Positions 1 to 64,000 of a stretch of DNA of 64,000 bases are shown here, piece after piece (position 1 is the first letter of the stretch; each line of letters begins with the position of its first letter). The stretch spans positions 81,866,179 through 81,930,178 of the forward strand of contig NC_090389.1 in assembly GCF_036365525.1 (NCBI RefSeq), in the 5' to 3' direction. The DNA is from Heterodontus francisci. Taxonomy: Eukaryota. The notes beneath the pieces were generated by a model that worked only from the letters and a program-made list of their open reading frames with translations, was not told the origin of the DNA and did not search any database. Both the position numbers and the translations under genes were made by a program.

Positions 1-228
1 GTCGAGTTGGGTCTGTATTCTGCGTCCAGCATTCGGGCTCGGGTCGGGTCAGTCTGGACTGTACTGTTTTGTTTCATATTGTTTTCGTTTTAATCTACAT
101 TTAATCTGTTTGTTATTTTCGAGTCAGGTCACTTAAAAAAAATTAAAGGACTCGGGCCCGGTTTGGGTTGGCTGTTGATGGGTTGGGCCCAGGTTGGGTT
201 TTAATTTTATACCCAAGCCAGGCTCTAC
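1..228. mobile_element. Possible end of a non-autonomous DNA transposon (hAT-like subterminal CGGGT repeats)
   Basis: Repeated cgggtc/gggtt motifs ending at ...gccaggctcta. The other end lies outside the window. Confidence 0.3.
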
Positions 229-583
229 TGAGGACAGATCTTTGGGGGAACACCAGAGGTAGCAGATTGGGAGCGATTGAATAATAGAAAAATCAGGGGT
301 GTGGTGATTTGGGACATGCTGACCTTTTCATCTGATGCTTTGATTGATGCTCCTGTTGAGAATGGCTGCACATTTGGAATGTACACAGGCTGAATTTATC
401 CTCCCATGAAAGGAAAATTGAATTTGACTTATTCATTCTCCTCAAGCCGGTGGACGTGATTATTAAAGTACAGCAACCCCTTACATATTACAGGAAAGGT
501 CAACTGGCATTCTATTTTGTCAGATAAAACTGGGACCATTCTAGCAATACCATAATTAACTTTTTTGTTGATTGCGTCTGCAG

Positions 584-633
584 GTTGTGTGTTCAGCATA
601 GGCTTCAAGAATTGCAGTTCGATATTATATCAG
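584..633 (+). CDS. HEMK1: HEMK1 internal coding exon (first in window), (R)LCVQHRLQELQFDIIS(D)
   Basis: Acceptor ttgcgtctgcag| and donor |gtatgt. The 50-nt exon ends in phase 1, giving G|AT=Asp with the next exon. The peptide resembles the segment I recall preceding the NPPY exon of vertebrate HEMK1 (RLRLQDRIWIIHLDMTS). Confidence 0.8.
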
Positions 634-944
634 GTATGTAAAAACGAGGGCACAGGAAGTTATCGTTTTAACTTTTTGTTTATCCAATTTAATTTTCTGT
701 CATCCAGGAAACACTCTGCTCCCTTATTTTCTAATAATAGGATTGATTGCCTGGAGAGCTTGGTCTATAGCATACTTTGCTGGGGAGTAGAAAATCCAGG
801 GAGACATCAGCTCTTAAAGAGCTGCAGCTCACCATCGAAGGACAGGTTATCGGAAGTACAGGGAGAGTTGACTAATTACTCGCAACTGTACAGCGGAAAT
901 GTGGGCTGCACTGCTACTTTTGATGCTGGTCGGGGTCCAAAAGT

Positions 945-2160
945 GCACATTAGTATTGAAAAACAGAGAAGTTATGTTAAACTTCTACAGAACTTTGGTT
1001 AGACCATGCTTGGAGTACTATGAGCATTTATGGTGTCCATATTACAAAAAGAATATAGACGCACTGGAGAAATTCAAAAAACATGTGCCAGGTTGATATC
1101 AGAACTGAGAGGTTACGGGCAGGAATTTTATTTTGGGGTCAAGACCCTGACATCAGGATCATTTCTGGGTCCCGACCCCCCCATGACGTGCACAGCCAGC
1201 ACGATTTTTGTTGGGTTGGCCAATTAATGGCCAGAGGGCCGCTTGTTGTCTACTTAAGGATGGTGGGTGGGCTCTCAAAGCTGGAGGGCCAATAAGATGC
1301 CCGCCAGCAGTGAGAAAGCTGCAGTCTGCTGTGCCGGTAAAGGAGAAAGAGTGTGGCCTAAGATGGAGGCACCCTGACTTTTAAAATCTTTGTGAATACA
1401 AATGGCCAAAGTTGCCGGACCACCTTTGTGGAGGGGGACTCCCTCTACAGTGAACTGAGGCGGCTTCCCAACGGCAGACTGGGGCCCTCTGCAAGGCAGC
1501 CTGCAGCCATTTGCAAGTCAGCTGCAGGGGGGGATCTTAGATAGTGAAATGGACACTGGAGCCATGGTCTGCCGTCGAGAAGCCACTTCCTTTCACTGGC
1601 TGTGTTTCGGTCACTGCTGGGGGTCTGCCTGCTGACTGGAAAATTCCACTTGGAGCGGGAGAGAGGGCCTTAATAGGCCCATAATAACCTCAACCTTAAA
1701 AATGTCTGAGAGGCGGGACTGTGCCGGCATGACAGTTGGGGACGGGAAATTCCAGGCCAGTCTGCTTCTGTTCCCTCCTCTGGTGGCTTCCAAAATTCTG
1801 TCCTATAACTATCAGGGAAAACTGAATAAGCTGGGGTTCTTTTCTCCAGCAAAGGGAAGGCCAGGCTTGGTCTAACAGAGGTCTTTAAAATTATTAAGGG
1901 TTTTGGTAAGGTAGACGTAGAGAAGATATTTCCACTTGTGAGGGAAGATCAAAATAGGGGCCATAAATTCAAGAATAGTTGTTAATAAATCCAATAAGGA
2001 ATTCGGGAGCAACTTCTTTACCCAGAGTATGGTTAGAATGTAGAACTCATGACCACATGGAGTGGTTGAGGCCAATAGCATAGATGCATTTATGGGGAAG
2101 CTAAATGACTACGTGAGGGAGAAAGGAAAAAAGGATATGCTGATAGTGTTAGAGACATTG
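945..2160 (+). mobile_element. Old CR1 LINE 3' fragment interrupted by a TIR element at 1117-1803
   Basis: Translates as YRTLVRPCLEY..LWCPYYKKNIDALEK before 1117; CR1-like sequence resumes at about 1804. Confidence 0.8.
1117..1803. mobile_element. Non-autonomous Harbinger-type TIR element (MITE-like)
   Basis: Termini gggcaggaatttt ... aaaattctgtcc; 3-nt flanks tac/tat. It cleanly interrupts a CR1 and is homologous to 30475-31205. Confidence 0.7.
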
Positions 2161-2764
2161 GTCACAGCGGCCTGTTCAAAATCATGTAAAACATTCAAAT
2201 GAGGGCCCATGCATGCCTGTGATGCAGCCACATATTTGACCTCACAATTAGGCAGGTAAGGTCCTGGCTAGCAGCATGCCTGCTCCTAGCAAAGCACTGC
2301 AATGTCAGCACAGGCTCAGAAACTCATGGGCTGTGGTGTAGAGTTCCCAGAGCCACCACTGTTGTGTGGGCATGCTGACTGTACAGCTCAGTTTCGCATT
2401 TGTTCATTTTGGAAATTCCCAGTACAGGCCTTCCCCACATTCTTGCACCTCCAGGATGTGTGATGTCAGTGGGTGCAGATGACAGATGCTGCAAATTAAG
2501 CAAATGCATGTTTCTGATGGCTTGGCCAGTATCAGGTTATTTTGCTTTGTGGTCGCCGGTTTGATTACAGATTCTTAGAAGCGACTATCAGCAGCATCAT
2601 CTTAGTGAGCCACTTTCACTTGTGCAGTCTTTCCCTGCCTTTGAAATTTTGTTAAATTATTTATGTTGAGCTGGGTCTGATGATATTTTGTTATTGTGGC
2701 TTCATGGAAAATCAAGGTGCTTATTTTTTCTAATCAGTTGATACACCTCTTAGTAAGAAAGAGA

Positions 2765-2945
2765 GCACTTGCATTTATATAGCGCATCTCATGACCTCAA
2801 GATGTATCAAAGCATTTTCCAGCCAAATATGTACTCTTGAAGTGTAGTCACTTGAAGCTGTAGTGTAGGAAAGGTGACAGCCAATTTGCACACAGCGAGC
2901 TCGCACAAACACCAATGTGATAATGACCAAATAGCCTGTTTTAGT
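2765..2945 (-). mobile_element. Deu-domain SINE 3' part (SacSINE1/AmnSINE1-like)
   Basis: ttgcatttatatagcgc...ttgaagtgtagtcac...gccaatttgcacacagc...tgtgataatgacc; recurs at 13680, 15780, 49928 and elsewhere. Confidence 0.7.
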
Positions 2946-3242
2946 AATGTTTGCTTTGTAATTTGTTTATATCAGGGTGAATGTTTAATGGCAAGGGCAA
3001 CAAAAATAAAGGGGATTTTGAGTAGCTGTGTATGGCCAGGTAATAGATAAATACGGCACATGTTTGAAGATAGGTCAAACAGGGAGCCTCAAGACAAAAA
3101 TGGGATACTTTCTAGATTACTTCTTAGCTGATTTCTCAAGTTGCAGAGAATACACATGGACAGTCTGATAGACTGTAGGTCATTTCATTAGCATTAATAT
3201 CTGTCTGAGGAAGGTACTCAGACAGATAGATATTAATGCTAA

Positions 3243-3881
3243 GTACCTTGCTCTACAGCAGCAAGGCCTGGACAACGTATGTCAGCCAAGAGCGACGTCT
3301 CAATTCATTCCATCTTCGCTGCCTCCAGAGAATCCTTGGCATCAGGTGGCAGGACCACATCTCCAACGCAGAAGTCCTTGAGGCGGCCAACATCCCCAGC
3401 ATATACACCCTACTGAGCCAGCGGCTCTTGAGATGACTTGGCCATCCCCATGGAAGATGGCAGGATCCCCAAGGACACATTGTACAGTGAGCCCGTCACT
3501 GGTATCAGACCCACCGGCGGTCCATGTCTCCGCTTTAAAGACATCTGCAAACGCGACATGAAGTCCTGTGACATTGATCACAAGTCGTGGGAGTCAGTTG
3601 CCAGTGATCGCCAGAGCTGGCGGACAGCCATAAAGGCGGGGCTAAAGAGTGGCGAGTCGAAGAGACTTAGCAGTTGGCAGGATAAAAGACAGAAGCGCAA
3701 GGGGAGAGCCAACTGTGTAACAGCCCTGACAACCAATTTTATCTGCAGCACCTGTGGAAGAGTCTGTCACTCTAGAATTGGCCTTTATAGCCACTCCAGG
3801 CGCTGCTTCACAAACCACTGACCACCTCCAGGCGCTTACCCATTGTCTCTCGAGACAAGGAGGCCAAAGAAAGCAAGAAAG
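3243..3881 (+). mobile_element. RTE-clade LINE, 5'-truncated
   Basis: STLLYSSKAWT...RIPKDTLY...CSTCGRVCHSRIGLYSHSRRC; short 3' UTR with an aag-rich tail. Candidate TSD aatatctgt(c/t)tg at 3196-3207 and 3882-3893. Confidence 0.9.
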
Positions 3882-4089
3882 AATATCTGTTTGTACGTTG
3901 TTCCTCATATTTTTGAACAATCTTCTGCCCCTACAGTCTCCCTGATAATTGTTTTGACAATGTTGCAATCTCATGTGAGCTGGGAAAGGTTAACCAGAAA
4001 ATATCTTTGACTTCCTCTTGGTCTTTTAAAGCAGTAAGTTTGATTGACAGCTATATCAGAATTGATTCAGGATGTGAGATAGACAGGAC

Positions 4090-6582
4090 AAAGAACAGTA
4101 CAGCCCAGGAACAGGCCATTCGGCCCTCCAAGCCTGCGCCGATCTTGATGCCTGCCTAAACTAAAACCTTCTGCACTTCCGGGGTCCGTATCCCTCTATT
4201 CCCATCCTATTCATGTATTTGTCAAGATGCCTCTTAAACGTCTCTATGGTACCTGCTTCCACCACCTCCCCCGGCAACAAGTTCCAGGCACTCACCACCC
4301 TCTGTGTAAAAAAACTTGCCTCGCACATCCCCTCTAAACTTTGCCCCTCTCACCTTAAACCTATGTCCCCTAGTAACTGACTCTTCCACCCTGGGAAACA
4401 GCTTCTGACTATCCACTCTGTCCATGCCGCTTATAACTTTGTAAACCTCTATCATGTCGCCCCACCACCTCCGTCGTTCCAGTGAAAAGAATCTGAGTTT
4501 ATCCAACCTCTCCTCATAGCTACTGCCCGCCAGACCAGGCAACATCCCGGTAAACCTCTTCTGTACCCTCTCCAAAGCCTCCACATCCTTCTGGTAGTGT
4601 GACCAGAATTGCACGCAATATTCTAAGTGTGGCCTAACTAAAGTTCTGTACAGCTGCATCATGACTTGCCTATTTTTATACTCTATGCCCCGACCGATGA
4701 AGGCAAGCATGCCGTATGCCTTCTTGACTACCTTATCCACCTGCGTTGCCACTTTCAGTGACCTGTGGACCTGTACGCCCAGATCTCTCTGCCTGTCAAT
4801 ACTCCTAAGGATTCTGCCATTTACTGTATACTTCCCACCTGCATTAGACCTTCCAAAATGCATTACCTCACATTTGTCCAAATTAAACTCCATCTGCCAT
4901 TTATCCGCCCAAGTCTCCAACCGATCTATATCCTGCTGTATCCTCTGACAATCCTCATTACTGTCCGCAACTCCACCAACCTTTGTGTCGTCCGCAAACT
5001 TACTAATCAGACCAGCTACATTTTCCTCCAAATCATTTATATATACTACAAAGAGCAAAGGTCCCAGCACTGATCCCTGTGGAACACCACTAGTCACATC
5101 CCTCCATTCAGAAAAGCTCCCTTCCACTGCTACCCTCTGTCTTCTATGACCGAGCCAGTTCTGTATCCATCTTGCCAGCTCCCCTCTGATCCCATGTGAC
5201 TTCACCTTTTGTATCAGTCTGCCATGAGGGACCTTGTCAAAGGCTTTACTGAAGTCCATATAGATAACATCCACTGCCCTTCCTTCATCATCTTTGTCAC
5301 TTCCTCAAAAAACTCAATCAAATTAGTGAGACACGACCTCCCCTTCACAAAACCATGCTGCCTCTCGCTAATAAGTCCATTTGTTTCCAAATGGGAGTAA
5401 ATCCTGTCCCGAAGAATCCTCTCTAATAATTTCCCTACCACTGACGTAAGGCTCACCGGCCTATAATTTCCTGAATTATCCTTGCTACCCTTCTTAAACA
5501 AAGGAACAACATTGGCTATTCTCCGGTCCTCTGGGACCTCACCTGTAGCCAATGAGGATGCAAAGATTTCTGTCAAGGCCCCAGCAATTTCTTCCCTTGC
5601 CTCCCTCAGTATTCTGGGGTAGATCCCATCAGGCCCTGGGGATTTATCTACCTTAATGCTTTGCAACACACCTAACACCTCCTCCTTTTTGATAATGAGA
5701 TGACTGAGACTATCTACACTCCCTTCCCTAGGCTCATCATCCACCAAGTCCTTCTCCTTGGTGAATACTGATGCAAAGTACTCATTTAGTACTTCGCCCA
5801 TTTCCTCTGGCTCCAAACATAGATTCCCTTCTCTGTCCTTGAGTGGGCCAACCCTTTCCCTGGTTACCCTCTCGCTCTTTATATACGTGTAAAAAGCCTT
5901 GGGATTTTCCTTAATCCTGTTTGCCAATGACTTCTCATAACCCCTTTTAGCCCTCCTGAGTCCTTGCTTAAGTTCCTTCCTACTGTCTTTATATTCCTCA
6001 AGGGATTTGTCTATTCCTAGCCTTCCAGCCCTTACGAATGCTTCCTTTTTCTTTTTGACGAGGCTCACAATATCCCGCGTTATCCAAGGTTCCCGAAACT
6101 TGCCAAACTTATCCTTCTTCCTCACAGGAACATGCTGGTCCTGGATTCTAATCAACTGACGTTTGAAAGACTCCCACATGTCAGATGTTGATTTACCCTC
6201 AAACAGCCGCCCCCAATCTAAATTCTTCAGTTCCTGCCTAATATTGTTATAATTAGCCTTCCCCCAATTTAGCACCTTCACCCGAGGACGACTCTTATCC
6301 TTATCCACAAGTACCTTAAAACTTATGAAATTATGGTCACTGTTCCCAAAATGCTCCCCTACTGAAACTTAGACCACCTGGCTGGGCTCATTCCCCAATA
6401 CCAGGTCCAGTACGGCCCCATCCCTAGTTGGACTATCTACGTATTGTTTCAAGAAGCCCTCCTGGATGCTCCTTACAAATTCTGCCCCATCCAAGCCCGT
6501 AGTCCTAAGTGAGTCCCAGTCAATATAGGGGAAGTTAAAATCACCCACCACTACAACCCTGTTACCTTTACATCTTTCCAAA
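4090..6582 (-). mobile_element. CR1 (HER1-like) LINE, 5'-truncated, disrupted ORF2 (end of endonuclease domain plus RT)
   Basis: ORF pieces 6590-6369 (VVVGDFNFP), 6308-5214 (KSPGPDG, NYRPVSLTS) and 5274-4234 (GVPQGSVLGP, FADD). Candidate TSD aggac. Confidence 0.95.
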
Positions 6583-6699
6583 AGGACCATATATTTTAGT
6601 TTGTTTGATGACTAGGAGTTATTGGGTTGTTCTTGAGAGTCAATCTATGAGGCTACCAAGGATAGGAAGTTAATCAGTGGCTTCCCAGTAAATACTTCA

Positions 6700-6925
6700 G
6701 GAGCAACTTCCTACCCAGAGAATGGTTAAAATGTGGAACTGGGTATCACATGGAGTAGTTGAGGCAAATTTAAGGGAAAGCTAGATAAATGCATGAGGGA
6801 GAAAGGAATAGAAGGATATGTTGATGGGGTTAGATGAAGAAGCGTAGGAGAAGGCTTGACTGGAGCATAAAAACTGGCATGAATCTGTTGGGCCAAATGG
6901 CCTGTTGCTGTGCTGTAAAAACTTT
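6700..6925 (+). mobile_element. Old CR1 3' end fragment
   Basis: Ends in gggccaaatggcctgttgctgtgctgtaa, the CR1 3' UTR stem-loop motif. Confidence 0.6.
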
Positions 6926-7434
6926 GTAATACTTTGTAATGTTAGCAATAGCCAAGTAAAATTTAAGTATGTTTCAGGGGTTAGTGCTATGTTAGCACAG
7001 GAGAATTTTTTTTCTAACAGTTCATGGAGATCAGTAAAGTTTTGATTACTGTAAATACACTTTGTACTGAGAATTGTACATTTACCTGTTTTATATTTTC
7101 AATAAATATGACAAAGAGGGCAATTTTGACCCTATTTGCCCAACAGAAATCAGGCACGTGTGTGGGTAGTTAAATTCGGTCGGATGACATACTCGCTAAT
7201 ATCCTGCACCTGCGGACCCCAGAGGAAATGTTTGGTCCAATCCAGCGTCAGGCTCCTTCCATTCCCTCCATCAAGACATTTGTGAAACCCCTTTGTTGCT
7301 GCCGCCCATTCTTTTGGTGCTGGCCGGCAGCCTCCAGCTGCCCAAAATTCCAAACCCGCCAACTTTGCTTCACACTGCCAAGACTAGGAGGGTTGGGTGC
7401 GCACTTCCCTCCTCCACCCCCAAGTTGTTCAAGT

Positions 7435-7695
7435 TTGGTCAAGGAGGTAGGCTTTAAGGAGTGTCTTAAAGGAGGAGTGAGTGACGGAGAGGCTTAGGAA
7501 GGATATTCCAGAGCTTAGGGTGAGTATACCAGAGCTTAGAGCCTAGACATTTGAAGGTGAAGCCACCAGTGGTGGCATGATTAATATCAGGATGCACATG
7601 AAGCCAGAATTAGAGGAGTGCAAAACTCTGAGGTTTATGGAGCTGGAGGAGATTATAGAGATAGGGACGGGCGAAGCCATGGAGTGATTTGAAAG
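7435..7695 (-). mobile_element. L2-clade LINE 3' fragment
   Basis: ggtcaaggaggtaggctttaaggag...gggatattccagagcttaggg; related pieces at 17620-18000, 20880-21170, 31210-31460 and 57820-57975. Confidence 0.55.
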
Positions 7696-8003
7696 CATTA
7701 TCATTAGAAATGGCATTTATTGCCCTTTAGAAGACCCTAAAATTTTATTTAAAGTGGAAAATGCAATGCTTCCATTTCACAATGTAACCTGTGTGTTATA
7801 ACTACTTAAACCTTCACCCCTGAGCAACTAAAAGCAATAACCTCAAGCATAGTCATGTTTCAGGTTGTAAATATCATGATAGGAACCGAAAAGTATGTAT
7901 TTATTGAATGCAAGTGCAGGCTAAACCTTCCTGCAAGAAAGTTATAAAATGTTTATTGGTGTGATGGGATGTACTTGTGTCCCTGATAGTTAGGACAATT
8001 TGA

Positions 8004-8168
8004 GGGGCAATTTTAACCTGACATCTGAATACTGATGGGATCAGGTCCAGCACAAGTTTTGCACCTGTCTGATTTTACTGACCATTGAAGTCAGGTGGTG
8101 TGTAAAATCACAGTTCCATCCGATTCCATGGGTTTTCCCCTCTGACAATTGAGGTTGAAATAGTCCCC
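8004..8168. mobile_element. Short MITE with about 16-bp TIRs
   Basis: Termini ggggcaattttaacct ... aggttgaaatagtcccc. Confidence 0.55.
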
Positions 8169-8998
8169 AATGTGTATAATGTAGGAGAAACCCTTGATAC
8201 TAACAACAGCCCTTTCACATCTGGGTTTAACAGTAATAATTTTTGGGTGTTACATTTTTGAGGATCTTACCCTAGATATTCACCTTGGGTTCCACACTAC
8301 TGGTCAATCCCGTAAGTGAATTTCATGTCCCTTATGAACAAGAGTCTGCCCTTACCTGCACCGTATATAGGTAAATATAACAAGACCCGGGGTGAAACAG
8401 AGAATTCTTTTCACTGTGTTCTGCCTTTCTAAAAAACAGTCCAACAATATTGGTTAACTGGCAGACCTCAACATTTAGCTTGAATATATTACACGCGGGT
8501 AACTACTAATCAAAATATTGTTTGCCATCCCACTTTCTTTTTTTGTACAATCTTGAATGAAATGGGATGGACTTGGTAACCCTAACGAAACAAACAGTTC
8601 AATTGAAGGGTTAATGACCTATTTGAGCACAGTTTGTTCAACCCTTTGTACTGGTTAAAAGGGCAGAATAACATTCCGAAAGGTTTCTCTGTTTTCTATC
8701 ATCCTTGGGTTAAATAAAAGCCAGTGAATATTTTAAAACGAAAATTAAACTTTTATTTTTTGTGAATTCGAGCCCCTTATAATGTAGGCAATACTTTGGA
8801 GAGAAGAGGTTGAGGAATATGATGTGAAGGTGAAGATGATCCATGAAAAATAATGGGCCTGTTGAATCCAATATCCTTTCCTTTTCCTAAAAATTCTGTG
8901 GTGTACTGTCGATCTTGTTTCTGGCTGCGATTATAGAATGTTGAGTACAGCAGATTGCAGGGCCACACCTGTCCTGAACCATAATTTGTACCACACAG

Positions 8999-9104
8999 AT
9001 TCCCGGAAGCTGGCTTGGATCTGTGGATCAGTGGATGTCATTATCAGTAACCCTCCATACGTGTTCCATGAAGATATGTCCAGGCTAATGCCAGAAATCC
9101 TCAG
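8999..9104 (+). CDS. HEMK1: HEMK1 coding exon with the NPPY catalytic motif, (D)SRKLAWICGSVDVIISNPPYVFHEDMSRLMPEIL(R)
   Basis: Acceptor acacag| and donor |gtaaat; 106 nt, phase 1 to phase 2. DVIISNPPY is the PrmC/HemK N5-glutamine methyltransferase motif. Confidence 0.95.
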
Positions 9105-9228
9105 GTAAATCGAACAGAACATATTCTCTGCACTTCCAATGAACCCCATGAATCCTGCATACCTTCCACGACTTCATAAAACATAGCAAGGGACAAGGGA
9201 CAGAGCTGGTTAATATACTGTTTTTACA

Positions 9229-9969
9229 GGCGGTATTTTATGCTGTCCCCATGGCGAGTTTGGAGGTGGGGAGGGGTGGGGGCACTGCCACCTTCCCACC
9301 TCCACCCTGATTAAGACAGTGGCGGGAAGACCCTTGGATGGCCTACCCCCCCACCCCCCGCCATGGATTGAGACCCTTAATGAGCAATTATTACCAAATT
9401 AAGGGCCTCTTCCTGCCGCCGCTGGTATTAATCCAGCGGCGGGCAGTCCTGTTGCTGCGTGAGGAGACAACATGCAAACCCGTGTGTGGTTGCTTGTGGT
9501 CTCGCGGTGGTCCCTCATTCAAAGGCACTCAGTGCCTGATTGAGACGCCCAGCATCGGGAAGGTGGGGGGGCCCACTGAGAGCCACACCCATGCTATTGC
9601 TGCTGACCGCCCCCCCCCCTCCCCCATACTCCCCTCCCTGTGAATCCCCACCCCGCAAAACCCTCCCACCATCGTTTACCTCTGGCTTGGGTCACTGCAC
9701 GATCCTAGGCCTCTGGTGGGTGCCATTCTGGTAGCAGCCGCTGCCTCCCTGGTGGCGCTGCCAAGTAAAAGAGCTGCTGGCCTCTGATTGGCCGCTCTAG
9801 GTGTGTGGGACTTGCTGCCCGTGGGGTCCTGATCGCAGGAAAAAACCCGCCAGTGGCCTCTTGAGTGCCTGATTGGCCTGTCATTCGGCAGATCTTCCTC
9901 AAAGGAGGCAACGCAGGTCTCCCGCTAGTTCTCCAGCCAAGACCCCCATTGCCTCCATAAAATTCCCCC
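9229..9969. mobile_element. Non-autonomous Harbinger-type TIR element
   Basis: Termini ggcggtattttatg ... cataaaattccccc. The GC-rich body is an inverted homologue of 59855-60599. Confidence 0.65.
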
Positions 9970-11207
9970 TGTACATCTCCTGTCTGGGTTCAAATTCAGC
10001 CGAGTATAATGGAGTAAGAGCTCCCCTGCTAGTTGACTGACTGTCCAGGTCTGTTGTAAATTCTAGATCTGTATGAGATATTTGCGCAGTTTCAACATCA
10101 TCGGACATACCCGTAAGCAGACCCCGCATCCCTAGCAAACAGGAGTTTACCTTTACTACTTAATGTCTAGTTATACAATAGTGTTCGCTTGGGTGGTGGG
10201 GGAGAGCTCACAATGAAGCCTGTCATAATCAAGATAAAGTTAGCCAGCATTTAAAAGTGCATGGATTAATCAAGGGCAGTCAGTGCAAATTTGTTAAAGG
10301 GAAGGTGTTTTCGAAAAATGTAAGAGTTACTTGAAGAATTGATCATTCAGGTATATAAAGGGGATGAAATAGATGTGTATATAGATTTTAGGAAAGCGAT
10401 CGAGAAGGTGTCTTACAAGACACTTGTTTAAAAAATGCAAATTTATGCAGGTGGTGTTGAGGTACAACATTGGCCGTAATCATATTGAATGGTAGAGCAG
10501 GCTCGAAGGGCCAAATGGCCTACTCGTGCTCCACTTCCTCATATATTGTAGGATCATAAGAATGTGTAGCAGCCTGGAGGGAAGAGAGGAAGGAAAGATT
10601 TATGATGAATAGATGCTCTTCAGACTGGAGAAACATTGCAGCTGATATACTTCAGGGTCAGTGCTGGGTTCATTTTTGTATACTCCGTATATAGAGCTAA
10701 TTTGGGCTTGGATGGAAGGAACACACTCAAAATTTTTTAACAACACTATCATGTAATTTGTTGACAACATAAAAGTAGGATGCTTGGTTAAAAGCAGCTT
10801 TGACAAATAACCTTTGCAACGGTTTGAACAAAAAAGATTTTAGGGGATTCAGATGGTGTGCTTAGATTACTATAAACAAATGGGATGCTAACCACACAAG
10901 ATGGTGTTATGTACTCAGAAAATTTAGGCTATTGAGCAGAAGCTTGACATCTCAAAAGGGAGGGAGGAAAATCATTGTTATTTCCCCAGGGCTACTTGTG
11001 CTCATCTCCTGCCAGCCATTTGTGGCTGCTGAGCCTCTAGAGTCCAATGAACAGATTATTCTATCAATCAAGGATTCCTGCGTAGCAGCAGGCATCTGAG
11101 AAAGTCAAGGAGAAAAGTAGCATGGTGCCATTCACAACAAGAAAAGAGGGAATCATAGGGGAAAAATCCAGAATTTTTTGAAAGCTTCTTCACCTGAATT
11201 CCTCCAG

Positions 11208-11303
11208 GTATGAAGACCATGATGCACTAGATGGTGGAGCAGATGGATTAGACGTCATCAGAGCTATCCTGCAGCTTGCGCCCACTGTTCTTAAGGATCA
11301 TGG
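11208..11303 (+). CDS. HEMK1: HEMK1 coding exon, (R)[31 protein letters not shown](G)
   Basis: Acceptor ttcctccag| and donor |gtaagt; 96 nt, phase 2-2. Carries the HemK-family YE..ALDGG.DG motif. Confidence 0.95.
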
Positions 11304-12849
11304 GTAAGTGTGGATTACTATTTTACATTCCAGCATGGATGTAGTGGCATAAAACTGTTGCTTATATTATTTATTTATTGGAGCTACCAACCATTGGTAC
11401 ATGTATAGGATGCACTCACTACAGTTACATCAACAGCACCTCCCTCCCCTGAAACTTCTACCACTGACCAGGACAGGAGCAGCAATGTCATTGGCAACAC
11501 CGTCACCTCCAAGTTCCCCTCCGTGCCATCCTGACTTGGACATATATCCAGGATATTGATCCAGCAACAGTGAAGGAATGGTGATATATGTGCAAGTCAG
11601 GATGGTGTATGACTTGGAGGTGATAGTGTTCCCATGACCTTGTTACAGGGTATTACAAAAGTATTGTTATTTTCACATCCTAATCTCACTATTACTTTGT
11701 AGAGATTAAAAAAGTATCATTACAAGGAGCATAAAATGTCCTGACTGAGAAAAGCTATGTTTCGTTGAGTGTAGAACTATTAAGGTGCATGCAGCAACCA
11801 GACACATACAAACAGGCATTTTGAAACAGCACTTAAGTGGCCTTGACAGATCAAGATGAATTCCTTCAGTTTACCTTAGCCAACATCTCTGAAATCATCG
11901 TGGTCTCCTGCATGCTCCACATATTTGCCATCCTGAGAGGCATTAGCAACCCCTGGAATTTGCCCAAAAGGTGAAAATTAGGCTGACCGCCAGTCATAGG
12001 AGTGGTGTTGGCGCACTATCGGGCACTTACTAATACTGTACCGCCCAACATCTGTGTCTGAACACAGGGCCCCAGGCAAAAATCGGGGCCAATAATATTT
12101 CAGAGGGTAAAGGTAATTTTGCCTTTTTCCCCATACTGGATTTCCCTGTAACAGCTATCAACTCAGGAAATGTAATTATTATCACAAAGTAAAGTTGTAA
12201 TCTATTTAAATACATGGAGCAATGTTGACTTTTAAGAGTAACTCACTTCAAAATACATTATACGTTCAAACCAAATTGAGTGTCACTCCAGCTAAGAGAA
12301 CCTGGTTTACCAGCCCCTGCTCAGTAAGCACTCGGTTCTAGCTCCTTAAAGGCAGCCATGCTGAAAAGACTTGCTTGAGAGCAGTTTAAGGTATCTTTTA
12401 AAGTAAAAACAGAAACTTGTGGAAATACAGTTATTTTTCAATTAGAATCTGTAAAGGCTAATATTTTGGTGCAGGCCCTTCCTCAGAATAGTTCTTGTGA
12501 AAGGATCTGCGTCCAAATCCTTAATCTATCCTCATATAGACTTACATAGAATTAAAGCACAGAAACATACCATGATGCTGGTGTTTATGCTCCAAACATT
12601 TCCTACATTACTACTTGTGGTTATGAAAGGCACTATATAAATGCAAGTCTTTTTTTTCTTTTCTTTATCACACAGGCCTCGTCCTACTCTCGTTTCTTAA
12701 TCTACCTCAATAGAACATAAGGTTCTATTCCTTTCTCCCTCATCTACTTACCTAGTTTCCCCTAAGCACATCAATGCTATTTGACTCAATCACTCCACAT
12801 GGTAGTGAGTTCCCCGTTCTTACCACTCTTTGAGTGCATTTTTTCTGTA

Positions 12850-13015
12850 CAAATATAAAATGAATACAGAAAGTGCTGGAAACATTTAGCAGGTCAGGCA
12901 GCGTCAGGGGAGAGAGAAATAGAGTTAACACTTTCATGTCGTTGTCCTTTCATCAGAACCTATCCTTACTTCCATTCTTATTTCAGTTTCCAGCATTTGC
13001 TGCTTTTCCTTTTTA
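12850..13015. mobile_element. Tiny old Penelope-like remnant: two element 3' ends in inverted orientation, with a degenerate hammerhead
   Basis: The minus strand reads ggttCTGATGAaaggacaacgacatGAAAgtgttaactct...ccagcac; the plus strand carries tttccagcatttgctgcttttc. Both match the PLE terminus at 36573-36710. Confidence 0.65.
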
Positions 13016-13679
13016 TCCATAGGCTGGCTTTCTGTCTGATCTTTCCTCCCTGAGTGCAGGTTTCTATTCAGCCTCTCCCCACAGTTAACGGGAATGGGAT
13101 TGGGAATTTTTTGTCCAGAGCAACCTGTGTGAGGATTTTTGACCTGTGGTATCTTTAACATTATGGCATTGGTGATTGATCTGCTCAGAGATTAGATAGA
13201 GTGCTTAAGCTTTTTTTTCTACATTTGATCCGTGCCAGAGGGATGCTACTGAAGCAGATGTTTTTTGTCCTCTTACTGGGAAGTGTGGGGAACAATCCAG
13301 ATAAGCTGGGACTGTACAACACGTTCCGGTCAGCATTGCTGAGTCCAAAATAAACAGAATTGATGTACATGTGTAGAATGTACAAGGCCTTTCCAGAAAT
13401 TACTTCACTGGGTTCTCGTTGACCCTTGTGAGACCATTGTGCCAAAAATATTACAAAGTTATCTTTTATTTCGCTGCCCTTTTATGGACAGATTTTTTTA
13501 TCTCCCCATCTTACTACATGTGAGCAAGTTGCAGCATTTAGTAATTACAGGAGGCATCACGAGAGTACAGGGAGAAAATACTTCTGAAGAATATCTTTTT
13601 ATTTTTCCCTCTGAGTGAATTGGGAAATATTAGAGGTTAGGGGCAGTCAGGACAGAGAAACAAAGATATGAAAGATAGA

Positions 13680-13835
13680 AAGACTTGCATTTATATAGCC
13701 CCTTTCACAACCTCAGGACATCTCAAAGTGCTTTACAGCCAATAAGGTACTTTTTGAAGTGTACTCACTATAGAAAACCCAGCAGCCAATTCACAGATAG
13801 CAAGCTCCCTTAGACAGCAATGTGAAAATGACCAG
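13680..13835 (-). mobile_element. Deu-domain SINE 3' part
   Basis: Same motif series as 2765-2945. Confidence 0.7.
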
Positions 13836-13865
13836 AGAGGAAACACCAACATATTAAACATATTA

Positions 13866-15757
13866 AAGAACAAAGATAATTACAGCACAGGAACAGGCCC
13901 TTCGGCCCTCCAAGCCTGCGCCGATCCAGATCCTCTCTCTAAACATGTCGCCTATTTTCTAAGGTTCTGTATCTCTTTTTTCTTCCTGCCCATTCATGTA
14001 TCTGTCTAGATACATCTTAAAAGACGCCATCGTGCCCGCATCTACCACCTCCGCTGGCAACGCGTTCCAGGCACCCACCACCCTCTGCGTAAAGAACTTT
14101 CCACGCATATCCCCCCTAAACTTTTCCCCTTTCACTTTGAACTCGTGTCCTCTAGTAATTGAAACCCCCACTCTGGGAAAAAGCCTCTTGCTATCCACCC
14201 TGTCTATACCTCTCATGATTTTGTACACCTCAATCAGGTCCCCCCTCAACCTCCGTCTTTCTAATGAAAATAATCCTAATCTACTCAACCTCTCTTCATA
14301 GCTAGCGCCCTCCATACCAGGCAACATCCTGGTGAACCTCCTCTGCACCCTCTCCAAAGCATCCACATCCTTTTGGTAATGTGGCGACCAGAACTGCACG
14401 CAGTATTCCAAATGTGGCCGAACCAAAGTCCTATACAACTGTAACATGACCTGCCAACTCTTGTACTCAATACCCCGTCCGATGAAGGAAAGCATGCCGT
14501 ATGCCTTCTTGACCACTCTATTGACCTGCGTTGCAGGGAACAATGGACCTGAACACCCAAATCTCTCTGGACATCAATTTTCCCCAGGACTTTTCCATTT
14601 ACTGTATAGTTCACTCTTGAATTGGATCTTCCAAAATGCATCACCTCGCATTTGCCCTGATTGAACTCCATCTGCCATTTCTCTGCCCAACTCTCCAATC
14701 TATCTATATTCTGCTGTATTCTCTGACAGTCCCCTTCACTATCTGCTACTCCACCAAACTTAGTGTCGTCTGCAAACTTGCTAATCAGTCCACCTATACT
14801 TTCCTCCAAATCATTAATGTATATCACAAACAACAGTGGTCCCAGCACGGATCCCTGTGGAACACCACTGGTCACACGTCTCCATTTTGAGAAACTCCCT
14901 TCTACTGCTACTCTCTGTCTCCTGTTGCCCAGCCAGTTCTTTATCCATCTAGCTAGTACACCTTGGACCCCATGCGCCTTCACTTTCTCCATCAGCCTGC
15001 CATGGGGAACCTTATCAAACGCCTTACTGAAGTCCATGTATATGACATCGACAGCCCTTCCCTCATCAATCAACTTTGTCACTTCCTCAAAGAATTCTAT
15101 TAAGTTGGTAAGACATGACCTTCCCTGCACAAAACCATGTTGCCTATCACTGATAAGCCCATTTTCTTCCAAATGGGAATAGATCCTATCCCTCAGTATC
15201 TTCTCCAGCAGCTTCCCTACCACTGACGTCAGGCTCACCGGTCTATAATTACCTGGATTATCCCTGCTACCCTTCTTAAACAAGGGGACAGCATTAGCAA
15301 TTCTCCAGTCCTCCGGGACCTCACCCGTGTTTAAGGATGCTGCAAAGATATCTGTTAAGGCCCCAGCTATTTCCTCTCTCGCTTCCCTCAGTAACCTGGG
15401 ATAGATCCCATCCGGACCTGGGGACTTGTCCACCTTAATGCCCTTTAGAATACCCAACACTTCCTCCCTCCTTATGCCGACTTGACCTAGTGTAATCAAA
15501 CATCTGTTCCTAACCTCAACATCCGTCATGTCCCTCTCCTCGGTGAATACCGATGCAAAGTACTCGTTTAGAATCTCACCCATTTTCTCTGAGTCCAAGC
15601 ATAACATTCCTCCTTTGTCCTTTAGTGGGCCAATCCTTTCTCTAGTTACCCTCTTTCTCCTTATATATGAATAAAAGGCTTTGGGATTTTCTTTAACCCT
15701 GTTTGCTAAAGATATTTCATGACCCCTTTTAGCCCTCTTAATTCCTCGTTTCAGATT
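13866..15757 (-). mobile_element. CR1 LINE, 5'-truncated, RT domain with one frameshift
   Basis: ORFs 15772-14285 and 14543-13959 with PQGSVLGP, FADD and LEYCVQFWSP; tail of tctttgt-like repeats. Confidence 0.95.
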
Positions 15758-16266
15758 AAGAGCACCAAACATGGCTCACTACCTCAAAAATATTTAATTG
15801 GCTCTAACATGCTTTGGGACATCCTGAGGCCGTGAAAAGCACTACATAAATGCAAGTCTTCCTTTAAATCAGTGCTTTTTTGTTTTAACAATTGGGTCGT
15901 CGTTGACACTTTCTTAATGACATGTATTTTCAGTTAACGTAAACTGCTGCTCAATCAACTTGATTCATTTACACCTGCTTTACTAACTTGTCATCAAGGA
16001 CCAGAATCCCAACCAATATTTTTGCTTGCATGCACGCACTACAGGAACACAACCTCTGTAAGTCCAGGTTTCTCTAGTTTGAGGCCCAGAACCTAACTAA
16101 AAGTAGAGAAAGTCAGTGGGGTTCACTGGACAGCACTCAAGACCAAGATCTGGCTAGTTTTTCCAGTGAGGCCCATTGTATCATCTCTATAGCCACTCCA
16201 GCTATGATAACAACTCAGCACAGAGTGGGGATCAACCCTGTATTTGTATAACACCTTATCGTATCC

Positions 16267-16343
16267 AAGAACAACAAAGAACAAAGAAAATTACAACACA
16301 GGAACAGGCCCTTCGGCCAATCTTAGTGTCGTCTGCAAACTTG
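16267..16343 (-). mobile_element. 77-bp CR1 mini-insertion with an internal deletion and 8-bp TSD
   Basis: CR1 tail joined directly to the KFADDTKI-coding segment; tcgtatcc at 16259-16266 and 16344-16351. Confidence 0.8.
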
Positions 16344-16587
16344 TCGTATCCTTAGAACATAAAAAGTGCTACATAGCCAGTGACCTAGAGATGCTATTGT
16401 TTGCTTGAAAATGCAGCAGCTAATTTGCATACAGTTACTTAAGACACTTCCCTATTCTTCAAATTGTGCTCTGGTGCCTTACATCTACCAATGATGACCA
16501 TATCTCAGATGATGCACCCCTTCCTGAGCAATGCAGTGAAGTGTTAGCCTAGAATTGTGTGTTTAAAGTTGGGTATGAACCAATAAC

Positions 16588-16973
16588 TTTTTTCTTCTTC
16601 TTTCATGGAATGTGGGAGTTGTGGGCAATGGCAGCATTTGTTGCCCATCCCTAATTACCCTTAATACTGAGTGGTTTGCTGGGCCTTTTCAGAGGGCAGT
16701 TAAGAGTCAACTACATTGCTGTGGGTCTGGAGTCATATCTAGGCCAGACTGGGTAAGGATGGCAGATTTCCTCCCCTGAAGGACATTAGGAACCTGATGG
16801 GTTTTTATAACAATCGATGATAGTTACATGGCACCATTACTGAAACTAGCTTTCAATTCCAGATTTTTATTCATTAATTTAATTTAAAGTCCACCAGATG
16901 CCATGCCCTCGGCATTAGCCTGAGCCTCTGGATTAGTAGTTCAATGACATTACCACTACACCACCATCTCTCC
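16588..16973 (-). mobile_element. tRNA-derived SINE sharing its 3' tail with the LINE at 50019-50593
   Basis: Minus-strand head ggtggtgtagtggtaatg (A-box-like); tail cagcatttgttgcccatccctaatt, as at 50062-50087. Confidence 0.7.
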
Positions 16974-18409
16974 ATTCTGACCCTCTGAATGCAAGGTCAG
17001 AGTGCAGAAGTCATAGTAGGGTTACTAACTGGGTAAACTTGTTTATGCTTTAAGAGGCTGTTTTTTTAATGCTTCTACACCCTCATCAGCATTTTTTGCA
17101 GATAGAGAAGGAAAGATTATATTTATCCCTGAGCCAACAAAATTAAAATAGTTAATGCCATAACTTACAATGCAGCAGTGACCAGTCTTCAAAAGTACTT
17201 CACTGACTGTGAAACGCAGTGTTTGTGAAGAGCATTATGTTAATGAAAATTCTTTCTTTAAACTACTAAGGAGTCTTTCCTAGCCTGCATTCGTGAACTT
17301 CCTTGTGGCTACTTTCATTCTGAGATTAACAGAAACTTCCCATGCATCAGCAGGAGACTCACATGGGATCAGGATATTTTCAACTTCTGACTACCTGTTT
17401 CTCTCCTGAAAAACTGGCAACTATAAAGGGAAATCCGGTGGGGACTTTGGACATCACTTTTCCTGCCTGATTCAATTTTCAGACAGGCCTTTAAATGGGC
17501 ACCCAGCACACCTGCCCAAAAAAGGCAAGAAACTATTTAAATGTGCAATTCTGAATCCTACGCCTGAATGCAATTTTCACAGAGAAATGGGCGGAACAGG
17601 TGAAGTCCCCTCCCTTCAATCCACACTGGAGACCTTGCCTTCAATTGTCTAGGCCCTAAACTATTGAATTCCCTCCCTAAAACAAATCTGTCTTTTTACC
17701 TCTCTCTCCTCCTTTCAGACCTTCCTTAAAACCTATCCCTGACCAGGATTTTCATCGCCTCTCCTAATATTGCCTTCCCTGAAGAAAGAAAATTTACAGG
17801 GCTACAGGGAAAAGGCAGGAGAGTGGGACTAGGTGAGTTATAGAGGAAGCACAGACATGATGGGCTGAATTGCCTGCTTCTGTGATGTAACCATTCTATG
17901 ACTCTTTGGCTCTATGTCATTTTTTTTGTCTGGCTATGCTCCTGTGGCTCATATTCCTACTTTAAAGGCAGTATATAAATGCAAGTTTTTGTTGCTTCAA
18001 GTCCATCTTAAAAATCTTCCCCCTCAAGTTTGAAGAAGACTACACCAATAATCTTTGGCACCTCGGTTTCTGTTTCTCATGGAGAAAGCAAGAGAACATA
18101 ATGAAGGTGAAGCTCTCCCAGGATTCATCATGCTTGTGAAAGTCTATAATCTAAAAATATAGTGAATGTGGTCTGGCAATTTAATTTGATAGGGTAGATA
18201 GAAGTTATTTCCTCTCTGTGAGAGAGTCCAGAATAAGGGGTACATCCGTAAAATTAGAGCTAGGCTGTTCAAACATGATGTCAGGAAGTACTTCTTCACA
18301 CAAAGGGTAATGGAACTCTGGAACTCTTCGCCCCCCAAAAGATATTGAGGCTGGGTTGGGGGGTGGGGGGGGGGGGTGGTGCGTGGGGGGAGGGTCAGTT
18401 AAAAATTTC

Positions 18410-18845
18410 AAAACTGGAGGGCCAATCAGAGACCTTCCAGCTTGAAAAGAGGAGCAGACTGTGATGGAAGGTAAGTAAGAGAGAGGGTGCTTCAAGATGG
18501 AGGCGCCCTCTCTCCAACTTTTTCATCTAAATTAAAAAATGGCTTTTGCAGCCACATCACCTCTACAGGATGGCCTCCAGGCACCTAAATTGGCCTCCGT
18601 CGCGTGCGGGAACCTGGAGGCTAGCTGGAAAATCCCAATCGGGCTCCTTTAGTTGGCCTCAAGTGGCTCTTAATGAGCTGGATCGGCTACCCATCACGTG
18701 CAGGCAGGTAGCCCTACCAACCTCCGATCCTGCCTCCGCAAAAATGTCCTGGAGGCAGGGAACCAGCAGGCCGGCTGGTGGGGCTATTTTTAGCTCCCCC
18801 ACCCGCCTCCAATCCCGGCCCCCGGCAGGGGCTGAAAATCCAGCG
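18410..18845. mobile_element. Partial Harbinger-type non-autonomous element
   Basis: ctggagggccaatcagag...aagatggaggcgccctc, shared with 1117-1803 and 30475-31205; ends gaaaatccagcgc. Confidence 0.55.
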
Positions 18846-21800
18846 CTAGGACTTTTTCACATGCTAATAATGGGCCTCCCACCTGTTGCAGGTTCCCACA
18901 GCAGCATTGGTCAGTGCTGAGTGGAGCAAATGTCAAGTTCTGGTGGGAATTCTGCAGCTGCCAACAAAAAGCAAGTATTTTCTTTACTCACCTTCCTATT
19001 CAGCCTTGAGGAGCAGGATCCACAGTACTCCTGCTGCCCGGTGCTGCCCCGCGGTCATTCCCCTTCTTGACCATTTTTTGTCCCCTTGCGACCAGTATCC
19101 CCCCACCTACCCCACAACCTTATCTGAGGGCCCCTGCTGCCTTTCCGCCTTGTGTTTGCCTACAATCCAGTTTGCGTTTTATTTTCTCCGTCCATTTAAC
19201 CTAGGCAAGGTCATTTTTTTTAATCTCTCTATAATTTACTCTTTTTTCCTTTAGTCAGCTACCCTTGACCTGTACTTTTCTTTTTCATCTTTTTTAACAT
19301 TGAGCCTAATCATCATGTGGTCACTGTTTTTGCTAAATCATCTCCTGCATTTAGGTCATCCTATTTGCTCTTTGCATTACCCAGAGCCAGATCAGGTAGT
19401 TTTGATAAGCAAGGGGTGGAAGGTTATTGGGGGTAGGCGGGAATGTGGAGTTGAGGTTACAATCAGATCAGCCATGATCTTATTGATTGGTGGAGCAGGC
19501 TCGAGGGGCTAACTCCTGCTCCTAATTTGTATGTTCGTATGGTCTATAATATACTCCCAGTAATCTGATCAATTCCTTGCTGCTCCTAAGCTCAATTAAG
19601 GAATTCTGTTTGGGCCGCTTCTTTATTTATGCCTTGAAAACCTAGTCCATCTCTAATTAATATTTCTACTACTCCTCCTGTTTCTTCCTCTGTTTAGACT
19701 TTAAGCTTTAGACCCAATATTTAATTGTCAATCCTGACCCATTTTTGAGGCAGGTACTCAGGATGAAAAATATCTTTAAACTGTGTCATGATAGTGAAAT
19801 GAAGTCAGGAGGCTGTCTCTAGTACAGGGAAAAGAAATAATTTTTAGTATGATTAGTTGCAGCAATTACAAATGGGAATAAGGATCTGGTCAGTTTTTCT
19901 GCCTTGGCTAATTTAAGGGGGAAAAGTGAAAGTGAGTAGAAAGCAGAGGCAGGCTCTTTACAATGATCTACTTTTTCACAAAATTAGCATAAAGCAGAAA
20001 TTTTGGCACTTTGATTTTAGGCTTGGACAGGATGAAAAGTTAAAGATCATCATTTTGGAGATTTTGTATGCAGTCCCATGATTAGATTTCCCCTATAAGA
20101 GACCAGTAAGAACGCGACAGCTCAAGAGAAGTCAGCAGCCAGTGGGATTACGTCATTTCAGTCAAGGTGTAATTTCAGAACAGGGGAGCTACTGACAAGC
20201 TTTGTCAATCCTCACTTTACTTTGTATTCCAGCCTACCTCTCATACCCCCTCCCCTGCCCCACTCCTCTAGGTCCAGTGTAGAATCTGGTCAGTGACATG
20301 GATACGGTGTTGTTAGAAATTGGCACGCATTACAAACATCTTTTTCTTTTACTGATATATGTACACTACACATTAGTAAACAGATATTTAAAGGAGGAAG
20401 AAAACATTTAGTATTCTGATTAAATAAAAAAAAACACCAACCCTCTCCAACTGGGAATTTGCTTTTTAATTTTCAAGACCAGTCATTTTTAATAGGCTGA
20501 TTTTTACGAGGAAATCTATATTGATGTTTCACATCAAGTTCCACTTCTGAATACTTAATGGTCATTAAATATTTATTTAAATAAACATTTGATAAGGTAC
20601 AGGATGTGCTGATTTTTATCATGCTGAATATGCAGAGGAATCAGAATATATTCCTAAAATAGCTGCAATTATATATTTTTTTGGATCTGGCACCATTGGT
20701 CCCATTCCAAGTACCTCTGGTACGTGCAGTTCAGCTTGCCAAAGAAAATTTCTCGAAAGCTTTATTATTAACCTTTCAGCTGGATGATGCTAACCAAGAT
20801 GCCCAATTAGCCTGGTCGCAGAAAGTTTCACTCCCGACAAAGGAGATCGGGTTTCATGGAAGTAACGAAGAGTAAAGTGAACAACAGGAGCTTGTATTTA
20901 CATAGCACATTTAACAGAGTAAAACGTCACAAGGCATTTTAAAGGTGAATTAACAAACAAAATTTGACACCAAGCCACATAAGGAGACCTTACATCAGGT
21001 GACCAAAAGCTTTGCCAAAGATGCAGGTTCTAAGAAATGTGATAAAAGTGGAGAGAGGTGGAGAGGTTTACGGAGGGAATTCCAGTGCGTAGGCCTAGGC
21101 AGCTGAAGGCACGGATGCCAATGGTAGGGCGAAGGAAATCAGGAATGTGCAAAAGACCAGAGTTGGACTGTTATTTAAGGGATTCCACAAGTCTAACGGT
21201 ATAAAGAAATGCAGAAAGAAAAGCTGGCAATGGAACAAACAGATTCTGTTTCCGTATTAACGGTGTGAGCTGATATGCTAATTCTGCTCACTATCCTGCT
21301 TGAAGCCATTTGCAGATAGAGAATAAAGTTTTTTATGAAATGATATAAGGTGTGCCACAGAGTGGTGTTATTCAGGCTTATATCCAAAGCCCCCCTTCCC
21401 ACAAGTACCCAAATTTGCTGTGCAACTTCCTGGAGATTTCCCAACAGGAACCCAGCATTTCTACACAGTAGAGGGTTCAAGGTAGAGGGTTCAGATGTGG
21501 TATGGGAGCAGGTTGGCCACTAGCTCAGCTGGAGGTAGTATATGCCATAGGAAAACGCACAAGTGGGTAAGAAGAAGAAATACATTTTTTTTAAAAACTG
21601 TCTCAAAGAAATAGGAGATCAAAGACCAATGCGTTTACTTCAATTAAAGACTTTGAACTGAGAATCTATATTTTCCGGCCCTCTTCCACCCACTGTCCAA
21701 TTTTTAAGAGCCTGCTACTAGACTGAAGGAATATGGGTTGAGAAAATCTTGCTTCCCAATTGCTTCATTTTTATAAGCCACCTTGATTATCAACAGTATT

Positions 21801-23069
21801 GCTGAGGAAAGTAGCAACAAGGCTCCAAAGTAATTTAAAAAGTACTTATTTGGTTGCAAAGCACTTTCAGACATCCTGAGGTTGGAAAAGGCGCTGTATA
21901 CATGCAAGTTTGTTCACTTACTTTCTTTCCATCTTTCTTTCTTATCAAAATCAGCAGATTTGCCAATTCTACAGAAAATTGAACTCCAACCAAAACATCC
22001 ATTTTCTAAATTTTCCCCATTCCCATTGAGGGAATGGAGGGGAAAGTTGTAGCATGATTCATGCTTGGGTTGTTTTACGCGGCTTTTAAAAATTACTCCA
22101 CGTATTATTTATTAAATGGACAAGTAATAAGACAGCAATAATGCAACAACAACACCATTTTTACAGTGCTTTGATTTTCCAATTTGAATTTAGCAAAGGT
22201 GGCAGCAACTCTATCACCTTCTCTTGCTAGGCGCCCAGAAGATCAGTGCAACAAATGTATTTTAATGTCATTGCATTTCGCTTTTTGGAGCAGTAAATCG
22301 ACCCCAACCCCTATATTGAATCATGTAGCACAGAAGGAGGCAATTCAGCCCATCATGCCTTTGCTGGCTCTTTGAAAGTGCTATCCAGTTAATCCCAGTC
22401 TCCTCACTGTTAGCCTGTAGCCCTGCAAAAGTTAAAGTTTACAACTAAATCTGCTTCCACCACCCTTTCAGCTAGTCCATTCCAGATCATAACTTTCTGC
22501 ATAAAAGAATTTCTCCTTACCACTCCCTTTGGGTTTTTTTTTGCTCAGGACATTCAGCGGTTTAATCAGTTTAATCTTAATAAATGAGATTTAATGTCAC
22601 TTACTTGGCCCCATTAGCTGCCCTAAGTCTTCCTTCAGATTCTCAGCTCCACAGGAAATTAAAACTCTGGACAAGAGATGGGAAGCAAATCATACAGCTG
22701 TATTTAATTTGCAGGCTAAAGGTTTACACCACTGGCCTTTCTCTTGGGTTCCATTTGTGCTGATGTTTTGGGTTTGAAACCTGCCTAGAGGACTGACCGA
22801 CTGCACTGATGATCTTGCTATGCAAGTTTTTTTTCAGTGAGAACACTTCCAAACCTGTTTGTGCTGGGAGCCTAAGGGGGACTAATAAAATCACCCTGTA
22901 TTCTTCAGCACATGCATAGCAGAGATACAGCGCAAGGTTTTGTGATGTGCTGAAAATCTACAAACTTTTAAAGAACTGCGTGAGTCTTACAAACAGCCAT
23001 TCACAAAGCTGTCACTCGCTAAAAATGCAACTGAATGGTAACTATGCAAGTATTGTTTATGTACTCCAT

Positions 23070-23990
23070 TAATGGAGGCATGAAGTATAAAAGCAAGGAA
23101 CTTATGGCAAACCTTTATAAATCACTGGTTAGACCTCAGCTGGAGTATTGAGTCCAATTCTGGACACAACACTTTAAAAAGAATGTCAAAGCCTTGGAAA
23201 GGCTGTGGAGGAGGTTTATTAGAGTGGTACCAGGGATGAGAAACTTCATCTATCTGGAGAGTCCAGAGAAGCTCAGATTATTCTCCTCAGAATAGAGAAT
23301 ATTAAGGTTAGATTTAATAGAAGTGTTCAAGACTGAAGAATTTTAATAGAGTAAATAGGGAGAAACTGTTTCCACTGGCAGGAGGGTCGGTAATCAGAGA
23401 CTTAAGGTAATTGCCGAAAGAATCAGAGGTGAGAGAAGGAGAATTTTTTTAACGCATTAAATTGTTAATCTCTGGAATGCGCAGCCTGAAAGGGTGGTGG
23501 AAGCAGATTCAGTAATAACTTTCAAAAGAGAATTGGATAAATACTTGAAAAGGAAGCATTTGCAGGGCTATGGAGAAATTGCTGGAGAGTGGAACTAATT
23601 GGATAGCTCTTTCAAAGAGCTGGCACAGGCATGAAGGGCCTTAAAATTATGAGGTGTTTGAATACAGTAGCTAAGGATAAACTGTTTCCACTGGCAGGAA
23701 AGTCAATAACCAGAGAATACAGATTTAAGATAGCTGGCAAAAGAACCAGAGGTGGGATGAGGAGAATTTTTTTTACACACTGAGTTGTTATGATCTGGAA
23801 TGCACTGCCTGAAAAGGTACTGGAAGCAGATTCAATAATAACTTTCAAAATGGAATTGGATATGTACTTGAGAAGGAAAAATATGCAGGGTTATGGGAAA
23901 GAGCAAGGGAGTGGGACTAATGGATAGTTCTTTCAATGAGTCAGCAGACACGATGGGCTGAATTGCCTCCTTCTCTACTATATATGATTT
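23070..23990 (+). mobile_element. Two adjacent old CR1 3' fragments
   Basis: The 3' block aaactgtttccactggcagga...gaagcagattca.taataactttcaaaa occurs twice (about 23365-23640 and 23680-23990). Confidence 0.8.
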
Positions 23991-24174
23991 TATGTTTTGT
24001 GTTTAGTACCGGTAATGCTACATCTAGATTAGGGCATCACTGATCACCGGTGAGCAACAATACTGAGCCACCTGCCCCCCTACCCCTACCCCCACTGCTG
24101 GAACACCTCATCCTAAATCACAAAGAGCTTCCTGTCAGTTTACCTCCCAACTGCTTGATCAGGGTAGAAGAAGT

Positions 24175-24860
24175 GCATGTCCACAGGTCCCTGAAGGTGC
24201 AGGACAGGTAGATAGAGTGGTGAAGAAGGCATATGGAATGCTTTCCCTTATTGGCCGAGGTATAGAATACAAAAGCAGGAATGTAATGCTGGAACTGTAT
24301 AAAACGCTTATTAAGCCACAGCTGGAGTATTGCGTAAAGTTCTGGTCACCACATTACAGAAAGGACATAATTGTTCTGGAGAGAGTACAGAGGAGATTTA
24401 CAAGAATGTTGCCAAGGCTTGAAACTTGCAGCCCTGAGGAAAGATTGGATCGGCTAGGATTGTTTTCCTTAGAACAGAGGAGGCTGAGGGGTGACTTAAT
24501 AGAAAGTGTACAAAATTATGAGGGGCCGAGATAGAGTAGACAGGAAGGACCTGTTTCCCCTAGCGGAGAGCTCAATTACCAGGGGGCACAGATTTAAGGT
24601 GATTGGTAGAAGCATTAGAGGATACATGAGGAAAAACTTTTTCAACCAGAGGGTGGTGTCTGGATCGGTGGTGGAGGCAGAAACCCTCAACTCTTTTAAA
24701 AGTTACCAGGATATGCACCTGAAGTGCTGTAACCTGCAAGGCTACGGACCAGGTGCTGGAAGGTGGGATTAGACTAGGAGGCTAGTTTTTTCGGCCGGCG
24801 CAGACATGATGGGCTGAATGGCCTCCTTCTGTGCTGTAACTTTTCTATTATTCTATGATT
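24175..24860 (+). mobile_element. CR1 3' fragment
   Basis: VKKAYGMLSLIGRGIEYKS...LEYCVKFWSPHYRKD; same subfamily as 51680-52560. Confidence 0.9.
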
Positions 24861-25446
24861 ACTCATTTTAAGAACAACAAAGTGCTTCAGTTACAGCTTG
24901 ATTAGCCTTGAACTTGTTTAAGGAAAGTCCTACGTAATCCCTTAAGCTTCCTAAACTTGGCATTAGTTAAATTGCTATCATTTGGGTGACCTATCCCTCC
25001 CAACACGAGCAATGCACAATTGTTTGCAAACTTTCCATTTAACTATAAAGGTCACCTCACTAAGCCTTTTGAAACAAAGGGACTGCTGGCATGTTTACTC
25101 AAAAACTTTCCCAACAGCAGATTTCATTCTTCTTTGAAACAATTGCCAGTGTTGAATTTGAGAAAAAATAAAGTCAAACTGAATTGTCATACTGACTGCG
25201 TGCAGGAATGAGGATTGCTTAATTATTTAGAAACCAGGGAGCAGATTCTGAAATGGTAACCCTGGGAACATGAAAGAGACAAGAAGTCAATAAAATCTTT
25301 TAGCTGGAAGACTATTGAAAGTTTTTATTTTTTTTAAACAAACATGCAGGGGGTGGAAATCAGATAATCCTCTAATGAGTAAATTTAAAGCTTATCAAAA
25401 TTACCGAAAAGATTTTTAAATGAAGGTTTACAAATGGTGAGACATG

Positions 25447-26512
25447 AGGCTGAATTATTCCACCAGAGATGATGTCCCACTGCGGGGACCGCAAGCAAAA
25501 CCCGACCCCGTGCTGGCAAGTAGCATTTTACTGGCGGTGGCCAATTAAGGGGCCACTGCCAGGACCACTGTCCAATTTTAGATGGCAGCCTGCCTCCCAG
25601 TGCTGCCACTCCAATCAGAGGGCTGGCGGCACTGCAGCCTTGACAGTGCCAGCATTAGAGGGGGCCACTGCTGAGGTTGCAGGATGAAGGAGAGGGCTCC
25701 TCCGTGCTGAGGTGCCCTCGAAGTCCAGGTAGGTTTTTATTCTTACCTTGTCGGGGCCAACAAGGCAGGCCCCAGTGATTGGGATGGGGCGGTTCCCGCC
25801 GCCACGGCATATTACCGGCGGCGGGAAGACATCGGCCTTAGCTTCTGATGCCTTCTGCCATCATTTTACCAGGCCTCCTGCCTCCCAGCCCATCTCCAAA
25901 GGGCTGGTACAATCCAGCTCATGAAGTGGGGGTTGTAATTTTCACTCTCCTCTCACCCCCACTGGGGGGGAGCAGGAGACGTGGTATTCTTAAAATTGTG
26001 GTGCTGAGCCTACCCCGTCACATTCCCAATCCACCCGCTGCCATATTGCTGGGGGTCTTCAGAAGGGCGGTCAGAGCTGCGTATCTGATTCAGCCAAGCA
26101 CATCTTTAACATATGTAATTCAGGATCCTGTGATATGCATAGGACCCCACAGCAATTTTCAGGAACCAATGAGTGTATTGGTACTCGGCACAGAGCAGCC
26201 GAACCAGCAGCCCTTAAAGGGACCCCTGCCCATTGCTCACAACATAGGGCCAGAAAAGAAGCCACGCTGCTGATTTTTGTGGGGTCGGATAAAGCAGGAA
26301 TGCTATTCCCAGCCCCAACAGAAATGTTAACGGCCCGCTTCTGGTCATTTCCTGCCCTTTCCCTTTAACTTATAACTTGACTCTGCGGAGGAGCTGCCAG
26401 ATTTCCCTTCCCACTGCCCCCCCACCCATTCCCTGCTCACGCAGCTCACGGGGGACAATGGTTGGGTGGGTCCCATCGCCCCTGTCTGCTTTCCGTTGAA
26501 AGTTAAAGCCTG
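25447..26512. mobile_element. Two adjacent Harbinger-type non-autonomous TIR elements
   Basis: First element runs gaggctgaattattc ... tacaatccagctc (to about 25920); the second starts gggggttgtaattttc. GC-rich bodies contain ggccaattaagg motifs. Confidence 0.5.
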
Positions 26513-27040
26513 ACATGCTGTCTTAGTATTAAAAGATGCATTTAGCTCCCTCCACAGCCTAATGGTTAAAGACTGTATCTGGCATGGTGCTATTTCATAG
26601 GAGTCAGCACAGGATTGTAATGTGTTGTACTTCACAGTCACATAGCTTGCTGACACTCACAATTCCTGAAATATAGAGCAAGCAGTTAAATGGGCAGAGA
26701 ACAGCAAGAGTTTGGGCCTTAAGTAGAGAAGGGAGAGAACTGTGAGGGAAAAAAATAATATTTTTAGATTTCATTCATTTATTAAAATTTATGGCTTTTT
26801 GCTTGTTTTTGGACAGGCTTCCTTGTTTCAGCTGTACTGTGCCAAGTAATTTTTTATAAAAACAAACCAAGCAGAAAATGTATTGACCTTCAGTTCCATT
26901 AACTGCTGCGTGACAGAGATTTGTATCTAAAAAAATCACGTTTCCTAAATCTATAGCTATCCAAGATTCATGAATGTACAAAGCTGACCAGCTCCGATGC
27001 CAAATAATGTTATGCTTGGATGAGGATTTCTGTTGACTGT

Positions 27041-27530
27041 GGGCTGAATTTTTCTCCGGAGCCTGAAGTCCTGCCACCGGGGCCGAAAGGGGGAGTGGAC
27101 CCCCACCACCCACCGCCGGGCAGCAGGACCCCAGGGCAGTATTTTGCTGGCAGCGGCCAATTAACAGGCTGCCACCACCAGGTTCATTGTCCAATTGAGG
27201 GCGACAGCTTGTCCCCTTGAGCTGCCCACTCCGAGAGCCGGTAGCTCAGCAGCGCCACTGCTAGGAGTGGCCACAACTGAGGCTGCTGCTCGAGGGAGAG
27301 GGCGCCTCAATGGTTGGACACCTTCAAAGACAGGTAAGTTCTTCTGTGGAAGCCGGAGCCAGGCAGGCAGGCCCCAGCAATCAAGGACGGTGGGGATTGT
27401 GGTGCACTGGCGGTGGGTTAAGCATGGGAGCAGCCATTGTTGTTGGAGGGGGGCCCTCCATGGGCCATGGAGCACCCAAAGAGGTACCTCTACCCCAGGA
27501 ACCCATTGTTTCTTTACTCTTTTCCTGTGA
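27041..27530. mobile_element. Partial Harbinger-type non-autonomous element
   Basis: Starts gggctgaattttt; body homologous to 25447-25920 and 59855-60599. Confidence 0.55.
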
Positions 27531-27701
27531 TGCTACCTTTCTGTTAGATTTTTGTTATCCAGGGGTATTAAGGAATATGGGATAAAGGCAGGTATTATGA
27601 AGTTAGGTCACAATCTCGTTGAATGGCGGAACAGGCTCTAGGGGCTAAATAACCTCCTCCTTTTCCTGTGATCTTCTCAGCAAGCTTCTTCTTTACTGCA
27701 G

Positions 27702-27815
27702 CAAGGTTTTCCTTGAAGTGGATCCCAGACATCCAGAGATGATACAAAATTGGCTTCAGGAATGCGCCAGCCTGCGGCTCACCTATAGAGCTACCCACTG
27801 GGACACCTGCGGAAA
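27702..27815 (+). CDS. HEMK1: HEMK1 coding exon, (G)KVFLEVDPRHPEMIQNWLQECASLRLTYRATHWDTCG(K)
   Basis: Acceptor ctttactgcag| and donor |gtaagc; 114 nt, phase 2-2. FLEVDPRHPE matches vertebrate HEMK1. Confidence 0.95.
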
Positions 27816-28183
27816 GTAAGCATCAGTGTATTTTTAATAATGTACATGAAGGGGAAAATAGGTAGTGCAAAACATCAGCAAGAGTATAAAGAGTCGGAGA
27901 GGTGAAGTGGTATATCAAAAGCATTGAGCAGATGACGCAAAGTTTAGGTTTTAAATGTATATGGTTTCAAAGTGAACAGCAAAGAGAACACCAAAGAGGA
28001 AATGGAAGTGTGAAATGGTATGTTTGGGTTAAAAAATAAAACATACTAATTAAACTTTAATTTTCGGTGAAGAGGAAGAGCAGAGAGTTGTCTGCCAGTT
28101 CACAAAACATTGAAAGCAGCAACTCAAGTGAGTGAGACCATAATAAAAACTAATGGAACACTGGCTTTTGTGGTGAGAACTAT

Positions 28184-28650
28184 CTTCTTCGGCCTCCTTA
28201 TCTCGAGAGACAATGGGTAAGCGCCTGGAGGTGGTCAGTGGTGTGTGGAGCAGCGCCTGGAGTGGCTATAAAGGCCAATTCTAGAGTGACAGGCTCTTCC
28301 ACAGGTGCTGCAGAAAAATTTGTTTGTCAGGGCTGTTACACAGTTGGCTCTCCCCTTGCGCCTCTGTCTTTTTTCCTGCCAACTGCTAAGTCTCTTCGAC
28401 TCGCCACACTTTAGCCCCGCCTTTATGACTGCCCGCCAGCTCTGGCGAACACTGGCAACTGACTCCCACGGCTTATGATCAATGTCACAGGACTTCATGT
28501 CGCGTTTGCAGACGTCTTTAAATCGGAGACATGGACGGCCGGTGGGTCTGATACCAGTGGCGAGCTCGCTGTACAATGTGTCTTTGGGGATCCTGCCATC
28601 TTCCATGCGGCTCACATGGCCAAGCCATCTCAAGCGCCGCTGACTCAGTA
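28184..28650 (-). mobile_element. RTE LINE 3' fragment inserted in an old CR1
   Basis: ORF RLRWLGHVSRMEDGRIPK...CSTCGRAC; (gaa)n tail; TSD gagaactat at 28175-28183 and 28651-28659. Confidence 0.92.
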
Positions 28651-28832
28651 GAGAACTATAGAACATAAAAATAGAGCTGAAATAGTGAATCTGTGTAAAA
28701 CTTTAGTGAGACCACAAGTTGTTGCCATAAAAATATTGGACATTGGGAGAAAAGGTTATTTGACCAGGTGGAGGTGGGAAGCCATGTGGGAGTACTGTGT
28801 GCAGTTTCAGGCTCTTCAACAGGGAAAGGTGG

Positions 28833-29117
28833 GAGTCAGTTGCCAGCGATCGCCAGAGCTGGCAGGCAACCATAAAGGCGGGGCTAAAGCGTGGCGAGTC
28901 GAAGAGACTTAGCAGTTGGCAGGAAAAAAGACAGAGGCGCAAGGGGAGAGCCAACTGTGTAACAGCCCCGACAACCAATTTTATCTGCAGCACCTGTGGA
29001 AGAGTCTGTCACTCTAGAATTGGCCTTTATAGCCACTCCAGGCGCTGCTGCACAAACCACTGACCACCTCCAGGCGCTTACCCATTGTCTCTCGAGACAA
29101 GGAGACCAAAGAAGAAG
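28833..29117 (+). mobile_element. RTE LINE 3' fragment inserted in the same old CR1
   Basis: WESVASDRQSW...HSRRC; gaagaag tail; 15-bp TSD with 2 mismatches at 28818-28832 and 29118-29132. Confidence 0.9.
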
Positions 29118-30474
29118 AATAGGGAAAAGTGGTTGAGTTAATAGACAGGAACACCGCACATTCACAAGGAAGCTGTCTGGTATGAGAGAATTCAAATATG
29201 AAGAAAGACTTGGAAAATTGGGCTTACTTCATGAGAGGAGATAAAGGTGATTTGAAATTATAAAGAGATAGGCAGGGTAGATAGAAACAGACTGTTTCCG
29301 GTCATTGATTGGCTGGAATAAAGGGGAACAGATCTAAGGTTAAATGTAAGAGATTCAGGAACAGTAGCAGGAAAATGTTTTTGCACAACAGGGGTTGTGA
29401 GGCTGTGGAATTTGCTCCACTAGAGTTCGTGATTGAACCAGAGAACATAATATTTAAGAATAGGCTAGATAGATGATTGAAGGAAAAGGGGACTGAAGGG
29501 AAATGGGAGCAAGGCAAGCACACAGTATTAGGACTGGAAAAATGTCTGCTGATTGCAGAAGCAAAAATCTCACATTCTCCCCCTCCAAAAATGTATCCAA
29601 TTCTCCCTTAAATTAATAAAGCTGTTTAATTATTTGTGTCACGTTGCTGGCATAATGAAAACTTGTTTCTTTTAAGTCTAACATACATTCATATATAAAT
29701 TATGGAGTAAAATCTGATCTGTGATATAATGACTAAGATTTCCTCAGTGCCTGTTTGTGTCTGTGATTTCCCTCACTAGAAGCTAGCAACTTCCCTACAG
29801 GGAGGGAAAGGTACAAATGAAGCCAGTCACCCTGGATCAACATGGCCAGCTGGAAGGTGATCTCAGAGCTGTATTGTCAGAGGTTCCTGGAGTAGATTGT
29901 CCATCCTTCCTTCTGTTCGGAATGGTGTTTCCCATAATGCAAACTCAAGAAATAAGCTGGGAACAAAATAACTTAAAATACGAAGTTTCACTTCCCAGAA
30001 ATGTAATTGAATAATGTGCAATGTCAAGGATTTCAGGAATAGGCATTTGACTTGAAATTGCACCAGCAAATAGTTTCAGTCTCAGCCTATTGTTGCCAAC
30101 TTCTGCCTGGGGATATCCCAGGAGGTTTCATCACATGGCTTCCCACCTTCAAACTGGTCAAATAGCCTTTTCTCCGAATGTCCAATATTTTTATGGCAAC
30201 AACTTGCATTTATACCAAATAACAAAAGCCTTCAAAGAAAATGAAAACAACCTATAATTCTTTTAATGCCTTGATGATTTTACTCCTGGGTGGTGCTTGC
30301 AGCAGTGTCCGGGAAGTTGATCTTTAGTTCAGTCCTGGAGGATTGTCAACTCTGTCTCCCCACTGATCCTTGATGACCTGGCTGAATGAATTCAAGAGTG
30401 CGTCAAGGAGAGATGGAAAATGCTTGTGTCCTATCAGCTAACACAAAATCAGAATATACTGGGACTGAGAACAT

Positions 30475-31205
30475 GGGCTGGCTTTTTGTTTTGGGGTTGG
30501 GACCCCAATGTCGGGTTCCCAACCCCGTGTCGCGTCGGCCTCAGGCACCCAATGCAAAGTTTGTAGGAATGACAAATTAGTGGCCAGGAAGCATATTCAC
30601 TGTCTAATTAAGGACAGCAGGCAGGCTCCAGAGGCTAGAAGGCTAATAGGAGGCCCTCCAGCAATGACAGATCAGCAGCCCGTCCATCCAAAGTGAGAAC
30701 TGCCAATGCATGTAAGGGGGAAGAGAGCGAGCGCCTCACGATGGAGGCGCCCTCAAAAGACAATGTATAAAATTTGAAAAGGCCGCAGCTGCCAGGCTGT
30801 CATTATAGAGAGTCAGCCCCTCCCCTGGCTGGCCAGGGCCACAGCTGGTGCGGGGACGGGGGGCAAGTTCCTAGCGGGATGGTGCTGGCCACCCACCTCC
30901 CTACCCCCAAATCCCCCGTCTGCTGCCAGGAGGCCACCTTCATTCTTGGCCATGTTTTGGCCTCAGTGGGAGGCCCACAAGCTGTCTCAAAAATCCTAGT
31001 TGGCTTCTGCTGAGTTGCCTTAATAGGCCATTTAACTGGCCTAATAGGCCTCCTGCTTGTGGGTGGGTAGCCATCATCACCCCACCCGCTCTGCCCAAAA
31101 TGACACTGTCCTGGAGGCAGGCGCATGCCAGCAACCCGGCACACTGCTCTCCGATGCCAATTTTCAGGTCTTCCCGCCTCTTGACGGGAATCCAAAATTC
31201 TGCCC
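30475..31205. mobile_element. Complete non-autonomous Harbinger-type TIR element
   Basis: TIRs gggctggcttttt / aaaattctgccc, with a 3-bp TSD cat on both sides (30472-30474 and 31206-31208). Confidence 0.75.
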
Positions 31206-31633
31206 CATATGCCTGTTCCCTTCTTGTGCATCCCCCAGTTCCATCGTCCCATCATTGGTGGCCGTGCCTTCAACTACCTATGCCCTAAGCTCTGAAATTC
31301 CATTCCTTAACCTCTCCTCCTTTAAAACGCTCCTTTAGGTCACCTGTTCATATGTAGCTCGGTGTTGTTTTTCATTGGATTACACTCCTGTGAAGCATCT
31401 TGGAATGTTTTCCTACATTAAAGAAATTAAAGGCACTATATAAATGCAAGTTGTTGCTGAGTGCTACACAGTGCATTGAGGCTGGTGGAGGGGGCATAGT
31501 TTTACACTATGTCTAAAAACCGTGTCCTAAAAATATCAGACATGCAAAATGAGGAGTAGCTAGAATTATAATGTTTATGATCTGTTGATATATCTGATTA
31601 TTAAATGCCTGAGTTTATTTGTTCCCATTACAG

Positions 31634-31664
31634 GCCACGTTTCTGTGTCCTGCAGAGAATTTGA
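31634..31664 (+). CDS. HEMK1: HEMK1 last coding exon, (K)PRFCVLQRI*
   Basis: Acceptor tttgttcccattacag|. AA|G completes Lys, giving DTCGKPRF (cf. DFCGRPRF); TGA at 31662-31664. Confidence 0.9.
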
Positions 31665-32029
31665 ACAACCCTTATCTCCTTTACCCATGTTGAATAGAAA
31701 CTGTAAGATTATGTCTGCACAACTCCAGAACTTCTATCATATCAGCACATCTGGAAGGCAGAGTTCTGCATTGCTTCTGTTACTACAAGCAACCTGACAC
31801 TGAGATTTCTGATCTACAACAGATGCCGCTGATGCCACAATGTATGGTGGGAATTTCTTCGGGGAGTGGGTTCCAGTCGGCCACTGTAACTTTGGTGGAG
31901 AATTGGCGGGAAGCCTGTTTATACGTCTCTTCAAGGTTTATGCGTCTATTCAGGATTTATGTTAATGTTGTGGCAGCCAATCGAGAGAATCCCCTATGGA
32001 AGACTTATTAGCTTTATTATCTATTCACA

Positions 32030-32560
32030 GAATTATAGAATGACATTCTTCGACCTGTGCTGGCTCATTGAAGAGCTATCTCATTCAGTCCCACTCCACA
32101 GCTTTCTCCCCATAATCCTGTAAATTAGTCCTCTTCAAGTACATGTCCAATTGCCTTTTAAAAATTCCCACGGAATCTGCTTTCGTCATGCTTTCAGATA
32201 GTTCATTCCAGATTATAACAGCCCTCTGTCTGAAATGACTTCTCCTCATTTCCTCTCTAGTTCTTTTGCCAATTATTTATATGCATGATATCTGGTTATT
32301 GTACCACTTGCCAAAGGAAAATGTTTCTCCCTACTTGGCTCTATCAAAACCCCTCATAATTTTGAACACCTCCAATAGGTCTCCCCTTAAACTTCTCTGC
32401 TGTAAGGAGATCAATCCCAGCTTCTCCAGTCTCTCCACATAACTGAAGCCCCTCATCTCTGATATAATTCTGATAAACCTACTCTATATCCTCTCCAAGG
32501 CCTTGACATTATTTCCTAAAGTGTAGTGCCCAGAATTACACACACTACATCAAAATTGCA
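32030..32560 (-). mobile_element. Old CR1 3' fragment
   Basis: Reverse complement matches the CR1 RT C-terminus and 3' UTR (ggtctccccttaaacttctctgctgtaaggag...). Confidence 0.7.
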
Positions 32561-32932
32561 CACAATGCTATTAATTCCCTAGCTGATTAAAGGCTGAATG
32601 GAAACTTTCCTTGCTGATAATATTAATGTACTTTCCTGGGCTTGAACAGTATGTCCGAATCACAGTCCCACTGTAATCGGCAGTAATGCTACTCTGGGAC
32701 ACATAGTGCTGCTCCCTATCAGATGCCAGTTTTTCTCAGTTGGTAACAATCTTGTTGAGTCAAAAGCTTGTTGTTCAAGACCCATTCCAGGATCTGAGCA
32801 AATAAACTAAGGTGACACTTTAATGCAGTACTGAGGGAGTGCTACAGCATTGACGGTACTGCCCTTTGGAAGTGATGTTAAACCGAGGTTTTCCCAATTT
32901 AGGTGTGGCATTAAAGATCCTTTGATACCCAA

Positions 32933-33331
32933 AGACACATTGTACAGCGAGCTCGCCACTGGTATCAGACCCACCGGCCGTCCATGTCTCCGCTTCAAAG
33001 ACGTCTGCAGACGCGACATGAAGTCCTGTGACATTGATCACAAGTCGTGGGAATCAGTTGCCAGCGTTCGCCAGAGCTGGCGGGCAGTCATAAAGACAGG
33101 GCTAAAGTGTGGCGAGTCGAAGAGACTTAGCAGTTGGCAGGAAAAAAGACAGAGGCGCAAGGGGAGAGCCAACTGTGTAACAGCCCCAACAATCAAATTT
33201 TTCTGCAGCACCTGTGGAAGAGCCTGTCACTCTAGAATTGGCCTTTATAGCCACTCCAGGCGCTGCTTCACAAACCACTGACCACCTCCAGGCGCTTAAC
33301 CATTGTCTCTCGAGATAAGGAGGCCAAAGAA
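32933..33331 (+). mobile_element. RTE LINE 3' fragment inserted in a SINE
   Basis: KDTLYSELATGIRPTGRP...CFTNH; TSD gatacccaa at 32924-32932 and 33332-33340. Confidence 0.92.
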
Positions 33332-34339
33332 GATACCCAACATGAGTTGAGGTAGAAGATTGAAGATAGAAGAATCATTGAATGGTGGAGCAGGCTTGAG
33401 GGGCCAATGGCCCACTCCTGCTCCTATTTCTTATGTTCTTACAACACTTTTCAAGATGAGCAGGAAGTTCTCCCAGTTCTCACAAGCAACCTTACACCCT
33501 CAATCACAATCAATCACCAAAAGAAAAAGCTTCATCGCTGCTCATGGAATATTTACCTACATAACAAGCCACTGCATTTTAAACAGTAATTCACATGAAC
33601 TGCTATGAATCATTTCTCAAGAAACATGGTAAAGCACTAAATTTATCTCTATCACTAGAGCAGACTGCAGGAAAGAAAAAATGCCACACAGCTCTCTACT
33701 CACATGAGATAGATGAAAAAGCCTATATATATTTTAAAACATACTTTTTAAATAGACCTTGGGGGAACTGCACGACACAAAAAAAGTACTTCATTAAATC
33801 TGAGTATCAGTGTGACAGAAACTAAACCACTGCAAGGATCATGTTTTGATAAATATATTTTTACTATCAGAGACTTGCAAAAGATTTGCAATTAGTATCT
33901 ATATTGCAACGGTACTTCTTTAAATATAGGATTTCTAGTTATTCATTCACCAAAGACTTTAACAGAATCAAAACTTCTTATGCTAGAAAAAGCGACATAA
34001 AGCTGTCCATGTGTAAAAACAGGTCTGGGAATATAAATACAAATTTTGTCAAAAATGTCTTGCCTTGTGACTTGTTTATAGTCATAGAATATGAAAGTCT
34101 AATTGGGAACTGTTTTCTCCCGAGTTGAAAAGACAGTTTACTTCTGATGAGCTGAATATTATTCAAGAAATGAACACTCTGGGCCGTACTTTTAAAGCCT
34201 GCCGAGTGCAGAGGCGAGCACAATTTGAACATCACATTCTCGGAGGTCGGCACTGGGACCTATCACCTCTGGAACGCGATGCTATTTTTAAAGGAACAGC
34301 AGGAGGGAGGGAACCAATCGGGCTCACGTCTCCAATTAA

Positions 34340-34676
34340 TTTTAGATTTTAGATTTAGAGATACAGCACTGAAACAGGCCCTTCGGCCCACCGAGTCTGT
34401 GCCGACCATCAACCACCCATTTATACTAATCCCATAGTCCTATCACATCCTCACCTGTCCCTATATTCCCCTGCCACCTACCTATACTAGGGGAAATTTA
34501 TAATGGCCAATTTACCTATCAACCTGCAAGTCTTTTGGCTGTAGGAGGAAACCGGAGCACCCGGATGAAACCCACGCAGACACAGGGAGAACTTGCAAAC
34601 TCCACACAGGCAGTACCCAGAATTGAACCCGGGTCGCTGGAGCTGTGAGGCTGCGGTGCTAACCACTGTGCCGCCC
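34340..34676 (-). mobile_element. HE1-like V-SINE (tRNA-derived head, V-domain, CR1-derived tail)
   Basis: Minus strand gggcggcacagtggttagcaccgcagcctcacagctccagcgacccgggttcaattc (A and B boxes), then tgtgtggagtttgcaagttctccc...gtgctccggtttcctcc; tail gggccgaagggcctgtttcagtgctgtatc(tctaaa)n. Confidence 0.9.
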
Positions 34677-34719
34677 TGTTGAGCTCATTGAAGAGCTCAT
34701 TAACAGGCTTGTCAGCAGC

Positions 34720-36500
34720 AGGTTTTAATTTTCAAAGTCTAGGAAGGTGGAGGACATTGGGTGGGAACACGGTAGGGTTTTCAAATCATGAACACAGTGG
34801 AGGGCCAAGGGAAGGGCTGACTAAAATACTGCAGAGGCACAAAGTAAAGCTCAACTGCTTCAAAAGTGCCACATAGTGGCCATTGCTACATCCGTAAGAT
34901 TTGCTTTTCTCAGTGGTGAGTGGCAGGAATTCGGAGAGGGACATGAGCCCACTGGCATCACTGGAGTTGGCAGGGGAAGGCCTGGTGAATATATAAAGCC
35001 CAGCTGAGGGTGTTCAGATGGGAACAGGCTACTATGACATTAGACAGAACAGCCACAAGGTGCTGCAGCAGATTCAACCTCCTGGACAGCAGGAGGCTAG
35101 AGGAACACAGCGGGGGACTGCAAGGGGAGGAAGGCGCTATCCAAGACATTGTGTGCACAGCCCAAGCTTCAGCTGCCTGCAAATGACTGAATGCCAGTGC
35201 CATAAGAGCCTGTGCCTATCCAGACAAATGGTCTCGGATGTTTGTGCTCTGATCCACAATGACCTGAGGCCTTACAGCCCCCATGACAGTCCCTTACCTG
35301 CAGCCATCAAGGACTCTGTCGCCCTAAACTTTCATGCAGCTGGGTCGTTCCAGGGATCGGCTGTGGACCTAGGTGGCTTCTTGCAGTCGGCAGCTCATCC
35401 GGCCATTAGATAGATCATGGATGCCATTTTCAGGAGGGTTGGGGAATAAACCCATTTTGACGTAGATGGGCCTGCGCAGGCACAGAGGGTATTAGGTTCC
35501 GCCTTCATCGCTAGATTCCCCCAGGTGCAGGGCATCATCGTTTGTGCCCATGTGGCCATCAAGGCATCCAGCAAACAGTGAGATATATCAACAGGAAGGG
35601 CTTCCACTCTCTCAGCATACAACAGCTCTGTGACCACAACAAGAGCTTCCTCTACGTGTAACCTCGCTTTCTTGGCAGATTCCATGACTCCTTCATCCTC
35701 CGCCAGTCCAGGCAGCCTCAGTACACTCCATCCTTTAAAGTGCATGGATGGATCCAAGGGGACAAGGGAAATCCCTTGAAGAGATGGCAACTGACCCCTC
35801 TACGGGAGCCCCAGAACAGATGAAACAACCAATGCCACCTGCTCAGCAGGCCAACCATTGAGCAGGCCATCGAGTTTCGGATCTGATTCCGAAACCTGGA
35901 TCAGTCGGGTGGCACACTCCAGTACCCTCCTGCAAGGGTCTCAGTTAATGTGGTGATCTGCTGCGCTCTCCATAATATGGCCCTGCAGAAAGGTGTGGAC
36001 CTCGAAGAGTGTGAGGCCCTGGAAGGAGAGGAGCAGGAGATAAGAGAGGAGGAGAAGGAAGAGGGAGCAGAAGAGGATAACACTGAACAGAGAGGCGCAC
36101 CTGCTGCATGACGAAGCAGCCTGCCACCCTCCAGGAAGAGGACCTCCGTCCTCTACCTCATTGCGTGCAGCATTAGATCCAGGTGGACATTGATGAAGCG
36201 AGGGTCTGCCCATGCCCTAAAGCCAGGCCTGCTGTGACATCTTGTTTCCTTCTGATGAAATAGAAGGCTTTGGCACAAAATGCAGATCTCCCCCCTGCCA
36301 TGGGGTGTCCACATGAACTACTTGATCTGATCCACCTCCATTTTCAATCCCACTGGCTCTAAGTGGAAAGGAAACCCGTCTCCATACTAATTAAGGGCTT
36401 ACCCATTTGAAAATTGCAATCAGAATCAGTTTCCCACAGGAGACGTGTTTCTGACCCAAAACCAGTCCTGTATCCCACCTTCGTAACAATAATCCAGCCC
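34720..36500 (+). mobile_element. PIF/Harbinger transposon with a decayed transposase
   Basis: RRYPRH...LQMTECQC...LSRQMVSDVC...VALNFHAAGSFQGS (35018-35413), then RFPQVQGIIVCAHVAIKA (degenerate GxIDCTH). Right TIR aataatccagccc; left boundary uncertain (34181 or about 34720). Confidence 0.85.
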
Positions 36501-36672
36501 ATTATTTCCTTGAAATCTTCCTGTTATAATTTCAGCATCTATCATTGAAGAAAACAGCTTCCTAACTACCAGAATAAAAGCAAAATACTGCGGATGCTGG
36601 AAATCTGAAACAAAAACAAGAAATGCTGGATTCACTCAGCAGGTCTGGCAGCATCTGTGGAAAGAGAAGCAG

Positions 36673-36709
36673 AGTTAACGTTTCGGGTCAGTGACCCTTC
36701 TTCGGAACT
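36673..36709 (-). ncRNA. Minimal hammerhead ribozyme motif, inverted copy
   Basis: Exact reverse complement of 39872-39908. Confidence 0.7.
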
Positions 36710-37878
36710 GACAAATATTAGAAAAGTCACAGATTATAAACAAGTGAGGTGGGGGTGGGGCAAGAGATAACAAAGGAGAAGGTGCAGATTGGACCAGGCC
36801 ACATAGCTGACCAAAAGGTCATGGAGCAAAGGCAAACAATATGTTAATGGTGTGTTGAAAGACAAAGCATTAGTACAGATTAGGTGTGAATATACTGAAT
36901 ATTGAACATCAGCAAGTGCAAACCTGAAGAAAAACAACCTGAAAAAAACAGTGGGTAAGCAAACTGAACAAACTAAGATGAAATGAAATAAATGCAAAAA
37001 AAGATTGTAAAAAATGTAAAAAGGAATGCAAAAAAAAAGGAAGAAAAAATAACTAAAAATGACTAAAAATGAAAGTAAAGTGGGGGGCTGTCATGCTCTG
37101 AAATTATTGAACTCAATGTTCAGTCCGGCAGGCTGTAGTGTGCCTAATCGGTAGATGAGATGCTGTTCCTCGAGCTTGCGTTGATGTTCACTGGAACACT
37201 GCAGCAATCCCAGGACAGAGATGTGAGCATGAGAGCAGGGGGGAGTGTTGAAATGGCAAGCAACCGGAAGCTCAGGGTCCTGCTTGCGGACTGAGCGGAG
37301 ATGTTCCGCAAAGCGGTCACCCAGTCTGCGCTTGGTCTCCCCAATGTAGAGGAGACCACACTGTGAGCAGCGAATACAGTATACTACATTGAAAGAAGTA
37401 CAAGTAAATCGCTGCTTCACCTGAAAGGAGTGTTTGGGGCCTGGGATAGTGAGGAGAGAGGAGGTAAATGGGCAGGTATTACACCTCCTGCGATTGCAAG
37501 GGAAGGTGCCCTGGGACGGGGACGAGGTGGTGGGGGTAATGGAGGAGTGGACCAGGGTGTCGCGGAGGGAACGATCCCTTCGGAATGCTGACAGGGGAAG
37601 GGAAGGGAAGATGCGACTGGTAGTGGCATCACGCTGGAGGTGGCGAAAATGGCGGAGGATGATCCTTTGGATATGGAGGCTGGTGGGATGAAAAGTGAGG
37701 ACAAGGGGAACCCTGTCACGGTTCTGGGAGGGAGGGGAAGGGGTGAGGGTAGAGGTGCGGGGAATGGGTCGGACACGGTTGAGGGCCCTGTCAACCACAG
37801 TGCGGGGAAATCCTCGGTTGAGGAAAAAGGAGGTCATATCCTTCAACTCCATGCATTTCCTTCAAGTCCTTCAACTCC

Positions 37879-39495
37879 ATGCATTTCCTTCAAGTAAAAG
37901 GTGTCGCTATGGGTACCCGCATGGGTCCTAGTTATGCCTGTCTTTTTGTGGGACATGTCGAGCATTCTTTGTTCCAGTCCTACTCAGGCCCCCTCCCCCA
38001 ACTCTTTTTCCGGTACATTGATGACTGTATCGGTGCCGTTTCCTGCTCCCGCTACATCCGTGACTCTTCTGACGCCCTACGTCATTTTGACAATTTCCAG
38101 TTTCCTGGTCCCAAGCGCCTCCTCTTCACTATGGACGTCCAATCGCTCTACACCTCCATCCCCCACCAGGATGGTTTGAGGGCTCTCCGCTTCTTCCTGG
38201 AACAGAGGCCCAACCAGTCCCCATCCACCAACACCCTCCTCCGCCTGGCTAAACTTGTTCTCACATTGAACAACTTCTCCTTCAACTCCATGCATTTCCT
38301 TCAAGTAAAAGGTGTCGCTATGGGTACCCGCATGGGTCCTAGTTATGCCTGTCTTTTTGTGGGACATGTCGAGCATTCTTTGTTCCAGTCCTACTCAGGC
38401 CCCCTCCCCCAACTCTTTTTCCGGTACATTGATGACTGTATCGGTGCCGTTTCCTGCTCCCGCCCCGAACTAGAAAACTTTATCAACTTTGCTTCCAATT
38501 TCCACCCTTCTCTCACCTTTACATGGTCCATCTCTGACACTTCCCTTCCCTTCCTCGACTTCTCTGTCTCCATCTCTGGGGATAGGTTGTCTACCAATAT
38601 CCATTATAAGCCCACTGACTCCCACAGCTACCTCGACTACACTTCTTCACACCCTACCTCCTGTAAGGACTCCATTCCATTCTCCCAGTTTCTCCGTCTC
38701 CGACGCATCTGCTCTGATGATGCTACCTTCCATGACGGTGCTTCTGATATGACCTCCTTTTTCCTCAACCGAGGATTTCCCCGCACTGTGGTTGACAGGG
38801 CCCTCAACCGTGTCCGACCCATTCCCCGCACCTCTACCCTCACCCCTTCCCCTCCCTCCCAGAACCGTGACAGGGTTCCCCTTGTCCTCACTTTTCATCC
38901 CACCAGCCTCCATATCCAAAGGATCATCCTCCGCCATTTTCGCCACCTCCAGCGTGATGCCACTACCAGTCGCATCTTCCCCTCCCTTCCCCTGTCAGCA
39001 TTCCGAAGGGATCGTTCCCTCCGCGACACCCTGGTCCACTCCTCCATTACCCCCACCACCTCGTCCCCGTCCCAGGGCACCTTCCCTTGCAATCGCAGGA
39101 GGTGTAATACCTGCCCATTTACCTCCTCTCTCCTCACTATCCCAGGCCCCAAACACTCCTTTCAGGTGAAGCAGCGATTTACTTGTACTTCTTTCAATGT
39201 AGTATACTGTATTCGCTGCTCACAGTGTGGTCTCCTCTACATTGGGGAGACCAAGCGCAGACTGGGTGACCGCTTTGCGGAACATCTCCGCTCAGTCCGC
39301 AAGCAGGACCCTGAGCTTCCGGTTGCTTGCCATTTCAACACTCCCCCCTGCTCTCATGCTCACATCTCGGTCCTGGGATTGCTGCAGTGTTCCAGTGAAC
39401 ATCAACGCAAGCTCGAGGAACAGCATCTCATCTACCGATTAGGCACACTACAGCCTGCCGGACTGAACATTGAGTTCAATAATTTCAGAGCATGA
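37879..39495 (+). CDS. 5'-truncated, rearranged Penelope-like RT/GIY-YIG ORF (538 aa, uninterrupted)
   Basis: Open frame in the ORF track. The N-terminal 58 aa duplicate an internal RT segment; the native N-terminus is absent. Confidence 0.6.
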   Translation: MHFLQVKGVAMGTRMGPSYACLFVGHVEHSLFQSYSGPLPQLFFRYIDDCIGAVSCSRYIRDSSDALRHFDNFQFPGPKRLLFTMDVQSLYTSIPHQDGLRALRFFLEQRPNQSPSTNTLLRLAKLVLTLNNFSFNSMHFLQVKGVAMGTRMGPSYACLFVGHVEHSLFQSYSGPLPQLFFRYIDDCIGAVSCSRPELENFINFASNFHPSLTFTWSISDTSLPFLDFSVSISGDRLSTNIHYKPTDSHSYLDYTSSHPTSCKDSIPFSQFLRLRRICSDDATFHDGASDMTSFFLNRGFPRTVVDRALNRVRPIPRTSTLTPSPPSQNRDRVPLVLTFHPTSLHIQRIILRHFRHLQRDATTSRIFPSLPLSAFRRDRSLRDTLVHSSITPTTSSPSQGTFPCNRRRCNTCPFTSSLLTIPGPKHSFQVKQRFTCTSFNVVYCIRCSQCGLLYIGETKRRLGDRFAEHLRSVRKQDPELPVACHFNTPPCSHAHISVLGLLQCSSEHQRKLEEQHLIYRLGTLQPAGLNIEFNNFRA

Positions 39496-39871
39496 CAGCC
39501 CCCCACTTTCATTTTTAGTCATTTTTAGTTATTTTTTCTTCCTTTTTTTTTGCATTCCTTTTTACATTTTTTACAATCTTTTTTTGCATTTATTTCATTT
39601 CATCTTAGTTTGTTCAGTTTGCTTACCCACTGTTTTTTTCAGGTTGTTTTTCTTCAGGTTTGCACTTGCTGATGTTCAATATTCAGTATATTCACACCTA
39701 ATCTGTACTAATGCTTTGTCTTTCAACACACCATTAACATATTGTTTGCCTTTGCTCCATGACCTTTTGGTCAGCTATGTGGCCTGGTCCAATCTGCACC
39801 TTCTCCTTTGTTATCTCTTGCCCAACCCCCACCTCACTTGTTTATAATCTGTGACTTTTCTAATATTTGTC

Positions 39872-39908
39872 AGTTCCGAAGAAGGGTCACTGACCCGAAA
39901 CGTTAACT
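39872..39908 (+). ncRNA. Minimal type I hammerhead ribozyme motif in the PLE 3' region
   Basis: agtt-CCGAAGA-a-gggtc-act-gaccc-GAAAC-GTT-aact: stem I agtt/aact, stem II gggtc/gaccc, loopless palindromic stem III (ACGT). Confidence 0.7.
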
Positions 39909-41128
39909 CTGCTTCTCTTTCCACAGATGCTGCCAGACCTGCTGAGTGAATCCAGCATTTCTTGTTTTTGTTCCTAACTACCAGTCTTGTTCCATGACAA
40001 AGTCCTTGTTTAGGATTCAAGTTTTGTTGCAGCATCCTGTCCCTTCCTTGAGTCTAAGTTTGTGCGGTGGCACGCTCATTGGAGTTAGACTGTGTAGATA
40101 CTCTGGAGGGTAAAGACTATCATCTTCACCTATAGAATCAACACTGATATATTCTTTTAATTCACCCGACAGCTTTTCTAAAAGTTTTTCATTCAAATCT
40201 AATGAATTTTCATTTTTAGCACAAAGAATAGCTTTTGAATAATAAGTGTATCAAAGAATTGTCCCCGCCATTTTGTCACACTTAACTAATTCCATCATCT
40301 CATCCACCCATCCCATGCTATTCCCATCCCTTTCCTTCCATCTCTCCCATGCCATCCTCATCCTGCTCTTGCCAACCCATCCCTCACTGAAACAATGTCT
40401 CCAACCAGGGTAACTTTATTTTTGGGCTCCCCTTACATTCCACTGTTTTTGTTCAACAACTCCCCACCCCTGTTGCCACCACCAACTGTTGGCAGCTGCA
40501 CATGCACCACACACTCCAGTCCTCTGCACACCCCATTTGCCTCAGCGTGCGCGAGGCACTGCCCACCATATAAACCCACCAATAGACGTGCCCCTTAAAC
40601 TCACCAATCAAAACAGTCCAGACAGAAACTGATTATTATTGATTACAGACGCAGCTGTTTGAGGAAGCTAAACCTGTGGTATGCATTTGATAAAGCAATC
40701 CTCAACACTGCACTCGAGCAGGACTTGCTTCGACTGGCAGACAAGTTTCCCTATTTGCTCATGTGTTCAATTCCACATTTTACAGCTGAAGTTAGTTGCA
40801 TTTCATTCTGCAGAATCCGTAATGGCTTAGTGGGTTACACATCACATGATGTGTTGCGTGAGCTGCACAGCCTGGGAAAGTTCCGACTTTGGTCTGTGTC
40901 CAGAGTTGGTTAATCTCATTGGAGTCAGCAGTACAGTCGAGGTAGAAATTCAGAGTGATGGTGCTGAACTGGTAGTATCACATCATTACACATCCACCTG
41001 TTATACCCACCCGATGCTCAGCTCCATTACAGTCAATCAATTTCAATATCAGGCGGCAGGTGCACTACTGCCATTTCGCACTGCCGCTCAGGTTGAATTT
41101 CCACCCTTTGCAGGGCGTGAGAGTCTCC

Positions 41129-42064
41129 TGTGAAGTCTCACTTAAGTTCGGGACCGTACTCTGGACGTAACAAGAATGAGTGACTCAACACCAAATAATA
41201 TGTTAAAACAGTAATTTTATTGAGTAATTATTAAACAATTATTAACGATAGAAACAGAAAAGAAAGATAACTTTATTAAAAAGAAAGAAAGGAAGAGTAT
41301 AGAAAGACAAAACAAACTTATAGCACAACTGTTATAGCCCCAAATTAGTCTGTTCACGACAGCTCCCTAAAATGGTACTGTTCCCCCTTGGTACATACAT
41401 CACTAAGTCTCCGGAGAATCTTGCACGGGGGTGGACTCTCCAGTCAGTCACTTCACAACATACCTTCCTCCGTAGTCTTCAGTGGTTGACTAGTCCACTC
41501 CGGCTGCAGCCCCGAACGTTGGATGCTGTGCTCCTTCAAGTCCAATTTCTGGCTCCATTCCAGCTTTCCGAGGTTTCCATCCAGACTTTCTCAAAACAAG
41601 AGTCTGATAACCATGAGTCCTTATCAAATGCTTCTCACAGGCAGTACGAGGCTGCCTAGGCTGTTTACACATCCATTTGATGGTGTCTCTCACCTGCCAT
41701 CAATTAGGTTAGACTGTCCATCAATTAAACTCCATCTTCTGATCCCACACCATAGGGAACCATCCCATGTGCAAGGTTGTCCATTGTCCTGGCTTGTACC
41801 TCAAGGGTCATCGAATACAGTAAGAACTGACTTCTGTTTAAACACCAGGGAAACAACTGTCATTTTCAGGAAGAGAAAATCGGTAGTTTAGACAAAACAA
41901 CAGCTGTGCATGGCCTGGCCTGACCAGCATGAAAACAAAAGGAAAAAGTTCATAGTTAATACTGATTGCCATTGATTACACAATTGATTAATTACTTGAC
42001 TTAATCAGACAACAATCACACATAGTTTTCTATCAATGTCTAAAAAGTAACATAAGTCACTACA
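41129..42064 (-). mobile_element. Possible solo LTR
   Basis: Bounded by tgtgaag...cactaca (TG..CA), with tttatt (reverse AATAAA) near 41217. No TSD found. Confidence 0.35.
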
Positions 42065-42544
42065 GGTTTAATACAGTTTTTAAGAAAAAAAATCAAAAGC
42101 AAAGTAAAAGCAAGGCAGAAGTAAAATGCAAAAACATGGAAGTACAAAAAGTCATGGCTGCAGGCCTCAGGCCTAGACCATTAGTCTCAATGTGTCTGCT
42201 CTCAGAAGGGACTCCTGCTTTTTTTGGAAGCAAGAAGACTGCAAGGTCAGGCAAGTTTATCAAAGTGGAACTGTAAGGCTGGCACTGAGGCAAGGAGGTT
42301 AAAAATGCTACAGGACAACTGGAAGTTATTGGGGGTGATTATTAGCTGCTCATTCACCTGAAAAATGGACAATCAGCCGAGCAAAGTCCAGCAGGGAGAA
42401 AGTCACTTGCTCTTCAGTCACTTAAGTGTGCCTGATGCAATTTCTATTCAGGTCTTTAAATAAGCACAGCCCACACCCCTGTATTCCACTCTTGCAAATG
42501 CATTTCAGAGTCCTATATCCTTGTAATAACCTAATTGCAACTTT

Positions 42545-45500
42545 AGAGTCATAGAATTATACAGCACAGAACCAGGCCCTTCGGCCCATCGTGTCTGTGA
42601 CGGTCATCAAGCCCCTATCTATTCTAATCCCATTTTCCAGCACTTGGCCCATAGCCCTTGTATGTAATGGCATTTCAAGTGCTCATCTAGATACTTCTTA
42701 AATGTTGTGAGGATTCCTGCCTCCACCACCTCTTCAGGCAGTGCGTTCCAGATTCCAACCACCTTATGGGTGAAAACATTTTTTCCTCTAAACCTCCTGC
42801 TCTTTACCTTAAATCTATGCCCCCTGGTTATTGACCCCTCTGCTAAGGGAAAAAGTTTCTTCCTTTCTACCCTATCTATGACCCTCATAATTTTGTATAC
42901 CTCAATCAGGTCTCCCCTCAGCCTTCTCTGCTCTAAGGAAAACAAGCCTAGCTTATCCAGTATCTCTTCATAGCTGAAATGCTCCAGCCCAGGAAACATC
43001 CTAGTGAATCTCCTCTGCATCCTCTCCAATGCAATCACATCCTTCCTATAGTGTGGCGACCAGAACTGTACACAGTACTCCAGCTGTGGCCTAACTAGCA
43101 TTTTATACAGCTCCATCACAACCTCCCTGCTCTTATATTCTATGCCTTAGCTAATAAAGGCAAGTATCCCATATGCCCTTCTAAACATCTTATCTACCTG
43201 TGCTGCTGCCTTCAGTGATCTATGGACAAGTACACCAAGGTCCCTCTGACACTCTTTAGAAGCTTTAGAACATTACAGCACAGTACAGGCCCTTTGGCCC
43301 TCGATGTTGCGCCGACCTGTGAAACCATCTGACCTACACTGTTCCATTTTCATCCATATGTCTATCCAATGACCACTTAAATGCCCTTAAAGTTGGCGAG
43401 TCTACTACTGTTGCAGGCAGGGCGTTCCACGCCCCTACTACTCTCTGAGTAAAGAAACTACCTCTAACATCTGTCCTATATCTATCTCCCCTCAACTTAA
43501 AGCTATGTCCCCTCGTGTTTGCCATCACCATCCGAGGAAAAAGACTCACTATCCACCCTATCTAACCCTCTGATTATCTTATATGTCTCTATTAAGTCAC
43601 CTCTCCTCCTCCTTCTCTCCAACGAAAGCAACCTCAAGTCCCTCAGCCTTTCCTCGTAAGACCTTCCCTCCATACCAGGCAAAATCCTAGTAAATCTCCT
43701 CTGCACCCTTTCCAAAGCTTCCACATCCTTCCTATAATGCGGTGACCAGAACTGCACGCAATACTCCAGGTGCGGCCTCACCAGAGTTTTGTACAGCTGC
43801 AGCATGACCTCGTGGCTCCGAAACTCGATCCCCCTACTAATAAAAGCTAACACACCATATGCCTTCTTAACAGTCCTATTAACCTGGGTAGCAACTTTCA
43901 GGGGTTTATGTACCTGGACACCAAGATCTCTCTGCTCATCTACACTACCAAGAATCTTCCCATTAGCCCAGTACTCTGCATTCCTGTTACTCCTTCCAAA
44001 GTGAATCACCTCACACTTTTCCACATTAAACTCCATTTGCCATCTCTCAGCCCAGCTCTGCAGCCTATCTATGTCCCTCTGTACCCTACAACATCCTTCG
44101 GCACTATCCACAACTCCACCGACCTTCGTGTCATCCGCAAATTTACTAACCCACCCTTCTACACCCTCATCCAGGTCATTTATAAAAATGACAAACAGCA
44201 GTGGCCCCAAAACAGATCCTTGCGGTACACCACTAGTAACTAAACTCCAGGATGAACATTTGCCATCAACCACCACCCTCTGTCTTCTTTCAGCTAGCCA
44301 ATTTCTGATCCAAAGCTCTAAATCACCTTCAACCCCATACTTCCGTATTTTCTGCAATAGCCTACCGTGGGGAACTCTGTACTCCCTAGAGTCCTACCAC
44401 CCATTGTACATTCCCTTGCCTTGTTAGTCCTCCCAAAATGCATCACCTCACACTTCTCAGGATTAAATTCCATTTGCCGCTGCTCTGCCCATCTTACCAG
44501 CCCATCTATATCGTCCCGTAATCTAAGGCTTTCCTCCACACTATTTACGGCACCACTAATTTTCATGTCATCTGTGAACTTACTGATCATCCCTCCTATA
44601 TTCTCGTCTAAATCATTAATGTACACTACAATCAGCAAGGGTCCCAGCACCGATCCTTGTGGTACACCACTGGTCACAGGCTTCTGATCGCAAAATCAAC
44701 CCTCAACCATTACCCTCTGTTTGCTGCCGCTAAGCCAATTTTGGATCCAATTTGCCAAATTGCCCTGGATCCCATGGGCTCTTACCTTCTTGACCAATCT
44801 CCCTTGCAGGACCTTATCAAAAGCCTTACTGAAGTCCATGTAGACTACATCAACTGCTTTACCCTCATCTACACATCCAGTCACCTCCTCAAAAAATTCA
44901 ATCAAGTTTGTTAAACATGATCTCCCCCTGACAAAGCCATGCTGATGATCCCTGATTAATCCCTGCCTCTCCAAGTGGAGATTAATCCTGTCCCTCAGAA
45001 TTTTTTCCAATAGTTTCCCCACTACTGATGTTAGACTCACCAGCCTGTAATTACCTGGTTTATCCCTGCTACCCTTCTTGAGTAAGGGTACCACATTCGC
45101 TGTCCTCCAGTCCTCTGGCACCTCTCCTGTGGCCAGAGAAGATTTGAAAATTTGTATCAGAGCCCCTGCTATCTCCTCCCTTGCCTCACATAACAGCCTG
45201 GGACACATCTCATCTGGGCCTGGGGACTTATCCACTTTTGAGCCTGCTAAAACAACTAATACCTCCTCCCTTTCAATGCTAAAATGTTCAAGTATATCAC
45301 AATCCCCCTCCCTGATCTCTACACGTACATCGCCCTTCTCCAAAGTGAACACAGATGAAAAGTAATCATTTAAAACCTCATCTACGTCCTCTGGCTCCAC
45401 ACACAGATTGCCACTTTGGTCCCGAATGGGCCCTACTCTTTCTCTGGTTATCCTCTTGTTCTTAATATACTTATAAAACGTCTTGGGATTTTCCTTTATC

Positions 45501-45880
45501 TTGCCCGCCAGTATTTTTTCATACCTCTCTTCACTCTCCTAATTACTTTTTTAAGTACCCCCCCCCGCACCCCGACCCCGACACTTTCTATACTCCTCTA
45601 GGACCTCTGCTGTTTTCAGTCCCCTGAATCTGCCATCTGTCTCCTTTTTTTTTTGTTGTCCAATCCTCTCTATCCCTTGACATCCAGGGTTCCCTGGACT
45701 TATTGTCTTACCCTTCACCTTTACGGGAACATGTTGGCCCTGAACTCTCATTATTTCCTTTTTGAATGACTCCCACTGGTCTGATGTAGACTTTCCTCGA
45801 AATAACTGCTCCCAGTCCACTTTGGCCAGATCCTGTTTTATTATATTGAAATTGGCCTTCCCCCAATTCAGTACCTTTAC
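42545..45880 (-). mobile_element. CR1 LINE (5'-truncated, decayed ORF2) hosting a second CR1
   Basis: ORF pieces 45922-45551, 45400-44696, 44677-44380 and 43119-42619 are colinear once 43256-44373 is removed. Confidence 0.92.
43256..44373 (-). mobile_element. Younger CR1 3' fragment nested in a CR1
   Basis: Near-identical to 54780-55893; TSD actct at 43251-43255 and 44374-44378. Confidence 0.92.
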
Positions 45881-46559
45881 AATACAAATGGATGACGTAT
45901 GTGCCACATGCAAAAAAGCCACAAAATTTGTTGTTTATTTTTTGGGAGCCAGGCACAACAGGGGTGCTTCCAAATCGATACTGCAGCCCAATCGAGATCC
46001 ATGCTCAACCCTCACCCCCTCCCCCGCCCAGGTCACACCACTCAGCCCGACCTGCTGATCAGCTCAACATTCAAGCCAATCAACTTCCCACCCTTCCAGA
46101 ACTGGTTAGCTGCATCAGAACACCCATTTGGGGCCCACAGTTCACCAACTACATTCAAATGAATTGTGAACCTGAAAAATGGTTCCGGTATTTTGACTCT
46201 AGTTTCAGGCGGTGGTGGGGGTAGGGGTGGCTGTGACTGTGCGGCCAATTTCACGCCTATTTTGGGTGTAACTCTAAAATCCTCCCCACTCATCTAAGTC
46301 AAGTAAGACGACCTACTGATATGGGCAAACATGGCATTTTCTTTACGATTATTACGTGAAGATAAATTGTGTGGATTGAAAGGAGTGAGTCCAGTCATAA
46401 CGGCCATTCTGTATGTTTACCTTCCTGCAAAATAAAGCAGCTTAACAATTTTTATCTGGCCCCACTTCACCAAGTCAGTCAATCTTTTGGAGAGATTGGC
46501 AAAGTGTGAAAGGCCCAGATCTCCAGTCCAGGTCACAAGGCAGTGTAAATGTAAATTGC

Positions 46560-47640
46560 CAGCGGGTGTGGCAGCACCTGTAGAAAGAGAAACAGAGTTA
46601 ACATTTCAGGTCGATGGTCTTTCATCAGAACTGGCAAAGTTTTGAAATGTGATAGGATTTTGAGCAAGTGAAAGTGGGAAGGGGGGGGGAGAAAAGAACA
46701 AAAGGGAAGGTCTGTGATAGGGTAGAGGACGGGAGAGATTAAATGACAAAGATGTCATGAACCAAAAGGCAAAGAGAGTGCTAATAGTTGCAGTAAAAGA
46801 CAAAGCATTTTCCAGAGAGTGTTAATGGCAGAATAATGAACTTCTCTGTCTGAAAGGGAAAACATCAAAAACAAGTTTAAGACCGAGTCATGATCTGAAG
46901 TTGTTGAACTCAATGCTGAGTCCAGAAGGCTGTAAAGTGCCTAATCAGAAGATGAGGTGCTGCTCCTCGAGCTTCACTGGAACACTGCAGCAGGCAGAGG
47001 ACAGAAATATGGGCGTGAGAGCAAAATGGCAAGCAACTGGAAGTTCGGGGTCATGCTTGCGGACTGAGCGGAGGTGTTCTGCAAAGCGGTCACTCAATAT
47101 GCGTTTGGTCTCCCCAGTGTAGAGGCGGCCGCAATGAGAGCAGAGAGTACAGTACACTAAATTAAAAGAAATACAAGTAAATTGCTGCTTCACCTGGAAG
47201 GAGTGTTTGGGGCCTTCGATGATGAAGAGCAAGGTGGTAAAAGGGAAGGTGTTGCACCTCCTGTGATTGCATGGGAAGGTGCTGTGGGAAGGGACAAGGG
47301 GTTAGGGGTGGTGGAGTAGACCAGAGTGTCGTAAAGGGAATGGTCCCTTTGGAATGCTACAGGGGGTAGGAGGGGAAGAAGCGTTTGGTGGTGGCATCAC
47401 GCTGCAGGTGGCGGAAATTGCAGAGGATGATCCTTTGGATGTTGAGGCTTTTAATTTAGTATACTGTATTCATTGCTCACTGTGCGGTCTCCTCTACAAT
47501 GAGGAGACCAAACACAGATTGGGTGATTGCTTTGTGGAACACCTCTGCTCAGTCCGGAAGCATGGCCCCGAGCTTCCAGGTGCTTGCCATTTTAATTCAC
47601 CACTTTGCTCTCATGCCCACATTTCTGTTATTGGCCTCTT
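46560..47640. mobile_element. Older Penelope-like element with an inversion (minus arm 46560-47445, plus arm 47447-47640)
   Basis: GPKHSFQVKQQFTCISFNLVYC..YTGETKR on the minus strand and FNLVYCIHCSLCGLLYNEETKH on the plus strand. Hammerhead-like CTGATGA...GAAA at 46595-46632 (-). Confidence 0.85.
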
Positions 47641-47644
47641 CCAC

Positions 47645-48380
47645 ATGAGGGGCAGGTGGCGATTGAAGGGTCAGGGAGATGAGTAGCTTGGAGGTTTGTT
47701 TGCTCCCTCCGATGCCTCAACTTCACCTCCGCATGTTCCAGATAAAGTCCTTCGAGGTATATGATGCCTTCCTGGATGAGCTTTCTCCATCTAGGATAGT
47801 CACGAGCCAGGGACTGCCACGGGTTGCTGGGAATGTTTGGTAGCTTCAGGGGCCCTTTGAGGAAATCTCAAAAGCGTTTCTACTGTCCTCCTGGGAGTCT
47901 CCTGCTGCAACCTAGCTCTGAGTAGAAGAGCCACTTTGGGAGTCCGGTGTCAGGCACGCGAGTGACGTGTCCCGCCCAGCGAAGCTGGTTTTGGGTGATT
48001 AGTGCCCTGATGCTGGGCAGGTTGGCTTGGGAGAGGGCGCTGCTGTTGGACCACCTTTCTTGCCACTGGATTTGGAGGATCTTGCGGAGGCACCTCTGGT
48101 GGTACTTCTCCAGGGCTTTGAGGTGCCTGCTGTAGGTTGTCGAAGTCTCCGAAGCATATAGGAGCACGGGGACCATTGCTGCCTAGTAAACCATGATCTT
48201 AGTCTCAGGCTTAAGATCCTGATCCTCAAATACTCTCTTCCTCAGTCAGCTGAAGGTTGAGTTGTTACATTGGAGGCAATGATGAACCTAGTTGTCTATG
48301 TCTGCTTTTGCTGAGAGGGGGCTCCCAAGATATAGAAAATGGTCCAGATTTTCCAGGATCAGATCATTAATCTTAATTGA
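47645..48380 (-). mobile_element. RTE-clade LINE fragment of a second, older family
   Basis: VPVLLYASET...LEKYHQRCLRKILQIQWQ...QLRWAGHVTR...LPKWLFYSEL. Confidence 0.85.
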
Positions 48381-48681
48381 CATGGGGGGGGGGGGGGTGT
48401 GTTTTGTGTTTGGAACTGTAAAATGCTGCTAACCTGCCCTAAATAGAAAAGATTTTCCAGTCAGTGCTGTCTTGAATAGAATGGTTAACAAGCTGACACT
48501 AAATTTCTGTTTATTTTAAACTCTAATGTTACTTTAATATGTTACAGTATGGTGATTCATATGAAGCCTTTTTAAAATGTTTCCAATGGCTTAAGGCTCT
48601 ATATGAATGCATGCATTTCTTTATGTTTGGCTGTATAAGTTAAAGTGAAATATGTAGAAGAGTCCAAAACCAGGGGCATAA

Positions 48682-49003
48682 ATTAGAATTAGAATTAGAA
48701 CATTACAGCGCAGTACAGGCCCTTCGGCCCTCGATGTTGCGCCGACCTGTGAAACCATCTGACCTACACTATTCCATTTTCATCCATATGTCCATCCAAT
48801 GACCACTTAAATGCCCTTAAAGTTGGCGAGTCTACTACTGTTGCAGGCAGGGCGTTCCACGCCCTTACTACTCTCTGAGTAAAGAAACTACCTCTGACAT
48901 CTGTCCTATATCTATCACCCCTCAACTTAAAGCTATGTCCCCTCGTGTTTGCCATCACCATCCGAGGAAAAAGACTCTCACTATCCACCCTATCTAACCC
49001 TCT
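48682..49003 (-). mobile_element. Short young CR1 3' end nested in an older plus-strand CR1 fragment (about 48640-49265)
   Basis: (ttctaa)n tail; near-identical to 54760-55090; aaat on both flanks. Confidence 0.88.
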
Positions 49004-50018
49004 GAAATATTAGATAGTCACAAAAAAATCCAATAAGAAATTCAAGTAAAACTTAAATACCCTGAGAGTGGTTAGAATGAGGAACTCACGATCACATAAA
49101 GTGGTTGAGGTGAATAAAAAATCTGATTTAAGGGAAAGCTGGATAAGTACATGAGGGAGAAAGGAATATATGTCACTGGGCTGAGTTGAAGTATATAGAA
49201 TGAGAGTATGCTCCTGGGGAGCATAAATAATGAATGGTCTGTTTCTGTGCTGTAAATTTATGTAATTCTACATAAAACTACAGAGATCCTTTTTAATAAA
49301 CATGAAAAGCATTGCCAGATGAAACAGTAAGCCAAATACCCAAAATCAATCGGGCAGGATAATAAGCTGAACTGGTAAAAATTTAAAAGAGTTCAGTAAA
49401 ATTATGTTAATTACAGATCAAGTGGTTTCCCTTTGGAGGTTTATTAAATGCAGCAGTGCGCACAGGTGGTATTACTCATGGATGTTTTTCAGGAATGTGC
49501 TTTTCATAGCTGCAGAGTGGGAATTAAAGCTGTGGGAGTTCTTGGCAAACTCGTTTATGTTACTGGTAAGTTTTCTTGGGTTAAATTCAAACCTAGAGTT
49601 CAACAGCTGGCACCAGAACTTATACTTCGCTACAAAACAGTGAACAAGTGCAAGTGGAGTAGAGTTCCCTGCAGTACCTCCAGCTCCAAGGACTGAAGGT
49701 CACCTATCAGACAGCAAAGAGCCAGTGTCCACATTTAGCGCAGTAAGCACTAAAGCTATATTAACCTGGAATTTTGCAATTCAAACAAGAACAAAAATTC
49801 TCACTAATTAAAAAGGGAGAGAATAGATAATAATGCATCAGTCCTGAATCTGAAAGAGAAAGACAGGTTAATATTGCAAGTGGCGGCTTTCACCAGGACA
49901 TGGGATGCCCCTCTGAGATATAAGGGAAGACTTGAATTTGTATAGCACCTTTCATGACCTCAGGACTTCCCAAAGCACTTTACAGCTAATTAAGTACTTT
50001 TGAAGTGTAGCTACTGTT

Positions 50019-50593
50019 TTTTTTAAATTCATTCATGGGATGTGGGCGTCACTGGCTATGCCAGCATTTATTGCCCATCCCTAATTGCCCTTGAGAAGGT
50101 GGTGGTGAGCTGCCTTCTTGAACCGCTGCAGTCCATGTGGGGTAGGTACACCCACAGTGCTGTTAGGAAGGGAGTTCCAGGATTTTGACCCAGCGACAGT
50201 GAAGGAACGGCGATATAGTTCCAAGTCAGGATGGTGTGTGACTTGGAGGGGAACTTGCAGGTGGTGATGTTCCCATCTGCTGCTCTTGTCCTTCGAGGTG
50301 GTAGAGGTCATGGGTTTGGAAGCTGCTGTCTAAGGAGCGTTGGTCCATTGCTGCAGTGCATCTTGTAGATGGTACACACTGCTGCCACTGTGCATCGGTG
50401 GTGGAGGGAGTGAATGTTTGTAGATGGGGTGCCAATCAAGCGGGCTGCTTTGTCCTGAATGGTGTTGAGCTTCTTGAGTGTTGTTGAAGCTGTACCCATC
50501 CAGGCAAGTGGAGATTTATTCCATCACACTCCTGACTTGTGCCTTGTAGATGGTGGACAGGCTTTGGGGAGTCAGGAGGTGAGTTACTCGCCG
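50019..50593 (-). mobile_element. CR1/L2-group LINE 3' fragment, a family distinct from the main CR1
   Basis: ASTTLKKLNTIQDKAARLIG...SLHHRCTVAA...YKM and RSFTVAGSKSWNSLP; TSD ctgtt at 50014-50018 and 50594-50598. Confidence 0.8.
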
Positions 50594-50810
50594 CTGTTAC
50601 AGTTTAGGTAACATGGCAGGTGATTTGAGCACAGCAAGCTGCCACAAACAGCAATGTAATAATGACCAAATTTGCTTTTTTAGTGATGCCTGTTGAGGAT
50701 TTTGGCTCCGATACTGGGCAAACTCCGCAGTTATTCTTCAAAATAACACCGAGGGATCTTTTGCAACAGGGCAGACAAGGCCTCGGATTAACCTCTCATC
50801 TGAAAGATGG

Positions 50811-51063
50811 TGTAGTATAGGGTCTGAAAGGGTTAATCTTGTGAAAATGTAAAGAATACCTCCCACCATGATGACGTAAGGGATCACATGTGACAGAGAC
50901 TTGAAGATAGATGCAGAGTGGCTTTGGAGGAGTCACACAGACTAGGGTGAAAATGTACATAGTTATAATGTAATAAATGCTAATATTCTAATTACTCCAG
51001 ACTAAAGAATCTCTCTAAGCTAGACTAACTAAGGTGGCAGCATGCCAAACAAACATACAACCA
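50811..51063 (+). mobile_element. Solo LTR (253 bp, Gypsy-like)
   Basis: TGtagtatag...atacaacCA with an internal aataaa; 4-bp TSD atgg at 50807-50810 and 51064-51067. Removing it restores the SINE sequence gaaagatggcacctctgacagtg. Confidence 0.75.
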
Positions 51064-51679
51064 ATGGCACCTCTGACAGTGCAGCACTCCTTCAGTTTTG
51101 CACTGGAGTGTCAGCCTAGATTTTCTTCTCAAGTCACTGGAGTAGTGCGTGGACCCACACCATCTGACTCAGGTGAGGGTGCTATCACAGAATATCAATC
51201 AGGTTTATTTCCAAATGTTCATTTGCAGCTTTTTAAAAAAATCCTACATAACATTTTCTGTGTTTGAAATTTCTTTTCATTAGCTGAAGATTTAAACCCA
51301 GAAATTGATGGACAAATGCTCATTCTGGCCTCAATAATAACAGGGAGGTCGGAATGATTTGTGCTGTGGAAGTATGAAACACTAATGCCTTGAAAAGGGT
51401 AACAGGGCATCTGGGATCTTGGGGAAAGAGGCGACCAACAGTCAATCCCCTTAATCAATGAGAAACAAACAGAGAAATGTTGGAGAGGAAATAGGGTGAA
51501 TTTGTGTCAAATCAGGTAAAGAAATAGAAATAAAGAGGGAAAGAAAGGTTGGATTAAGAGAGAGATAAAAGACAGAAAGGAGAAATAAGGAAAAAAAAAT
51601 TAAAATTAAAATTTTTACAAATCTCTAGACAACCACTTATGAGCTGCAGGAACACGACTCCAGAGTTTCCATGGTTTTC

Positions 51680-52560
51680 TGTAGACTCCAGAATTATGTC
51701 AATGGTTTGGCTGAGTGGGTGGAAAAGTGGCAAATGGAATTCAATCCGGAGACATGTGAGGTAATGCACTTGGAGAGTGCAAACAAAGCAAGGGAATACA
51801 CAATAAACAGGAGGATATTGAGAGTGGTAAAAGAAGTGAGAGACCTTGGCATGGATGTCCACAGGTCCCTGAAGGTGACAGGACAGGTAGATAAAAGTGG
51901 TGAAGAAAGCATATGGAATGCTTTCCTTTATTGGCCGAGGTGTAGAATACAAAAGCAGGGATGTAATGCTGGAACTGTATAAAACGTTGGTTAGGCCACA
52001 GCTACAGTATTGCGTACAGTTCTGGTCACCACATTACAGGAAGGACATAATTGCTCTGGAGAGAGTGCAGAGGAGATTTACAAGAATGTTGCCAGGGCTT
52101 GAAAATTGTAGCTATGAGGAAAGATTGGATAGGCTAGGGTTGTTTTCCTTAGAACAGAGAAAGCTGAGGGGTGACTTAATTGAGGTGTACAAAATTTTGA
52201 GGGACCTAGATAGAGTAGACAGGAAGGACCTGTTTCCCCTAGCGGAGAGGTCAATTACCAGGGAGCACAGATTTAAAGTGATTGGTAGAAGGTTTAAAGA
52301 GGACATGAGGAAAAACTTTTTCACCCAGAGGGTGGTGTCTGGAATTCACTGCCCTGATCGGTGGTGGAGGCAGAAACCCTCAACTCCTTTAAAAGGTAAA
52401 AAGGTACCTGGACATGCACCTGAAGTGCTGCAACCTGCAAGGTTATGGACCAGGTGCTGGAAGGTGAAATTAGATTGGGCGGCTAGTTTTTCAGCCAGCA
52501 CAGATGCGATGGGCTGAATGGCCTCTTTCTGTGCCGTAACTTCTCTATGGTTCTATGGTT
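51680..52560 (+). mobile_element. CR1 3' fragment
   Basis: WQMEFNPETCEVMH...KKAYGMLSFIGRG...LQYCVQFWSPHYRKD; (ctatggtt)n tail. Confidence 0.92.
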
Positions 52561-52824
52561 TCCTTTCTGGGCTGCAAAGACTGTGTGGCATTATAGGAAC
52601 ATAAATCTTCTCATTAAAAAGGTATCAACTCCGTTAAGTAGCAGCCCTAAATTTCCGTGATGAGATTAATGTACAATTAATGCACACATGCAGCAATTTC
52701 ATGAAACTGACAGGAAGGTTAATGGCAGAGAGGTGCAAACCAGACTTGCCCTTGTCCGTTTAATTTCCAGGAACGTTGGAAGGCACAGAAAGTCACTGAA
52801 AATGGGACATTGAAACTGTGTAGC

Positions 52825-53025
52825 ACCCTCTGGAAGTCACTGCCTGAGGGGGTGGTAGAGGCAGGAACCCTCACAACATTTAAGAAGTATTTAGATGAGC
52901 CATAGCATACAAGGCTACGGGCCAAGTGCTGGAAAATGGGATTAGAATAGATAGGTGCTTCACGGCCAGCACAGACACGATGGGCCGAAGGGCCTGTTTC
53001 TGTGCTGTATAACTCCATGTCTCTA
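52825..53025 (+). mobile_element. Short CR1 3' end
   Basis: ctgcctgagggggtggtagaggcagg...gggccgaagggcctgtttctgtgctgtat. Confidence 0.8.
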
Positions 53026-53349
53026 TGAGTCTACAGGACACTTGTGTGAACATAGCAAGCGACTGTATCTGTTTAACCAATCAGGTTGAAGCATTGTGAA
53101 TGACCAATGCAGAGTTTGAACCAGGATGTGTAAGCTCGAATAGTGAATTCAATGTCAAATCAGGTAAAGGAAATAAAGAGAAGAAAAGAAAGACTGGATT
53201 TAGAGTGAGAGAAAAAAGACAAAGAAAAGTGAAGAAAATACTTAATTTACCTTTGTAAAAAAAAATCAACGATTAAAAGCTGAAGGAATGAAACTCGATG
53301 CTTGTAAAAGATCATTTTCAATGCCTGAGAGTTTCATCAGCCATCTAGG

Positions 53350-54128
53350 GATGGGCAGGGAGGTGACAGGGGCCCATTAAATAGTAAAGGAAGGCAAGGG
53401 GTGGACTGCCTGTCATCTTCCTGACGCCATTGAATTTTGTCAGGGGTGGGGAAGGCCTTCCTGCCCAAAGGCTAATTGAGGCCCTTAAGGGGCTAATTAA
53501 TGGCCACTTAAGGCCTCTTACCGCTGCCACTAGTATTTTACCAGCGGCGGGGAAGGGGGGCATCCATCACATTGGAAGGTCACCAAATAACCCCACTGGG
53601 ATGTGGCCCTCCTGCTTGGGCAGTCTGTGGCCCATGGCAAAGGCCTGAGGGCCTCTGACGGCAAAGGCCGCCCCTGTGCCAAGACCCCCACCTTCCCACC
53701 CGCGTCAACAACCCCCCGCCCTCAACACCAACCCCCCCCTCACCCCCACCCTCACCGGCCCCTTCAAATCCCTTGCCAGGAACTGCCTGACTGGCCCCAG
53801 CGAGCCCACCCCACTTACCCGCATTCCTGGACTCCCAGGCTGCTCCTGGTCCCGGGCCTCCCACAATCCAGGCAGTGGTCATTTCCCCAGGCGGCACTGC
53901 TGGGACTGCCCAGCTGCAGGCCCTCTGATTAGCCAGCAGCTCTTGGGGTGGGATCATGCTCCTTAAAGGGGATGACATCTCCAACGGTGGGCAGTTAACT
54001 ACCTGCCTGCCGTTGAATTCGGCCAGGGGTTCCAATAAAGGACCAAGGTGGGGTTGCGCCCCCCCCCCCCCCACCACCTCCGCCTTTGGCTATTGCCGGG
54101 ACCTCCACCTCCGAGATAAAATCCAGCT
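53350..54128. mobile_element. Harbinger-type non-autonomous element
   Basis: Inverted homologue of 59855-60599; ends gataaaatccagc. Confidence 0.6.
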
Positions 54129-54759
54129 TGTATCTACAACACCAGAACAGGAACATCACACCTTGAAATACATCTGAATAGCGAGGCAGATGGCGCAATG
54201 CTGTTTTCACACAGTTTATGAAGGAACAGCACACCTCAGACAGCGACCATTAGCCTCACTGTTACTTTTACAAGGAAGCTACTGAGTATTATAAGTTTTC
54301 CAACAAAGCTATTGACTAGAACAAGTTGCTGATTCTAGTAGACCAATGCCGAACACTTTGCTCTGTTTTAACTGGCATTAACCTAATGCTCCTGTTGAAA
54401 TAGCTGATAGACGATAGTCATACTAATGTGTTAAATGTTTGCCTGCTAATATCATCTATAATAACTTGAATCCTTAAGATCCTAAATACAGGACATATTG
54501 ACCTAAATCCCATATTTATCTTCATCATTTTGTAAACCTTACTGTTAATTATTCTCTATCTCATGGCAAGAAGTCCCCTGGCATCTGTACTAATATGAAC
54601 TAGAGCTTTTCGAAGCTACTTTTTATTTAGGAATTTTAATTCAGCTTCTCAGAGACCAGTGTCTCAGCTTCTAAGTCTGGCTTCCTATTCCTGGTGGAAG
54701 AGTCATAGACCCATGCAAAACAGCGTCCGTAAGTCTCCCACTGGGTTAAATCGGACAAA

Positions 54760-57745
54760 TTTAGAATTAGAATTAGAACATTAGAACATTACAGTGCAGT
54801 ACAGGCTCTTCGGCCCTCGATGTTGCGCCGACCTGTGAAACCATCTGACCTACACTATTCCATTTTCATCCATATGTCTATCCAATGACTACTTAAATGC
54901 CCTTAAAGTTGGCGAATCTACTACTGCTGCAGGCAGGGCGTTCCACGCCCTTACTACTCTCTGAGTAAAGAAACTACCTCTGACATCTGTCCTATATCTA
55001 TCACCCCTCAACTTAAAGCTATTTCCCCTCGTGTTTGCCATCACCATCCGAGGAAAAAGACGCTCACTATCCACCCTATCTAACCCTCTGATTATCTTAT
55101 ATGTCTCTATTAAGTCACCTCTCCTCCTCCTTCTCTCCAACGAAAACAACCTCAAGTCCCTCAGCCTTTCCTCGTAAGACCTTCCCTCCATACCAGGCAA
55201 CATCCTAGTAAATCTCCTCTGCACCCTTTCCATAGCTTCCACATCCTTCCTATAATGCGGTGACCAGAACTGCACGCAATACTCCAGGTGCGGTCTCACC
55301 AGAGTTTTGTACAGCTGCAGCATGACCTCGTGGCTCCGAAACTCGATCCCCCTACTAATAAAAGCTAACACACCATATGCCTTCTTAACAGCCCTATTAA
55401 CCTGGGTAGCAACCTTCAGGGATTTATGCACCTGGACACCAAGATCTCTCTGTTCATCTACACTACCAAGAATCTTCCCATTAGCCCAGTACTCTGCATT
55501 CCTGTTACTCCTTCCAAAGTGAATCACCTCACACTTTTCCGCATTAAACTCCATTTGCCATCTCTCAGCCCAGCTCTGCAGCCTATCTATGTCCCTCTGT
55601 ACCCTACAACATCCTTCGGCACTATCCACAACTCCACCGACCTTCGTGTCATCCGCAAATTTACTAACCCACCCTTCTACACCCTCTTCCAGGTTATTTA
55701 CAAAAATGACAAACAGCAGTGGCCCCAAAACAGATCCTTGCGGTACACCACTAGTAACTAAACTCCAGGATGAACATTTGCCATCAACCACCACCCTCTG
55801 TCTTCTTTCAGCTAGCCAATTTCTGATCCAAAGCTCTAAATCACCTTCAACCCCATACTTCCGTATTTTCTGCAATAGCCTACCGTGGGGAACCTTATCA
55901 AACGCCTTACTGAAATCCATATACACCACATCCACTGCTTTACCCTCATCCACCTGTTTGGTCACCTTCTCTAAAAACTCAATAAGGTTTGCGAGGCACA
56001 ACCTACCCGTCACAAAACCGTGCTGACTATCTCTAATGAACTTATTCTTTTCAAGATGATTATAAATCCTGTCTCTTATAACCTTTTCCAACATTTTACC
56101 CACAACCGAAGTAAGGCTCACAGGTCTATAATTACCAGGGCTGTCTCTACTCCCCTTCTTGAACAAGGGGACAACATTTGCTATCCTCCAGTCTTCCGGC
56201 ACTATTCCTGTCGACAATGACGACATAAAGATCAAGGACAAAGGCTCTGCAATCTCCTCCCTAGCTTCCCAGAGAATCCTAGGATAAATCCCATCTGGCC
56301 CAGGGGACTTATCTATTTTCACACTTTCCAAAATTGATAACACCTCCTCCTTGTGAACCTCAATCCCATCTAGCCTAGTAGCCTGAATCTCAGTATTCTC
56401 AACAACATTTTCTTTCTCTACTGTAAATACTGACGCAAAATATTCATTTAACACTTCCCCTATCTCCTCTGATTCCACACACAACTTCCCATTACAATCC
56501 TTGATTGGCCCTAATCTAACTCTAGTCATTCTTTTATTCCTGATATACCTATAGAAAGCCTTAGGGTTTTCCCTGATCCTATCCACCAATGACTTCTCGT
56601 GTCCTCTCCTTGCTCTTCTTAGCTCTCCCTTTAGATCCTTCCTGGCTAGCTTGTAACTCTCAAGCGCCCTAACTGAGCCTTCACGCCTCATCCTAACATA
56701 AGCCGCCTTCTTCCTCTTGACAAGCGCTTCAACTTCTTTAGTAAACCACGGCTCCCTCGCTCGACAACTTCCTCCCTGCCTCACATGTACATACTTATCA
56801 AGGACACACAGTAGCTGCTCCTTGAATAAGCTCCACATTTCGATTGTTCCCATCCCCTGCAGTTTCCTTCCCCATCCTACGCATCCTAAATCTTGCCTAA
56901 TCGCATCATAATTTCCTTTCCCCCAGCTATAATTCTTGCCCTGCGGTATATACCTGTCCCTGCCCATCGCTAAGGTAAACCTAACCGAATTGTGATCACT
57001 ATCACCAAAGTGCTCACCTACATCTAAATCTAACACCTGGCCGGGTTCATTTCCCAGTACCAAATCCAATGTGGCATCGCCCCTGGTTGGCCTGTCTACA
57101 TACTGTGTCAGAAAACCCTCCTGCACACACTGGACAAAAACTGACCCATCTAAAGTACTCGAACTATAGTATTTCCAGTCGATATTTGGAAAGTTAAAGT
57201 CCCCCATAACAACTACCCTGTTACTCTCGCCCCTGTCGAGAATCATCTTCGCTATCCTTTCCTCTCCATCTCTGGAACTATTCAGAGGTCTATAAAAGAC
57301 TCCCAACAGGGTAACCTCACCTCTCCTGTTTCTAACCTCGGCCCATACTACCTCAGTAGACGAGTCCTCAAACGTCCTTTCTGTCGCTGTAATACTCTCC
57401 TTGATTAACAATGCCACACCCCCCCCCTCTTTTACCATCTTCTCTGTTCTTACTGAAACATCTAAATCCCGGAATCTGCAACATCCATTCCTGCCCCTGC
57501 TCTACCCATGTCTCCGAAATGGCCACTACATCGAGATCCCAGGTACCAACCCATGCTGCAAGCTCACCCACCTTATTCCGGATGCTCCTGGCGTTGAAGT
57601 GGACACACTTTAAACCAGGTTCTTGCTTGCCAATGCCCTCTTGCGTCCTTGTAACCATATCCCTGACCTCACTACTCTCAACATCCTGTACACTGGCACT
57701 ACAATTTAGGTTCCCATTCCCTGCTGAATTAGTTTAAACCCCCCA
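54760..57745 (-). mobile_element. CR1 LINE with a nearly complete ORF2 (APE endonuclease plus RT), truncated at about the ORF1 end
   Basis: KCVHFNARSIRNK...ISETW (57658-57368), a frameshift at the C-run near 57420, then 849 aa with GDFNFP, SDHN, PQGSVLGP and FADD. Premature stop at 54889 relative to sister copies; (ttctaa)n tail. Confidence 0.95.
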
Positions 57746-58056
57746 GTGCAAAACATTGGGAACCCTTCCCAGAAATCCAAATCTAATGAAGCTGACTAAA
57801 AAGGAAGAAGCTATATACAACAACAGCAATTTGCATTTATATATCTCCATTAACGTGGTAAAATGTCCCAAGACACTTCACAAGACAGCTATCAAACAAA
57901 ATTTGATACCGAGCCATGTAAGGAGATATTAGGACAGATCACCAAAATTTGGGGTAAGAGGTTGTTTCTAAGGGGAAGTTTTATGAGAGCACAGGGTGTT
58001 TCAAAGCACTTCTCAGCCTAATGAAATACATTTGAATGTAGCTGATATGTGCACAA

Positions 58057-59141
58057 TGTTACAATCAGGTGAGGAGGGGTCAAATGGTTCCCCTCTTTTC
58101 CCTCTCCTTGTTTGACCGCAACAGGTTTACTCCTTTTCTGAAAAGGATTTACTTGCCAATTGAGTGTTTAACGGTTTCTATGCTGTGATCATAAAAGAAC
58201 CAGTTGGACAGGTTTTCTTGAGTTTAACAAAGAAAGAGGCTAGCTTTATTATACTTAAACCAAACTAAGTAAAATAATAAAAATACACTGTGACTTTCAC
58301 ACTGATACACTCGAAGTTCACACATGCACACAAATAGATTACAGAGTGAGGGGGAGGGCACGGAGGATGGATTGGTCAAATTCGAATGCAGAGAAATAAA
58401 AGGGGTATACAGTCCATGGAGGTTGGTGACTTGGCTGGCTTCAGATTGAATTCGGTGGTCGTGCGACTTACCCTCGGTGTTCCTGGGGCTTTCAGTTTGA
58501 AGATGTGGACGGCTAATTTGACTGTTCTCCTGGGGACAGTATTGTGGTGTTGAGTCCCTTCAAGGAGTCTCTGTCTGCAGCAGGAGCAACCCTGGGTGGT
58601 CATAGTCAGTAAACAGGGTCCAAAGTTTACAAGGTGGGTTGGAGAGAGAGAGGGAGGGAGGAAGGAGGGACACACTCGGGTCTTCTCTCATCAGTGTCTA
58701 GAAGCTTAAGCCTGTCACATGACTGTCACCCTGTAATTCAAGCATGGTCGTTACTAGTGTATTCCCTCTTGCAACTTAATTAGTCCATGTCTAGGAATCC
58801 CCTTCTCACAGCTGGGGTCCCATTGTTACCCAAGTGATTAGGTTGAGTGGTTCGTCTCCACCAGTTGAATAGCTCAGGTGATTGCCTTGATGCCTTACTA
58901 ATGGGGACAGGATATGTGGTTCACTTAGATTCCCCAGGTCATTGTCCTTGATGTCTTTGCAGACATGGTGTCTCCATCTCAATGGATTGGAATGTGGAAG
59001 GTACAGTGATGCAAATTGGGGTAGCTATCTTTAGCTGCAAGCATCAAGTCCTCTTTAGTCTCTGTTTTTTTTCCATTCAATTTGTGTTTCCAGCTGGTGG
59101 ATTAAAAATCATGATTTGACATGAAGCTTATTTTCGTGACA
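58057..59141 (-). mobile_element. Probable solo LTR (about 1.1 kb) inserted in a Deu-SINE
   Basis: Termini tgttac...gtgaca; tttatt near 58245; flanks acaa/actg may be a decayed 4-bp TSD. SINE sequence is present on both sides. Confidence 0.5.
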
Positions 59142-59854
59142 ACTGCAAAGTCCAAACATAAATGAGTAGATAAATGACCAGTTAATCCACTTTTTTAGTG
59201 GTGTTAATTCAGAGACAAATGTTGGGCAGAACAACTCCTGTACTCTTAAATAGTGCCATGGAATCTTTTATGTTCATCTGAGAGGGCCGAAGGTGCCTTG
59301 GTTTAACATTTCATTCAAAAGGCAGCACCTTTGACAATGCAGCACTGCACCGAAGTGTCAGCCTAAATTTACATGCACAAGTCTGTCAGGTCGAGCTTGA
59401 GCCCATAAACTTCTGACTCGGAAGCAACAGTGCAACCAGTGAGCCGAGGCTGACACCTATGTAAAAGCAGAATGAGGAACTACCTTGTCATCTAATACTG
59501 ACTAGAACTGTATCTAAGCAGAAGGCATTCATATTATTTTGGCCTTCACACAAGAGTTTTGGTATATTGAATTCTCCTTATGCCATTTGCTTCATATACT
59601 TAGAATCATACAGCACCGTAAGAGGCCATTCGGCCCATCATGCTTGTGTCAGCTCTTTGAAAGAACTATCCAATTAGTGTCACTTCCCTGCTCTTTCCCC
59701 ATTGCCCTGTATTTTTTTGTGCCCCTTCAAGCATCTATCCAGCCCCACTTCAGTCTGACCCGTGACCAAATAGTTCTGAAGTAGGATATTGCCTGGAGCT
59801 TCAGGTCACAACGCTCATCTACACAGAGATAAAACGTATTTACAAGACATACAG

Positions 59855-61050
59855 GGGCTGGGATTTTGTCTTGGCAATGGGGGTCTCGACCACTGGCAAA
59901 AGCACCAGCAAGAGCCCCATGTCACCTCCTCTGGGGAAGTCCCTCCAAGTCAAGTGCCAATTATGCACTTAAGTGAACAGTGGTGGGCCTTCCCCGGGAT
60001 CAAGGAGCCTGGCAACGGAGGTCTCGCCAGCTGAGGGCTGTCGGCCAATCAGAGACTGGCAGCTCTTTAACTGAGGTGGTGGCTGCTGCCGGTACTGGAC
60101 TCACCCGAGGCCCTGGAAGCAGGCCACAGGTAAGTCACAGCGGGAGGGGCTTTGCGGGGTGGGGGTCGCGGGGGATGTGGGTGTAGGGAGGTTAGCAGCA
60201 AGTGCAGGTGGTGTCTCTCAACGGGCCCCTCCCCCCCCTTACCGATGCCGGGTCCCTCATTCATTCACTAAGTGCCTTTTAACGAGGGACCACCCACCGC
60301 CAGAGCCGGCAAGCAACCGCACGGTTTCTCTTGCCATGCTCCCTGTGTGGCTACAGGCCCACCCACCGCTGGGCTAATTCCAGCAGCGGTGGAATGGGCC
60401 CTTAATTCGGCATTAATTGCCTACTTAAGGGCCTCAATTGGTGACGGGGCAGGAAGGCCGTTGACAGGCTTTCCAGCCCCGGACTTAATTTGAGTGGAGG
60501 TGGGAAGGTGGTGGGGTCCTCCCACCCGCCACCACCCCGTCTGATCATATGCCCTCCCCGCCTTCAAACCCATTGCAGGGGGCAGCATAAAATTCCCCCC
60601 ATGGGCTGGGATTTTGTCTTGGAGGCTGGGGAGGCAAGCACCAGCAAAAACGTAGGCAAGAGCCCCGCATCGCCTCCTCTGGGAAAGGCCCACCCAATCA
60701 AATGCCAATTAGACACTTAAGCAGACAGCGGTGGGCCTTCCCCGGGATCAGGGACCCTGGCGACAGAAGTCTCGCCCTCTGAGAATTTTCGGCCAATCAG
60801 AGCTCTTTAACTCAGCAGCGCCACCGTAGAGGCAATGGCTGCTGCCGGTACTGGACTCACTTGAGGCCCTGGAACCAGGCCACAGGTGAGTCACAGCGGG
60901 AGGAGTTTCCTGGGTTGGGGGGGGGGGGGAGTGGTCACAGGGGAGGGTGGAGTAGGGGGTTCAGCAGCAAGGGCAGGAGGGTAGCTGTCAGCAGGCCTCC
61001 CCTTCCCCCATGTTTGTCCCTCGTTCAGGCGCAAGGGAGAGCATAAAGAT
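59855..61050. mobile_element. Head-to-tail pair of related Harbinger-type non-autonomous elements
   Basis: Both start gggctgggattttgtcttgg (59855 and 60603). The first ends cataaaattccccc and is separated from the second by cat. Confidence 0.7.
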
Positions 61051-61664
61051 CCCCCCATGTTGGTTAGAAATTCCAGAAACCAATGTTGGTAAAATTAGAA
61101 ACCAATTGAGTTCACAAAGATCTCTGACCCAATGATGCAATCAATCCTTTGTTTTCATATACTGTTTGGTCGACCATTTGATGAAGTATTTAAATCCCCC
61201 GTGCTGCCCTGCCAACTTTCTTAATTTGAATTCCTGCAGGAAAATAAATTAGTGGCAGGTTTTTGCCGAGCATGTGCAGAACCCACAGTGATGAAGCTGT
61301 AAGAGTCATATGTGAGGTAAGTTTGTACGGGTCCAGTCCTGCTCTTACTGTGTATGAGCCAGGAGCACAAAGCTACACCATTTAAGCACTATTTGGTTAA
61401 ATTTGGCACGAAATTCATCAGTTTCAGATTCCTACACAAACCATCCCATCCTTCAGAGTGAGAATGCTTATTCATGGCAAATAAAGGACAGTTATGTCTT
61501 GTGCTCACATGCTCTAGGAAATGGGCTAGGGGTGTCCAAACTCAATTCATGTAGTGCCCTAATTGGAAGAGAGAGACAAGACTTCCATGCTATCATTCTG
61601 CTCTGATTCAAACCCAGGGTTGAGAAAACATAACCTAAAAATTTGGAGCAGGGGTAGACCATTT

Positions 61665-64000
61665 GCCGGTGGGTCTGATACCAGTGGCGAGCTCGCTGTA
61701 CAATGTGTCCTTGGGGATCCTGCCATCTTCCATGCGGCTCACATGGCCAAGTCATCTCAAGCGCCGCTGACTCAGTAGTGTGTATAAGCTGGGGATGTTG
61801 GCCGCCTTGAGGACTTCTGCATTGGAGATATGGTCCTGCCACCTGATGCCAAGGATTCTCCGGAGGCAGCGAAGATGGAATGAATTGAGACGTTGCTCTT
61901 GGCTGGCATACGTTGTCCAGGCCTCGCTGCCGTAGAGCAAGATACTGAGGGCACAGGCTTGATACACGCGGACTTTTGTGTTCCGTGTCAGTGCGCCATT
62001 TTCCCACACTCTCTTGGCCAGTCTGGACATAGCAGTGGAAGCCTTTCCCATGCGCTTGTTGATTTCTGCCTCGAGAGACTGGTTACTGGTGAACTCTTGA
62101 ACCACTTCCAGAACGTGGTTGCCGATATTGATGGATGGAGCATTTCTGACGTCCTGTCCAATGATGTTCGTTTTCTTGAGGCTGATGGTTAGGCCAAATT
62201 CGTTGCAGGCAGCCGCAAACCTGTCGATGAGATTCTGCAGACACTCTTCAGTGTGAGATGTTAATGCAGCATCGTCAGCAAAGAGAAGTTCCCTGATGAG
62301 GACTTTCCGTACTTTGGTCTTCGCTCTTAGACGGGTAAGGTTGAACAACCTGACACCTGATCTTGTATGGAGGAAAATTCCTTCTTCTGAAGACTTGAAC
62401 ACATCTGAGAGCAGCAGGGAGAAGAAAATCCCAAACAGTGTAGGTGTAAAAAACACAGCCCTGTTTTGCACCACTCAGGATAGGAAAGGGCTCTGATGAG
62501 GCGCCGCTATGCTGAATTGTGCCTTTCATATTGTCATGGAATGAGGTGATGATACTTAGTAGCTTTGGTGGGCATCCAGTCTTTTCTAGTAGTCTGAAGA
62601 GACCACGTATGCTGACGAGGTCAAAGGCTTTGGTGAGATCTATGAAAGCAATGTAGAGGGGCATCTGTTGTTCGCGGCATTTCTCCTGTATCTGACGAAG
62701 GGAGAACAGGATGTCAACGGTCGATCTCTCTGCTCGAAAGCCACACTGTGCCTCAGGGTAGACGCGCTCGGCCAGCTTCTGGAGCCTGTTTAGAGCGACT
62801 CGAGCAAAGACTTTCCCCACTATGCTGAGCAGGGAGATTCCACGGTAGTTGTTGCAGTCACCACGGTCACCTTTGTTTTTATAGAGGGTGATGATATTGG
62901 CATCGCGCATGTCCTGGGGTACTGCTCCCTCATCCCAGTACAGGCATAGCAGTTCGTAGAGTGCTGAGAGTATAGCAGGCTTAGCACTCTTAATTATTTC
63001 AGGGGTAATGCCGTCCTTCCCAGGGGCTTTTCCGCTGGCTAGAGAATCAATGGCATTACTGAGTTCCGATTTTGTTGGCTGTACATCCAGCTCATCCATG
63101 ACTGGTAGAGGCTGGGCTGCATTGAGGGCGGACTCAGTGACAACATTCTCCCTGGAGTACAGTTCTAAGTAGTGCTCAACCCAGCGGTCCATTTGCTTGC
63201 GTTGGTCAGTGATTGTGTCCCCTGATTTAGATTTGAGGGGGGCGATCTTCTTGATGGTTGGCCCAAAAGCTCTCTTAATGCCATCATACATTCCTCTGAT
63301 GTTTCCGGCGTCTGAGGCCAGCTGAATATGACTGCATAGGTGTTGCCAGTAGCCATTTGCGCAGCGCCTGGCTGTTTTAAGTGCTACGGATGTTAACTTG
63401 CTGGGGGCTTTCTTGTAGTTCAACAGTGCAATGCGCTTAGCGGCTATGACAGGTTCCAGCTCTTCAAAGTGAGATTGAAACCAGTCTGCATTCCACTTCA
63501 CACGTTTGCCAGAGATGGTCATTGCTGACTCATAGATGGCGTCTCTGATGTGGGCCCACTTGGTCTCTGCATCCCCTGTGGAAGTGTTTTGAAGGGCTTT
63601 TTCAAGTGAATTTAGAAATTTTTGTAACAGCTGTGGATAAGAAATTCTGCTCGTGTTGATGCGCGGGTGTCCTTTCTGCTTGGAGTGATGCAGCTTCTTT
63701 GGTTTGAGTCTAACCTTGCTGCACACCAGGGAGTGGTCGGTGTCGCAGTCCGCACTGTGGAAGTTGCGTGTGATTTGAACGCTGTTTTTAGAGGCTCACC
63801 TTGTGATAATGAGGTCCAGCTGGTGCCAACGACGTGATCTTGGGTGCCTCCAAGAAACCTGGTGACAGGGTTTATTGTGAAAGAACGGGTTTGTGATGCA
63901 GAGGTTATGATAGGTACACAACTCAAGCAGTCTCTGTCCATTCTCATTCATCCTTCCAATGCCATAGCGCCCAAGGCAGGAGGGCCATGAGTCATGGTCG
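61665..64000 (-). mobile_element. RTE-clade LINE, long ORF with frameshifts, running off the window edge
   Basis: TDHSLV (endonuclease end), GKAPGKDGI, NYRGISLLS, QCGFR, FIDLTKAFD, KQGC, LLFADD; same family as the short RTE 3' fragments. Confidence 0.95.

Follow-up and report, generated by a model that had tools for sequence, protein, structure and literature searches.

In R2 and L1 retrotransposons one strand of the target is nicked first. In L1 twin priming both target strands come to prime reverse transcription, which leaves an inversion with short microhomology inside one target site duplication (TSD), and the inverted and direct parts cover separate stretches of the element. For Penelope-like elements (PLEs), the typical layout given in the passages of the literature considered here is an inverted 5'-truncated copy with a 30-40-nt tail at one end and a TSD (PMC8557442, Fig. 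2 legend; PMC3846280; PMC2377424). According to the parts of PMC11167929 considered here, the Anolis Poseidon element PAc cleaves and extends both strands in vitro and is predicted to form a dimer, and two internal reverse-transcription start sites bound its tail. The origin of the tandem and inverted structures of PLEs and of their tail was called unresolved in passages of PMC8557442 and PMC11167929, and our literature search on Penelope and twin priming returned no title on the point. Here, we have analyzed an inverted insertion in the genome of Heterodontus francisci, within a window of 64,000 nucleotides (the whole stretch of DNA examined), and compared it with other copies of its family (Table 1).

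On the basis of its coding sequence, the insert is identified as a PLE with reverse transcriptase (RT) and GIY-YIG domains, presumably of the Penelope/Poseidon clade. Matches to RVT_1 and then GIY-YIG were obtained at 38056-39492 of the window and in a 941-aa frame of another copy (L015), in both cases with both scores below the Pfam curated cut-offs. The window copy has no full ORF and no direct pLTR. In the family, TSDs and 5' truncation are present, and tandem units were found in a 3,305-nt array on contig C8 and, as partial tandems, in L039, L041, L050, L054 and L130; in tandem arrays the unit runs on beyond the tail. Two positions accumulate 3' ends of family copies, q3303-3305 with 113 hits and q3265-3270 with 70. 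A minimal hammerhead has been described in PLE pLTRs (PMC4209133). The hammerhead-like motif of this family was identified by eye only, has a fold z-score of -0.49 and carries a core variant in the young subfamily of the window copy, and an Rfam search of a related unit gave no hammerhead match at E<=1.

Table 1. Features of the insertion and its surroundings in window coordinates (q, position in the natural 3,305-nt unit of the element)
Feature	Position	Strand	Remark
Probable last coding exon, HEMK1-like gene	31634..31664	+	stop codon 31662-31664
Helitron-like PIF1-helicase relic, left part (host repeat)	36503..36572	-	
Left half-site of two-fold symmetric target motif	36549..36558	+	
Left TSD copy, 14 nt	36559..36572	.	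present once in empty paralogues
Left arm, antisense element 3' part, q2038-3305	36573..37840	-	starts at long (tail-bearing) end
PLE 'tail', 38 nt, q3268-3305	36573..36610	-	at left end only
Hammerhead-like motif, minimal, left-arm pLTR, q3167-3205	36673..36711	-	by eye against PMC4209133
Templated piece A, 28 nt, q1570-1597	37839..37866	+	2-nt TC overlap with left arm
Templated piece B, 186 nt, q1570-1755	37867..38052	+	rare allele q1657C common to piece C
Main sense piece C, q1344-3269	38052..39972	+	RT and GIY-YIG coding, 3' UTR, short tail-less end
Right arm of 1,232-nt inverted repeat	38746..39972	+	905-nt spacer between arms
Hammerhead-like motif, minimal, right-arm pLTR	39870..39908	+	by eye against PMC4209133
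Right TSD copy	39971..39984	.	first TT common to element
Helitron-like PIF1-helicase relic, right part	39971..40650, end approximate	-	Pif1_2B
Right half-site of target motif	39985..39994	-	

The original prediction, made from the letters of the window, was of a near-perfect inverted repeat of about 1.23 kb inside one 14-bp TSD, and this was confirmed: the reverse complement of 36609-37840 aligned to the right arm over 1,232 columns, and the two copies of the 14-mer are identical and are the only ones in the window. The differences between the arms are the expected three substitutions (37604/38982, 37217/39369 and 36757/39824) and one indel, 5 nt at 37077-37081 of the left arm that are missing from the right arm. 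It also held true that the left arm is an antisense copy of the element 3' part and that the right end falls 38 nt short of it, or 36 nt if the TT common to the TSD is counted as element. The right part of the insert, on the other hand, had been taken for one sense copy and consists of three pieces, with the two extra templated ones (A and B) at the insert centre. Both of these start at q1570, piece A overlaps piece B by 1 nt, and piece B is identical to 38278-38463. The TC overlap at 37839-37840 is real, but pieces A and B intervene between the two cDNAs that it was supposed to join. Each arm holds sequence missing from the other. As a separate observation, one minimum-free-energy fold placed a hairpin just 5' of q1570, which is a lead to where the synthesis of pieces A and B might have stalled.

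The target appears to be a Helitron-like relic, so named from its PIF1-type helicase coding sequence (Pif1_2B match with E 0.022, below the curated cut-off); the helicase-like frame runs unbroken across empty sites. Among 39 paralogous copies of the relic, chosen by the right flank alone, none carried an insert at the site and most held the 14-mer once between contiguous flanks. The 14-nt TSD is therefore genuine. Genome-wide, 83 exact empty sites were found, and 11 other Helitron copies were filled at the same site, a hot spot about 100-fold over background at which only ∼2-4% of copies are filled.

Around a 14-nt core, the flanks of the family targets show a weak motif with two-fold symmetry. 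The correlation between the left half-site and the reverse complement of the right one was r=0.59 at the 14-nt core (permutation p 0.0006, n=46) and at most 0.24 at the other core widths from 11 to 17, and the 27 sites not picked with the window flank gave r=0.44 (p 0.004). Held-out sites reached a median 93.8th percentile on the target motif, with 10 of 14 above the 90th and shifted controls at 63-70; their symmetry peaked at 15 nt (0.38), and the predicted 14 nt gave 0.25 (permutation p 0.08, n=14). The score of the window site was matched or beaten by 1 in 30,000 random sites. It should be noted that such a bias could stem from DNA shape or chromatin and not from a protein dimer. A target that mimics the tail was also considered, as CCAG preceded the long end in nine of the ten loci L011-L020 and TCAG in the tenth. 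We rejected this idea: the pattern arose from how the query selected loci and was absent from the ORF-selected set.

To place the insertion in its family, 180 loci were fetched, which yielded 85 two-armed insertions (about 6 of them duplicates of one another). The tails-out layout is not unusual; it is the typical published PLE form and ordinary both in this genome and in this family, where it was found in 9 of 29 distinct ORF-selected insertions. A TSD could be called in 80 long-end insertions; its length had a mode of 14 nt (28 of 80) and was 13-15 nt in 54 of them. A tail on one arm and not on the other was seen in 81 of the 85 two-armed insertions (58 of 62, then 23 of 23 in fresh loci), and in none was it truly on both. 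The exceptions were L039, which is long plus short once an inner tandem pLTR is passed, L045, which is cut off at the edge of its locus, and a pair of old copies at 79-83%. Picking loci on one end leaves the other end unselected; loci picked on the short end had a second arm in 16 of 20 cases, all long, and loci picked on the long end never had a long second arm. Only one arm was present in 22 of 39 primary hits of the fresh-loci set, suggesting that the second priming is often absent or erased. Four short arms that end near q3201-3204, together with L166, pointed to a third class of ends, located where the hammerhead is predicted to cleave. This class was unsupported, since 57 genome-wide matches against 77 at a control position (both counts inflated by subfamily variants) revealed no enrichment.

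Rare alleles were used to examine the source of the two arms. Allele q3056A occurs in both window arms and otherwise in 3 of 55 copies, at 2 loci, and q1657C occurs in pieces B and C and in 1 of 33 other copies. Because of this sharing, one source locus for the window insertion is likely, with the reservation that q3056A, being part of a CpG, can arise repeatedly, and that gene conversion between the arms could also homogenize them. The window arms differ at four places. It had been suggested that arm-specific variants might be found in different source copies; this applies to q3121, a common family polymorphism (C in 22 copies, A in 38), whereas the other three differences are private. We lean slightly towards two units or molecules having been copied at this site, and comparison at common polymorphic sites has little power here (background median of 1-3 differences).

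The best reading of these data, to which we assign a probability of about 0.7, is one PLE insertion by twin target priming: a paired RT-endonuclease made a cut with a 14-nt stagger in a symmetric target, and both cut ends primed reverse transcription. A dimer would nick both strands 14 nt apart and leave 3' overhangs. The top-strand end would then prime at q3305, the outer of two start sites on the RNA, and the bottom-strand end near q3268, the inner site, through a 2-nt TT match, the cDNAs stopping at q2038 and q1344, respectively. Joining would involve 1-2-nt microhomologies and two template jumps that aborted and left pieces A and B, and fill-in of the staggered ends would create the TSD. 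Both boundaries are element 3' ends of one insertion, as originally predicted, and priming by both 3' ends of the cut remains the likeliest explanation. The 38-nt shortfall corresponds to the known tail between two internal start sites (PMC11167929, parts considered here), so the physical 3' end of the RNA is required by neither primer. Six insertions (L035, L042, L044, L061, L114 and L115) invert barely beyond the tail, which would be expected if both starts lie on one RNA. The more specific proposal, that a PLE dimer reads the symmetric target with a 14-nt stagger and directs the two 3' ends to two fixed RNA starts 38 nt apart, seems to us somewhat better than an even bet.

An antisense template has been proposed, and palindromic centres have been read in this manner, in the part of the PMC3846280 Discussion considered here. 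One cDNA (or an antisense template) would snap back and copy itself, and the hairpin would be opened into an inverted repeat. Such an origin would suit L028 and L113, in which the centre is palindromic and both arms begin at one position, the 7 of 17 long pairs in which the short arm is contained in the long arm, and the rare alleles common to both arms (4 in L028, 4 in L048 and 7 in L113). However, the second arm should then be contained in the first, and in the window the tail-less short-end arm extends 694 nt beyond the 5' limit of the long-end arm, so that neither is a plain copy of the other. The short arm was likewise not nested in 10 of the 17 long pairs, and the q3121 difference also speaks against self-copying, which we consider unlikely. 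A lower probability still is given to a single target-primed cDNA, with host end-joining adding pieces A and B as well as the second arm by copying another cDNA or genomic copy. Short central templated patches with 1-2-nt overlaps were indeed observed in the window, L028, L048 and L052, and end-joining repair probably accounts for pieces A and B even under twin priming, but it leaves unexplained why second arms end at a common inner site (q3265-3271 in most), which is also the terminus of the single-arm insertions L032, L034, L105 and L111.

The hot spot and the polymorphic nature of q3121 might favor two independent insertions, placed head-to-head or joined by recombination. The original prediction had named two insertions, each with its own TSD, as evidence against it; only one TSD was found, and q3056A is present in both arms. 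In addition, few copies are filled even at the Helitron site, and independence would not put the tail on exactly one arm so consistently. The one-tail rule largely refutes this reading, which is highly improbable. The least credible explanation is a false inversion assembled in a repeat. Among the contigs listed for four public runs, those over 36200-38270 were swamped by family copies and none bridged 37795-37910; in the best runs, 0.70-0.77 of the words of 36000-40500 are present, which roughly equals the share of element sequence there, so these runs may not carry the window allele. Against an artefact stand the four differences between the arms, three of them private, the clean TSD and the same layout at dozens of loci, including one event on two separate contigs (L048 and L049).

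With regard to the neighboring gene, the stop codon of a methyltransferase-like gene lies 4.9 kb upstream of the insert, close to the predicted 5 kb, but its name, HEMK1, is weakly backed and leans also on motifs that we take to be those of this gene. A read-through transcript from it, originally predicted to fold into about 1.2 kb of dsRNA over the arms, may be rare because AATAAA hexamers are present at 32801, 35445 and 36573, the last being the first base of the insert. Double-stranded RNA and siRNA from Penelope inverted repeats have already been described (PMC3681739). The locus is one of many, and a function is probably not to be expected.

If twin priming with the proposed dimer and two-start geometry is true, it would account for the length of the TSD and the tail on one side, for tails-out inversions whether or not their arms overlap, and for hot spots defined by sequence. 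The census yields testable numbers (a 14-nt stagger, symmetric half-sites, the one-tail rule and a natural high-scoring target), and a retroelement that cuts both strands, primes from each and has a definable target would depart from the scheme for R2 and L1, in which a single nick comes first. Unlike in L1 twin priming, and as originally predicted, the window arms share element sequence, 1,232 nt of it, and each begins close to the 3' region of the RNA; the element also lacks a poly(A) tail and uses a different endonuclease. The six insertions with almost no overlap come near the L1 pattern. The family resembles D. virilis Penelope (PMC2377424), Adineta vaga Pen2/Pen2a (PMC3846280) and the scheme of PMC8557442 in the inverted 5'-truncated copy at the 5' side, the tail on one end only, the whole unit in one TSD and the variable arm length. 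In A. vaga PLEs the TSD is 9-10 nt (PMC3846280), compared with a mode of 14 nt here, and the window copy differs from published inverted-pLTR PLEs in its two central templated pieces and in having no full ORF or direct pLTR. The symmetric target motif and the counted one-tail rule are not reported in the passages of PMC2377424, PMC3846280 and PMC8557442 considered here. The parts of PMC11167929 considered here do not give the stagger of PAc or relate its pair of start sites to the paired arms of inverted insertions. PAc favors an ATT motif at the cut, whereas the bias of our family lies outside the 14-nt core and is two-fold symmetric; PAc has a hammerhead in its pLTR, where the window pLTRs have a hammerhead-like motif recognized by eye. 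As in PAc, RT is followed by GIY-YIG in one ORF and two 3' ends bound the tail (PMC11167929, same parts).

The inverted arms of the insertion are near-perfect, as originally predicted: the alignment of 38746-39972 with the reverse complement of 36609-37840 (1,232 columns) contained three substitutions and one 5-nt indel, with a spacer of 905 nt between the arms. Positions in the Penelope-like element (PLE), denoted q, are numbered on a natural unit of 3,305 nt that forms part of a tandem array (contig C8). The left end was confirmed to be longer than the right by 38 nt. The right part had been described as one sense copy joined through TC; a 2-nt overlap does exist there (overlaps at the internal junctions were 2, 1 and 1 nt), but two short pieces, A and B, had been missed. 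The sense part codes RT and then GIY-YIG (both matches below Pfam cut-offs), and an open frame of 941 aa was found elsewhere in the genome in a copy 98.8% identical to the window element (L015).

Features of the window, in order of position (q, position in the 3,305-nt PLE unit)
Feature	Window position	q	Remark
Exons with NPPY and DGG motifs	9049 and 11224		tentatively HEMK1-like gene
Short terminal exon, stop codon	31662-31664		tentatively HEMK1-like gene
AATAAA hexamers	32801, 35445, 36573		
TSD, left copy	36559-36572		exact 14-mer
Start of antisense tail	36573-36578		AATAAA
Left arm		3305-2038	antisense
Piece A	37839-37866	1570-1597	sense
Piece B	37867-38052	1570-1755	sense
Piece C	38052-39972	1344-3269	sense
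TSD, right copy	39971-39984		exact 14-mer
Older relic of same PLE family	46887-47628		minus strand, ~80% identical

The gene upstream of the insert may be HEMK1-like. Since the antisense tail opens with a poly(A)-signal hexamer, every long end presents one to transcripts entering from the flank. PMC3681739 reports siRNAs that match inverted Penelope regions. The insertion is real and its outline was correctly described; its class is known, and within that class it is ordinary. The case is of value for the one-tail rule, the hot spot and the symmetry of the target, not for this locus.

The 3' ends of the element pile up at q3303-3305 (long end, with a 38-nt tail) and q3265-3270 (short, tail-less end). 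Exactly one long end was scored by script in 58 of 62 two-armed insertions (loci L001-L140 and the window) and was present in 23 of 23 from fresh loci (L141-L180), about 6 of these 85 insertions duplicating one another. None of the four exceptions carried a tail on both outer ends: L039 was long plus short once an inner tandem terminal repeat (pLTR) was passed, L045 was cut by the locus edge, and two were old copies (79-83%). Because most loci were chosen on one end, the informative part of the count is the unselected partner end. Loci picked by a short end had a second arm in 16/20, and the partner end was long in 16/16; a long partner end was never seen in loci picked by a long end, where a second arm was present in 5/18 and 17/39 (two sets).

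Most short copies start at q3166-3173, the 5' edge of a hammerhead-like motif, giving 135-nt hammerhead-plus-tail pieces; either RT may stop strongly there, or the template may be short and non-autonomous. Some second arms (L012, L017, L028:782-949, L133 and L166) end near the predicted cleavage site (q3201-3204), and ends at this site were not enriched in genome-wide pattern counts.

TSD lengths had a mode of 14 nt (28/80 calls). The first motif set comprised 46 of the 80, with calls of 13-15 nt and with Helitron hot-spot sites and duplicates left out. The 10 nt to the left of the 14-nt core mirrored the right-hand 10 nt (r 0.59, permutation p 0.0006), with half-sites A-rich at -8/-7, C or A at -5/-4 and A at -3; at other core widths r was 0.24 or less. 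For 27 sites chosen without the window flank, r was 0.44 (p 0.004), and the motif from these sites gave the window site a score matched by 1/30,000 random sites. In a held-out test with predictions set beforehand, 40 fresh loci yielded 14 distinct sites with a 13-15-nt TSD call, at a median of the 93.8th percentile (p 1e-5), where shifted controls reached 63-70. The motif replicates in fresh loci. Symmetry in these 14 sites peaked at a core width of 15, not 14 (at 14, p 0.08, not significant), and the main evidence for the exact stagger comes from the first set and the TSD lengths. Neither a symmetric PLE target motif nor a counted one-tail rule was found in the portion of the PLE literature searched; older structure papers and supplements may hold either.

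The insert is flanked by a repeat whose reading frame resembles a PIF1 helicase and which is probably a Helitron relic. The predicted single 14-bp TSD was borne out: the 14-mer has no further occurrence in the window, and it is single, with contiguous flanks, in most of 39 empty relic paralogues sampled by right flank. The last TSD base is G in both window copies and A in most paralogues, as expected if a G allele was duplicated upon insertion. The TSD is genuine. None of the 39 other relic copies chosen by right flank alone was filled at the window site; 11 other copies (L001-L010 and L100; 12 with the window) were filled there in the same orientation, and, varying as they do in TSD length, in the number and length of their arms and in identity (77-100%), these look like independent events. 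At two control junctions in other parts of the relic, 0 and 1 other filled copies were found, a weaker control given less conserved flanks (84% and 80% vs 90%). Exact patterns genome-wide gave 5 filled sites (window counted) vs 83 empty, with 3 extra matches outside the relic; judging from sample recovery (14 and 22 of 39), copies with the left anchor number ~130, likely too low a figure. At the background rate of 17 tail 16-mers per 1.04 Mb, about 0.01-0.03 filled copies would be expected for 130-250 relic copies and ~0.1 for 1,000; four were observed besides the window. The site is an insertion hot spot. An opposite-orientation insertion (L139) lies a few bases away. Three insertions of unequal arm length (L101, L104 and L117) share one site of another repeat, possibly a second hot spot.

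Priming from both cut ends, as originally proposed, is the best-supported mechanism, and the family census adds support. Simple fold-back would fit L028:3830-6737 and L113:3404-5495, near-perfect palindromes whose two arms start at one position (q1883 and q2234, respectively), but is excluded here, as each window arm holds sequence absent from the other. The centre of the L028 palindrome has a mirrored templated patch of 36-38 nt. The arm-specific variants were looked for in other copies, as suggested in the original prediction: q3121 is commonly polymorphic (C in 22 copies, A in 38), and the other three of the four differences are private, each absent from the 42-45 other copies compared. The chance that one of three new substitutions falls on a polymorphic site (22 of them over 1,214 nt) and yields the matching base was estimated at ~2%, which mildly favours arms from two units that differ slightly. 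The CpG change q3056A, found in 2 other loci, is common to both arms, and pieces B and C share q1657C, found in 1 other copy; a single source locus is thereby indicated. The C8 array (L022-L024) has three slightly different tandem units (9.2 kb, period 3,305) within one 14-nt TSD.

A tails-out count, suggested in the original prediction, gave 9 of 29 distinct insertions, with arm overlap of ~1.2 kb or more in 5; all 38 non-window matches of an internal ORF query were fetched and duplicates merged by hand. Samples lean to young copies, being drawn from about 40 best matches per search. One 3-kb insertion with identical flanks occurs at four places on contig C34 (L021, L026, L027 and L036), that is, a segmental duplication. 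L127 and L047 have an inversion inside the insertion, the second piece not being a 3' end. In published work, inverted pLTRs lie within 9-10-bp TSDs, one pLTR 37 bp shorter (PMC3846280); large inverted terminal repeats are the frequent form of D. virilis Penelope (PMC2377424); and the tail is bounded by two internal RT start sites, with both strands cleaved and extended and a dimer predicted (PMC11167929). The inverted two-armed layout is already published and common in this PLE family. In six insertions hardly more than the tail is inverted, which resembles classical twin priming on one RNA, as described for L1.
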